Shown in pieces: positions 1 through 64,000 of a stretch of DNA of 64,000 nt. The stretch is from Cyanophora paradoxa CCMP329. Taxonomy: Eukaryota; Plantae; Glaucophyta. A model generated the notes under the pieces. The model did not search any database. It had not been told where the DNA came from and worked only from the letters and a program-made list of their open reading frames with translations. Where the stretch lies: NCBI GenBank assembly GCA_004431415.1, contig QPMI01000563.1, positions 62,001 to 126,000 on the forward strand, read 5' to 3'. Within the stretch, counting starts at the first letter, position 1; each line of letters starts with the position of its first letter. Both the position numbers and the translations under genes were made by a program.

Positions 1-249
1 GGGGACGGCGGGGGGCGGCAAGGAAGCGCTGGCGCGCGCGCACTGGAGGTCAAGCGCGTCGGCTGCGCCTGCGGCTGCGGCTGCGGCCGCGTGCCACGCG
101 CGCGAGACGAGGGATGCGTAGGAGCGGCCCTCGAAGCTCAGGAAAGAGAGGATGTGGGCGACGACGTCCAGCGGCAGCTCACCGGCCGCATGCGCCGCCG
201 CGCTCGACTCCGCCGCCGCCTCCAGGCAATGCTCGGGACTGCCCTCCAT
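1..249 (-). CDS. F-box domain protein, 5' part (runs off window start)
   Basis: ATG at 249 gives MEGSPEHCLEAAAESSAAAHAAGELPLDVVAHILSFLSFEGRSYASLVSRAWHAAA, matching the F-box pattern LP.DV..HI.SFL.......SLVSR.W. Confidence 0.75.
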   Translation of the reverse strand, partial: MEGSPEHCLEAAAESSAAAHAAGELPLDVVAHILSFLSFEGRSYASLVSRAWHAAAAAAAGAADALDLQCARASASLPPPAVP

Positions 250-879
250 CTTGTGTGCGGAATGAGCTCTCGACCGCCGTCCGCTGCTTCTTCCGCGCTC
301 CCGTTGCGGCTCTGCGGCGCGCGCGTGCGTCGCAGCTGCAGCTGGTGCTGAAGCTGCAGCTGTGAAAGCACGCAGGACCAGGACCCGTTTGCAGTCCTGG
401 TAGATCTAGTTGAAATGTGCTCCATCATGGCAGCCGACACGGCCTGGCGGCCCAAGTTTAGCGGCGCAGGGGAATTCTCGTGACCGCCCCCTCCCCCCCC
501 TCCTCCGCCACGCCCCCTCCCCCCCCTCCTCCGCCACGCCCCCCCCCCCCCCCCCCCCCAAGCCAGCCTCGGCCTGCTCGGCCTCGAGCAGCTTCAGCCA
601 GCTGCAGTCTGCAGCTTCCTCAGCTGAGGTATTCTCTATCTAGATCGAACCCGCCACTCCGGAGGGATCGCGCGACCCTCCCGCCAGTTGATCATAAAGG
701 TCCGTTGCAAGCGAACACGGCCGGCCCGTAGCCCGCAGCAGCGCCGCAGCAATAACGCTTCGTCGCGGGTGTTTCAGCCGTCGGGAACGCCCCGATATCG
801 CTGCAGCTCTCTTTGACCTCGCCCGGCCACACCGACCGCGGGCGTTAACGTTAGCTGTCGCCGCGGCGCCAGGCGGAGG

Positions 880-3540
880 ATGGGCTGCGAGGAGTGCGGC
901 GCGCGCGGCGCGTGCGGGGACCGCGAGTCCTGCGTCCGCACGCCGTGCCTGCAGCTGGAGCCGCTGGACCTGACGCTGGAGCCTGGACCTGACGCGGACA
1001 GGAAGGCCGCGCGCGAGCCGGAGCGGAAGCTGCGGCTGCTGGATTTCAAATCGCCCGGGACCCGCGTCTTCTATCTCGAAGCGCTCGTGCGCCATCGCAT
1101 TTCAAATTTGATCTCGCCCGGATTCAAATTCGCGCCCGAGCTCACGTGCGAATTCAATCAACAGGCCTTCTACGCGGCCTATTTCGCGTGGTTCTCGACG
1201 CCTCCACTGATCAGCGCCATCAAGGAGGATCTTCGTTCGTCCCCGCACCCGTACCCCCGTCTCCCACTCGAGCTTAGCGCACCCCGTCCCGGCAGACCTG
1301 TCCGAGCGCCAGATCCAGCTCAGCCACGCCGTCTGCATTGGCGGCGCCGCGTACGTTCTTAAACCTGTACCCCGGGCCCGCGACGTTGAATGTACCCCCG
1401 CCCAGCTTCGCGCGCCTCGCGATCGGCCAGACGTGCGATCGCTACGGGCCGCGCCTCTCCCACGGTGCCTTTGCGTGCGCATCGCACCCCCCCTGCCCGG
1501 CCGATGCGGCACCAGGCGTGCTGCTGGTCGCCTCCGTCCTCTGCTTCGTGCTGCTCGGCTGCTCCGCCTCCCCCGCCGCCTTCATCCTCGCCCGCCTCCT
1601 CCTCTCCGCCCTCGGGGTGCCCCTCGTCCCCCCCTCCCCCCGCCTCCCCCGCCTGATCATGATTCTCGTCTTTTAATTCACGTACCCTCGGCAGGCATCC
1701 CCCGTTGCGATCCGGGTGCACGGGACCGTCATGTTCGACGCGGCCATCCAGGGGTGCGCGAGCGCCGCTCGCTTCTCGACCTCGGCCCACTGTGCCCGTG
1801 CCCCGCAGCACGGTCTGCTGCTCCATGATCGGGTTCGGCGACGCCGGCGCCGGTGTCGCCCAGGTGCCCCCGCCCCTCCCCCCACACCCGGACCGCGACG
1901 TCGCCGTACGCCGCGCGATGCGGGCGGGGCGCAGCTGGCGATGCCGCTGGTGCGGCGGGCGTTCCTCTCGCTGGGCTCCCCCGAGGGCCTCGCCTGGCGC
2001 CTCGCCATGCTCCTCCCCGCCCTCCAGCTCCTCGCCGGTGCCGCCGCCCCTCCCCTCCTGCCCCGCCGGCGCCGCGGCTGACGGCGCCTCCCCGGCAGCC
2101 GGCGGGGCGGTGCTCCTGCTCACGGAGGACTGCCCGGAGGGCCGGTGGCGGCGGCGCGGGGCCTCCCCCGCGCCGCCGCCGCTGGGGCGGGCCTCGGGGC
2201 CGCGCGCGCCGCCTGCCAGGGGCCTCCTCTCCTTCCTCGACTCGAGGGGCCTCCTCAGCAGGAAGCGCGCCCCGGGCCCAGGCCGACCGCACCCCGCAGG
2301 CCCCGCCCGCCTCTGAGACCCCAGCGCAGCCTCTGGCTCCTCTTCCTCGCCTACGCCGCCAACTCCGGCACCGAGTTCATGATCCTGAACACCGTACCCC
2401 TCTCCGCTCCCCAGTCCAGATCGTCCCCTCCCTGATCCGTGCTGCTTCGGCCAGGCAACCCGCTTCTTCGAGAGGCGCTTCAACATGTCGATCGAGGTGT
2501 ACCCCTTCCGTCTCTCCCCCCTGCTTTCACGCGGCCTTATCCTCTTCCCCCCCCCCCCCCCCGCCCCCCCCCTAGCTGGCCGGCCTGATCGCCTTCGCCT
2601 TCTCCCCCAACGATCTCTACGCGAGCGTCCTCGGTACCCCCCTCCGCCCCTCCTTCACTCCGCCTCCTCCGACGGCGGGGCAGCCGGGGCGGCGTCGGAC
2701 CGGCTGGCGGCGCGGCGGGGCCCCGCGGGGCGCAAGTGGTTCGCGGTGGGGACGCTGGGGGCGCAGGGGGCGAGCGTGCTGCTGCTGGGGCTGGCGGGGC
2801 TGGCGGGCCCCCTCCCCGCCGTCGTCGCCCTCTTCTTCGCCTCCGCCGTCGCCACGCGCGCCCCCGCCCCGCCCCGCTCCGCTCCGCCTCCCTTACGGCC
2901 CGCGCCTCCTCGCAGCTACCTCGGCGTGGCGGCCATCTCCTGCCTCATCCCCCTCATCACCGACGGCGCGCGCGCAGGCTTCCCCCCGCGGGGGCGCCCT
3001 CTGACGTTGGGCGGGGCGCAGAGCTGCTGCAGCTGGGTGCGGCGAACGCGGTGGTGGCGACGAGCGGCGTCCTCTTCGGCTTCCTCCTCTCCTTCCTCTT
3101 CGGCGGCCCCCTCTCCGACGCCCAGGTCCCGCCCCCGCCCGCCCCGCCTTCCTTGCCCCCGCCGAGCTCGAGCGCCCCGCTGCTGCCGGCAGGCGTACGC
3201 GTGCGTGGGGGCCGTCGTGCTCGCCGCCGTCGCGCCCCTCGCCGCCATGCGCTGCCCGGGGCCCGCCCCGGCAAGCCCTCCAAGGTGCCTGGCCCTCGCC
3301 CGCGCGCGCGCCCCCTCGAGGGCCCTCCCCGCCGCCTCTGAGCGGGGCGGCAGGAGGCGGCTCTCGCCACCTTGCACGAGCTGCGGCCCGCGGCCCCGCC
3401 CGACCCGGAGGCCGCCCTCGAGGCGCCCCGCCGGCCCCCGCCCGCCCGCCCCCAAGCACGCCCCCGAGCCGCCCCCGCCCTCCCCCGCCCGCCCCCCGAG
3501 CCCTGAAGACGCCCCGCGCGCTGCTCTTCTCGAAACTTGA
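880..3540 (+). CDS. Divergent NRT2/NarK-family MFS nitrate transporter-like protein (multi-exon)
   Basis: Stitched exons LRLLDFKSPGTRVFYLEAL, AWFSTPPLISAIKEDL, FARLAIGQTCDRYGPR, GFGDAGAGVAQ, AWRLAMLLPA, EDCPEG, NSGTEFMILNT, ATRFFERRFNM and GAASDRLAARRGPAGRKW are colinear with plant/algal NRT2. The 3' end is approximate. Confidence 0.8.
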
Positions 3541-3658
3541 AGCCGTGCTGCCAGTGCTGCCACTGGGGCTTCTGGTGCGGGCGACCTCCCCGAGGGCGGC
3601 GGCGCTCTGGTACGGGACGCTCCCGCCTGGAGAGAGCAGGAGGGCGGCTGGGGCGCTC

Positions 3659-6600
3659 CTAGAGCTCGGCCTCCTCGAGCTCGGCGTCGGCGAGGCCGGC
3701 CTCCTCGAGGGCGGCGTCGAGCGCGGCCGCCACCGCGGGGCGCCGCCGGTACGGCCCCAGCTTGCGCGCCAGCGCCAGCGGCACCCACGCCTGCGCGCCG
3801 GGCACGAGCTCGCCGGGCCTGCGGCGCCGAGGAGCACGGCCTGGCGCGCACCTTGATCTGGATGACGTCGTCGAGGTACTCCTCGCTCTTGATCGTCCCC
3901 TGCTCGTGGATGAGGGCCTGGCGGTAGAGGATCGGTGGTCAGAGACGGAGGTACACGGCAGAGAAAAAAAAGGGGGGGCTCGAAAGGGGCACCTTGTACT
4001 GGCCGGCGCTGTAGGGGAGGAAGACTTCCACGGGAGTGAGGGAGCGCTTCAGGAGCTGCGAGGGGAGAGGCGCGTCGACCGCGGGGAAGAGCTGGCGCAG
4101 CAGGGCCGCGGGGGGAGTGGAACCTGCGTGAGGCGCTCCTCGAGGAGGTCGAGGCCCTGGCCGGTCTTCGCGCTGCGGGGGCGTGAGAACGCGTGGGGCG
4201 CGCGGGGCGGAGCGGAGGGGGCGCCTGATGAGGACGGGCTCGGGCTCGTGCCCGTACTGGCCCGCCTCGAGGGACCGCGGGGGGATCTCCGGCTCCTCCC
4301 CCTCCGCCAGGCGGTCCGCCTGCGCCCCGCCCCGCTCCGCGCCCGGGCGCCTCGGAGGGGAGGGGCCGGGGGCTGACCTTGTTGAAGACGACGAGCTGCG
4401 GCTTCTCGCTGATCTCCAGGTCCTCCAGCACCTGCCGCCGACCTCGGCCGGCGCCGGGGCGCGGGGCGGGGCGGGGGTGCGGGCCTCCCAGACGGTGCGG
4501 ACGTGTGCGGCGTGCATCGGGTTGCTCGCGTCCACCACGTGCAGGATCACGTCGCTGCGCCCCGCTTAGCCGTCAGCGCGCGGCGCGGGCGGCCCCTCCG
4601 GCGCCGCCCTCCCTCGCTCGCCTGTACTCTACCTCCTCGAGCTGCGGGAGCAGGGCGGCGCCGGTGAGCGGCCGGGGGGCAGCGAAGGGGGCGCGGGGCG
4701 GGGCGGGGGCGGGCACGGTGGCGCGGAAGGCGGCGACGAGGGTCGTGGGGAGCTTCTGGATGAAGCCGACAGTGTCTGCGCCCCGCCCCTGAGCAGAGGC
4801 TCCGGCGGGGCGGCGGAACGGCGGGGCGGGGCACCGGAGACGAGGACCTCGCGGCCCTCGCCGAGGCGCACCCGCCGCGTCGTCGGGTCCAGCGTCGCGA
4901 ACTGCCCGCCCCGCCCCCTCGCGCCGGCGGCGGGGCGGGGGCGGGGGCGGGGGCGGGGCACCAGCTTGTCCTCCGCGAAGATGTCCGACCCCGAGAGCGC
5001 GTTCAGCAGCGTCGACTTGCCTGCCGCGCGCAAGCAAGCCCCGTGAGGCCGCGGGGGCCGGCGGGGCGCGGCAGAGGGCGGGGCGGGGGGACCGGCGTTG
5101 GTGTAGCCGACGATGGCGACGAGGGGCGCCGGCAGCTGCTCCCGCCGCTCCCGGTACAGCTGCCTGCGGGGGCGAGGGCGCAGGTGAGAAGGGATGAGAG
5201 AGAAGCGGGAGGGGGAAAGGGGCGCACCTGTGGCGCCGGACCTCCTCGATGTCGCGCTTGAGCTGCTGAATGCGCTGGTCGATCAGCCGCCGGTCCACCT
5301 CCAGCTGCGTCTCCCCTGCACGAGGCGAATCGGGGGGAGCACACGGAGGACCCGGTGCCGGCGCAGCGAGGCCGCACCGGCGCCTCGGATGCCGATACCG
5401 GCGCCCCCGGCGCCCGCGCGGCCGCCCCCTCGCGCCTCCATGCCTGAACAAAGCGGGTGAAAGGGATTCGAGGGTAGGGTGGGGGCACCAAGGAGGCAGA
5501 CCGGCTCCGCTCGTCTGCGGGGCAAGGCCGGGGGGTCAGCGGCCGGGTCTGCAGCAGCGGGGTGGGGTGATGGGGGAGGCTTGCACCAGGAAGGTCGTGA
5601 GGCGGGGCTTGAGGTACACGTGCTGGGCCAACAAAACCTGGGGGGGATCAGGGGCAGGGGGCGGAGGGGTGCCGGCGCCGCGGACCTGCAGCTTGCCCTC
5701 CTTCGTGCGCGCCCGCTGGGCGAAGATCTGGCGGAGGCGGGGTCGAGCAAAAGGAGGGAGGGCGAGGAGGCGTTGGGGGGTATGCGGACGTCGAGGATGA
5801 GCTGGGTGCGGTCGATGACGCGGACCTCGCCCCCGAAGAGCTTCTCGAGGTTCCGCGCCTGCGCCGGCGAGAGCTGCGGCGCGGCGTCGGCGCCCCGGGG
5901 CGCGGCAGGGGGGAGAGGGGGGTACGCGGGCGCCTCGTCGTCGACGATGACGATGCGTGCGTCGAGGCCCTTCAGCGACGCCTTCACCTGCGCGGGCGTG
6001 CGCTCAGCCGAGAGGGGAAGCTGCGAGGCGGTTCGGCCTCCCCGCCCTCCGAAGAGGGCGGGGGGGGCCTCTTCCCCCCCTGCCCCCCTCGGGGCGGCCG
6101 GCAGCGGGGCGCGCCTCGAGGGCCTTGCCCGAGCCGATGTAGGACGAGGCGACCGGGTGATCCATCCGCTGGTACGTCGTCCCCACCACCTCAAGCCCTG
6201 CCCCCGAGGCCCCCGGTCAGAGGCGGGGCGGGGGCGGGGGCGGGGGAGGGGCGCCTGCGGTGCGGGCGAGCTCGGCGAGCTCCTCAAGGGACTCCGCGAT
6301 GCCGAAGTCCGACCGGCTGCTCTTCGCCTCCTGCGCCCGCCGCTCGGCGCTCGAGGCGGGGCTTTAGAGGGTGCAGCGCACCACGCCGACGAGGTAGCAG
6401 CGGTCGTACGGGCTCGACTCCTGCTTCTGCTGCTGCTGCGACTGCGGGGCGCCCTTGAGAACGAAGCGGGCGGAGCGGGCGGGCGAAGTGAGGAAACGGG
6501 TACCCGGCGGTAGGCCTCCTTGGCGGCCTTGCGGTCGCGCTTGGGGCGCGGCTCGCCCAAGTCCACCTCGATCTCCCCCGGCAGAGGCTCCCACTCGAAA

Positions 6601-7283
6601 TCTGCCCCCCCGAGCAGCTCAGAGGCGAGCAGAAGGCCGGGCGGGGCGCGGCGGACCGCCCAGATCGAATTCGAGGTCGTCCCCGTCTTGGGCCGCCGCC
6701 TCCTCCGCGGGGGGCGCCTCGGGCTCGGGCCGGGCGTCGGCGGCGGTCTTGCGGGGCCTGCCGCGGCCGCGCTTGGGCGGCGGGGGCGGCTCCTCGCGCA
6801 TGCCGAAGACGTCGACCTCGCCCGAGAGGTCCTCCCGCAAGCTCTCCTCGCCCGCCCCGACGCCCTCGATCCCCTCCAGCAGCGACGACACGTCGAAGCT
6901 ATCGTCATCCTCCTCGTCCGGCGGCGGCGCCTCGCTCTTCTTGCGGCCCCGCGCCTGGCAGCACGGGCCGAGCGGCGCAGGCGGGGCGGGGCCGGAGGGC
7001 GCCCAGTTGTGGGCCGGGCTCCGCAGCGCCGTCCCGGCGAGGAAAAGGGGTCTCCGGAGCGTCGCCCGGGCCCCCCGCTTAGCGGGGGCGAGGCCCGTGC
7101 TCCGTATGCCGAGCGCTCGTGCTGGCGCCGCCGCGAGCCACGGAATCGCGCACGGGGCTCCGATCGGCGCGATCCCGACGCTCTGCGGCGCGAGTGAGAA
7201 CGTGCGCGCCGAGCGTGGCAGCCACGACACGGCTCCATTCGACACCGCCGGCTCACCAGGCTGAACGCGGAAGTGCCTTCCAT
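3659..7283 (-). CDS. hflX: HflX GTPase, organelle (probably plastid) targeted, multi-exon
   Basis: Exons SLEELAELARTAG, YIGSGK, LSPAQARNLE, VIDRTQLILD, IFAQRARTKEGKLQ, GETQLEVDRR, VGYTNAGKSTLLN (G1), LFATLDPTTR (G2), DTVGFI (G3) and VFNK (G4). N-terminal Ala/Arg/Ser-rich presequence; TAG at 3659-3661. Confidence 0.93.
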
Positions 7284-8086
7284 TCGCATGCGCAACGTCG
7301 TTGAAGCGGCGTATAGCTAACGAGTTCAAGGCTCTCGATCCAAACGAGCCGACACGTACCCCACGTGCACGGCCACGCAGTTCGAATTCGGCGCAGCCGT
7401 TCGTTATTCGAAACTTGATTTAATATATTTAATTTCGCGCGCGCGGCGCCGGCGCCGGCGCGCGGCGAACGCTGCATGCGCAGCTGGCGCTGCAGCTGGC
7501 TTCGAGGTGCAGCTGGATCAACGGCCTAAACTCGGTGCAGCTGGATGGATTTGAACAACGTTTACATGTGTGGGGCCGGCGCCACCCGTGTCGGCTCAAG
7601 CCACTGATCTGAATTTCGAAGGCGCCGTGCGCGCCGCGTGCCCTAGCAGCGATGCGCATGTCCGGCGCCGGCTGGCCTGGTCTCGCCATGGCCAGCGCCG
7701 CCGACGCGCGCCAGGCCTCGCCAGAGCGCGTAAGAGGGGAGAACGAGCGCCGGCTGAAGAGGCGGAGTTGCGGCGGAGTTGCAGCGGAGACGCCGACGAT
7801 GGCCGCCGCCGCCGGGGCTTGCGCATGCGCAGAGCGGGCCCCTCGAGAGCTCCAGCCGGGAGAAGCGTACGGGGAACCGTTCCACGCACCCTCGATGCCT
7901 CCGGGCTCCAAGAGGACGCGATCGAACTCAAGGTCCTTCAGAGGCTGCGGCTGCAGCTGCAAATTCGAAGGCGCGCTGCTCAGCCGGGCAGCGCGGTGCG
8001 GATCAAGGGCGGCTATATGTATACTAACCTTTGAAGAAGCCGCAGTTGCTGGGTGGTGAGCGCAAAGAGTTCCGCGGGCGCCCCGC

Positions 8087-8773
8087 TCAGTCCGTGCTGC
8101 CATCGGAATCTAAGAACCGCTTCCGCTCTTCCCCCGACGGCCGCGGGCACGCCAGGAGCCGCGACGCGGCGCCGGGCTCGTCCGTGCGTCCAAACCACGC
8201 GTAGCGCTTCGACGCGAGGAACTGCGCGTGCGCACGGGCCCGGTGAGACAGGCTAGGCTCGCACAGGCGGCCGCGACCGCGGCCTTGGGCCACGTGCATT
8301 GTAGACGGCGTCCCGCAGCGGCGCGGGGAGGACGATGCCGGCGTAGAGAAGGCTCCACGGCAGCCCAAGGTTTGCGAAGATGCGAAGTGCCGCCGTCGAG
8401 CGCACGTAACCTTTCAGCGGCGTTTTCGGGTCCTTCCACTCGCCCTCGACGAGGACCTGGTTCAGGGGAGACGCGTTAGCTCTAAACCCGCGAGGCGACA
8501 CGCTGCTACACGCCGCGGGGCCGCACCATTGTGTCCTGGAGTCCGGAGGCGGAGAAGCCGGCGCGCTCGAGCAGCCGCCTGCCCGCGTCGCTCTGCTGGC
8601 TCGCGAAGCGAAACGCGCTGCCTGGATCGCGCTGGATCATGAATCGGACGAAGCTGTGGGGCGGTTCAGCGTACGTGCACATCAATCTACACGATTCACG
8701 GTGCGAGCGGCGGCGTCGGTGCGCACCGATGACAAAGGATGCACACGCCGTCAAACAGGAGCACCTTCGACAT
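8087..8773 (-). CDS. DCC-family (YuxK/DCC1-like) thiol-disulfide oxidoreductase
   Basis: MSKVLLFDGVCILCH (DxxCxxC), FRFASQQSDAG, RSTAALRI, LRDAVYN|FLASKRYAWFG; three short introns. Confidence 0.9.
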
Positions 8774-8970
8774 CGTTGGGGGCTGGGCGTAAAGCCGCAA
8801 CACGGTACCCGGCTGCGCTCTCCAGTACCCGGCGTCCGCTCTCCCCCTTGACAGTCATTCGTGTACCCGCCTGGCCCAACGCGCCGGACGCGGCGGACGC
8901 GCAACGCTCGGTCGGCGTGCGGTTGTTTTCTAGCTTTCAGCACAGCGATTCGGCCTCTAGTAGCCTGCAG

Positions 8971-10833
8971 ATGAGCGGCGCTCAGGCCATCGAGCTCGAG
9001 ACGAAGAAGTGGGCGAGTGGAGATGCGGGCGGCTTCCGCGTGCGCAGAGTAAACAAGGCCGATTGCGAATGCTTAATCGAGACTCCCGAAGGACTCTCGG
9101 TCCGCCCCGGCCCGCCCGCCTGAACGTAAATTAACCGGCGCAAGGATAACCGGGGAGGCAGGTAACGATCACGTTCTCTGACGACTACAAGAGCAGCGCC
9201 GGCGGGCAGGTGAGCGCTGCTGCTGCCGCTCGGAGCGCTTGCTGTGCCGCGCCTCCGTGGCCGGCCGCTCACGCTTGTCCGCAGCTTTTCGTGAGCTCAG
9301 ACGACGTCGATGCGGCGGACTTCGTGCTGCCGTGGCTGCAGGGCGCAATTGCGCATTGCGAGAAGCCGCAAACGTGCGCCCGCTCGCACCCGCCGCACTG
9401 CCTCCGATGACGAATACGGTCCGCAGGGTGAGCGCGCTCCTCACCTTCCTGGTGAAGACGTACAAGGAGCACAAGGGCGAGGGCGGTGATGGAAATGACA
9501 CGGAGGAGGCGGAGGAGGACGATGACGACGGCGGATTCGACTTCGGCGACGCGGCCCGCAAGGCGCGTCGACCCATCCGGCTCCGGTCCGGCCCTGTAGA
9601 TCGCCGCTGACCCGCCGCTGCTTCGCTCAGGCATCTAGCCAGCCGAGGTACTTGCGCGTCTGACCAGGTCGCTCCCCCGCGCGCACCCCTGATTGGCGCG
9701 CTCCGCTCGCAGCCCAAAGCGCGCGCGCCCGGCGGAGGCCTCCTCCTCCAACGCGAAGCCGAAGGAGCTCACGGCGGACATGTTCGTGACGAAAGGCGGC
9801 TCGCGGGTGCGTGGCGCCGCCCGGCGCCGCCGGCGCCGCCGCCGCCGCCGGGTGCGTGCCGGCGGCAGCTGAGGCGGCACGGCCTGCGCAGGTGGCGACG
9901 GAGCGGCTGCTGAAGGACCTGAAGGCCGTCCACCACAGCGACGCCAAGAACTACGTGCGCTTCTCGCTTCTTCAGCCCGACGGCTCTCTCTCTGTCTCTC
10001 TCTCTTTCTCTTTCTGCCGCCCCGCGCGACCCCGGCCGGTCCGCGCAGGGCTATGATGCCTTTCCGGTGAAGGACAACCTGTACCACTGGCGGGGTTCGC
10101 CCCCTCCCCCAGCCCGCGCCCCCTTGCCCTGGCCCCGCCTTAGACGCCCAGCAGTCATCCTGTTCGACTTCGAGAAGGGGAGCCACCTCGAGAAGGACCT
10201 GCAGGCCTACGCCGCGAAGACCGCGGGGAAGGTGCGCGGCCCGGGTACGCAAAGGTAATGCCTGCCGACGGGGGTACGCGCGCAGCCCGAGGTTGAGCTC
10301 GAGGTCAAGTTCCCCTCCGACGTGCGCTCCCGTACCCCCGTCTCGCCTCTCTCCTCCCGACTCGAGCTCCGATCAATCGCAGTACCCCTTCGCGCCCCCC
10401 TTCGTTCGCGTCGTCAAGCCGCGCTTCCAGTTCCACACGGGGCACGTGACCGTCGGCGGGAGGTCCGCGCGCCCCGACCATTCCTTCCCGTCCTCGAGCT
10501 CAGCCCCGCGCGGCAGCATCTGCATGGAGCTGCTCACCAAGTCCGGCTGGTCCCCCGGTCCGCCCTGCACCCGACGCCTTGTACACCCGCAGCTCGCTGA
10601 ACGCGCCCGCAGGCAACGACATCGAGAGCGTGATCGTGCAGATCCGCGCGGAGATGTACAACGGCGGGGTGCGCATGCGCACGCGGCGCCCGACTCGACG
10701 AGCTCGACGAGGCTGAGTGTGGGAGGGGGCGCAGGCGCGGCTGGACCCGCAGCACGCGGCACGGGAGTACTCGGAGCAGGAGGCGCAGGAGGCCTTCCAG
10801 CGCGTCGCCCGCCAGCACGGCTGGGCCGTCTGA
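8971..10833 (+). CDS. Ubiquitin-conjugating enzyme E2, UBE2Q-like
   Basis: ATERLLKDL, DNLYHWRV, YPFAPPFVRVVKP, GHVTVGG-SICMELLTKSGWSP (catalytic Cys), IESVIVQI, EYSEQEAQEAFQRVARQHGW; TGA at 10831-10833. Confidence 0.92.
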
Positions 10834-11039
10834 GCCCCTCCCGCCCGGCGCCTCCCCCCCGCTCGTCTTCCCCCGGCCCGCCCCCCCGCCCACGTCCCCT
10901 GTATTTTAGCTCGTTCCCACACCACACCGAAAATGAAGCCCAGTGCCGACCAGAAAGCACGCAGGGGACAACGGAAGTTGATCGCACGGCGGGCTTCCGT
11001 CATTCTCTACGCGCGGGCGCGGGGCGGGCTAGGCGGGGG

Positions 11040-11140
11040 GGCGGGCGCCCAAGGCGCGCCAGAGGTGGCCGCCCCACTCGGCGGCCACATATATCATGTG
11101 CCGCCCACTTTCCGACTATATTAATAGCAATCAACGCGAT
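11040..11140 (-). pseudogene. Degenerate duplicate of the terminal exon of the RMD1-family gene
   Basis: Reads LIAINI + 19-nt insertion + MIYVAAEWGGHLWRA versus LIAVNILIYVAAEWGGHLRRA at 11666-11752. Confidence 0.7.
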
Positions 11141-11219
11141 TCCGCCCAGCTGCAGGGAGCTCGCAAGGCAGCTTCAGTTAAGCTTAACTTAGTATACGTA
11201 TAGTATACGTAAGGCGCTT

Positions 11220-11580
11220 CGGATCCGGTCTGCGGCGCCAGCTAGCTATAGCGCTGCAGGCCACTTTACCGTTTTCCGTTTTCAGTTTTGCAGGTTATCG
11301 TGCAAGCTTAAGCCTTGAAGCTAGGGGCGCTCGAGCTCCGGATCCGGATCCGGCCGCGGTCTGCGGCGCCAGCTCCAGCTAGCGCTAGGCCGCTTTAAAT
11401 TTAAGGTTTTCCGTTCTCAGTTTTGCAGGTTATCGTGCAATTTTTTTTTTAAGCTAGGGGCGCTCGAGCCGCTGAGCTCCGGATCCGGATCCCGAGTCCG
11501 GCAGCGCTAGCTAGGCCGCTTTGAGGTTTTCCGTTTTCAGTTTTGCAGGTTATCGTGCAAGCTACTAGGCTAAGGGCGCT
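11220..11580. repeat. Three imperfect tandem units of ~120-135 bp with a conserved 35-bp core
   Basis: Core GTTTTCCGTT(T/C)TCAGTTTTGCAGGTTATCGTGCAA at 11271-11305, 11406-11440 and 11526-11560; the intervening sequences are related to each other. Confidence 0.9.
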
Positions 11581-11665
11581 TTCACGAAGAAGCTTGAATG
11601 TGTTCCACAGGGCGCTAATTATAAGCCGCCAAAGTTCCACATGTACATCTGCCGCGCCTCTAGAT

Positions 11666-14295
11666 CTACATCTGCATAGCGCGCCGGAGGTGGCCGCCCC
11701 ATTCAGCGGCCACGTAGATCAATATGTTCACGGCGATCAAGAATATGATGACCTGCGATTAGCGCGATTAGCCGGCGCCGGTTGGGTGCTTGGGGGGAGC
11801 AGGGCGCCGCCCCGGCCCGCCGCCCGAGCACAGCCAAGCAAGCGCAGCTAAGCACAGCAAGGGCGCTAAGCACCCGCATGAGGAAGGAGGCGTTCTTGTC
11901 GTTCATCTGGTCGACGAGGACCTGCGCCGGGGCCTCAGGGGCGGAGCGGCGGGGCGGGCGGGGCGGGCGGGGCGGGGGCGCACCTCGTCGAACTCCTTGA
12001 GGGCGTCCAGCCGCTGGTTCAGCACCCGCACCCGCGTCCTGCGCGCGCGCCCGCCGTCAGGGAGGGCGGCGAGGGCGGCGGGGGCTGGGCCAAGCGCGCG
12101 CGCTCACTTCAGGTTCAGGTAGCTCGCCGTGGCGAGGTACAGCGGCTCCAGCTCTGCCCCGCCGCGTCGGGGGGGGCGGAAGGGGAGAGGAGGAGAGGGG
12201 TACCGGAGAACTCCCAGAAGAACTCGGGGACGTCTGCGCGCGCGGGGGGCGGCGGGGCGTGAGGCGGGGCGGGGAGGGGTCGGGGGGCGGGGGCCGGGGG
12301 CGGGCCGAGCATCTCGGAGTGGAGGTTGACGGAGGAGCGGAGGAGGAAGAGGTGCCCCACGTGCTTCGCGATCCCCGACGACGAGAGCGAGATCCGCCCT
12401 GCGGTCGAGTGCGAGGCGCGCCGCGTTCAGAGAGGGGCGGGCGGGGGGCTGTCGAGGGGACGGGGGGCAGGGGGCACCGTCGCGGGCCATCTCCTCGGGC
12501 AGCTTGCGCGTCCTGCGGGCGCCCCGCGTCGGCCCGGCGCACCCCGGGCGAGCGCGCCGGCGGCGGCACGCGCGGGCACCTCTCGATGGTGCGCTGCGTG
12601 CGGCCCTCGAAGTCGTCCAGCTTGATCGAGAGCCCGATGGCTGCGCGCGCGTGGGCGGGGGCGGGGGCGAGGGGGGCGGGTGTTGCGGGGCACCGTGGGA
12701 GTAGGCGAGCTTGTAGAGGATGTCCTGGATGCGGTAGCCGAGGCGGCCGCGGCGCGCGCGGTCGATCCCGTCCGAGGAGGAGTGCACGGGCACCGGCGGC
12801 CCCGCCCCCGACGAGGGCCCCGCCTTCGGCCCGTCCGCACCCGCCGCCGCCGCCGCAGCCGCGGCGCGGGTGGGGCTGGCGGGGGCGGAGCGCCGGCCGG
12901 CGGCGGTCGCGGCCGCGACGGCTGCGCCGGCGCCGGAGTGGTCGAAGGTCGCCTCGGGCTCCGTCTCCGCCCCGCGCGCCGCCTCGCCCACCCCGGCTAC
13001 CCACGCCCGCCCCCGTCACGCCACCGCCACCCCGCCGGCACGCCGAGGCGCGCACCGCGCTGCAGCCTGGCGCGCCAGCCCTCGTCCTCCGTCGCCTCCC
13101 CCGCGGTCTGTGAGGGTCGCGGCGCGCTCAGAGGAGGCGGGCGTAAAGCGGCGGGAGGCGGGGGCACCTCCTCTCCGGCGGTGTCGCCGGCGGTCTCGGC
13201 GCCGCGGTCGGGCCCCGCGGGCCCCGCCGTGCGGCCCCGCTCCGGGTCCGTGGAGGAGGCCCCGTCCGACGTCGACTGCCGCCGCGCGCGCGTCAGCGCA
13301 GCCCCTCAGCCTCGGGGCGCCCCCGGAAGGGAGGGCGGGCGGACCTTGAGGCGCATGGAGGGCAGCCGGAACTCGTCCCGCACGATGCTCACCATCCGCA
13401 GCGCCGCCTGCGCGAGGGCGAGTTGAGCCGGCGCCGGCCCGGGCAGTGTTTGAGAGGAGGGGAGCGGGCGCGGGCGGGCCTTGGGGTCGGTCGCGAGGGC
13501 GCGGCTCCACGTCTCCTCGAGCATGCGCGGGAAGCTCTCCTGGTACACGAACCGGAAGTCGTCTGCAGGCGCGATGGGCGGGGGCGTCAGGCGCGATATG
13601 TGCGGCGCTGCGCGATTGGAGTTCGAACGCAGGGCGCGCCGTCCTTCGTGTCGGGACCCAGCGGCTGCTCCTCGCAGCCGGACTCCCGCAGCTCCGCGAG
13701 GACCCTGCCGGCGGGGCGACGGGATCAGATCCAGGAGCGCGGCGCACGTGGCTGAAGGAGCGGCGCACTTGAGCTCCTCGGAGCGGCGCAGGCCCCACAT
13801 GACGACCGCGCCGTAGGGGAAGAAGAAGAGGTCGCAGAGCTCGTCGTCGCCGAACGGGACGTGGATCACCTCCTGGAAGAACTGCGGCTGCCTGCCCTTC
13901 CTCCGCATGTAATCGAAGAGCTCCTCCATCCTTCGCATGGGGAGAACGCGCGACTCGGCCCGGCAGCGCGATGCGGGTCAAGGGTGGCACCGACCGGTAT
14001 TCGCGAGCCGTGCAGAAGCTCGTCGTGCGGCCACGGCGCGAGTCTTTCTCGGGCAGCCAATGAGCCTTCCGCAGCTCATTCCTGCGCACGTTGGGGAGCG
14101 GAGGCAGAGTCGGGGACGGCAAGCGTGCCTTCTGTAGATCTCGCGCGTCGACCGCTTCTTGGGGTCATCTACGCCGAGCACAGCTTCGACTCCGGCCTCG
14201 CGCCCGATGACCGCGTCGGACGCGGTGCCGTAGTCGCGGGGCGTACTCCCCGATCGAAGAAGCCGGGCACGCGGGACGAGCAAGTTGGCGTCCAT
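11666..14295 (-). CDS. RMD1/RMD8 family (DUF155) protein
   Basis: RTTSFCTAREY, DLFFFPYGAVVMWGL, LAYSH-AIGLSIKLDDFE, LPEEMARDG, GHLFLLRSSVNLHSEML, PEFFWE, LEPLYLATASYL, RVRVLNQRL and a C-terminal hydrophobic VIIFLIAVNILIY. Confidence 0.9.
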
Positions 14296-14549
14296 GCCGC
14301 GGGGCGTCCCGCTCTACGAAGCGATGTCGAGCGCCTCTGCGGGCCGTACGCGACGCGCGTCCCGACGCCGACTAGTACGGCGACTACTGCTCCACAGTCG
14401 CCCCTTTTAACTGACGTAACACGCTACAAATGCTTGAGAGAGCTCTCTTCGCCGATTCTCGCTGCTCCTAATCGTCGCAGAGGCCCTTCTCGGCCTTGGT
14501 CCCGAAACTCCCGCCTCCGCAGTTCGAACCCGCGACTCGCGGAAGCACC

Positions 14550-17500
14550 ATGAATTCGGCGCAGCTCCTTCGGCGGCTCCCTGCGCTCTCCAGGGTGCGG
14601 CCCTGCCGAAGAAAAGCGATCGCGCCGGCCCGCGCAGCCCCAGCTAAGGGCGGGGACCCGTCGCAGCCGTCGGCCGCGTTGCGGGGCTCCCGGAGCGTCG
14701 CCCTGGGCCTCTTCGGCGCGCGCGCGTCGGGTGCGTCGCGCCTCGCCCGCGGGCCCGGCCCCTCGCGCGGCGCCTGACGGTTCTCCGACCCATCGCGAAC
14801 CTTCGCAGCTGCGCGGGCACTGCCCAGCTTCGCGGCCCCGCAGCGGGTCTTCCACGCCTCTGCGCTCCGGGTGCGCGCCAGATCGACCTTCGGATGCACC
14901 CGCGCCGGCCGGCAGCTAATGCGGCGGCGGCGCCCGCAGCGCAATGATGAGGCGGCGAGCTCTGCGGCCGGCCCCGCGGATCCGAAGGGCGAGAAGGTCA
15001 CAGGTGCGCGACCTCGATCCCAGCGCGATGAGCGCGCCCCTGCGCGCAGCGGAGCCGCGCGCTGGGCAAGCGAGGAGCGCCCTCCGACGCGGGCGGCGCG
15101 CGCAGGCGCCGCGGAGCGCATGGAGTTTCAGGCGGAGACGCGCCAGCTCCTCGATATCGTCGCCCACTCCCTCTACACGGACAAGGAGGCGCGCCGCGAG
15201 CCCGCGCGCGCCCCGACCGGCCGGCCCGGCCGCCCACCTGACCGCCGCCGCCTCCTTTCTCCTTCCTGCACTTCCGCAGGTCTTCGTGCGCGAGCTCATC
15301 AGCAACGCCAGCGACGCCCTCGAGAAGGCCCGCTACGTCTCCGCGCTCGGACAGGTGCCCCGCCGCCTCCGACCTGGGGGGGTACGCGGGTGCTGACGGG
15401 AGGGGTACAGGACCTCGCGGACGCGACGACGGCACCGATGCAGGTGGAAGTGTACACGGACGAGCAGGCGCAGACCATCACCATCCTCGTGAGCCGCGCG
15501 ATCGTCCGCGCGCGTACCCCGGTCCAACCTCTACCCCCCAGGACCACGGTATCGGCATGACGCACGACGAGCTCATCCAGAACCTCGGCACCATCGCCCG
15601 CTCCGGTTCGCGGGTACGGTGTTTCGGGGTACGCATCTAACGGGGGGGCACAGGTTCGAAGGCGTTCCTTCAGAAGCTCCGCGGGGCGGACGGTGGCGCC
15701 GCAACCCCCGGAGACACCGCTACCAACATCATCGGCCAGGTCCGAGCCTGTACCCCCTCTTTCTGTGATGCCCCCTCTTACCCTCCCGCGCAGTTCGGCG
15801 TGCGTTGCCGTACCCCTCCTGCCCCCTCCTGTCTTTGTTCGACACCATACCCCCGCAGGTCGGCTTCTACTCCGCGTTCATGGTCGCCGACAAGGTGAGA
15901 GGGCGCCTCGGGGCGCGCGCACCCCCTCCCTCTCGGAATCGATGTACCCCCTCGCCCTTCGCAGGTGACGGTGTTCTCCCGGTCGGCGACGCCGGGGAGC
16001 CCCGGGTACTGCTGGACCTCCGACGGGTACGCCGCCTGCTCCCCGGCCGACCCTCGCCCCCCCCTCGACCCGCCTCCTTGCCCGCAGGACGGGCACCTTC
16101 GAGATCGCGCCGGCGGAGGGCGTGCAGCGCGGCACCAAGGCCCGCCCCGCCCGCCGCTCGCTCGCGGAGGCGCCGTGGCTGACGTGCGCGTGCCGACCAG
16201 ATCGTGGTGCACCTGAAGGAGAGCGAGAAGCAGTTCGCCAAGGCCGGCGTCGTCCAGGGTCCGCCCGCCCGCGCACGCTGCCACGCCGGTGGCCCCGGAG
16301 GACTCTGATGTCGCCCCTGCACACGGTCGACGCCGGCAGATATCATCAAGAAGTACAGCAACTTCATCTCGTTCCCCATCTACCTCAACGCCGCCCTCGT
16401 CAACCTCGTCTCGGCCCGCCCGCCCCCGCCCCTGCGCCCCGCTTCCCTTTCCCGCCGCCCTGACTCCGACCCGCCCCGCGCCGCGCGCAGCCGCTGTGGA
16501 TGAAGGACAAGAACCAGGTGACGGAGGAGCAGTGCGCGGGCCCCCGCCGTGCCCCGCCCGCCCGGGCCCCCCGGGAACCCTCTCTCGGCAGGTACGTGGA
16601 GTTCTACCGGTTCGTGGCGAACGCGGTGGACGAGCCGCGCATGCGCCTCCACTTCGCCGCCGACTCCCCCATCAACCTCCGGTGCCCCCCGCCCCGCCCC
16701 CCTGCCCCCTCGGCCCCGCGCCCACGCGCCGGGCGGCCAGCGTGCTGCTCTTCGTGCCGCGCGAGCACAACGAGAAGTACGGCTTCGGCCGCATGGAGTC
16801 CGGTGCCCCCGCCCCTTCCTCCCCGCCCCCGCCCCTTCCTCCCCGCTTCCTTCGCTGAGGCGTGCGGGGCAGGGGTCTCGCTGTACAGCCGGAAGGTGCT
16901 GATCAAGGGCAAGGCGAGCATCCTCCCCGAGTGGCTCCGCTTCGTCAAGGGTGCCCCCGCCCCCCGTCGCTTTCGCCCCCGCCGCCGACCGGGGCCGGGG
17001 CGGGGGCAGGGGTGGTGGACAGCGAGGACATCCCCCTCAACATCTCCCGCGAGAACATGCAGGCCCGCCCCCGTCTCCCCCGAGAACCGCCCCAGCCCCC
17101 GCCTCGCCCCCTCCCCTCACCCGCGCCCCAGGACTCCTCCCTCATCCGCCGCATCGGCACCGTGCGCCCCGCCCCGCCGCTCCTTTTCTCCGCTCCGCCG
17201 CCGCTTACCCTCGCACCGGCAGACGCTGACGAAGCGGCTGCTCAAGCACTTCCAAGACGAGGCGCGCGGCCGCCCCGCCCTCTACGACTCCTTCTTCAAG
17301 TGCGCCCGCCCGCGCAGGCTCGCGGGGCGGGGCGCGCTGACGGCGGGGCGGGGCGTCAGCGAGTACAACATCTTCCTCAAGGAGGGCATCGTCGCCGACC
17401 CCCAGCACCGCGTCCGCCCCCGCCCCTTCCCGCCCCCTCTTGCAGCGCCGACGCTGACGCCGAGGGGCCGGGGCGGGCAGGATGAGCTGGCGAAGCTGCT

Positions 17501-19200
17501 GCGGTACGAGAGCAGCAAGAAGCCCGACGGCATGGTGCGCCCCTGCAGAGCGAGCCAGGCCGCGCCGCCTGACCGAGCCCCGGGGGCCCGCTGCAGGTCA
17601 TCTCGCTGGAGGACTACGTCAAGGGGATGAAGGAGGGCCAGAAGGTGCCCCGCCCGCCCCCGCGCTCCCCCGGGCCGGGCGCCCGACGCGGGGAGCCGCC
17701 GGGGGCAGAACATCTACTACCTGGTGGCGTCGAGCCGGGCGGCGGCGGAGGCTTCGCCCTACCTCGACGCCCTCCGGTGCCCTCCGCCCCCGCCGCCCCC
17801 CGCCGCCCGCCCCGGCCCCGCTGAGGGCGTGCGCGCAGGGCGGACGACATCGAGGTCCTCTTCTGCTACCAGGCCCTCGACGAGTTCGTCATGAGCCACC
17901 TCAACCAGTGCGCCCCCGCCCCGCCCCGCCGCCCCGCCCCCCCCCGCCCCGCCCCGCCCCCGCGCCCCGGGGGCACAGCTGAGAGGCGCGTCAGGTTCGA
18001 CGGGAAGGCGCTGAAGTCGTGCGAGGACCCCGACGTGGAGGCAAAGAAGACCGTGCGCCCCGCGCCTGCGCGTGGGGGGCTGGCGAAGGGCGCTCCGGGG
18101 GGAGAGCCCGAGGCGGGGGGGCGCCGGCGCGCGGCCGCTGCTCCTCGCCGGCCGGCCTTACGTGGCGCCCGCCGCCCGGCCCGCAGGAGAAGTCCGAGGA
18201 CCCGAGCGTGGACCTCAACAAGACCGTGCGCCCCTTCGCTCCCTCCTTCAACTTCGTCCCGCACTGAGGCGGGGGCGGGCGGGGCGCAGGAGGCGCAGGA
18301 GCTCGCGGACTGGATCCTGAAGGCCAACAGCGACAAGCTCGCCTCCGTCAAGGCCCGCCCCCCGGCCCGCACGCCTCATCCCCCCTCGGCCCCTCATCCC
18401 CCGCGTCAGGTGAGCGAGCGGGTGACGTCGGCGCCGGCGATCGTCGTCGGGCACGGCGGCTCCACGATGCGCAACGTCATGCGCATCCTCCAGCCCGACT
18501 CGGTGCCTCCCCTCTCCTGCTCCACTCCTCGCCACCCCGCTCCGATCATCTGACCGACTGGCCCGCCAACGCACGCCAGTCCATTGGGGGGCCCGGGAAG
18601 CAGCAGCTTGAGATCAACCCGCACCACGTGGTACTCTATCGCCCTCCCTCCCTCCCGGCGCCCGGCGGGGCCATCACGCCGGCACCCCGCTCCGCGCAGG
18701 TGTGCTACCGGCTGTTCCGGGCGAAGCACGTGGACCCCGAGCTCGCCAGGAAGGTCGCCGAGCAGATGGGTCCGCCCCGCCCCGCCCCGCCCCGAGGCCC
18801 CAGCTCGAGCCTCGCTCGCCCGCGCCGCCGCCTGGTCGTGACCCCCGCCCGCCGCCGCCGCGCAGTGGACAACGCGATGATCGCGGCGGGGCTGATGGAG
18901 GTGCGGGCAGGAAGGCCCGGCCTCGCGCGGGGCCGTGCGTCGCCTCTCGGTCTCAGGGGGCTGGTCGCGCAGGACCCGCGGGTGATGGTCTCCCGCCTGA
19001 ACAGCCTCCTCGAGGCCGCCCTCCCCGAGTACGAGGAGGTGCCCCGCTTTGGCAGCTCCCCCCGGGGTCAAGATCCCCGCTGAGAGGGCCGCCCCGGGCC
19101 GCAGGTGACGTCGACGGGCCAGACGGGCGCCCCCGGCGCCGGCCCCTCGGCATCCTCCTCCGCGGGGCCCCTGGAGGCCGAGTACACCGAGAAGAAGTAG
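14550..19200 (+). CDS. TRAP1: Mitochondrial HSP90-family chaperone TRAP1/HSP75 (many introns)
   Basis: Presequence [121 protein letters not shown].H; no C-terminal MEEVD or KDEL. Confidence 0.95.
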
Positions 19201-19780
19201 CGAGGGCGCACTGCTTTAGTTTCACCGCAATTTGATTTCAAGAGGATTTTCGCGATCGGGACTTCGAGTTCGAGTTCGGGGGCCGCCGGGCGGGGGGTCG
19301 TACGCGCGTGCCGGCCCGCGGCCCGCGTTGCGGCTCCAGAAATCGAGACGAGGTCTCGCGTGCGCATGCGCATGCATGCGCATTGTAATTGCAATGAATT
19401 CGAAGAGATGTTCTGTGAGCTCGCTGGGCCGGGTAGCCGGCCGAGCAGCAAGCCGACTCGCAAGCGTATTGGAGACTCGGAGTTGCAAGCGCATCGGCGC
19501 CGGCGGTACCGGCCGCGGCGGGTTGAGCGTTCGCACAGCTAGCGCTGTACCGAGGGCGCGGCTTCTCGATGGATGCCCGGTCAGGACGAGCGCTGCAGCT
19601 GGCGTCCTATAGCTGCATGCTGAGCAGCTTCGACTTGGCGACAGAGTAAGCAGTCACCGAGGGGTACAGCACCGAGGGATAGGGGGGACGATACTGAAGA
19701 GGGCTACATACATCCTGTCGACAAAACGATAAGCCGCAGCCCAGCTACACTCGACACAGAACGGCAACTAACGGCTCTCC

Positions 19781-22700
19781 ATGGGTTGGAGAGAGGTCCA
19801 GGCGGCGCTCACGCCGCCGGACCCTGACCTAGAGCAGGCCAGAGTTAGCGCAGCAATCGCAGCTGCAGCCAAGAAGAAGCCGAAGCCCCTGAACCCAACA
19901 TCCGTTGCTGGTGAATGCATGTGCTTAGCTAAGCGATACCTAGCTAGCGATGCCCGATCTTAGCTGGCAGCGTCGCTCGCCTCCGCGAGCCTCGCCGGGC
20001 CTAAAGCGTGCGCGAACGAGTCACTGTTACTGATTCCGTGGCCTCTGGCGCAGCTGGAGACTCGGCTCTGCAGCGACAGATCTGCCGCCTCCTGAACGGG
20101 CCGGGGCCGCTCCCTGGCTCCCGCGAAGCGGACTCGCGGCCAGCCAGCCGGGCGGCGACGGGATTTGATGGGCCTCCGTCCCCGTACGGGTCGCGCCCGC
20201 CCTCGCAGGCGGCCTCCGCCGGCGAGCTCGCCTGGTTCGAGCGCCCGCCGAGCTCCCCGGGCTCGCCCTCGTCCGCGCCGGGCGTCCCGAGCTTCTACGG
20301 CCGCCCCGCCACCGCCCCGCCCTCCCGTGCGCGCCCCGCCCCGCCCCACTCGCCTCTGCCTCGGGCCGCCCCCGACGCGGCGGCGGCGCAGCGACGGGCT
20401 CGCGGGCGTGGACGCCGGCGACGACGGCGGCCGGCTGGTCCTCCCAGGCCTCCCTCTTCCCCGGCGCCGCCGGCGCCCCGGCGGGGGCAGCGGGTGCGGG
20501 GCGTCGCGGCGGCTGCTGGCGCTGGCGGACGCGCGGGCGGACGCGGCCGGGGTGCGGCGCGGGGCCGGCCTCGACGAGGCCGCCGAGGCCCTCACCGGCC
20601 TCCTCCTCGACCCCCGCCTCAAGGCCCGCGGTACGCCACCTCTTCTTCCTTCCACGCCCGCTTCTTTGTGTTCTCGTGTCGCCTGAGCGCGCGGGGCAGT
20701 CATCTTCCGGTGGGTGGCGACTCAGATCCGCCTGCGCATCCCCGGCGGGCCGCCCACGCGCCCGCCCCCGCCGCCCCCGCCCCCCGCCGAGCCGGCGGCG
20801 CCGGGCAAAGCGGCCCCCGGGGCGCCTGGCAAGGCCGCTGGAGCGGCCGGGGCGGCGAAAGCCGGGGGGCCGGCGGGGAAGGCCCCGGCGGGCAAGGGGA
20901 AGCCCGGAGCGCCCGAGCCGGCGCCAGAGCTCGAGGTGCACCCCTGCTTTCTCTGTTCCCCTGGTTCCCCCTCACCGCGTCACCCCGCAGGGGCCCCCTC
21001 CCCCCGAGAAGCCCCTCTCCCCCACCGAGGCCGCCCTGAAGGACTTCGAGACCGAGGTTCGAGCCCCTCGGGGTCCCCTTGCTCCCCTGCCCTCCCGCTG
21101 AGGGCCCCCGGGCGCAGGACCCGGAGGTGTACGCGGACCTGTACCGGGAGCTGGCCTGGCGCGCAGGCCTCCGCGTCGTCAAGGTACCCCCCTCGCCCCC
21201 GCGCGCTGCGGCGGCCGCCTCCCGCGTGACCGCACCCCCGCGCAGATCACCGGCACGACCGCCGGCTTCTCCCCGCTGTGCGCGCGCCCCGCCATCCGCT
21301 CGGCGCCGCCTCGAGCGATTCGGGGCGCGCAGGGGGATCAAGCAGGAGCGGCTCGCCTGGTGCCTGGTCGACGTCGACGGCGCCTGGCGGTGCGGGGCGG
21401 GGGCCCGGCCCTTCCCTCAGCCGCCCCCGCAGCTGCCCTCACCGCCGCCTGCGCTCGCGGCAGGTGCGTGGACACGTGCTGGGGGGCGGGGCGGGTGGAC
21501 CGGCAGCGGAAGCTCTTCTGCCCGGCCTACGACGACTTCTGGTGCCGCCTGCGCCCCCGCCCCCTCGCCCCGGCGGGGCCGCCCCCTGAGCGGGCCGGGG
21601 CAGGTACTGCACGCCCCCGGAGCTCTTCGCCCTCTCCCACCTCCCCGACGACCCCGACGACCAGGTGCCCCCCGCCCCGCCCCGCCCCGCCCCGCCTGAG
21701 GCCCCCGTAGCAGCTCCCCTTCCCCGTCTCCCGCGACACCGCCACCTCCCGCGTCATCCAGGTTCGATCCCGCGCCCGTCCCGCCCCTCTCCGTCGTCCC
21801 GACGAGCTCCCCCGCTCTGCAGTTCCCCGCCGCGTTCGCGGCCGGGCTCGAGCCGGCGGAGCCGCGCCTGTGCGCCCGCCCCGCTCTCAGCGCGCCCCGC
21901 CCCTCCCGCCCCGTCCTTGCCCGAGCCTCCCCCTTTCGCGCAGGGAGAAACGGTTGCTAAAGCTCTCGCCGGAGGAGTCGGAGCTGATGCTGGCGTTCGG
22001 CGCGCCGGCGCAGGGCGGGCGCCCGGCCCCGCGCCTGCGCGTCGAGCTCAAGCGCCGCCGGGGGCCCGACGGGGCCTCCGGGGCGCGCCTCCCCAAGCGC
22101 GCTGGCTACGTCCTCCTCTCCGGTCCCTCCCAGGCGCGAGCGAGCCTGCCCTGCCCTGTTCGCCTCTGCCTCTCCTCGTGCTGAGCCGTCGGCGGCAGGA
22201 GGGCGGCCGGGCGCAGTGGCGCGCCCGCATCGTCTTCCCCCACGCCGGGCGCTACAGGTGCGAGCGGGGGGCGCGGCTGGGGGGGCGGTGCGGGCCTGAG
22301 GGGGCGGCAGCGTGCGTGTGGTGGAGGCGCCGCGTCCGCCCGAGCGCGAGGCGCGCCCCCTCTTCAAGTACCACGTGCGCCCCCGCGCCCGCCCCGCCCC
22401 CGCCGCTTTCCCGCGCCGGGCGCCGAGGGGAGGACCGGGGGCCGGGTAGGTGGAGGTGGGGGAGGGGAGCGCGGCGGGGGCGGACCCGACCTTCCCGCAG
22501 GCCTTTGCCCTCGCCTCCCCCGACGCCCTCCGCCAGGTCCCCCTCGCCCGCCTCTCCGTCTCCCCGCGCAGCCTTCGCCTCACGCGCGGCGGCAGCTCGC
22601 GCTGGAGCCCGTGTCGCACCCGTCGGCCACCATCCACCTCGCCCCGCCGGGGCCCCCGCCGGTCCTCGCCCCGCCCCCGCCCCCCAACCGAAAGGAGTCC

Positions 22701-25255
22701 CTCGGCGAGCCGCCGCCGGCCTCCGGCGCCCTCTCCGCCGCCCCCTCCGCCGCCTCCCTCGCCCCCTCCGCCGCCTCCCCCGACAAGGACAAGAAGGGCG
22801 CCCCCGCCCCCGCTGGCGGCCCCGCGGCACGCCGCCCCTCCTCCGCCGCCGGCGCCCCGCGGCGCCCGCCGCCGCCGCCGCCGCCGCCCGCCGCCCTCCT
22901 CTGCCGCCGGCGCCCCGCGGGGTCCGCGCGGCCGGCGGTGCCCCCGCTCGCGGCGGCCCAGCCGGCCACCCTGTCCCTCGTCGTCCGCTCCCGCGGTAGC
23001 GAGCCCTTGTCCCTCTCGGTGCGCTCTAGCCCGCGCTTCCCGCCCGCCTCCCGGATTGGCCCGACTTGAATCCCCCGCCAGGTCTCCCTCCTCGACGTCC
23101 TCGGCGTCTGGTCCGATCCGGCGGCTGCCGCCGGCGCCCATGCGGCCGCCCCCGCCGCGGGCGGCAAGGCCGCGCCGGCCGCCGGAGGGGTCAGCGCTCG
23201 CCCCCCGCGGGGGCCGCCAGCGCGCGCCCCGGGCCCTCGCCGGCCGCCACCGCGTGCGCCGCCCGCCCGTCAACCCCGTGCACCCCCCTCGCCTTATCCA
23301 GAGCTCCGCGCAGCCGCCCCGGCTCGGCTGCCGCGACCGCGCCCCAGGCCGCCGGCCCCGCCGCCATCCCCGAGGGTGCCCGGCCTCGCCCCTCGGCTGT
23401 TCTGCGGCGTGTACCCCCTTGACGCCTCCGCCGCAGAGGGCCCCATCGCGTACGAGAACACGGGCGACGCCGGCCTCGCCAAGGTCCCGCGCAGGCCTCC
23501 CCAAGGGCCCGGCGCCCCCGGCCTGACCCGCTCTCAGGCGAGGGACGTCTCGGCGGGCATGTGGACCCTCTCCCCGCCCGTCCCCGACCCCTCCGGCGGT
23601 GCGGGGCGCTCCTTCCCTGCGCCTCCTTGCCCTCATCCTGCTCTCGAACCCCGCGAGCAGACGGCTCGGAGCTGCACGCGCTGGGCGTCGCCCTGCCCAG
23701 GTCCGCCCGACGGAGACGCGCGCCGGCTCGAGCGTCCCGCGCGTGGCGGCCTGACGCGCCCCTCCCCCCCTCAGGCGAGGCGTCTTCGTTCTGAGCGTGC
23801 TCGCCGCCCGGGGGGCGGCCGGTGCGCCCCCGCGCCCTCGGCGCTCGCTGGGGCCCTCACGCCGCGACCGCAGGGGAGCCGCAGCGCCCCCCGACGGGCC
23901 CCGGGGCGGGGAGGAGGCCGGCCTCCCCGCCGGGCGCCCCCGCCGCACACGCGCCCGTGCCCGTCCTCTCCTACCTCGTCTACGTCGAGCGCGGTGCGCC
24001 CCGTCCTCCCTCCCGCGCGCACTCGAAGCTGGGCCCGACGCCGGGGGCGGGGGCGCAGGGGTCGAGGGCGCGATCCCGTTCTTCCCGCAGTCGGCCAAGG
24101 GCGCGTCGCCGGCCTGGGCGGTCCGCTCCGGGGTCGAGCCGGCGTCCAACCCCGTCGCCCGCTTCGACTGGTGGGGCCTGCCCCCGGCCCCCGCCCCCGG
24201 CGCCCCCGCCCCGCCCTTCCCGCCCTGCCCCGCCCCCGCCATCCCTCTCGACTTCCGCACCCGCCGCCAGGACACGCAGGCGAGCTGCCCCCGCGCTCCC
24301 GCTCTCGTGCCCTGCTGAGGGTTCTGCCCCCCTCGCAGCTCGCCCTCGAGCTGATCAAGGATCCCCCTCCTGGCGTCCCCGCCAGCGCGGTGTACCCCCT
24401 GCCGGAGGGGTACGTGCGGCAGCCTCACGCGCCGGCGCGGGTGGTGGTGCGGGCCTCGGCGGCGGCGGCGGGGGCGGGGAGCGCCCTGGCGCGCCTGCGC
24501 CGATTCCCCGAGCCGCCGTACACTGCCTGGCTCCACAGGCACGCCCCGCCCCCGCCTCTATCCCCTGCCCCGGGGTCCACCGGCTGAGGGGGGCGCGCGC
24601 GCAGGTTCGAGGTGGCGCTGCCGGAGGCGGGGAGGTACACGGCGCGGCTGCTGGCGGGCCCGCCGGGGGGCCCGCTGCAGGCGGCCCTCGTCTACGAGAT
24701 CGCGGTGCCGCACGAGGCGGCCGAGGGCGCGGCCTGCGGCCCGGGCGCCTTCTTCCCGAAGGAGCTCCACCCCGCCGCCGCCGGCCTCCGCGCCATCGCG
24801 CCCCTCCGGCGCGCCATCTCCGTCGCCGCCGCGCCGACGGCGCCCGGGGACAAGGCGGCGGCGGCGGCGGCGGCGAAGGCGGCGGAGGCCGGCGTCGCGG
24901 TCCCCTTCGAGGTCTTCGCGGGGGAGAGCGCCGGCGTCGCCGAGCTGCATGTCACCGCCGGCAGCATGGCCCAGCCCCTCAAGCCGAAGGTGCCCCCTCC
25001 CCCTCCGGGCCGTTGCGGGCCCTCCCCGCCCCGCCCCGGGGGGCTAAGGGGCGGGCAGCGGGTGGAGGGCGGGACGGTGTACGCGGGGACGGTGACCCTC
25101 ACGAAGGCCCACGCCGGCCCCCTCCAGGCGCGCCCCCTCCAGACCAGGACTTTTCGCTACCCGCCTGACGAACCTCCCCCCGCCAGATCGTGGTGAGGAA
25201 GGCGGGCGAGAAGGAGCCTTTCACGCCGGCTTTCGAGTACACTGTGGCCGTCTGA
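19781..25255 (+). CDS. Kyphoscoliosis-peptidase/hillarin-type transglutaminase-like protein with long C-terminal beta-rich region
   Basis: Exons DPEVYADLYRELAWRAGLRVVK, RLAWCLVDVDGAWR, CVDTCWGAG, YDDFW, YCTPPELFALSHLPDDP match the KY/CYK3 TGase-like layout. Start inferred from ATG 19781 plus a phase-compatible intron; TGA at 25253-25255. Confidence 0.7.
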
Positions 25256-25892
25256 TCGTGAGGCTTAGGCCCGTGCCTCTGGCCAAGGGACCACTGCTCT
25301 ATGCATAGCTTACAATTCTAGATCTGTATGTTGTTTAGCGCGTAAAGTATTCGAATTCATCGATCTGTTTTTGAACCTCATAATGCAATGCGTTTGATCG
25401 CGATACGTGATGTTCAAAGCTCTAGACGCAATTTACAAAGCATCGCGGGCTAGACGAGCTAAGGGACGGACTAGATCGCTTCCCACAAGCGAAAGGGGCG
25501 GATTGGGCCGTACGCTCGCCTACTAGTATTGCAGCTGGGAGCTGAGCGCAGTGCGCGCTTCGGCTGCCCGAAAAGGACCCTGTGCACGTGTACGCAGCTG
25601 CAACAATCTACCTTGGCGCGGCCCCCGCCCCGCCGGGTCCCGCCGCCTGCTGCTGCCGCGTCTCCGTCCGAAGGAGACTCGAGCTCCCGTTCCCGCCCGC
25701 AGCGCCGCCCGCAGCTGCGCGAGTGGTTCCTTGAGCGAAGGCCGATGCCGCACATGTACACATCACATCCTGGGCCGTGACGCACACTGAGCGGGCGGAG
25801 GGACGCCCTGGTGCTCGGCGAGCAGGCCCCCGAAGTCGACGCCCTGACTGGAGAGCCTCGCGTGCAGGTCCTTTGTCTGCCGCTTCGAGTTC

Positions 25893-25962
25893 GCCGCCTC
25901 CTGCAGGCGCGGACCGGGCGCCGTCAGATCAGCCGCCTCCTGCAGGCGCGGACCGGGCGCCG
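25893..25962. repeat. 31-bp direct repeat pair
   Basis: GCCGCCTCCTGCAGGCGCGGACCGGGCGCCG at 25893-25923 and 25932-25962. Confidence 0.85.
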
Positions 25963-26160
25963 CGGGTGCACCCGCAAATAGACAGCTCGTTTCTCCATAG
26001 CTTTAGCAATAAAGCTGTCACGGCGAGCAGCGAATTCCTCGCTCTCCTCCTCCTCTTCGTGCTCGCTCTCCTCCTCATCGTCCTGCTCGCTGCTCGCCGG
26101 CATCACCGCGTCGGGCTGATCTTCGTGCGCATCCCCTTCGCGCTCCTGACGCGCTGCCAT
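25924..26160 (-). CDS. Possible small acidic hypothetical protein (first exon?)
   Basis: ATG-initiated ORF with Glu/Asp tract (EQDDEEESEHEEEEESEE); no recognisable domain. Confidence 0.3.
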   Translation of the reverse strand: MAARQEREGDAHEDQPDAVMPASSEQDDEEESEHEEEEESEEFAARRDSFIAKAMEKRAVYLRVHPRRPVRACRRRLI

Positions 26161-26763
26161 GCTCTACTTGCTCAGCGGCTTGCTCCAAATTGCTCGAGCT
26201 CGAGGGGGTACGGGAGACTTCGTGCGCTGCCGTTCAGCTCAGCTGACTCCGGGCTAGCTCGGCAAACCTACGCGCGCATGTGCATGCATATGCGGGTGTG
26301 GGCCCTCGCTTTCGTGAGGACGCGCGGGCGCGGGCACGAGAAGTTCCTCAACGGGGCCTTCGCGACCCTCCGGGATCCGAGGCTCGCGATCGCGGGGGCG
26401 CCGGCCGCGGGGCGCCGCCCCCGCCGGGCGCCCTGCTCACCCACGGCCGCGTCGCCCGGCTAATAGGCCGGGCCGCCGTCGTGGGCCGCTGATCGCAAGC
26501 CACCGGCGACGAGCTCGAGGGGGCCCGCTCTAGGCCTAGGCTTGGAGGCAGGACCAGTTAGATTCCTGCGAAGTGAGCGCGTTTTGATTCAACTAGTACT
26601 AGTACTGTTCCCGGTCCTGATTCAAATGTAAGCTTAAGATCTAGAGCACGTTAGCGTTATAGCATTGTAAATGGAGCTGGCCTCGATTGTAGTCTAATAA
26701 AATCGGAGAGTGGGTGAACCTGAAGTGCGCGCGGCTCAGGCCTAGGGGAGATGGCAGCGAGAG

Positions 26764-28682
26764 CTAGAGCTGGGGGACGGGGAGGAGGGGGGCGAGGGCG
26801 AGGGCGAGCGGGGCGATGGTGGCGGCAGCCGAGGCGGCGCCGAGGGCGGCCCATAGGCGGCGCGTCGCCGGCGGCGGCTCCGGGATCTGCCGGGGGCGTC
26901 GCCGGGGGGATGGAGAGGCCAGGGGGGCGGGAGGGGCGGGGCGCGCCTGGAGGAGCTCGGTGCGGCGGCGGGCGTCGGGGGCGTCCCACCCGGCCACGAT
27001 GCCCGGCACGTGTCCCGCCCCCACCACACCCACGATGCTCCGGCACGGCAGCGACGCTGCCGGGGCGGCGGTCAGGCCGGGCGGAGGCCGGGGCGGGGCC
27101 GCGGGGGGCACCGCGGGAGTAGCGGAGGGACCAGACGAGGTACGTGTCGCGCTCGGCGAGTAGGACCCTCTCCAGCGGCGGGCACCTGCGGGGGACCGCG
27201 TGGTTGTGGGGACGGAGGGGAGGATGGGGGGGTCGGGGGGCATGCGTACCACTCTCTGAGGCTGCGGATGGCTTCCTCCACGCGGAGGTCGGAAGGGCCC
27301 TGTACCCCTTCCGCCGCCTTGCCCTGCGTGCGGATTGGAGGGCACAACGTTTGGGGTACGGGCTCGATCCGGGGCACGGACCGACGCGATGGCTTTGGAC
27401 ATTGCGCCGGTCAATGCGAGGAGCTGCGGGGAGGGGTGAGAGGCGGAGAGGGGTTCGGGGTCCGAGGGCGGCGGGCCTGGCGAGGGGAGAGGGACGCCAC
27501 GAGGCGCCTGAAAGTGATCTGCGGAGGGCGGGCGGCGCGTCGGAGGCGGCGGCGCGGGGCGGCGCGCACGCGCGGGCCTCCAGGGGGCGATCGCCAAGGA
27601 TGATCTCCGCGTCCTGCGGCGGGCTTTCAGTGTGACTCCTCACGCCCCTCGGGGGAGCGCCCGCACCAGCGCCAGCGCCTCCTCCGCGGCGGCTCGGAAC
27701 TCCCCTCCGGCGCTCCTGTGCGGAAAGTCGCTGGGCGCGGCGCGGCGCGCGAAGGCGATGCACGAGGCTGCCGCATCGGCGCACCGGCCGGAGGCGGCGG
27801 CGGCCGTGCCCTGGACCGCCCCGACCAGCAGCGCGGCGAGGGCGGCCTGCCGGCGGGTCGGGCCGGCGCGGCGGGCGGGCCCGAGCGGGGGCGGGCGGGT
27901 CGGCACCGTCGGGCCGAACTTGCGGAACGACGCGAGCGCGTCGGCAACGTTGAGCCGCGGGCGCGACGGGCCCGCCGCCGGCTCCACGCCCTCGCCCTCG
28001 GGCGGGAACATCGTCGCCACGCGGCTGCGGCACAGCTCTGCAGGCGCGGCCGGCGGCGTCGGTGGACGCGCAGCGCCCGAAGGGTCGAAAACAAACAGGG
28101 AGCGCACCGACGACCACCGCGTCGGGCTGCACGCTGCGCATGACCTGCAGTGCGCGGGGATCGCCTATGAGCGGTCTCCGTGCACACGCAAGAGCTCCAA
28201 GCAGAGGCGCACGCGGCGGACGTCGTCCGCAGAGGAAGGGGATACGTGTGACGTTCCGACCACGTAGAACGTGCGGCCGAGCTCGGGGTCCTGCGCGAAG
28301 GCGGATCAAATGTTAGCGTGCGCGCGACTTTTCGCTAACATTTGAGCACCTGCAGCACAGTGAGCACGCCGTTAGCTAACAGGTCCGACAGCTCCCCAGA
28401 GACCATGATCTCGTCAGGATCTCGTCTCGCCGGGCGGAGAGGCCGTCGGCGAAATTGCAGCAGCTCCTCGCGTGGCGGCGTCGCGGGCGGGCTGTCGCTC
28501 TCGTGAACGCCGCCACCTGCGGAGGCGACGGCCGCCTCGAACGTCCGAGGCGCTCGGCGCGGACGCGCACGCGGCTGAACTCGGATCGCCTGTGAGCGGT
28601 CTCCGTGCACACGCAAGCTTAGCCGGAACGGCTCTCTGCCGACGAACGGCGCCGTGAACGTCGGCGCGAGGAAGGCCGCCAT
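26764..28682 (-). CDS. TraB/PrgY-domain protein with plastid-type transit peptide
   Basis: Starts MAAFLAPTF; YVVGTSHVSPSSADDVRR, VQPDAVVVELCRSR, GGEFRAA, IILGDRPLE-ITFRR, LLAERDTYL, IVGVVGAGHVPGI; hydrophobic C-tail. Confidence 0.9.
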
Positions 28683-28884
28683 TGCAGATAACGCCGTGTA
28701 CCCTGGTTCGAGCTAGTCGCTTGGCCGCTGGGCCTGTACCAGCCTGTCCGCACGCATCGGCAGAAGCGTCACATTGGCCCGTCTCGGTGACGACCGCTCG
28801 TCCCCTGGCGATCAATTCGACTTCACAACGCCTAGCGCGATCTGCCGCCGTCGTAGCTAGCGATCGCTGGAGCAACACGATCAG

Positions 28885-31399
28885 ATGGACAATAGAGAGC
28901 AAGTAACGGCAGAATTCAACCTACGGGGCTCGAGGCCGCTCCTGTGTTCGAGCGACGCCGGCGTGTCCCCGTCGGCCCGCCGGCGCCGAGACTCCCGAGA
29001 GTCAAATCTGGCTTGCAGAGCGCTTGTTTGCCAAGATGCAGACCCTGACGCCCGTGCCCACTGCCGGGTTCGCATCCCCAGTCCCGAGGACCTGCATTCG
29101 TGGTCAGAGCATGAGCCGGCATCCGCCGCGGCGCAGTCGACGTCGCCTTCCGTTCACAAGCCCCGCCGCGGGGCTGTCCGGCGGGGCACGGCCCTGCAGC
29201 TGGCGGGGCGGCCTCTCGCGCTCCTCGCGCTCCTCGCCCTTCGCGGCGCAGCTCTCGCCGTGGTCGCAGACGCCGCCGGTGAGCACGCGTACCCCTCCCA
29301 TTCTGCGTCGCTCGCTTTGCTGATCGGGGGTGCGCGACCCGACTGCTGCCTCCTCGCCCGGCCGTCCCGCGCACAGCGTGTGCGCGCGGCCCCGCCCGCC
29401 TCCCCTCCAATTCCTCATCTCCTCGCCCCGCGCAGACCACCTGCCTTCCGGCACCGACCTCAATCCGCCCGATCACGTCCACCGCCCGTGGTCTCGAGCC
29501 CCGGGTCCGACCCCGCCCTGCGCCCCCCCCGGCCCCTCCTTCCCCCTTGGCTTCTCATCCCCTCCCTCTCCCCCCCGGACAGTGACCCTCGAGATCGGCC
29601 TCGCTGTCCCGTACTCCGAATTCGCCGAAGCTTTCCCCTCCTCTGACCTGCGGTGCGGGGCGAAGGGGATATTTTCTGCAAAGGCGCCGCGTACCCTGAC
29701 TCGCCTCTCACCCGCAGCCGTGCGGAGCGGGTATTGAGTCGCGAGCTGGAGGCGGTCCTGGGGACGGGCTTCTCCTGGGAGGTCCTCAGGATTGTCCGGA
29801 GCAAGGCGAGCGCCGTACCCCTTCTCCTGCTTTCGTGCCGTCTGACTGCCCCCCAGCCGGACCCCAACGCTCCCCCCCAGGACGGTACAGAGGCACGCTG
29901 CCCGTTACGTCCCCTACGCCGCGCGGCTCCCGAATCCCGTACCCAGGTTGACGTGGCGCTGGAACCTTCCTTTTTCGCGGGCGCCCGCGCCGCCCTCCTG
30001 CGCACCCAGGCACGCGCCCCCTGTGCCCTGTACCCCTCTCCCGGCCCCTCTTGACGCGTCGCTGCAGTCGCTGGCGGGCGCCCCGCTTCTTTTCGCCCGC
30101 TGCGGTTCGACCGAAGCGTGCGGCGAGAGCGCCGCCCTAACCCCCAAGGTGCGCGAGACGAGGCCAGCCCCAGCCGCCCCGCCCGCCGCCCCTTGGTGAC
30201 CGCGGAAGTGCGGGAAGGCGGCGGGCGGAGGGGAACCTGCAGACGACGCGAGCGCTGTCCGCCGCGTCATTATGGGCGCAGCGATCGGCGCCGGTGCGGT
30301 CCGAGCGCGAGGTCTTGAGCCGCTGGGCCTCGCAGCCGCTGATGGGGAGCGTGCGGCCACGCCAGGGATCGGCGCCTGCATCGCGGTGTTCTTCGCGTAC
30401 CACAGGCGCCAGCACCGCCTCGCCCTCCAGCGGGTGCACCCCCCTCCCTCCTCCCCTCCCCCTCCCTTTCCGCTTCGTCCCCTGAGGGGCGGGCGGGGCG
30501 GGGCGCAGGTGATGGGGGCGGCGGCGCACATGCCGGCGGCGCGCCTCGCGGTGGCCCACGCCCTCGCTCGCCACAGGTGCGCCCCCCGCGACTCGTGCAG
30601 GCACGTGCTTGCATGGCAGCTAGCTCGGGCCTCCTGGAGGCCTCTCTCTAGCGGGCCCCGCTCCCCTCTCGCCGTCCCTCCAGAGGTTGGGGCAGGGGAT
30701 CGTGCCCTCGCGTCTCCCGCCTGCCTCGAGGGCGGGCCTTCAGCTCACCGCCCCCGCGCAGCCTCGAGCGCGCCCTCGACTCCTCCCCCCGCTCCCCTCC
30801 CGGCCCCGTGCGCCCAACGCCCCCCCCCCCCCCCCCCCGCCCCCCCCCACCCCCACCCCCCTCCTTTGCTGACCGCGAGGGGTGGGTGGCGTGCAGGCGG
30901 CTGTGCTACCCCCCTGCCCGTCAGGGAAGCGAAGGCAGGAACCCCACCCCCACCCCCCACCTCTCTGGGGCCTTGACAGGGCGCGGGCGCAGCTGGTGAC
31001 GGGGCCGGACGGGCACGCCATGCATATGCTCGCTTTGGTCGCTTCCGCCACGAACCGGCCCTCGGCGGCGCCCTCGCCCTCGCGCCACGCGGGCGGCGAG
31101 GAGGGCGGCAGCGTGGCCGAGCCGCCTTCCTCCCCCGCCGCGGAGCCGGCGCAGGCGTGCACCTGGCTGGAGGTCGCCTCCCTGCCGGGCTCCCCGGACT
31201 GCGCCCCCGCGGGCCCTCGCCCCGCCCGCCCCCGCCCATCGCGAGGGGCGGCGACGCGCCTCTCGCCGCGCCGCCCGCCCGCCGGGTGTACGGGCACCTC
31301 CCGCCGCTGACGAGCTCGCCCGAGCCGGCCTCGCTCGAGCTCGAGGCGGCCCCCGGCGAGACCGGCACCCCGCGGCCGGCCGGCGGTCGCGAGGCGTGA
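28885..31399 (+). CDS. Hypothetical multi-exon membrane protein
   Basis: ATG 28885, hydrophobic segments LLALLALLALRGAALAVV and IGACIAVFFAY followed by HRRQHR, typical introns; no family recognised. Confidence 0.4.
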
Positions 31400-31722
31400 C
31401 CGGCCCTCGACGAAGCACCGGGCGCCCACGTGCTACGTATGCGGCATCTCGAGTTGACCCAGCTGAATCGAACAGGATACATTTCAACTCATTACTAGTT
31501 AGACGCGCGCATAGCTATAGCTAGCTTAGGTGGCCTTGTCCATGACTCCTCAGGTGTATACAGAGCTTAATATAAATAAATCTGCAGGCGAGATACAGTG
31601 AAAGGCGCGCGCATCGATCTCAATAACCTCTTCCTGGGCTATAGCTAGCGCTCAAGCTCGCAGAAGATTCGGAGAAACTCGAAAACTAAAAATGCAATCG
31701 AAAAGAGAGGCGGGCTGGCGAG

Positions 31723-33814
31723 CTAGCGCTGGGCGCCGCCGCCGCCGCCCCCGCCGGGGGCGCCGAAGACGTGGTGGAACTTGGAGGTGGAGGGGGCGAA
31801 GAGCGTCAGCAGCTCCGTCATCGTCACGATCCCCACCGGCTGGCCCCGCGTGAGCGCCCCAAAGGGGAGGGGAGGGAGGGGGGTCGGGCGGGGGGCACCT
31901 TGTGGTGCTCGCAGATGAAGATGCGGTGGATGTGGTTGTTCACCATCATCTGCCGCCCCCGCGCCGGCCGCCGCATAAGGGCTCTCAATGCCCGCCCACG
32001 CCCGAGAAAGGAGGCGAGCCCGGGAGAGCTCTGAGAGCCTCTAGAGCCTCGAGAGCGTTTTGAGCGCTCGACGGGACCGAGGCGCCGCTGGGAGGAGGGG
32101 CGAGGAGGGCGGGGGGCGGGGCGCACGTTGGCGGCGTCGAGGACGGTGGCGGAGGGCGTGCAGTAGTGGATCGCCCCCAGCGCCGACGCCGCCCGCGCCG
32201 CGTGCACCAGCGGCAGGTCTGCACAGCGTCGCCGGCGGCGGAGAGAGAAGGGAGAGGGGGCGGGGAGGGGGCACATTCGGCGATGGGGAGGCTCAGGGCC
32301 CGCAGGCCGACCTCGGGGAGGGCCCTGGCGCGGAAGAAAGGTCAGAGCTCCGCTGGAGGCGGGCCGCCGGAGGGCCCGCCAGGCGATGCCGGGAGCGCTG
32401 TGAGGGCCGGGGCCGGGGCCGGGGCGGGGCGCACCGGACGTCGGTGGCGCTGAGGATGTCGATCAGCTGGCCCGAGTCGTTCACCTGCCCCCGCCCCGCC
32501 CCGCTCACCCGCCCGCCCCCCCTCTGCGGCCCCGCCTGCGGGCTCTAGCGGGGAGCGGGGCGCGCACGATGCCGATCGTCGAGTGCTTGCGGGCGTGCAT
32601 GATGTCGAACCCCAGCAGCGCCGGCACCTGCGCATGCGCGGCGCGCCGGCGAGTCTGGCGGGAGTGTCTGAATCTCTCGTTCCGAAGATTGGCGCGAACC
32701 CCGGCCCGGAGGACAGCCACGCTGTGGTACCCCACTTGAGAGAGCCGCATTGAGAAGATCTGCTGCAGGGCCTCCTGCAGAGATGCGGGAACGGGATAAG
32801 AAAGGGGTGCGGAAAGGGGCAGGGAGAGGGCACGGACCTGCCCGTGGGCAATGAGGTACTTCAGCACGTCCGAGTGGGAGAGGATCTCGTGCTGCGGGGG
32901 GTACGGCGCGCTCAGGCGGAGAGTTGGCGGTTGGGGGAGGACGAGCCCGCACGTGGATCGAGGGGCCGCCGCCGGTGCGCGGGGCGATGAGGACGCGGCC
33001 TGTACCCCTCGCGAACCTGTCCACGATGGCCTCCAGGGGGTCCCCGTTCTCCACGAGGACCTGCGCCGCGCGCTCCTTGGCGTCCCGCCGCCCCCCTCGC
33101 CCCGGGCCCCGGGGCGCGCGCGCTGCGGACCTCGCTGGCGTTGAGGATCGGGTTGCTTTTGAGGTACTCCTCCAGGCGAACGTTCAGCAGCTGCGCGTCC
33201 TTCGCCAGGAGGTCCCCGTCGAACACATCGATCTCCTCCTGCGTCCAGCGCTCGAATCCGGGCCAAGGCCTTCTTTGAATGGGGCGGGGAGGGCCCGGGA
33301 GGCGGGGGAAGGGGTAGTGCACCTTGCTGAGGAGCTGCTGGACGGAGGGCAGGGACATGAGGAGGGGGAGGCACTCGGCCGGCTGCATGAAGCCGAGGTA
33401 CTTCTTGCGGAGCTGGATCGGAACTGTGCGCGCGCGGCGGGGATCAGTGCAACCGCCGGCCGGCGTCGCCGCGCGGGGCGAGCTCGAGCCGTCATGCTTG
33501 AGGGGCGGCGAGGCGAGGCCGGGCGCGGGCGGGCGCACAGTAGATCGGGATGGCGGAGAGGTGGTTCCGGTGCATCTTCTCGAGGGCGTCCCGCACCGTC
33601 TCGTCCCGCGTGCTCACGTCTGCCACCGGGCCGCGCGCGCGTCGGCCGCGGGCTTCGCGCCGTGCGACGGCCGCAGCGCGCCGAGCCTCGCGGGCGCCGA
33701 CGCACCGACCACGGCTCGAACTTTTGAGTGCTTGACGACTTTCACCTGCTTGTCTGCGGGCGGCGACCGAAACGCGTCAGCCGCAGCGCAGTTTGCGTCG
33801 CGCCGACCGGGCAT
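31723..33814 (-). CDS. CBS-domain protein (SNF4/AMPK-gamma/Sds23-like)
   Basis: MHRNHLSAIPIY..KKYLGF, EILSHSDVLKYL, GFDIMHARKHSTIGI-VNDSGQLIDILSATDV, MMVNNHIHRIFI..PVGIVTMTELL, i.e. four CBS repeats. Confidence 0.85.
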
Positions 33815-34240
33815 CGTCTCGGCCTAAACCCCTCTTGCGAACGATCGAGTGCACTCTGTCTAAGCTACGGCCGCGACGCCCCGTGCAGGGAGCAGCAGCC
33901 GGATCCTGCAGGCGGCGCCGCTGCCGCGCTCGCGCTGCAGCTAGCCTCGTTGGTATTATAGCTACGTGGCGGCGCTGGAACGGGTCCTAGAGATCGCACG
34001 GCCGCCACGCACCGCGAAAAAACTCCCGCAAGCGCTCCACCAGGCTCATTTGCGGCGGGCCAGACGGCTCCGCCATCCTGAGCCTGGCTTTAAAGAAACA
34101 GGCCTCGCGGCGGCGGCGCAGCCCACCGGCTTTTGGCCTCGTCGGACGGGTACGCGTGTGTGACACCGCCAACAACAGCGCGGGCGGGCCAGCGGGCCAG
34201 ACTAGGCGCCAGACGGGCGCCAGGCGCAAGCGGAAGCGCC

Positions 34241-37200
34241 ATGGCAGCTCGGCCACCTAAGCCGCTCTTCCCTGTCTCTGTGAAGAACATCGAGCTCCCT
34301 CGAGGTCCAGATGGCGCGGCAAAGGCAAAGCGTGTGCCGACCAAGACTGGTGCGCTCTGCGGTCGCCTTCCTTGCTGCGGTCTGACGGGCGTCCTCCAGG
34401 CACCCAGCGGGACACGGTGAGCGCCGCCGCCTGCAGCACGCGCGCTGCAATTGTCCAGCGTGCCGCAGCGCCGAGCTAATCGGGGCGGCAGGGCTCGGTG
34501 CTGGAGTTTGCATCCGAGGGCTCCGTGGCGCAGCTGGCGAAGAGCCTGGAGGCCTCGGAGCACGTCCCGCTCCGCGAGATGTATCCCGACGGCCGCACCT
34601 GGTCGGGGCAGGTGCCGGCCGCCGTCTCTCGCGGATCCCCGCCGGCCCCGCCTGACGGCGGCGGCGGCGGCGGCAGCCGCTGAACGTGCGTCCGGTGGAC
34701 ATGGGGATGACGCTCTTCTCCGCGCGGCGGGAGCTGGCGCTCCTCACCGAAGTCGCCTCGGAGGCCGACGACGGCAGCCTGCGCTCCATGCCGGGCGGCG
34801 CCTCCGTCCGCCGCTCCCAATCCGTCCCCCGCTCCGCCTCCGGCCGGAGCGCCGCGCCCGGAGAGGGGGAGGGCGCCGATGAGGACGGCGGCCCGCTCTC
34901 GGCCCGCCCGCAGTCCGGCGCGCTCCGCCCCGCCCATCCGCCCCCGCCCCGGGCCCAGCTGACGCGGCGCGGGCGGCAGGGGACGGCTCGGGGCGGGACT
35001 TCTCGGTGCCACTGACGGTGCAGCGGAAGCGGGAGCTGGAGCGGATCCTGGAGCTGCTGAAGGAGGGGGCGCGGCGCCTGAGGGAGTACAAGGCCTCGCG
35101 GGAGGCGTACGCCAGGACCCGCAACGTGCCCCTCGACGACCCCATCGAGCTCGCCCGCTTCGACGAGGAGTTCAAGGTGCCCCGTACCCCCTCTACTCTC
35201 TCCCCCCGGCCGAGCCCCGTACCCCGCAGCGGGCCGTCGACCGGAAGGCCCGCGCGGACGCCGCGCGCGCCGCCAAGATCGAGATGGCGAAGAAGGTGCG
35301 GGCCGCGTACCCCCTCCGCCTTTGCCTCCTCCCGCCCACTGGGGTACCCCTTTGCAGATGGACGTCGCGGCGCTCGCCGCGGCGATGGCGGCGGAGGCTC
35401 AGAAGGCGGCGCCGCCGGTTCGAATCCCGTCCGGCCCCTTTCCCGCCGCGTCGCCCGAGGGCCCCGGGCGGGGCACGCAGGGGCGAGGGCCGGACCCGGC
35501 GGCCACGGCCAAGTTCACCGAGGAGATCCTCCGCTTCAAGGCCCGCCCGGCCCCTTGCCAGCTCCCCGCGCTGCCGGCGGCCGCCTGACGCGGGGCGCCG
35601 CCCGCAGGCGCGGCTGCTGGGGCGGAACCCGAACGCGTGGGGGGCGGTCGAGGGCCCCGTGGAGGAGCCGGCGGCCCCGCGCGGCCCGTCGCCGGGTTCG
35701 TCGGCGTGGCCCGCGCCCGCCCCGACCCCCTCCCCCGTCCAGATCCCCGCCCGCCGCCCCTCGCCCACCCGCTCCCCTCCCCGCCCTCTGCGCCGCCCCC
35801 GGCCGACCGCCGGCCGCGCTCCAACTCGGTCTCCTCCACGCCGGCGGCCTCGCCGCGGGTGGAGGGCCCCGCCGCCGCCGGCTCCTCGTTCGCGGGGACG
35901 CGCCGCTCGATCTCCGTGCCCGACGTGGCGGCCATCGCGGCGGGGGCCCCGCTGCCCCGCGCCCACGACGACGACGACTCGGTGCCTGCTCTCACCGCGC
36001 GCCTCGCGGGGCGGGGAGAGAGCGGGCGGCAGGTGCTCATCGGGGACGACTCGGTGGCCTCCTCCTCGAACGCGAAGGGGCGGCCCGTGGCCCGCCGCCC
36101 CGTGCCCCCGCCCCGCTCCCTCTCCCGCCAGCTCTCCGCCCTCTCCGCCCGCACCCTGGTCCGCCCTGCGGAGCACCCCCGCCGCCGCCCCCCCCCGGGG
36201 GCTGAGGGGGCGGGGCAGGGGAGCGAGGGGGTGAACTACGGGACGATGCCGCGCCGCAACAACTCCTCCTTCCTCTCCCAGCCCGAGGAGCCGCCCTCCC
36301 CGCAGGCCCGCCCGCCCCCCGGCCACGCCCCGCCGCGCCGCTGACGGGGAGCGGGGGCGCAGGACTCGCCGGACCGGCCGGTCTCGGCCTCGGCGTTCTC
36401 GCCGCAGCGGCCGAGCACGGCGGGGGCGATCCGGGCGCCGGCCGTCGCCGAGCGCGTCCTCCGCCGCTCCGCCTCCTCCCAGGTCCGACCCCGCCGCATC
36501 GACCTCATCCGAGGCGCCCCCTGGCTGACCGCCCCGCTTGCCCGCCCGCCCCGCGCCGGCGCAGTCGTCGCTGGCGTCGATCCCGCCGATCGGGGCGGGG
36601 GGCCCTCGCGGCAGGCCTCGGCGATCCTCGTCACCGCCGAGGAGCTCGAGCTGCTCGAGGCCTCCGCCGCCCTCGCCGGCCAGCAGTCCGCCCGCTCCCT
36701 CCGCGGCCCGGCCCCGCCACCGAGCGCCGCGCCCTGCGCCCCCCCAGCGCCGGCCGCTCCCCGCGCCCCGTCGCGGTCCGAGCCATCCCCCGCTTCGCTC
36801 CCCTCCACGAATCGGAGAACGAAACGCGGCGCGCGCGCAGGTGCCGGCGCCGGCGGGGGCCGGTGCCGCCCCCCCCGTGGCCGAGGTCGACGTCACCGAC
36901 GAGGAGATCGCCATCCTCCAGGTGCCTCCTCTGCACTGAACCGCCTCCAAAACGAGACCTCTGTGTGCCAACAACGCCTCTCTCTGCAGACCTACAAGTT
37001 CCTGATGCGGTACGACAAGGACGCGTCTGGGGCGGGCCCCGCGGGGGCCCCCGGCCTGCTGGGGAGCGCGGTGCCGCCGCCGGGCTCGGGCGTCCAGCGG
37101 TGGGGGGCCCCTTCCCCTCGCGCGGCGTCGCCGCGCGTGAGGGCCTCCCCCGGGCAGGTATCGGGAGCACCTCGGGGGCGACGCCTCGATCGCGGAGGAG

Positions 37201-40200
37201 GCCGCCGCCGCCCCCTCCCCGCTCGCCTCCCCGGCAGGCTCCGAGCGGGCGCCCGCCGCCCCCGAGGAGGCCGGCTTCGCGGACGCCTCCCGCAACAAGG
37301 CCTTCCTCAGGGCCCGCCCCCGCCCCTCTCACCCTTCCTGCACCCGCCCCGCGCCTGACTCGGCGGGGCGCAGGAGACGGCGGGGCTGATGGGGGAGCAG
37401 CTGGCGGCGCAGCTGCGCTTCTCGCTGCGCGGCTCCCGCCGCTCCATGCGCGCCCTCGCCGCCCACGGCCACCCCCGCGCCAAGTCCTTCCGCAAGGACC
37501 CCCACGGCCACGGCGCCGCCCCGGCGGGGGCGGCGGGGGAGGGGGAGGGGGAGGGGGCGGGGGAGGGCGGCGAGGCGCCCCGCTCGGTGTCGCTGGCCAT
37601 CGCCGACGCCGTGCGGCGGGCCTCGGAGTCGCCCACTAACGCCCTCCCCGGCCTCGGCGCCCTCCTGAACCTCGCCTACCCCTCCCCGCTCCCCGTCTCG
37701 CCCCCGGGCCCCCGCCCCCCCTCCGGCCCCGCGGCCCCGGGGGCGGCCGGCTTGACCCCGGCGGAGCAGCTCCAGGCGGCGATCGCCACGCCGCGCCCGC
37801 TCGTCGCCTACGGCGCCCCCCGCGCCTCGTTCCCCCCGATGGCCATGCCCCGGCCCCCGCCCCCCGCCCCCGCCGCGAAGGAGACCCCGCGCCTCGCCGT
37901 GGAGCCGCCCAAGGAGGCCGCCCCGCCGGGCGCGGGGGCGGAGGCCGGCGAGCGGCCGCGCTCGCACCTCTCGCCGAGCTCGATGCTCTACGAGCCCCTC
38001 TCCACCGTCTACTCGTCGGGCGTGCCCCCGGACTCGACCGCCCGCGCCGGCACCACCACCCGCACCCCGACCCTCGGCGAGGCCGACGAGGAGGACGAGG
38101 ACGAGGAAGAGGAAGAAGAGTACGAGGAGGAGGAGGACGACGACGAGGAGGAGGAGGAGGACGAAGAGGAGGAGGAAGAGGGGAGCTCGGCGCCGCCTGG
38201 CGAGCAGTCGCGCGCCGAGTCGCGGGTCGAGTACGGTGCGCTTCTCCGAAGCGCCTCGTCCGCAGCGGTCGCTCGGGCCCGCCTGGCGCCTCACGGGCCG
38301 GGGCTCGCAGAGTACCAGGACGGGACGACGGCTCGGGACCTGGGGATGTTCAGCCCGAGGCAGGCCGCCGAGGCGGCCCGCAGGGCGGGGCTCGGCGCCT
38401 GGGCCGGCCACGCCGCCGCCGGCACCGCATCCTCGTCCAGGAAGCGGCAGCCGGCCGGCGGCGCGGCGGCGCTGGGGAGCACGGAGGTCGGGCGCTTCTG
38501 GGCCGCCGTCGGCTCCCCAGGTGCCCCCTCCCTCGGGCCTTTCGCCGCGCTAGCGTCGGCCGAGCGCGGCGGGGCGTGCAGGGACGGGCACGGGGTCCGG
38601 GACGGCCTCGGGGGGCGCCTCGTCCGAGCCGGCGGACTCGGTGCGGCAGGCGGCGGCCCCGGCGGCGGGGGCGGACGAGGGCGCGGGGTCGCCGCGGCGG
38701 CAGGTCTTCAAGCAGCGGCGGAAGAAGCGGCGCGGGTCGGACGGCTCGGAGGGCAAGGAGGTGGGGGGCCAGGGCTCCCCCCGCCGCCGCAACAGGTGCC
38801 TCGCCGCGCCAGGGCGCCCCCCGCGCCTCGCGGGGCCGGCGTGAACGAGGGGGCGGGGGCCAGCGCGGGGGCGATGGCGTCGTGGCTGGCGACGCACGCG
38901 CACTTCACCGTGCGGGACCTCACGCAACGCGGCCTCGCCGACGGCACGGTCCCCGGCAGCGACGACGGCAGCCTCGCCACCACCCAGGCCCGCCCCCGCC
39001 CTCCAGGCCCCCGCCCCGCCAGACCAGGGCGCTGAGGGGCGGGGCCAGGGGAGCGCGAGCATGGTGGCCTGCGAGCACGGCGTCGTCGTCCTCATGGCGC
39101 GTCCTCGCTCCCCGCCCCGCGCCCCGCCCGGGCCGCCCTGCCCCCTGACCGCCGCCTCCGGCGGGCGGGCAGGAGATGGTGGGAAAGGGGACGAACGGGC
39201 GCGTATACCGGGGCCGCCTCGGGGAGCGCACCGTCGCCGTCAAGCGCGTCTCCCTCGCCGTGCGCCCCGCCCCCCGAGCCCGCCCCCTCGCCCCTCCCCT
39301 GAGGCCCCCCCCCCGCCCTGCAGGGGGCGACGGGGAAGATCGAGAAGCTGGCGCGCCTCGAGATCGCGATGCTCTCCCAGCTCAAGCACCCCAGCATCGT
39401 CGAGTCCGCCCGCCCCGCCCCGCCCCGCCCCTTCCGGGGCCTGCGGGCTGACGCGGCGGGGCCGGGGCAGGTACTACGGCACGGCGTACGACGCGGCCGG
39501 GATGCAGCACATCGACATGATCATGGAGTTCGTCGAGGGGTCCGCCCCCCGCCGCCTCCCGTCCCCTCCTCCCTGTACGTAGCGGGGCGCGGGCGCGGGG
39601 CGCAGGTGCACGCTCTCGGACTTCGTCTCGCGGCGGGGGAGCGGCCTGCCCGAGCCCGAGGCCGCCCGCCTGGTCGCCCAGGCGCGCTGCGGCCCCTCTC
39701 TTGGCTGCCTCGCTTCGGCCTGACGTCTGTCCCGCGGCAGATCCTGGACGGGCTCGCGTACCTCCACTCCAAGCGCATCATCCACAGGGACCTCAAGGCG
39801 CGCCCCCGGCGCCCTGCCCCCTCCTCCAGTTGCCGTACCCCCTCCGAGGCCCTCCGCAGCCGGCGAACGTGATCGTGACGCCGGACCTCGTCGTCAAGAT
39901 CATCGACTTCGGCGTCTCCGCGCAGGTCCGGCACCGCGCGGTTCAACTGGGCGCACCCTTTCCTTTCTCCGATCCTGATTCGCGGACCCTGCTCTCCTCG
40001 AAAGCTCCGCGACCTGGCGGCGCTGCGGAGGAGCTGCGTGGGTACCCCCTGGTACCTCGCCCCCGAGGTCATCTGCCTCGAGCAGTACAGCTACCAGGTA
40101 CACCCGCCCCGCTTTCTCCCCTCCCTCCCATTTTTACCGTACCCCGCTCCAGGCCGACTGCTGGTCTCTCGGCTGTTCACTTGCGGAGCTCCTCACCGGG

Positions 40201-40586
40201 CACAGGCGCGCCGTGCCGCGTACCCTCCAGCCCTTCTACCCCGTTTGTGAACCGGGGTACAGGGTCTACGAGGACTTCAACGCGGTGGCGTGCATGTTCC
40301 GCATGGTGAACGACCCGCACCCGCCCATACCCCCCTCCGCCAGGTCCGAGGCCCCGCGCTGCCCCCCTCTTCCTGTGTCCGCCCTCTGAGCAGCCTCCCC
40401 GCAGCCCCGCCTGCGCCGCATTCCTGCAGGCGTGCTTCACGCGCAACTGGCGCGACGTGCGCTCTCCCGCCCTCGCCTCCGCCTCGCCCGTCGCCTCTGA
40501 TGCCCCGCGCGCTGGCGGCTCCACGCCTGCAGCGCCCTACGGCCGAGCAGCTGCGGCGACATCCTTTCATCACCTCCAATCTCTGA
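34241..40586 (+). CDS. Large Ser/Thr protein kinase with C-terminal MAP3K/STE (Cdc15/SepA-like) domain
   Basis: VGKGTNGRVY, VAVK, EIAMLSQLKHPSIV, MEFVEG, HRDLK-PAN, DFG, VGTPWYLAPE, DCWSLGC, RPTAEQLRRHPF; long low-complexity N-terminal part with an acidic tract; start approximate. Confidence 0.88.
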
Positions 40587-41341
40587 TCTCTCCCGACTCT
40601 CATACTATAACTCCTGTCGACATTGTTGCCTTATATGATTCGTAGTTAGGCCCGGCTCCCAGGCCATTGGCCAATCATACAAGCTGAGACTTACTCATTG
40701 CAAATAGTCATGATCAGTACCCCCCTGTTGTTCAGTCGACGTCGTGTACCCAGACGGACCAGTCGCACGCCACGCCGCGCCCGAGCCTCGGAGCACATAT
40801 GCATGGGGACCCTCGGGGGATCGACATCGGAGGATCGATATCTAATATACGTATACGTAATGTGTGCATGCGCAGCTTCGAATTCATGCGGGAGTCTCGG
40901 GAGTCCGCGGGAGTCTTCAAGCAAGTTCGCGAGTTTTATTTTGCTTCATTCGGTCATGATCATGAACAACGTTAACATACAAGTTTTTGCAGGACGTCGA
41001 CAGCTTATCGAATTAACTGTTTTGTTTTCAGGACAACCCTGAAAGAGGGTTGTCCTGCAGCTGCCTATGCGCATGCGATTAACACTTGCGCGTGGTGCAC
41101 TTGGCGCAAATTTTGAAATGCTGTGCGGATGCTGTCTATAGCTAGCTATAGCCGATTGGGAATTAAAAATGCAAGCACACGGAGCTGTGGTCGAGCAGGC
41201 ATGCAGCCTGCAAGACATGGAAAGCAGCTGCAGATCTAGAGAGACGTCGGGCCGGAACAGCAAAATCAAAGACGAGCTGCAGGTGATGATGATAACCGAG
41301 CTAGTAGCTATAGGCATAGCTATGAAGAAGCTTAAGAAGCA

Positions 41342-41380
41342 ATAGTAGTAGTAGCAGTAGTAGTAGTAGTAGTAGTAGTG
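41342..41380. repeat. (TAG)n microsatellite
   Basis: tagtagtagtagcagtagtagtagtagtagtagtagtg. Confidence 0.9.
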
Positions 41381-41619
41381 ATGAAGAAGGGGAAGTGGTA
41401 GCCTAGTAGCGCGGCGCTATTGCACGTGTACATGCAAGTGGAAACTGAGAGCGCAGGATGAGTTGGAACGCTGTGCGAGTCAAGCATGAGGGCACGGGGC
41501 TCTGTGACGTTGGTCTGGTAATGGTGTAGAACGCAACCAGCTGCGGAAGAACTAAGAATCGACGGAAGCTGTCGACGTGGACCATCGATATCATTTTTCC
41601 GTGCCTTTTTCGTGGGCAA

Positions 41620-44600
41620 TCAGGGGGTAATCGCTATCCGTGCTCGCTTCTTGGGACAGCTCGAGCAGCTCGCCAATTCCTTCAGCTCCTCAAGTTTCTG
41701 GATCGCGCACGATCGCGATCAGTGCCTGTGGCGGCTGGAAGAGTCGGGAATCCGCACCCGCTGAGGCGTGCACGGGGCGGGCTCGAATGGGACCTGATTG
41801 CCAGCAGCAGGCATCTCCTCGACGATTCGATCCTCACCGTACTAGTAACGAGGAGGCCTTGCAATTAAATCCAAATTCGCGATGCGCAGTTCTAGCAAAA
41901 AGACGTACGCGTGCTTTCATCAAGCTTGCAAACTTGGACGTATCGGCAGGGGTGCAGGAAGCGAACATGATGCCAGGTCCCGCAAGCGCATCTTGTCGCT
42001 GCCTGAGCTCTTCCAGCAGTGCCTTCGCCATCTTCTTTTCACCGCATGTCACTAAGAAGTTCGACTTGTCCTTCAGAAGCACCACGAAACAGGTGAAGTT
42101 GTCCCACTGGTTTGAGTACTGGTCTGAACTGGACCCATTGCAATTGACGAAGGCCCGCATCTCCGTGATGTGGCAATCATCGTGTTTGTGCCCCTCGCTC
42201 ATGCAAACGTAGCAGCTGCGAAAATTTCAATTCAGTTATGAGAATTCGAGAACAGTTATGAGAATTCGAGAACAAGATTGAATATTTATATAATTAATCA
42301 CGCACAACTCGGCAGAAGCGTGCAGGAATTCGGAAGGCATCAGCCGGACTGAGAGATCAACCTGAGCTGCAATGAAGTCGACGTTGCTGGGATCTGGATC
42401 CTGAACTCTACTCGAGAAGTTGCAGCGGCAAAAAATCAGAGAATAAAGCATTCTTTGACTTTTAGATTTGCGGAAAAGCTCGAAGGGGGGCTCACTTGAT
42501 TGGGGGTGCATGAAGACTGCAGATTCTGTCAATGTCAAGCTCGAGTTTCAATGCAGCATCTTCACCGATAAGCGATTTCATGGTCTTCAATGCATGATCA
42601 GAGCTTGTCATGAGCACGTTGTCTTCGCCGTACTGCTCATCGATATGTTACAAGCATATAATAGAACTGGAAGCACTAGCGGGCGCGGAGAAAAAGAAAC
42701 GCACTGTCGCTGTTAAGCGGATCGCCAGCTTCTTTTCAAGGGCCGCGTCGCCATGTGCCACCGCAGCTGCCAGGACGCGGTCTGGTTGATCGATATCGGA
42801 TATCGACGCCGCTGCACGAGCTTCTTCCAAGGAACCTCGAAGAACCCAAAGTTTTCCGCTCTCAAGATGGAAAACAAAGAGGTTGTCCGTCTGCTGTCGG
42901 AGCTGACTGCGCAAGCTGTAGTTAGCACTGAAACATCTATCCGAGAAAACTTGTTTTAACTTTCGAATGTACATGTACGAACCTAAGGGTTGACATCACA
43001 CAAGGTTGAGGTACCGAAGAGCTTGACCGAGAGCCGTCAAGGACAAGATGCTCGCCATACTGAGGTGCACAATCGTAATCATAAGAATCTATAACGCAGC
43101 CATACAAAGCAACAGAGGTAAATATTAATATTTGCAAGCTTAAGATACGTACCCGCAGCTTGAGCCCCACCACGAGCTTCCTCCAAACGTTCTCGTCCCC
43201 CTCACGAAGTCGCATTATCCGTGAGTAGTGCCCGAGCTGCTCAAGCCGCTTCTCGGCACTAATGTGATTGTCACTGTGATCCAACCAGATTTTCCCGTTA
43301 AGTAGCAGCACCACGGTGATCTGAAACTCTTTTTCTGTTCGGAATTCGGCGCTCAGAAGAGGGCACTGGTGCCGAGAATGCCCCATGTCCAAGCAGTAGA
43401 AGCAGCTGCACACGAAAACAAGTTCGTTACAAAAATAATGAGTGCAGATAGATATATAGCTATAGGGCCATCGAGCGCGCACGCATTTGTCGACCGTAAG
43501 GGCCGCGGCCGGAGCTTGATCAGATCTGAATCTGATTGAAGGCATGTCGCGATGTGAACTGCAACGCGAGTCGCCGCACTGGAAGCCGAGATTTCATAAG
43601 GGACTAGATAAGTCGAAATCTGAGTTTGCATGCTGCGGCTGAGAGCTTCGACGTGGAAGTCCGAGAAGCCCATCTCCCTGTTGAGAACGGCGATAAGGCA
43701 CTCTGGACCCTCGGTTCCATGCAAATGAGTTCTGAGTCCGCATTCTCCGCATCTAGATGGAAGCTTGTAGCTGCGAGCCGACAGTAATGAGCGATAGAAC
43801 CGTACGCGTGCTTTCTTGATGCATATTATTACTTTTTCACGGTGTCGTTGAGAACCTCGAGACTGGAAATTTTGGCGATGTCAATCTCCACGGCATACTT
43901 CTCGAGAGCTGACTTGTATGTTGTCCAATGGGAACCAAGAACCTTGTCGACGCCAAACTGCAAGATTATGGAATTACTTTATCGCAGAGAATGCGAGCTC
44001 GAGGCCAGGGGACTCGTGATCAATCGCCAGCCCGCGATCGGGCATATAAAAGATAATCGAGTGCAAGTGAGGAAGATCTAGATCTACTATGCTAACACCG
44101 AGATATATGCCTCTTCTACATTAAGTAGCTATATATATAGTATAATATAGCTATGTAGCTTTAAAACCGATTAGCTATAAAGAGAAAAGTAGGTGAGGTC
44201 GGAGCGCTCACGATGATCATGAGCAGGATGGTCAGTTCCTCCTCGAGACCGACGCCACCATGTGCCACCGCCAGAACACGGACCAGATGATAGAATGCCG
44301 TTGCGGGGGCCCGGCCTTGCTCATGCTCACGCAAACGCTCTTGCACCGATCGCTTTGTAGTGCCCACGTATATCTTCGAAATTTCATATGCATCCTTGCT
44401 CTTGATGAGTACGGCGTACACATGCTCCTTGCCACAACTCGCACTGTAATCACGCGTGCACGTGCGGTACGACACCCGGCGTGAGCTCAAGCTTGGGGAC
44501 GCGATCGCGAGCTACTGTCAAACTCACCTTGACTGAACAGAGCACAGGAGATCCGACCGCGAGGCGCCGCCGGGCGACACGTACGCACTGCTGGCAGAAC

Positions 44601-44830
44601 TCGAGTTCAGTGCTCCGCCTGCGAACTCAAAATGAGAGCTCGAACCAAATTCATTTCAAACATATGCATGCATATGCGTACGCTTCTCCTCCCCGGTCAC
44701 GGTGCCTGCATGAGTCGCGACCTGCGCCACGGCCGCGGTCGAGGCCTCCGGATCCGCATGCACAGTCACAGCTGCGGAAGGTTGCCGCTCCGCAGTCAAG
44801 ATGGTCTCGTCCAAACAGGACAGCAGGCTC
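41620..44830 (-). CDS. Intron-containing GIY-YIG endonuclease with two CCHC zinc knuckles and three degenerate GIY-YIG-like repeats
   Basis: HVYAVLI..KIYVGTTKRSVQERLREHEQG..T..LEEELTILLMII|FGVDKVLGS; CFYCLDMGHSRHQC (43363-43404); CYVCMSEGHKHDDC (42173-42214); phase-compatible GT-AG introns; start and stop approximate. Confidence 0.75.
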
Positions 44831-45469
44831 CGCGGCTGGAACTGTTTGCGGCCGGCCGGCACTAGTACTAGTACTGCAGCTGACTGAGGATCAAGATCTG
44901 TACATGTGCGCGCGCGCGGAATTAATACATAGTAATAGTCTCGGATCCGATAACTTTTTCTAGTTTTCGCTGGGTTCTCGGTTTTTTTTCCAACGGAACC
45001 CAACTTCCTGAGACGGAGACATCAACGCCCGCGTAACGGCGCCAGTTCCCGGATAGTCCCAAGTCTAAGGACCTCATAGCCCCGACCAGCGCCGCTGAAA
45101 GACGCGTCCTAAGCGACCTCGGGATTGCATATCGACATACACTCTCTTCCGGGCGGTCGCGGAGCGCGGCCTGGGCGCCGAAAATGACGATGAGCTCTAT
45201 ACGAAGTGAATTCTCGAGCGGCAGCCCTTAATCTGCGGCAGCAGCTGAGATCGCCCTCGCCCGTTTGCACGGCCAAAAAAAGGCCGAAAAGAAAAACCGG
45301 GCCAAGCGTACCCCTGTCGATTGCAAACGGTCAAAACAGCTCAGCGGCTGCAGCAGATGCAGAAGTGATGCTTCTGAACGCTTCAGCTTTCTCTTCGCAC
45401 GCCAGCGCTTTCGCTTTTTGGTCAGGGCTTCGCGTGCTGGACCGTGCTGGACGCCAGATCTCGCGTGCT

Positions 45470-46310
45470 GGACCAGGTGAGCCGGCGGCATGTCCTGCTT
45501 CTAGGGCCGACGAGCTATGATCGAACTGCGCGCAGGTCGCTCGGTCGCGCTCGCTCGCCGGCCGAAGGGCTTCGGGCGGCGGCAGATCTCGCTCGTTGTA
45601 CCAGGTGAGCCGTGAGGCGGCGGCACGCCCTGCATCTAGTGCCGACGAGCTCTGATCGAACTGCGCGCAGGTCGCTCGGTCGCGCTCGCTCGCCGGCCGC
45701 AGGGCTTCGGGCGGGGGGACCCGCCGCGCCAGACCTCGCTCGCTGTACCAGGTGAGCCGTGAGCCGGCGGCACGCCCTGCGTCTAGTGCCGACGAGCTCT
45801 GATCGAACTGCGCGCAGGTCGCTCGGTCGCGCTCGCTCGCCGGCCGAAGGGCTTCGGGCGGCGTATCCGCAGCGCCAGATCTCGCTCGCTGTACCAGGTG
45901 AGCCGTGAGCCGGCGGCACGCCCTGCGTCTAGTGCCGACGAGCTCTGATCGAACTGCGCGCAGGTCGCTCGGTCGCGCTCGCTCGCCGGCCGCAGGGCTT
46001 CGGGCGGCGGATCCGCAGCGCCAGATTTCGCTCGCTGCACCAGGTGAGCCGTGAGCCGGCGGCACGCCCTGCGTCTAGTGCCGACGAGCTCTGATCGAAC
46101 TGCGTGCAGGTCGCTCGGTCGCGCTCGCTCGCCGGCCGCAGGGCTTCGGGCGGCGGATCCGCAGCGCCAGATTTCGCTCGCTGCACCAGGTGAGCCGTGA
46201 GCCGGCGGCACGACCTGCGTCTAGTGCCGACGAGCTCTATATATAGCTAGTGCCCGCAGCTGCGCATGCAGGCCGCTCGGTCGCGCTCGCTCGCCGGCCG
46301 CAGGGCTTCG
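45470..46310 (+). repeat. Tandem array of ~146-bp units (5 full plus partial)
   Basis: TCGAACTGCG recurs at 45521, 45656, 45803, 45949 and 46095 (spacing 135, 147, 146, 146). Confidence 0.95.
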
Positions 46311-47449
46311 CGATGGGGCGGCCGCGGGACCCGCCGCACGTGCACGCGCCATTTAGCTATGCAATATAAGTTTGTTCAATTTATCACATGTCACATATAT
46401 ATCTTGATCTCACACCACTATTACTGCTCCCCATGCCTGACTCCGGGAAAGATCGGCGCCCCACCTGACTCCGGGCCAATGCTGCTATCCCTGTCCCCTT
46501 ATACCTTGCCTCCAAACAGCGCCACCCGAGGGCATTACGGAGCCCGGTTCTCGTTAATCGCTGTCTCAGCAAATCTATCCAATGATCCGCGGCCCGCAAC
46601 CACGCGTACGCACCGTGTACAGGTGGCATTGCAGCGGCGACAGGGTCTGCGCGGACAAGGTCTGCGGCGACACCGTGGGGAGACCCCTCGCGTGGGGACG
46701 CCGCTGACGTCGACGTCGACGTCGACGCGCACAGCTGCAGCCCCGATTCTGCGCGCCGTGCACGGGAACACGTGCACGCGGTCGACGTCAGCCATAGTAC
46801 TAGTGTGCACTAAGTAAGCACTAAGCTAGCCATAGCTACAGCATACAGTACTCGATTTATCGATGTACCGGCTGCAGCGCTAGCTGCGGTACTAGTACAT
46901 CGATGCCCGCTGCGCACGCATGCCCGGCCCGCGGCCGGCCCACTAGCACTAGCTAGTACTAGTACTACCGCGTGCGCACCGCGGGGAGACCCCTCGCGAT
47001 CCTGGAGGTAGTCAGTTGTCATGGCGACAGGCACATTGTTGCCGCCATCTGCAGGGCCTGCGCGAAAGAGTTCGAGAAATGGTCGACGAGACATATGCAT
47101 GCAATGTGACCGATCGTGGGGAAAACACGCACGGCTCTTCTCCACTTCATCTTTATTCGGCACGGCATCACCGGAAGCACAGCCAGAGCCAGCCTGCGGC
47201 ATCCTAGCTGCCGCGGCCGGCTGGCTAGTTTCGGGAGCCGGCCGCGGGGCGGTCAGTGGCCCTGCGCTCTACCGCGGCTGTTGCTCGCCTAGACGCGTTG
47301 GCGCGGCTTGGCGAGAAGCAGTCGCGGAGGCGAGGGCCACCGTCCCCGGGTACAGACACCGGTCGGCTGGTCGAGCGCTGATCATGAATCGACCGGTGGC
47401 GGTCGATCAGACTCTGGGCAGCTGGAGTGCGCACCCGAGTTCAGCCGCG

Positions 47450-49255
47450 TAAGCTTGCGTGTGCACGGAGACCGCTCGACGGCGATCCGAGTTCAGCCGC
47501 GTGCGCATCCGCGCCGAGCGCCTCGGTCGTTCGAGGCGGCCGTCGCCTCCGCAGGTGGAGGCGTTCACGAGAGCGACAGCCCGCCCGCGACGCCGCCACG
47601 CGAGCTGCTGCAGTTCCGCCGGCGGCCTCTCCGCCCGGCGAGACGAGATCCTGGCGAGATCATGGCGTCTGGGGAGCTGTCGGACTTGTTAGCTAACGGC
47701 GTGCGCATGCTCACTGTGCTGCAGGTGCTCAAATGTTAGCGAAAAGTCGCGCGCACGCTAACATTTGATCCGCCTTCGCGCAGGACCCCGAGCTCGGCCG
47801 CACGTTCTACGTGGTCGGAACGTCACACGTGTCCCCTTCCTCTGCGTACGACGTCCGCCGCGTGCGCCTCTGCTTCGAGCTCGCCGCGTGGCCCGTCCCC
47901 TCCGACGCCGCGCACTGCAGGTCATGCGCAGCGTGCAGCCCGACGCGGTGGTCGTCGGTGCGCGCGGGGTTCCTCTTCGGGCGCTGCGCGTCCGCCGACG
48001 CCGCCGGCCGCGCCTGCAGAGCTGTGCCGCAGCCGCGTGGCGACAATGTTCCCGCCCGAGGGCGAGGGCGAGGAGCCGGCGCCGGGCCCGTCGCGCCCGC
48101 CCCTCAACGTCGCCGACGCGCTCGCGTCGTTCCGCAAGTTCGGCCCGACGGTGCCGACCCGCCCGCCCCCGCTCGGGCCCGCCCGCCAGCCGGCCCGACC
48201 CGCCGGCAGGCCGCCCTCGCCGCGCTGCTGGTCGGGGCGGTCCAGGGCACGGCCGCCGCCGCCTCCGGCCGGTGCGCCGATAGGGCAGCCTCGCGCATCG
48301 CCTTCGCGCGCCGCGCCGTGCCCAGCGACCTTCCGCGCAGGAGCGCCGGAGGGGAGTTCCGAGCCGCCGCGGAGGAGGCGCTGGCGCTGGTGCGGGCGTT
48401 CCCCCGAGGGGTGTGAGGAGTCACACTAAAAGCTCGCCGCAGGACGCGGAGATCATCCTTGGCGACCGCCCCCTGGAGGCCCGGGCGTGCGCGCCGCCCC
48501 GCGCGGGCGCCTCTGACGCGGCGCCCGCCCTCCGCAGATCACTTTCAGGCGCCTCGTGGCGTCGCTCTCCCCTCGCCAGGCCCGCCGCCCGCGGACCCCG
48601 TACCCCCTCCGCCTCTCACCCCTCCCCGCAGCTCCTTGCATTGGCTGGCGCAATGTCCAAAGCCATCGCGTCGGTTCGTGCCCCGGATCGAGCCCGTACC
48701 CCAGACGGTGTGCCCTCCAATCCGCACGCAGGGCAAGGCGGCGGAAGGGGTACAGGGCCCCTCGGACCTACGCGTGGAGGAGGCCATCCGCAGCCTCAGA
48801 GAGTGGCATGCATGCCCCCCGACCCCCCCATCCTCCCCTCCGTCCCCACAACGACGCGGTCCCCCGCAGGTGCCCGCCGCTGGAGAGGGTCCTGCTCGCC
48901 GAGCGCGACACGTACCTCGTCTGGTCCCTCCGCTACTCCCGCGGTGCCCCCCGCCGCCCCGCCCCGGCCCCCGCCCCGCCTCACCGCCCCCCCGGCAGCG
49001 TCGCTGCCGTGCCGGAGCATCGTGGGTGTGGTGGGGGCGGGACACGTGCCGGGCATCGTGGCCGGGTGGGACGCCCCGGACGCCCGCCGCCGCACCGAGC
49101 TCCTCGAGGCGCGCCCCGCCCCTCCCGCCCCCCTCTCCATCCCGCCCCGCGACGCCCCCGGCAGATCCCGGAGCGGCCGCCCGGGACGCGCCGCCTGTGG
49201 GCCGCCCTCGGTGCCGCCTCGGCCGCCCTCGGTGCCGGCCGGCCGGCCGCCTCGG
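47450..49255 (+). pseudogene. Inverted duplicate of the TraB gene lacking the MAAF start and hydrophobic C-tail (pseudogene or chimeric gene)
   Basis: High identity to the reverse complement of ~26840-28621 including introns; first in-frame ATG at ~47662. Confidence 0.85.
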
Positions 49256-51787
49256 CCGCGCCGGCACCACCACCCGCACCCCGACCCTCGGCGAGGCCGA
49301 CGAGGAGGACGAGGACGAGGAAGAGGACGAAGAAGACGAGGATGAGGACGAGGACGACGACGAGGAGGAGGACGAAGAGGAGGAATAGGAGGAAGAGGGG
49401 AGCTCGGCGCCGCCTGGCGAGCAGTCGCGCGCCGAGTCGCGGGTGGAGTACGGTGCGCTCCTCCGAAGCGCCCCATCCGCAGCGGTCGCTCGGGCCCGCC
49501 TGGCGCCTCACGGGCCGGGGCGCGCAGAGTACCAGGACGGGACGACGGCGCGGGACCTGGGGATGTTCAGCCCGAGGCAGGCCGCCGAGGCGGCGCGCAG
49601 GGCGGGACTCGGCGCCTGGGCCGGCCACGCCGCCGCCGGCACCGCCTCCTCGTCCAGAAAGCGGCAGCCGGCCGGCGGCGCGGCGGCGCTGGGTACGGAG
49701 GTCGGGCGCTTCTGGGCCGCCGTCGGCTCCCCAGGTGCACCCCCCTCGAGCCTTTCGCCGCACTACCGTCGGCTGAGCGCGGCGCTGCGCGCAGGGACGG
49801 GCACGGGGTCCGGGACGGCCTCGGGGGGCGCCTCGTCCGAGCCGGCGGACTCGGCGCGGCAGGCGGCGGCCCCGGCGGGGCGGGCGAGGGCGCGGGGTCG
49901 CCGCGGCGGCACGTCTTCAAGCAGCGGCGGAAGAAGCGGCGCGGGTCGGACGGCTCGGAGGGCAAGGAGGTGGGGGGCCAGGGCTCCCCCGCCGCCGCAA
50001 CAGGTGCCTCGCCGCGCCAGAGCCCCCCCGCGCCTCGCGGGGCGGGCGTGAACGAGGGGGCGGGGCCAGCGCGGGGGCGATGGCGTCGTGGCTGGCGACG
50101 CACGCGCACTTCACCGTGCGGGACCTCACGCAGCGCGGCCTCGCCCCGGCACGGTCCCCGCCAGCGACGACGGCAGCCTCGCCACCACCCAGGCCCGCCC
50201 CCGCCCGCCCCGCCCCGCCCCGCCAGGCCAGGTCGCTGAGGGGCGGGGCCAGGGGAGCGCGAGCATGGTGGCCTGCGAGCACGGCGTCGTCGTCCTCATG
50301 GCGCGTCCTCGCCCCCCGCCCCGCGCCCCGCCCGGGCCCCCCGCCCCGCTGACCGGCGCCTCCCCCGTGCGCGCAGGAGATGGTGGGGAAGGGGACGAAC
50401 GGGCGGGTGTACCGGGGCCGCCTCGGGGAGCGCACCGTCGCCGTCAAGCGCGTCTCCCTCGCCGTGCGCCCCGCCCCCCGAGCCCGCCCCCTCGCCCCTC
50501 CCCTGAAGGCCCCCTCGTCGTGCACGCAGGGGGCGACGGCGAAGGTCGAGAAGCTGGCGCGCCTCGAGATCGCGATGCTCTCCCAGCTCAAGCACCCCAA
50601 CATCGTCGAGTCCGCCCCCCCCGCCCCGCCCCGCCCCTTCCGGGGCCTGCGGGCTGACGCGGCGGGGCCGGGGCAGGTACTACGGCACGGCGTACGACGC
50701 GGCCGGGATGCAGCACATCGACATGATCATGGAGTTCGTCGAGGGGTCCGCCCCCCGCCGCCTCCCGTCCCCTCCTCCCTGTACGTAGCGGGGCGCGGGC
50801 GCGGGGCGCAGGTGCACGCTCTCGGACTTCGTCTCGCGGCGGGGGAGCGGCCTGCCCGAGCCCGAGGCCGCCCGCCTCGTCGCCCAGGCGCGCTGCGGCC
50901 CCCTCTCTTGGCTGCCTCGCTTCGGCTTGACGCCTGTCCCGCGGCAGATCCTGGACGGGCTCGCCTACCTCCACTCCAAGCGCATCATCCACAGGGACCT
51001 CAAGGCGCGCCCCCGGCGCCCTGCCCCCTCCTCCAGTTGCTGTACCCCCTCCGAGGCCCTCCGCAGCCGGCGAACGTGATCGTGACGCCGGACCTCGTCG
51101 TCAAGATCATCGACTTCGGCGTCTCCGCGCAGGTCCGGCACCGCGCGGTTGAACTGGGCGCACTGCTTCTCCGATCCTGATTCGCGTACCCTGCTCTCCT
51201 CGAAAGCTCCGCGACCTGGCGGCGCTGCGGAGGAGCTGCGTGGGTACCCCCTGGTACCTCGCCCCCGAGGTCATCTGCCTCGAGCAGTACAGCTACCAGG
51301 TACCCCCGCCCGCTCCCTCCCCTCCCTCCCATTTTTATCTTACCTCGCTCCAGGCCGACTGCTGGTCCCTCGGCTGTTCCCTCGCGGAGCTCCTCACCGG
51401 TCACAGGCGCGCCGTGCCGCGTACCCTCCAGCCCTTCTACCCCGTTTGTGAACCGGGGTACAGGGTTTACGAGGACTTCAACGCTGTGGCGTGCATGTTC
51501 CGCATGGTGAACGACCCGCACCCGCCCATACCCCCCTCCGCCAGGTCCGAGGCCTCGCGCTGCCCCCCTCTTCCTGTGTCCGCCCTCTGAGCAGCCTCCC
51601 CGCAGCCCCGCCTGCGCCGCATTCCTGCAGGCGTGCTTCACGCGCAACTGGCGCGACGTGCGCTCTCCCGCTCTCGCCTCCGCCTCGCCCGTCGCCTCTG
51701 ATGCCGCGCGCGCTGGCGGCTCCACGCCTGCAGCGCCCTACGGCCGAGCAGCTGCGGCGACATCCTTTCATCACCTCCAACCTCTGA
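49256..51787 (+). pseudogene. Direct duplicate of the 3' part of the kinase gene; kinase domain exons appear intact
   Basis: Matches 38042-40586; TAG at 49386-49388 and a 1-nt deletion near 50146 upstream, but an open spliced kinase frame from ATG 50265 to TGA 51787. Confidence 0.85.
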
Positions 51788-52378
51788 CCCCCTCCCGAAT
51801 TCAGCTGATCGGATGTCATGCTTTTCCAGTCAGCAGGTAGTGCACTCATTTAGCTATAGTTATCGATGTGTAGTATTAGCTCTGCAGGCTCGCGCGCAAA
51901 GTTAGCGCTGCAAATGAAAGATCGAGTGGGCATGATCAGCTAGCGCTGATCTGGCAGGTGCGCTTTCAGGTGCCAGTCAGGCGCATGGCCGGAATTTACG
52001 TGCAGGCCAGATGATAAGGGGAAGCAGCACTGATTAACCTCATGAGGCTGAGGCGGCTTCATCGAATTTTCGAATTTATTGAATGGCCGGGGATGGTTTT
52101 GAGCTGGGGTACACGCTCGGCAGGCTCGAGCTTTGGCGCCGGCGCCAGCGCATCAACCGCAGCATTCCATACGGCCGGCGAGCACATTTTAGAGCGCGCT
52201 CTACGAAACCTGAGCCCGCCCAACTGCAACGGTGACCGCCCGTGGTCAGGTTTCGTGTGCGCCGATTCGGTTGCTGGGCTCCCCTCCGCTTTCCCGGGCG
52301 CAGCTGACCCTTCCGCCGGCTTGCAGGACTCTGAACAAAGAATTTTGACTCTTCATCCCTGCGCCCAGCCCGTCGAAT

Positions 52379-53200
52379 ATGGCAACATCGGCAACAATGG
52401 CAACTCGGTCGCTGTCTCCTCCGACGCCGGGCGCCGGTGCCGCGGAAGTGCCACTGATGCTTCACGTCGCTTCCTCGCCCCTCTTCGATGGCACAGTTCC
52501 CGAGACCCCGCCCGCCGCGTACGACGACACGGAGGTCAACACCGACCAGGGGGCGAGCGTGTTCCAGCTGTTCCAGTCGCTCGTTTCGTCTGCACATGCG
52601 GATGGCTCCACCTTCTCATCGCCCCGCCTGGTCCGCGCCCGAGCGGCTGGACCAAACGGCTGCCCCGCGCTCAATTTGATGCGCAGCCGTCCCCGATGCT
52701 GCTGGCGACGCCGGCGGGCGCGCCAGAAGACGACGTGTTTTCTTGGTTCACGCTCGAGGATCCCAACGGGTCACCCGGCCCCGCCCTGCCGACCGCTTCC
52801 CAGCCGGACGCCGTCCGGCCCACCGCCGTCCGCCCGCCCTCCCCGCGCCAGCCGCCCGCGGCCGCCTCCGCCGTTCCGAGCACTTCTTGCGGCTGCGGCA
52901 AGTCGCCGTCCCGGTGCGTGCGACCAGAATCGTTCCGAGCGCGTGACCGGAAGCGTTCCGAGCGCTGACCTGTCCCTCTTCCCGCCGCAGCTGCCACGAG
53001 AAGCGGGCGGCTCGCGTGCACTGCTCGCTCCCCGCATCGAGGTCCGCGCCGCCCTTGGTCCGCTGCTCCCTTGCGCCGCGGCCTGACGGCTCGTCTCCTG
53101 GGCGGCAGGGGCAAGAGCCGGCCCAAGCCCGTCGTCAGCACGCGCCACCCGGCGCCCCACTGAATTTTCGGAGCCCGCCAGGCCGCCAGTCCCCGTGACG
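52379..53200 (+). CDS. Hypothetical Ser/Pro/Ala-rich protein
   Basis: ATG ORF MATSATMATRSLSPPTPG..VFQLFQ followed by intron-like segments; no domain recognised. Confidence 0.35.
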
Positions 53201-54015
53201 GCACGCCACCCAGACCTCATCATTTCCTTTTCGCGTGTGCACAATTTACCTAGAGTCGAGATTTTTTGCAGTACACCGTAGTACGTATTCTCACAGTTCA
53301 GCAAATAGTGCACAGCTGCAGTTTGGTTTGTTTACTTTTTAAGTGGCCGGCGCGGGTCTAAGCCCTGGCCCTTTGCACATATAGTGGGTGGTTCATTTAT
53401 TTGTAGTCGCTTCAGTTATATGCAAAGCAATGCCCGCTTTGCGCTCGATGCATCACATCCGTGTGACTAAGGTTCGGCTTTCACAATCATTAGGTTGATT
53501 GACTCAGTGAAGCAGAACGTTGCGTGCTTTAAATTAGCAGCTGTATAGTGCATACGTACGTTTCTCCATTTCGTGTGGTTTGGCACTTCTTTATTTGCAT
53601 CTATTCTCGAGGCCCTCTCTAGCTCGGGCGGCCCTGGCTGCAATTGGGAAAGTTCGTGCAGTCGTAGTCTTGTCTCGTACTTTTTTACTCGCTTGAGAAA
53701 GTTTCTCGGACGCTTGATTGTCACAGTGTCACAGTGTCGTCCCATGATCGACAACTGCCCGAGTCTGATCGTGAATGCATCATGCCTCGATAGCATTCAG
53801 TAGGTGCCAGTCGGATGTAGCCGCTGAGGCGGCTGAGCCTCGTATACTATGATAGCTATGCATATGTTACTTCGCGTACGTTGATTGTTTTTCTAGCCTA
53901 GTGGATCTCCGGATCTCGAGGATGTCCCTTTGCCTGTTTCGCTAGGACACCGCTGTGTCGTTGTATGTTGAATTGCAGTGCAAAAAGGCCAATACAGCAA
54001 AAAGACTGAACATCG

Positions 54016-57000
54016 CTACAGGTAGACGGCGCTGTCGCGGGCCCCGCTGGGGGCCCCGCCGGCGCTGCGCGGCGGAGGCGAGCTGGGCGCCGTCAGGCTC
54101 CTCGAGGACCCCGACCTGCGATCGAAACCGGATCAAATTCGACGAGCGGAGAGAAGGGAAGAGGAGGCGAGGAAGCAGCGCGCCGCCCGCCGAAGGCAAA
54201 GAGGTTCGAGAGGGAGCGGATCTGACAGCAGGGGGCGCCCGCGGCTCAGAGAGCGGGCGACGGGCCGGAAATGACGCTGGGTGGGGCGCGCGGCCCCGTC
54301 GCCCCCCGCCTCACCTCCGAGACGAGGGAGCCCTTCTCGTTCGGGAAGCACTGTGGGCACCGCGAGCGCCGCTCCGCCTTCGCCTGAGGTGGGAGTCAGG
54401 CTGAGCGCGGGAAGGGCAAGGGAGAGGGGGCGGAATCGGAGGGAGGGGCGCCTGGGCGTAGGTCATCGTCTCGCGCGCCCCGTGGCACCCGTGCCTGCCC
54501 GCCGCCGCGCTCAGGGGGCACGCGGGCGCGTGCGGCGGCGGGGGGTGCGCGCTTGAGGTGGAACTTGCGGCTCGTGTTCTTGACGTCGCTCACGAAGACC
54601 AGCTCGTCGCTGCGGCGAGCCCGCTCGAGTCAGGCGCGAGACGCCCCCACGGGGCGGGGCACGGGTGCGGATCGCACTCGGCGGGCTCGCTGGTGCCTCC
54701 CCGCTGGCGCGCGGGGCTCAGGAGGCGCTCGCGGCTGTTCTTGAGGCGCGGGTCGGGCGAGGGCGAGAGGTCCGGGTTGCGCGAGGGGGGCGCCCGCCGG
54801 TCGGGCGAGGCGCTCCGGCGCAGCGGGGAGGGCGAGCGGGGCGCGGGGCCGAAGGAGGAGGGGCGGGCGGGGCTCGCGAAGGGAGAGGGGCGGGCGGGGC
54901 TGCCCACGCCCGGGGCGCTGCTGCGCGCGTGCGCCGCCCCCGCCGCCGAGCCGCTGGAGACCGCCGGCGAGGCTCGCGAGCTGTTGTTGAAGAAGGGCGA
55001 CGGCGCCTTGCACTCCTCGCACGGCTGCGCGCGGCAAGCGCCGGTTCGAACCCGCGCGGGACCTTCGAGAGAAGAGAGAGATCCCCCACCTGGCGCCCCT
55101 CGTGGACCGCATCGAGGAGCGCCATCGGGAACCTGGTTCGAATCAGGCGGGGAGCATTCCGCGGCGCGGGGAACGGCGTAGAAAAGCGCGCGCCTGGAGC
55201 CGCCGCAGGAGAGCCGGGCGTGATAGAGCGTTGCCCGGTCCAGGTTGGCAACGTACACGACGACCCTGGGGATACAACGATTGAGGATGCGATTAAAACG
55301 GGGGGGGGGGGGGGGGGGGGGGGGGGGTTTGGACGCACGGGGCGGGGACGGGCGGGGAGGAGGGGCGGGAGGGGGACGGGGCCCGCTGCGCGGAGGCTCG
55401 AAGGAGGCGGCAGAGAGCAGGGCGGGGGGTACGAGTTCGAAAGGGACCTGGAGGCCGCTGAAGGAGTCGATGGAGGCGGTGAGGTTGGGGGTGGACGTGC
55501 CCCCGGAGGGGACGGTGGGCGGGGACGAGTGGCCCGAGACCGAGGCCCGCGCGGGGCCCACCAGGGGCGAGTCGTACGCGCTCGGGCGCCCCGGCTGCTG
55601 CGGCGGGGGCCCGTCACGCGGCGCCGGCGCGCGGGAGGAGGGGGGCGCTGCCGCACGGCGGAGGCGTGTGCGCTGAGGTAGGGCGAGCGCATCGCCTTGG
55701 CGTGCTCGAGGATGCCCCTCAGGAAGAGCCCGTAGCTCGCCCCTGCCCCGCCCCGCCCGGCCCTCAGCGCGGAGGCCGCCGCCGGCGGGGTCGGCCGCCC
55801 CGGCCCGCACCGTCCGTGGCGTCTCGGCCGCCCGGCGTAAACGCCACGACCTGGCGGGGGCTCCTCGGTGAGGACGCTGGGGCCGGGGCGCGGGGCGCGG
55901 GGCGCGGGGCGCGGGGCGGGCCTCCCAGCGCGAGTCGAGTATGGGAGTCCCCGCCGTCGCCTCGAGCTTCCGCAGCGTGTCTGCCCCGCCCCGCCCGGTG
56001 AGGCCGGTGAGAGAGGACGGCGGCCGGTGAGAGAGGACGCACCGCGGATGACGATGCCGGTGATGACGGTGACGACGCCCACCGCCATCGCCTTGTCCCC
56101 CGCCGGACCCTGCCGCAGGTGCCTGCCCCGCCCAGGCCGCCTTTCAGAGGCCCGGGAAGGCTCCGGGGGCGGCGCGGGGGCGGGGGACGGACACGACGGA
56201 GTCGCCCTGGAGGACCTCGATGGGGCTCGGGGAGACCCGCAGCGCCGGCACCTCCCCCGCCGCCCCGTCCCTGCACGCCACCACCGCGCAGTCCGTCCGC
56301 AGCCGGTGCACCTGCCGCCCCACGGGCCCGGGCGCCGCCCCCGCGTCGATCTCTGGCAGCTCCCGGGGGAGGGGGGCGACGGTGCGGGCCCCCGCCGCAC
56401 CTCGTTGGCGCTTCCGACCAGGGGGATGTCGACGAACTGCGCGAGGGGGAGGGGAGGGTCAGGCGGGGCGGCGCGCCCTGGGCGGGGGGCGCGAGCTCGG
56501 AGGAGGAGGAAGCGGACCTCGGCGCTCCAGAAGAAGGCCTGCGGGTCCAGCCGCACCTCCACCACCCGGCCCCCCTGCCCACCCCCGCCACCCTCAGAGC
56601 CCCCGCAGCAGGCGCACATTACTCCGGCGGGTGGGCGCGCGCGCCGGCCCGATGAACGTGCAGACTGCCTCGGCCGCCGCCGCCGCCGTCGGGAGCGCGC
56701 GGCTCGTCGTGACGACGAGCAGGCGCTCCGGCCGCTCCGGCAGGCGCATAAGAAAGCCCGACGCCTTTCCTGGGCGGCCGGCGAGCCGGCGAGCATGCGT
56801 CGGCGCGCGGCGGAGCGGCGGCGAACACGCGCGGCGCACGCACCCGCCGGGGAGGAGACGCGGCCCAGGGCGCACATCTTCCTCGTCATCTCCTCCGACG
56901 TGAGCAGCTGCGGCGTCGGAATCGCCGTGGTGTCGACCATCTGTTCACGAGGGTTCCTCCGAGCCATGCCGAGCGATCCAGGCTGCGACCCGCGACACCA

Positions 57001-57342
57001 GCTGCATGCGCGGCGCGGCGAGTGGCGTTACCGGCAAAGACAGATGCATACGCGAGCTCTAAAGCCAGCACGCCCCCCGCTCGCGGCTAAAAGCCGACAC
57101 ACGGCTCCGCAGCAGAACAGGCGGCGGATACCCCGCGGCGGTGACCTAGCATGCGCAGCAAATAGAATATTATAATCGACGCACGCAATAAGCGGTGTGA
57201 GTACAGAGGTGCAGCCCGTCGTGCAGCCGGTCGTGCAGCCGGCAAGAACGACCTTGGCCTCCGCCGCGAACTTCTCCACCTGCGAGCTGATGTCTGGCAT
57301 CGAAGCCATGTACTCTTCCGGGTTCGCCCGCCTCGACGCCAT
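54016..57342 (-). CDS. Hypothetical multi-exon protein with two C-terminal H-x4-C-xn-C-x2-C putative Zn-binding modules
   Basis: Spliced modules VYVANLDRATLYHARLSCGGSRFPMALLDAVHEGRQPCEEC and VFVSDVKNTSRKFHLKHGCHGARETMTYAQAKAERRSRCPQCFP; start either 57342 or 56967. Confidence 0.6.
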
Positions 57343-57457
57343 CGGAGCCGGCTGCAACGTATGTCTGTCTCCGCCGAGTGCGAACGCAGTTGCCCTGTAC
57401 CCGATCTGAGCAAATTCAAGCAAATTCAAGCAGTTTCGCGGCTTCGCATCGGTGACA

Positions 57458-59217
57458 ATGGCGCGGGACCAATTCGAATTCGATGAGCCAGAGCCGCGGC
57501 CCGCGCGCGTCCGCGCCTCGCTGAAGGTTAGGAGATCGATCCCGCGCGGTGCAGCGCGCTCGCTCTTCGCGCTTGCCACAGCGCGCGCAGGCCGCCGCCG
57601 GCGCTGCGTCCCCGAGCAAGGGCAAAGGGACGGCGCGCGGCGAGCCCGCGGGCGCAGCGAAGAAGGCGAAGCAGCAGAGACCGCCGACGCGCCCGGGGAC
57701 AAGGACGTCGCCGAGGAAGGCAGAGGAGCAAAAGAAAGGACCTCGGACATCCCCGAGGCTCAAGAATGCCCCCGCAGGAGCGCAGGCGCAAGCGAAGCCG
57801 AAGGCAGCGCCGAAGAAGAAGAAGGCGTCGCCGCCCGTGAAGAAGTCCGCTGACGTTCCGCGCACCGGCGCGTCCGCGGGCCACGCCCGCGACGCGCTGA
57901 AGAAGAAGCGCTCGCTGGCGGCGGCCGTAGCGGAGCCCGACGAGAGCGCCAGCGAAAAGGAAGACGAGGGCGAGCTGCCCGCTGCCGCGGCCGATGAGAA
58001 GGTGCGCTCCAACCCGCTTTGCACGCATGTCCCGGAACGAGCACCGCACAGGTGGCGCGCGAAACGGTGTCGTATACGTACAAGGTCCTCAGGATTGCAA
58101 TTGAAATTCGCTGCATTCAATTTTCGCGTCGAAGGCCTGCCCTAATCGCTCGCTCGCAGCGGCGGAGGTCGTCGATCGAAGTCGGCTCCTTTGAGGGCGA
58201 GTCGGTGATCTCGCCCATTCCAGCCGAATCCGGCGCATGCGTGATGCGTGTTCGCCCTGCGGCAGCGATACCTGACCGTCGAGCGCGAGCGGCGGAAGGA
58301 GGACAGGGAGAGGAGCGAGCGGGAGGACGCGGAGCGGAGCTTGCTCTCCTGGTGCGCCCGGCCGCCTAGGCCTCGCTCCCCTGCGCGCTCGTTCATGCGG
58401 TCCTCCCGCGCCCGCAGCTGACGCGCGCGCTCTCGCAGGGAAACCTACGGCAATCTGGGGACCTGGCTGGTTCAGGCGGCAAAGTCGGTGTCAAGCTCGG
58501 CGGGTCCAGAGGGCGCCGGCGCCGGCCTTGACGACATCTTCGAGGACCCGGCGGCGGCGGGGGACGAGGAGGGGTACGGCGGGGACGCTTCAGACCTGGA
58601 CAGCGCCAGCGGCCTGCGCGCCCGGCGCGAGCGCGAGGCCGCACGCGCTGCGGGCGAGGCGGAGGAGGAGGAGGAGGCGGGGGCCCTGGAGGACGAGCCG
58701 CTGGAGCTCGTCTCGCCCCCGCGCCGCAGCGCGAGGGGCCCCGGGGGCGCCGCTCTGCCGGGGCTGCAGCACGAGGACCCCGAGGCGGACGAGGTGGAGC
58801 TCGTGCCGCCCCCCACGCCCGCCGTCGCTGCCGCCATCGCCGCCCGCACGCCCCCGAGCCGCCGCCGCGGCCCGCCGCCGCCTCGCCCGGGGGCCCCGCC
58901 CCCGCCCCGGCGCGCGCCCCCGCCGCGCGACCGGCGCCCGTTGAGCTCAACTGGGAGTCACCCTCGGGGAGCCCTGTCCCCGCCACGCGGTGCCCCCGCC
59001 CGCCACTTCTATAGCTCACTGAGACTTCACACCCTGAGGCCCGAGGCGCAGGACGCTGCGCTCGCTGGCGGCGGACACGGGGGCCGCCGGCGCCGAGTTC
59101 GCCGACCTCCTCGAGCAGGAGCTGACGCCCGGGTCGCCCCATGGCCAGGCCCCGGCCCCTGCCTCCTCCGCCTCGCGCTCGCCGCCTCCCGTCGTCGACA
59201 CCGACGACGACCTGTAA
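57458..59217 (+). CDS. Hypothetical low-complexity protein: basic Lys/Ala-rich SPxK-containing N-half, acidic C-half (possibly nuclear)
   Basis: ATG 57458; SPSK, SPRK and PKKKK motifs; acidic exons; TAA at 59215-59217. Confidence 0.55.
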
Positions 59218-59472
59218 ATACAAGCCCCATCCGGATCCTCCATCGCCCCGCTTCTTCGGCGCGTCCGATTTTTTTGTTTTTAAACTGATTTGCACACCAC
59301 GAAACTCTATATGTGGGGACACTGCATCACTACAAAAGAAATAGGCCGCCCTGGCGACAATCGCCCGTCGCCTGTAGCTTCTATGCACAAGGGCTGCCCG
59401 AATCGCGTCCTAGAGCACGGTTGGGAGCGGTTCGGTGCGGTTGTTGAAAAAGCGCGCTCCGCGCTGGAGCCC

Positions 59473-61823
<2,351 letters not shown>

Positions 61824-62409
61824 TGCTCCGCTCCGCAATACGAACTGCCTACCCCCCTTCCGCGAGGGTATCGTATTACGACAGCCGCGGGTGCGAACAA
61901 GGCGTTACGCGCATGCGGGATGCCTGCTGGTGCACATACGCTTGCGCATAGATGTTGCTGTGCGTTTCCTATGCCGGAGCCTCGAGGCTGGCGCGTACCG
62001 CGACGCCGCGCCCGTAAACGTTTCCGCTGCCATGCATGCGCATATGCATGCCAGGCTGTACATGTGCCGCATCCACAACTTGCGCATGCGCGTATCCTGC
62101 TCAGCGGCTGAGCGGCCGCAGCACAGCGCTTAGCGCTAGCGCTAGCGGCTATGAGCTAGCGCGCGCGCGCGCTAGCTATAGCCATAGCCATCGATCCGAT
62201 GATCCGATGATCGATCCCGGCCCCGGCCGCGCGCGCGCGGGCCGGGATTCGGCCCCGTTGCAGTCGGCGTCCCATATATACTTGCGCAGATGTCGATCTA
62301 GATCTAGACCTGCGCTCTGGGCATGGCCCCGCACAGGGGCATCGGATTCTCGCGATTCGTTCAAGTTCTGCAACAATATTCAATTGCGAGCTGAATCGAG
62401 CATGGGTCG

Positions 62410-64000
62410 CTACTTCTTGCGGGCGCCGGCCTTGCCCTTGGGCCCCGCTGCGCCGTTGGAGCCGGCCTGGAGCTGGGCCAGCTCCTTTTCCAGGGAGTGG
62501 ATGTCCAGGGGAGCTGTCAGACCCTGGGCCCTGGCCTGCAGGAATATTACCCAGGCGGTCCGGTCCCAAGCTCGAGCCGGCCACTGAATGCCAGCGCTGG
62601 CGCACCCAGGCAGCGCGGTACTGGAGGTAGGCGGCGCGCGCCCGCGGGTTGAGGGGCCGCTCGGCCCGCAGCGACGGCGGCAGCTGCTGCGGGAGGACCG
62701 CGTCCACCGCCCGAAGGAGCCGCGCGCTCCCCACCAACGCCGTCATCGCTGCGGGGCGGGGGATCAAATCTAGTTGGCTTGGAGGCGCAACGCGGCGGAC
62801 TCGAACCTGGGACGAAGAGGTCCTTGTCGGCGTTCGGGGAGGGGAGCCAGGCCTCGGGCCACTCGAGGAGGACGCGCACCCCCTCCGGGAGGTACCCCAC
62901 GGCGTCGAGGAAGGCGCCTGCGCGGGTCGCCGGGTCGCCGCCGACTCGCCGGGCCTCCGGAGGGAGCAGGGGGGAGCGGGCGCACGGGGGGAGATGGCCC
63001 GGAAGCTGCAGGGGTGCACGACGACGTCGCCGAACTCGGACTCCGTCCGCCCGAAGCAGACCCGCCGCAGCGTGCGCGCGTGCGCGCCCTCTGATGCGCT
63101 TCGGCGAGGGGCAGAAAGGGCCCCCGAGGGGGGGAAGCGCACCGAACAGCCACCGCAGCGCGCCGGGGCCCACCTCGCAGCGCTGCAGCTCGACGCTGCG
63201 AAGGAAGGGGCGCGGTTGGGCGAGGAGGGCGGGGGCGGGGGGCGGCGGGGCGCGCCTCTGGAGGCCGCGGGGGAGGCCCCCGGGCCAGGCCTCCGGGAGG
63301 GTGCAGCAGTAGAGGACGAGGTCCGCGGGGCCGTCGGCCTCGTCGAACTCGGCGGGGCGGAGGACGTCCCCGAGCGCCTCCGCCATGCCGGGCGCCGCCA
63401 GGTCGCAGAATGAGAGCTCGGCGCGGCGGCAGCGGAGCCCCGCCGCCGCGAGCTGCGGGAGGGAGCCGGCCTCGCTCCACAGGGAGAGCCCGTAGAAGCG
63501 CTTCAGCTCCGGCGCCGCCGCGCGCAGCTCCGTCGCGCTCGAGTCCACCAGCTTCGCCCCGAGGTACCGCAGCGACGGCGCGACGAGGCCCTGCGAGGCG
63601 GCGGCGGCGGCGGCGGCGGCCCGGGCACGTTAGGCGCCGCGGAGCCTCGCGAAGAGATTGGACGCGACGGCGCGCGGCGGCGTACCGTGTGGACGTGGTC
63701 GATGTGCATTGTCCAGCCGCGGACGCGCAGCTCGCGGAGCGAGGGAGCGTGCTCGCCGAGTCGGAGGGTCGTCACGGCCTTCTCCAGGGGATCGCTGCAG
63801 AGCTCGAAGCTGTGCGGGACGATCTCCAGCGCTGATAGAGGAGACGGGAGCACCGGGCCCAGCGGACCGAGCTCCCACGACGGCCGTGGGCCGTCGGCGC
63901 GGCTTCTCTTCGGCGCGGCTGAGAGGTTTAGAACCAGCCGCTGGACGGCGGCGAACGCGGGCTTGCGAAGCGCTTCGGCTGCTTCTTCCACAGTGAGAAC
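62410..64000 (-). CDS. Hypothetical multi-exon protein, 3' part (possibly LRR-like solenoid)
   Basis: Coding-like exons with LRELRV, LKRFY and LRSVEL motifs, ending DIHSLEKELAQLQAGSNGAAGPKGKAGARKK*; start lies beyond the window. Confidence 0.55.

Follow-up and report, generated by a model that had tools for sequence, protein, structure and literature searches.

The GIY-YIG nucleases I-TevI, SLX1, At-HIGLE, and ANKLE1 and the N-terminal domain of UvrC share a catalytic set of Tyr, Tyr/Gly, Arg, His, and Glu, and tandem dead copies of the domain are described for none of them in the literature that we searched. Penelope-like elements carry a GIY-YIG domain, with a subfamily motif of its own, together with a reverse transcriptase (RT) and terminal repeats. 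GIY-YIG nucleases also serve homing and PLV elements (PMC12220804). Cyanophora paradoxa, the source of the gene described here, harbors GEVEs, which are clusters of viral genes, and 21% of its genes are methylated, mostly silent, and enriched for viral origin (PMC12344493).

Closest in layout to the gene are GIY-YIG + CCHC proteins of giant viruses, including KNV1 A0A1V0SKB8, Fadolivirus A0A7D3R283, Orpheovirus A0A2I2L4G4, LCMAC202 A0A481YWZ4, and a Yasminevirus protein, which bear the motif YG.D[NK]VRGG. We collected members of this family by DNA pattern, word search, and metagenome scan. The family is abundant, and no characterized member was found in the literature searched. A confident structural model of the family (pLDDT 90) matched proteins of Klosneuvirus, Fadolivirus, Orpheovirus, Yasminevirus, and Marseillevirus with E values of 1e-11 to 1e-16, fell in Nucleocytoviricota clusters, and resembled I-TevI (Z 6.4, rmsd 2.6 over 73) and UvrC (Z 5.2) in fold. 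The viral genes are intronless, with a median length of about 275 aa, about 29% GC, and one GIY-YIG domain; they often have two or three knuckles, and dead variants occur, with 31 of the 212 Asn-type members (about 15%) lacking all tested residues. A dead subfamily (L005, L007, L217, L238, L247, and others), mostly of about 300 aa, has no knuckle and a long C-terminal region and keeps YG.D.VRGG, and a Lys subgroup (L204, L216, L221, L227, L233, and ~30 more IMG/VR loci) reads YG.DKVRGG and keeps the remaining catalytic residues.

We analyzed a window of 64,000 nucleotides (the whole stretch of DNA studied; C. paradoxa CCMP329, contig QPMI01000563.1, positions 62,001 to 126,000) and found a gene that, judged by its sequence, is an unusual, four-module, intron-rich form within this known giant-virus family. 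It is probably a virus-derived nuclease gene that was expanded after intron gain, long kept intact, and is now silent. A literature search revealed no paper describing this architecture, and GIY is absent from the supplements of PMC6704402.

Gene structure and reading frame

The gene lies on the minus strand, running from 44829 to 41620, and a splice-site model predicts 13 exons separated by 12 GT-AG introns. An earlier note on this DNA, prepared from the letters alone, had given coordinates and residues that proved to be as described, and we placed them on this strand. When joined, the exons form a single stop-free frame of about 650 to 710 codons that terminates at TGA 41620-41622. Over about 630 codons, stops make up 2 to 4% of each of the other five frames, so chance does not account for the open one, with the proviso that the introns were chosen post hoc. 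Retention of intron 12 would bring a stop near 41719. The introns measure 60 to 93 nt, in agreement with the mean of 86 nt in C. paradoxa (PMC6704402), with one exception of 254 nt (43958-44211), which is AT rich and three times as long as the others and may hold an insertion.

The 5' end admits two models. Exon 1 (44682-44829), whose 5' limit is uncertain, encodes a low-complexity N-terminal part and has a GTACGC donor at 44681. The preferred exon 2 (44618-44528), with an AAG|GTGAGT donor in phase 2, has the phase and AG| context of the intron before A2 and gives 710 codons without a start; a 141-nt intron 2 with a short exon 2 (44618-44585) was dropped in favor of this 91-nt exon. No in-frame ATG, and thus no secure start codon, was found upstream of A1 in this best-spliced model. 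The alternative starts at an ATG at 44711 and encodes 647 aa, and it depends on a microexon of 5 nt (44532-44528) and on a weak donor. The N terminus of this alternative (44711-44420, minus strand) contains C-x2-C-x4-C-x3-H directly before A1, possibly a further zinc finger.

Downstream, the exons follow the order A, linker, knuckle, and B twice. Exon 3 (44212-44443) encodes the N half of A1, and exon 4 (43833-43957) encodes its C half, with an FGVDKV.GS motif and a helix. Linker 1 is exon 5 (43483-43770), exon 6 (43153-43405) holds zinc knuckle 1 (43363-43404) and the degenerate N half of B1, and exon 7 (42983-43059) holds the C part of B1 (YGEHLV). In the second half, exon 8 (42705-42915) and exon 9 (42496-42632; YGEDNV and a helix) encode A2, exon 10 (42306-42407) is linker 2 with the 2-2 phase of linker 1, exon 11 (41909-42215) contains zinc knuckle 2 (42173-42214) and the degenerate N half of B2, and exon 12 (41758-41841) encodes the C part of B2 (YGEDRI). 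Exon 13 (41620-41697) provides a tail with a basic PKKR stretch and the stop.

Module A1 and its viral relatives

Exon 3 alone matched Pfam PF01541 (GIY-YIG) with an E value of 3.4e-4 and 21.3 bits, a half-domain query that falls just below the cutoff of 22.6, and was called GIY-YIG in the ESM atlas (0.93). Against the alignment of the viral GIY-YIG + CCHC family, hhalign gave E values of 8.5e-5 for the N half of A1 and 0.01 for the C half, and with an anchored profile of the family motif the start and end of the A1 exons ranked 1/554 and 2/530, respectively. The earlier note had suggested a likeness to such giant-virus proteins and had reported that A1 keeps the GIY-YIG residues, and both statements hold: VY (Y at 44418), YVG (44370), R (44337), H (44325), and a Glu (44244) 11 residues before FG are all present. 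A1 also carries the family E-11, T-7, M-3, and YG.D[NK]VRGG motif, with RGG changed to LGS, and shares with the viral proteins the RxxxH spacing, (F/Y)G.DKV, and the order GIY-YIG, helix, knuckle. These results support placing A1, by its sequence, with the Nucleocytoviricota family by ancestry, and its residues give it the look of a catalytically complete nuclease domain.

At the DNV position, where most members have Asn, A1 has Lys (DKV). The 15-residue spacing suggests that this position is the equivalent of I-TevI N90 and ANKLE1 N565; the ANKLE1 Asn is essential, N565D having an effect of >50,000-fold (PMC10287932). We considered and rejected the idea that Lys inactivates A1: DKV occurs naturally in 36 viral loci, 35 of which keep YxG, R/H, and E, and the Lys is therefore no sign of death.

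The Cyanophora gene differs from the viral ones, to which it is about 25 to 30% identical, in having 12 introns, four modules, and host-gene neighbors. The distance from YG to the knuckle, 34 aa in 221 of 225 viral members, is 138 and 80 aa here. Among 268 distinct family proteins none had four modules or even more than two; this sample was selected by motif and is almost all viral, so uniqueness among eukaryotes is unproven. The one protein with two modules, the metagenomic P0082 (L122:506-1405, JGI 3300055275; 299 aa), has an intact module followed by a degenerate one, as in the Cyanophora gene, but stops at two modules, has neither knuckles nor introns, and probably arose independently. Given P0082 and the dead fraction of viral members, degeneration is not special to the Cyanophora gene.

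Other searches returned little. Word searches with A1 and with knuckle 1 plus B1 found no homologue, both being limited by single-exon queries and a length filter. A search of 1.8 billion sequences with A1, again a half-domain query, found none either; its sole match, P0001, was a repetitive artifact. Exon queries had no match in IMG/VR, PDB sequences, PHROGs, or NCBIfam, and a phage tblastn gave only matches at E 4, to GIY-YIG genes. The gene has no RING, LEM/ankyrin, UvrC, or homing DNA-binding domain. It is not an orthologue of SLX1 or ANKLE1, an identity that the earlier note had raised against its own reading: no exon had a Pfam match to RING (SLX1) or to ankyrin plus LEM (ANKLE1), and no homologue was found in PDB or the other databases.

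Shared introns and internal duplication

The earlier note had proposed that the gene was duplicated internally after intron gain, citing introns just before (F/Y)G in A1, B1, and A2 and an intron at the same position before both knuckles. These introns are present, and B2, which the note had overlooked, has one as well. A phase-0 intron thus lies directly before (F/Y)G in all four modules (A1, 43957; B1, 43059; A2, 42632; B2, 41841), and both CX2CX4HX4C knuckles begin one base past a phase-2 acceptor (43405 and 42215). Counted on the minus strand, the island that holds the gene has 125 YAG sites, of which 4 precede (F/Y)G, versus 5 of ~2,640 elsewhere in the window, an enrichment at about 1e-4 as reckoned by hand and post hoc. 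Altogether, five intron positions are common to both halves (phase 2 before A, 0 in A, 2 after the A helix, 2 before the knuckle, and 0 in B), one of them to all four modules, and the repeat unit [A-linker-knuckle-B] is phase 2-2 symmetric. The bases flanking the introns are not proto-splice sites, which makes independent intron gain seem unlikely.

The modules are also alike in sequence. A1 and A2 are similar in both the N half (z 6.5) and the C half (z 3.4) and share a 46-nt DNA repeat of 72% identity, knuckle 1 resembles knuckle 2 (z 5.2), and the linkers are weakly similar (p 0.026). A2 keeps the Glu at -11 and DNV but no longer has Y, YxG, R, or H, and its N and C halves matched the viral family with hhalign E values of 0.004 and 0.005; A2 is clearly, on these comparisons, a copy of A1. 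Knuckle 1 matched Pfam zf-CCHC at E 0.02. A third, remnant knuckle (CX2CX4H, last Cys displaced) lies in the A1 linker (43698-43751, minus strand), 48 aa after the A1 FG; exon 5, which encodes it, had no Pfam match. This remnant may be the original first knuckle. From the shared intron positions and the likeness of the modules, we conclude that two rounds of internal duplication came after intron gain.

Genomic context and transcripts

The gene sits in a low-GC island (40597-44925; about 50% GC versus about 70 to 75%) that is present once. In each of two DNA runs a single contig of 4,401 nt covered 40550-44950 without differences; the assembly is therefore correct here, and neither run yielded a further copy of at least 80% nucleotide identity. 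GC3 of the gene is 0.62, compared with 0.95 to 1.0 in the flanking kinase gene and most exons of an S-adenosylhomocysteine hydrolase-like gene, and 10 of its 12 introns have a GC of 0.30 to 0.47, compared with about 0.78 to 0.90 in host introns. The intergenic DNA of the region is also about 50% GC, so that a host gene of low expression might have the same appearance.

No RNA contig fell on the gene in two runs, which were taken as RNA by guess and whose contigs prove presence, not absence; the same two runs gave one contig over the 3' end of the neighboring kinase gene, up to 40758. In four RNA runs the share of the gene's words was 0.00. These data hint that the gene is silent.

To its right, the island ends at the TA|CATAG boundary of a multicopy repeat (44926-46390), the boundary lying some 100 bp 5' of exon 1. 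This left boundary is sharp and follows TA in each of four or more distinct flanks. In the DNA and RNA runs, many short variant contigs extend from 44925 rightwards, related copies occur among the RNA contigs, and the repeat contains a 146-bp tandem array of about six units (45423-46337; TRF). Its second end was not found within the window.

Origin and fate of the gene

The reading that we prefer, to which we give roughly an even chance, is that the gene derives from a virus and belongs to this genome's compartment of virus-like or mobile, low-GC genes, being stranded as a single copy and probably silenced. A one-domain giant-virus GIY-YIG + zinc-knuckle gene would have entered a eukaryotic nucleus and acquired spliceosomal introns; a first duplication would have turned the GIY module into A-knuckle-B, and a second would have doubled the phase 2-2 unit. 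The modules would then have diverged to 20 to 35% identity with the frame remaining open, which points to a long period under purifying selection for the protein. A1 would nick or cut DNA by means of Tyr/His, Arg, and a Glu-bound metal, by analogy with GIY-YIG chemistry. The knuckles may grip single-stranded nucleic acid, whereas A2, B1, and B2, as dead copies, may lengthen the binding surface or set its specificity. The repeat at 44926 perhaps separated the gene from its start or promoter.

The GC3 and intron GC values, the missing RNA contigs, and the GEVEs and methylated genes of this alga (PMC12344493) favor such a compartment and silence, and giant-virus ancestry, silence, and atypical GC apparently recur in this gene as in those. 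Weighing against it are the lack of element ends and of a second viral gene in the island: GEVEs are clusters, whereas this is one isolated, intron-rich gene. If the reading is right, a giant-virus gene gained introns first after nuclear entry, was then duplicated twice, and finally lost catalysis in three of four copies. Virus-derived protist genes are usually described as decaying; the Cyanophora gene would instead have been elaborated. Any activity of A1 would also shed light on the viral family, including the members that naturally carry DKV or are dead.

The gene might instead have been domesticated as an expressed, condition-specific antiviral or DNA-repair nuclease, its three dead modules serving as arms for binding or as decoys for viral inhibitors, which we regard as possible and rather doubtful. 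The earlier note had likewise inferred domestication, into one active and three binding-only domains, possibly for defense. Twelve introns, two duplication rounds, and an intact frame imply long nuclear selection, the single copy lies between ordinary host genes, and a nuclear signal might reside in the basic PKKR stretch of the tail. However, no transcript contig was found in the RNA runs, codon and intron GC are not host-like, neither the exon word searches nor the 1.8-billion-sequence search yielded a homologue, and a secure ATG is absent. That the gene functions specifically in algal defense, an active GIY-YIG being guided by the three dead modules and the knuckles as a repeat-type reader of nucleic acid, induced by infection, or acting as a decoy for viral inhibitors, is unlikely in our estimation.

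We likewise see little likelihood that the gene was only recently disabled, its first exon or promoter having been lost through insertion of the 44926 repeat and nearby rearrangement too lately for stops to accumulate. The repeat boundary close to exon 1, the other copies with TA-ending flanks, the best-spliced model lacking an in-frame ATG, and the local breakage signaled by 93 to 95% copies in a composite at 47450-51798 would fit such an event, but the ATG model (44711 plus microexon, 647 aa) exists, no upstream remnant was identified, and all 12 introns keep GT-AG.

Derivation of B1 and B2

The earlier note had called B1, A2, and B2 catalytically degenerate repeats. For A2 this holds, and all three modules are devoid of Y, G, R, and H, B1 and B2 retaining no catalytic residue at all; a GIY-YIG fold for B1 and B2 found less support. 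An AF2 model of exon 11 alone (knuckle 2 and the N half of B2) was uninformative (pLDDT 43, best Z 3.2), showing a low-confidence beta-beta-alpha arrangement, and the top ESM atlas matches of B1 were KH-like (KH_6) clusters (0.90). It could be argued that only A1 and A2 derive from GIY-YIG, that B1 and B2 are another small domain, for example KH-like, and that their YG introns are coincidental. The similarity between B1 and B2, which was not significant in the pairwise module comparison, and their hhalign probabilities of <5% would agree with this.

Several observations nevertheless make this a distinctly improbable account. Both B1 and B2 have the phase-0 intron before YG, the start of exon 7 in B1 ranked 3/554 with the anchored motif profile, the end of B2 fits the family positions D-12, K-9, and F/Y-8 (rank 12/530), and the C part of B2 resembles the C half of A2 (z 4.3). 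Matches to the family overall were weak (p about 0.01 to 0.04), and against the whole viral family only the knuckle of B2 was matched by hhalign, whereas the N half of B1 gave an E value of 0.009. With the profile of the dead viral subfamily, B1 reached p 0.015 (hhalign E 0.025) and B2 reached p 0.01 (hhalign E 0.043), the hhalign control giving E 0.73; shuffle tests agreed with the hhalign results, and linker controls were negative. B1 and B2 are thus probably, not certainly, GIY-YIG derived.

Flanking rearrangements

The suggestion of the earlier note that the gene might be the engine of an uncharacterized element is disfavored: although GIY-YIG nucleases serve such elements and rearrangements adjoin the gene, an autonomous selfish nuclease spreading by cutting and repair is very unlikely for a gene that is single copy at 80% identity, with no TIR, LTR, or TSD found around the island and, as that note had already remarked for RT, helicase, and transposase, no RT, helicase, recombinase, or capsid gene in or around it. 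The gene and Penelope-like elements both put a GIY-YIG domain into the nuclear genome of a eukaryote; the gene differs from them in lacking RT and terminal repeats and in its GIY-YIG subfamily motif.

Beyond the repeat, on its right, lies a composite (47450-51798) made up of two host segments from the vicinity, with junctions at 47450, 49227-49253, and 51798. Its first part is an inverted 93% copy of 26824-28621 (a TraB/PrgY/gumN-like gene), and its second is a 95% copy of 38039-40596 (the 3' part of the protein kinase gene). The composite looks like a templated insertion or a gene capture by the adjacent repeat. Directly after it lies a 308-codon open reading frame (52042-52968, plus strand) with no Pfam match. 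Farther along, on the minus strand, the S-adenosylhomocysteine hydrolase-like gene (59381-61202) has a GC3 of 0.65 in its 5' part and 0.96 to 1.0 in its 3' part.
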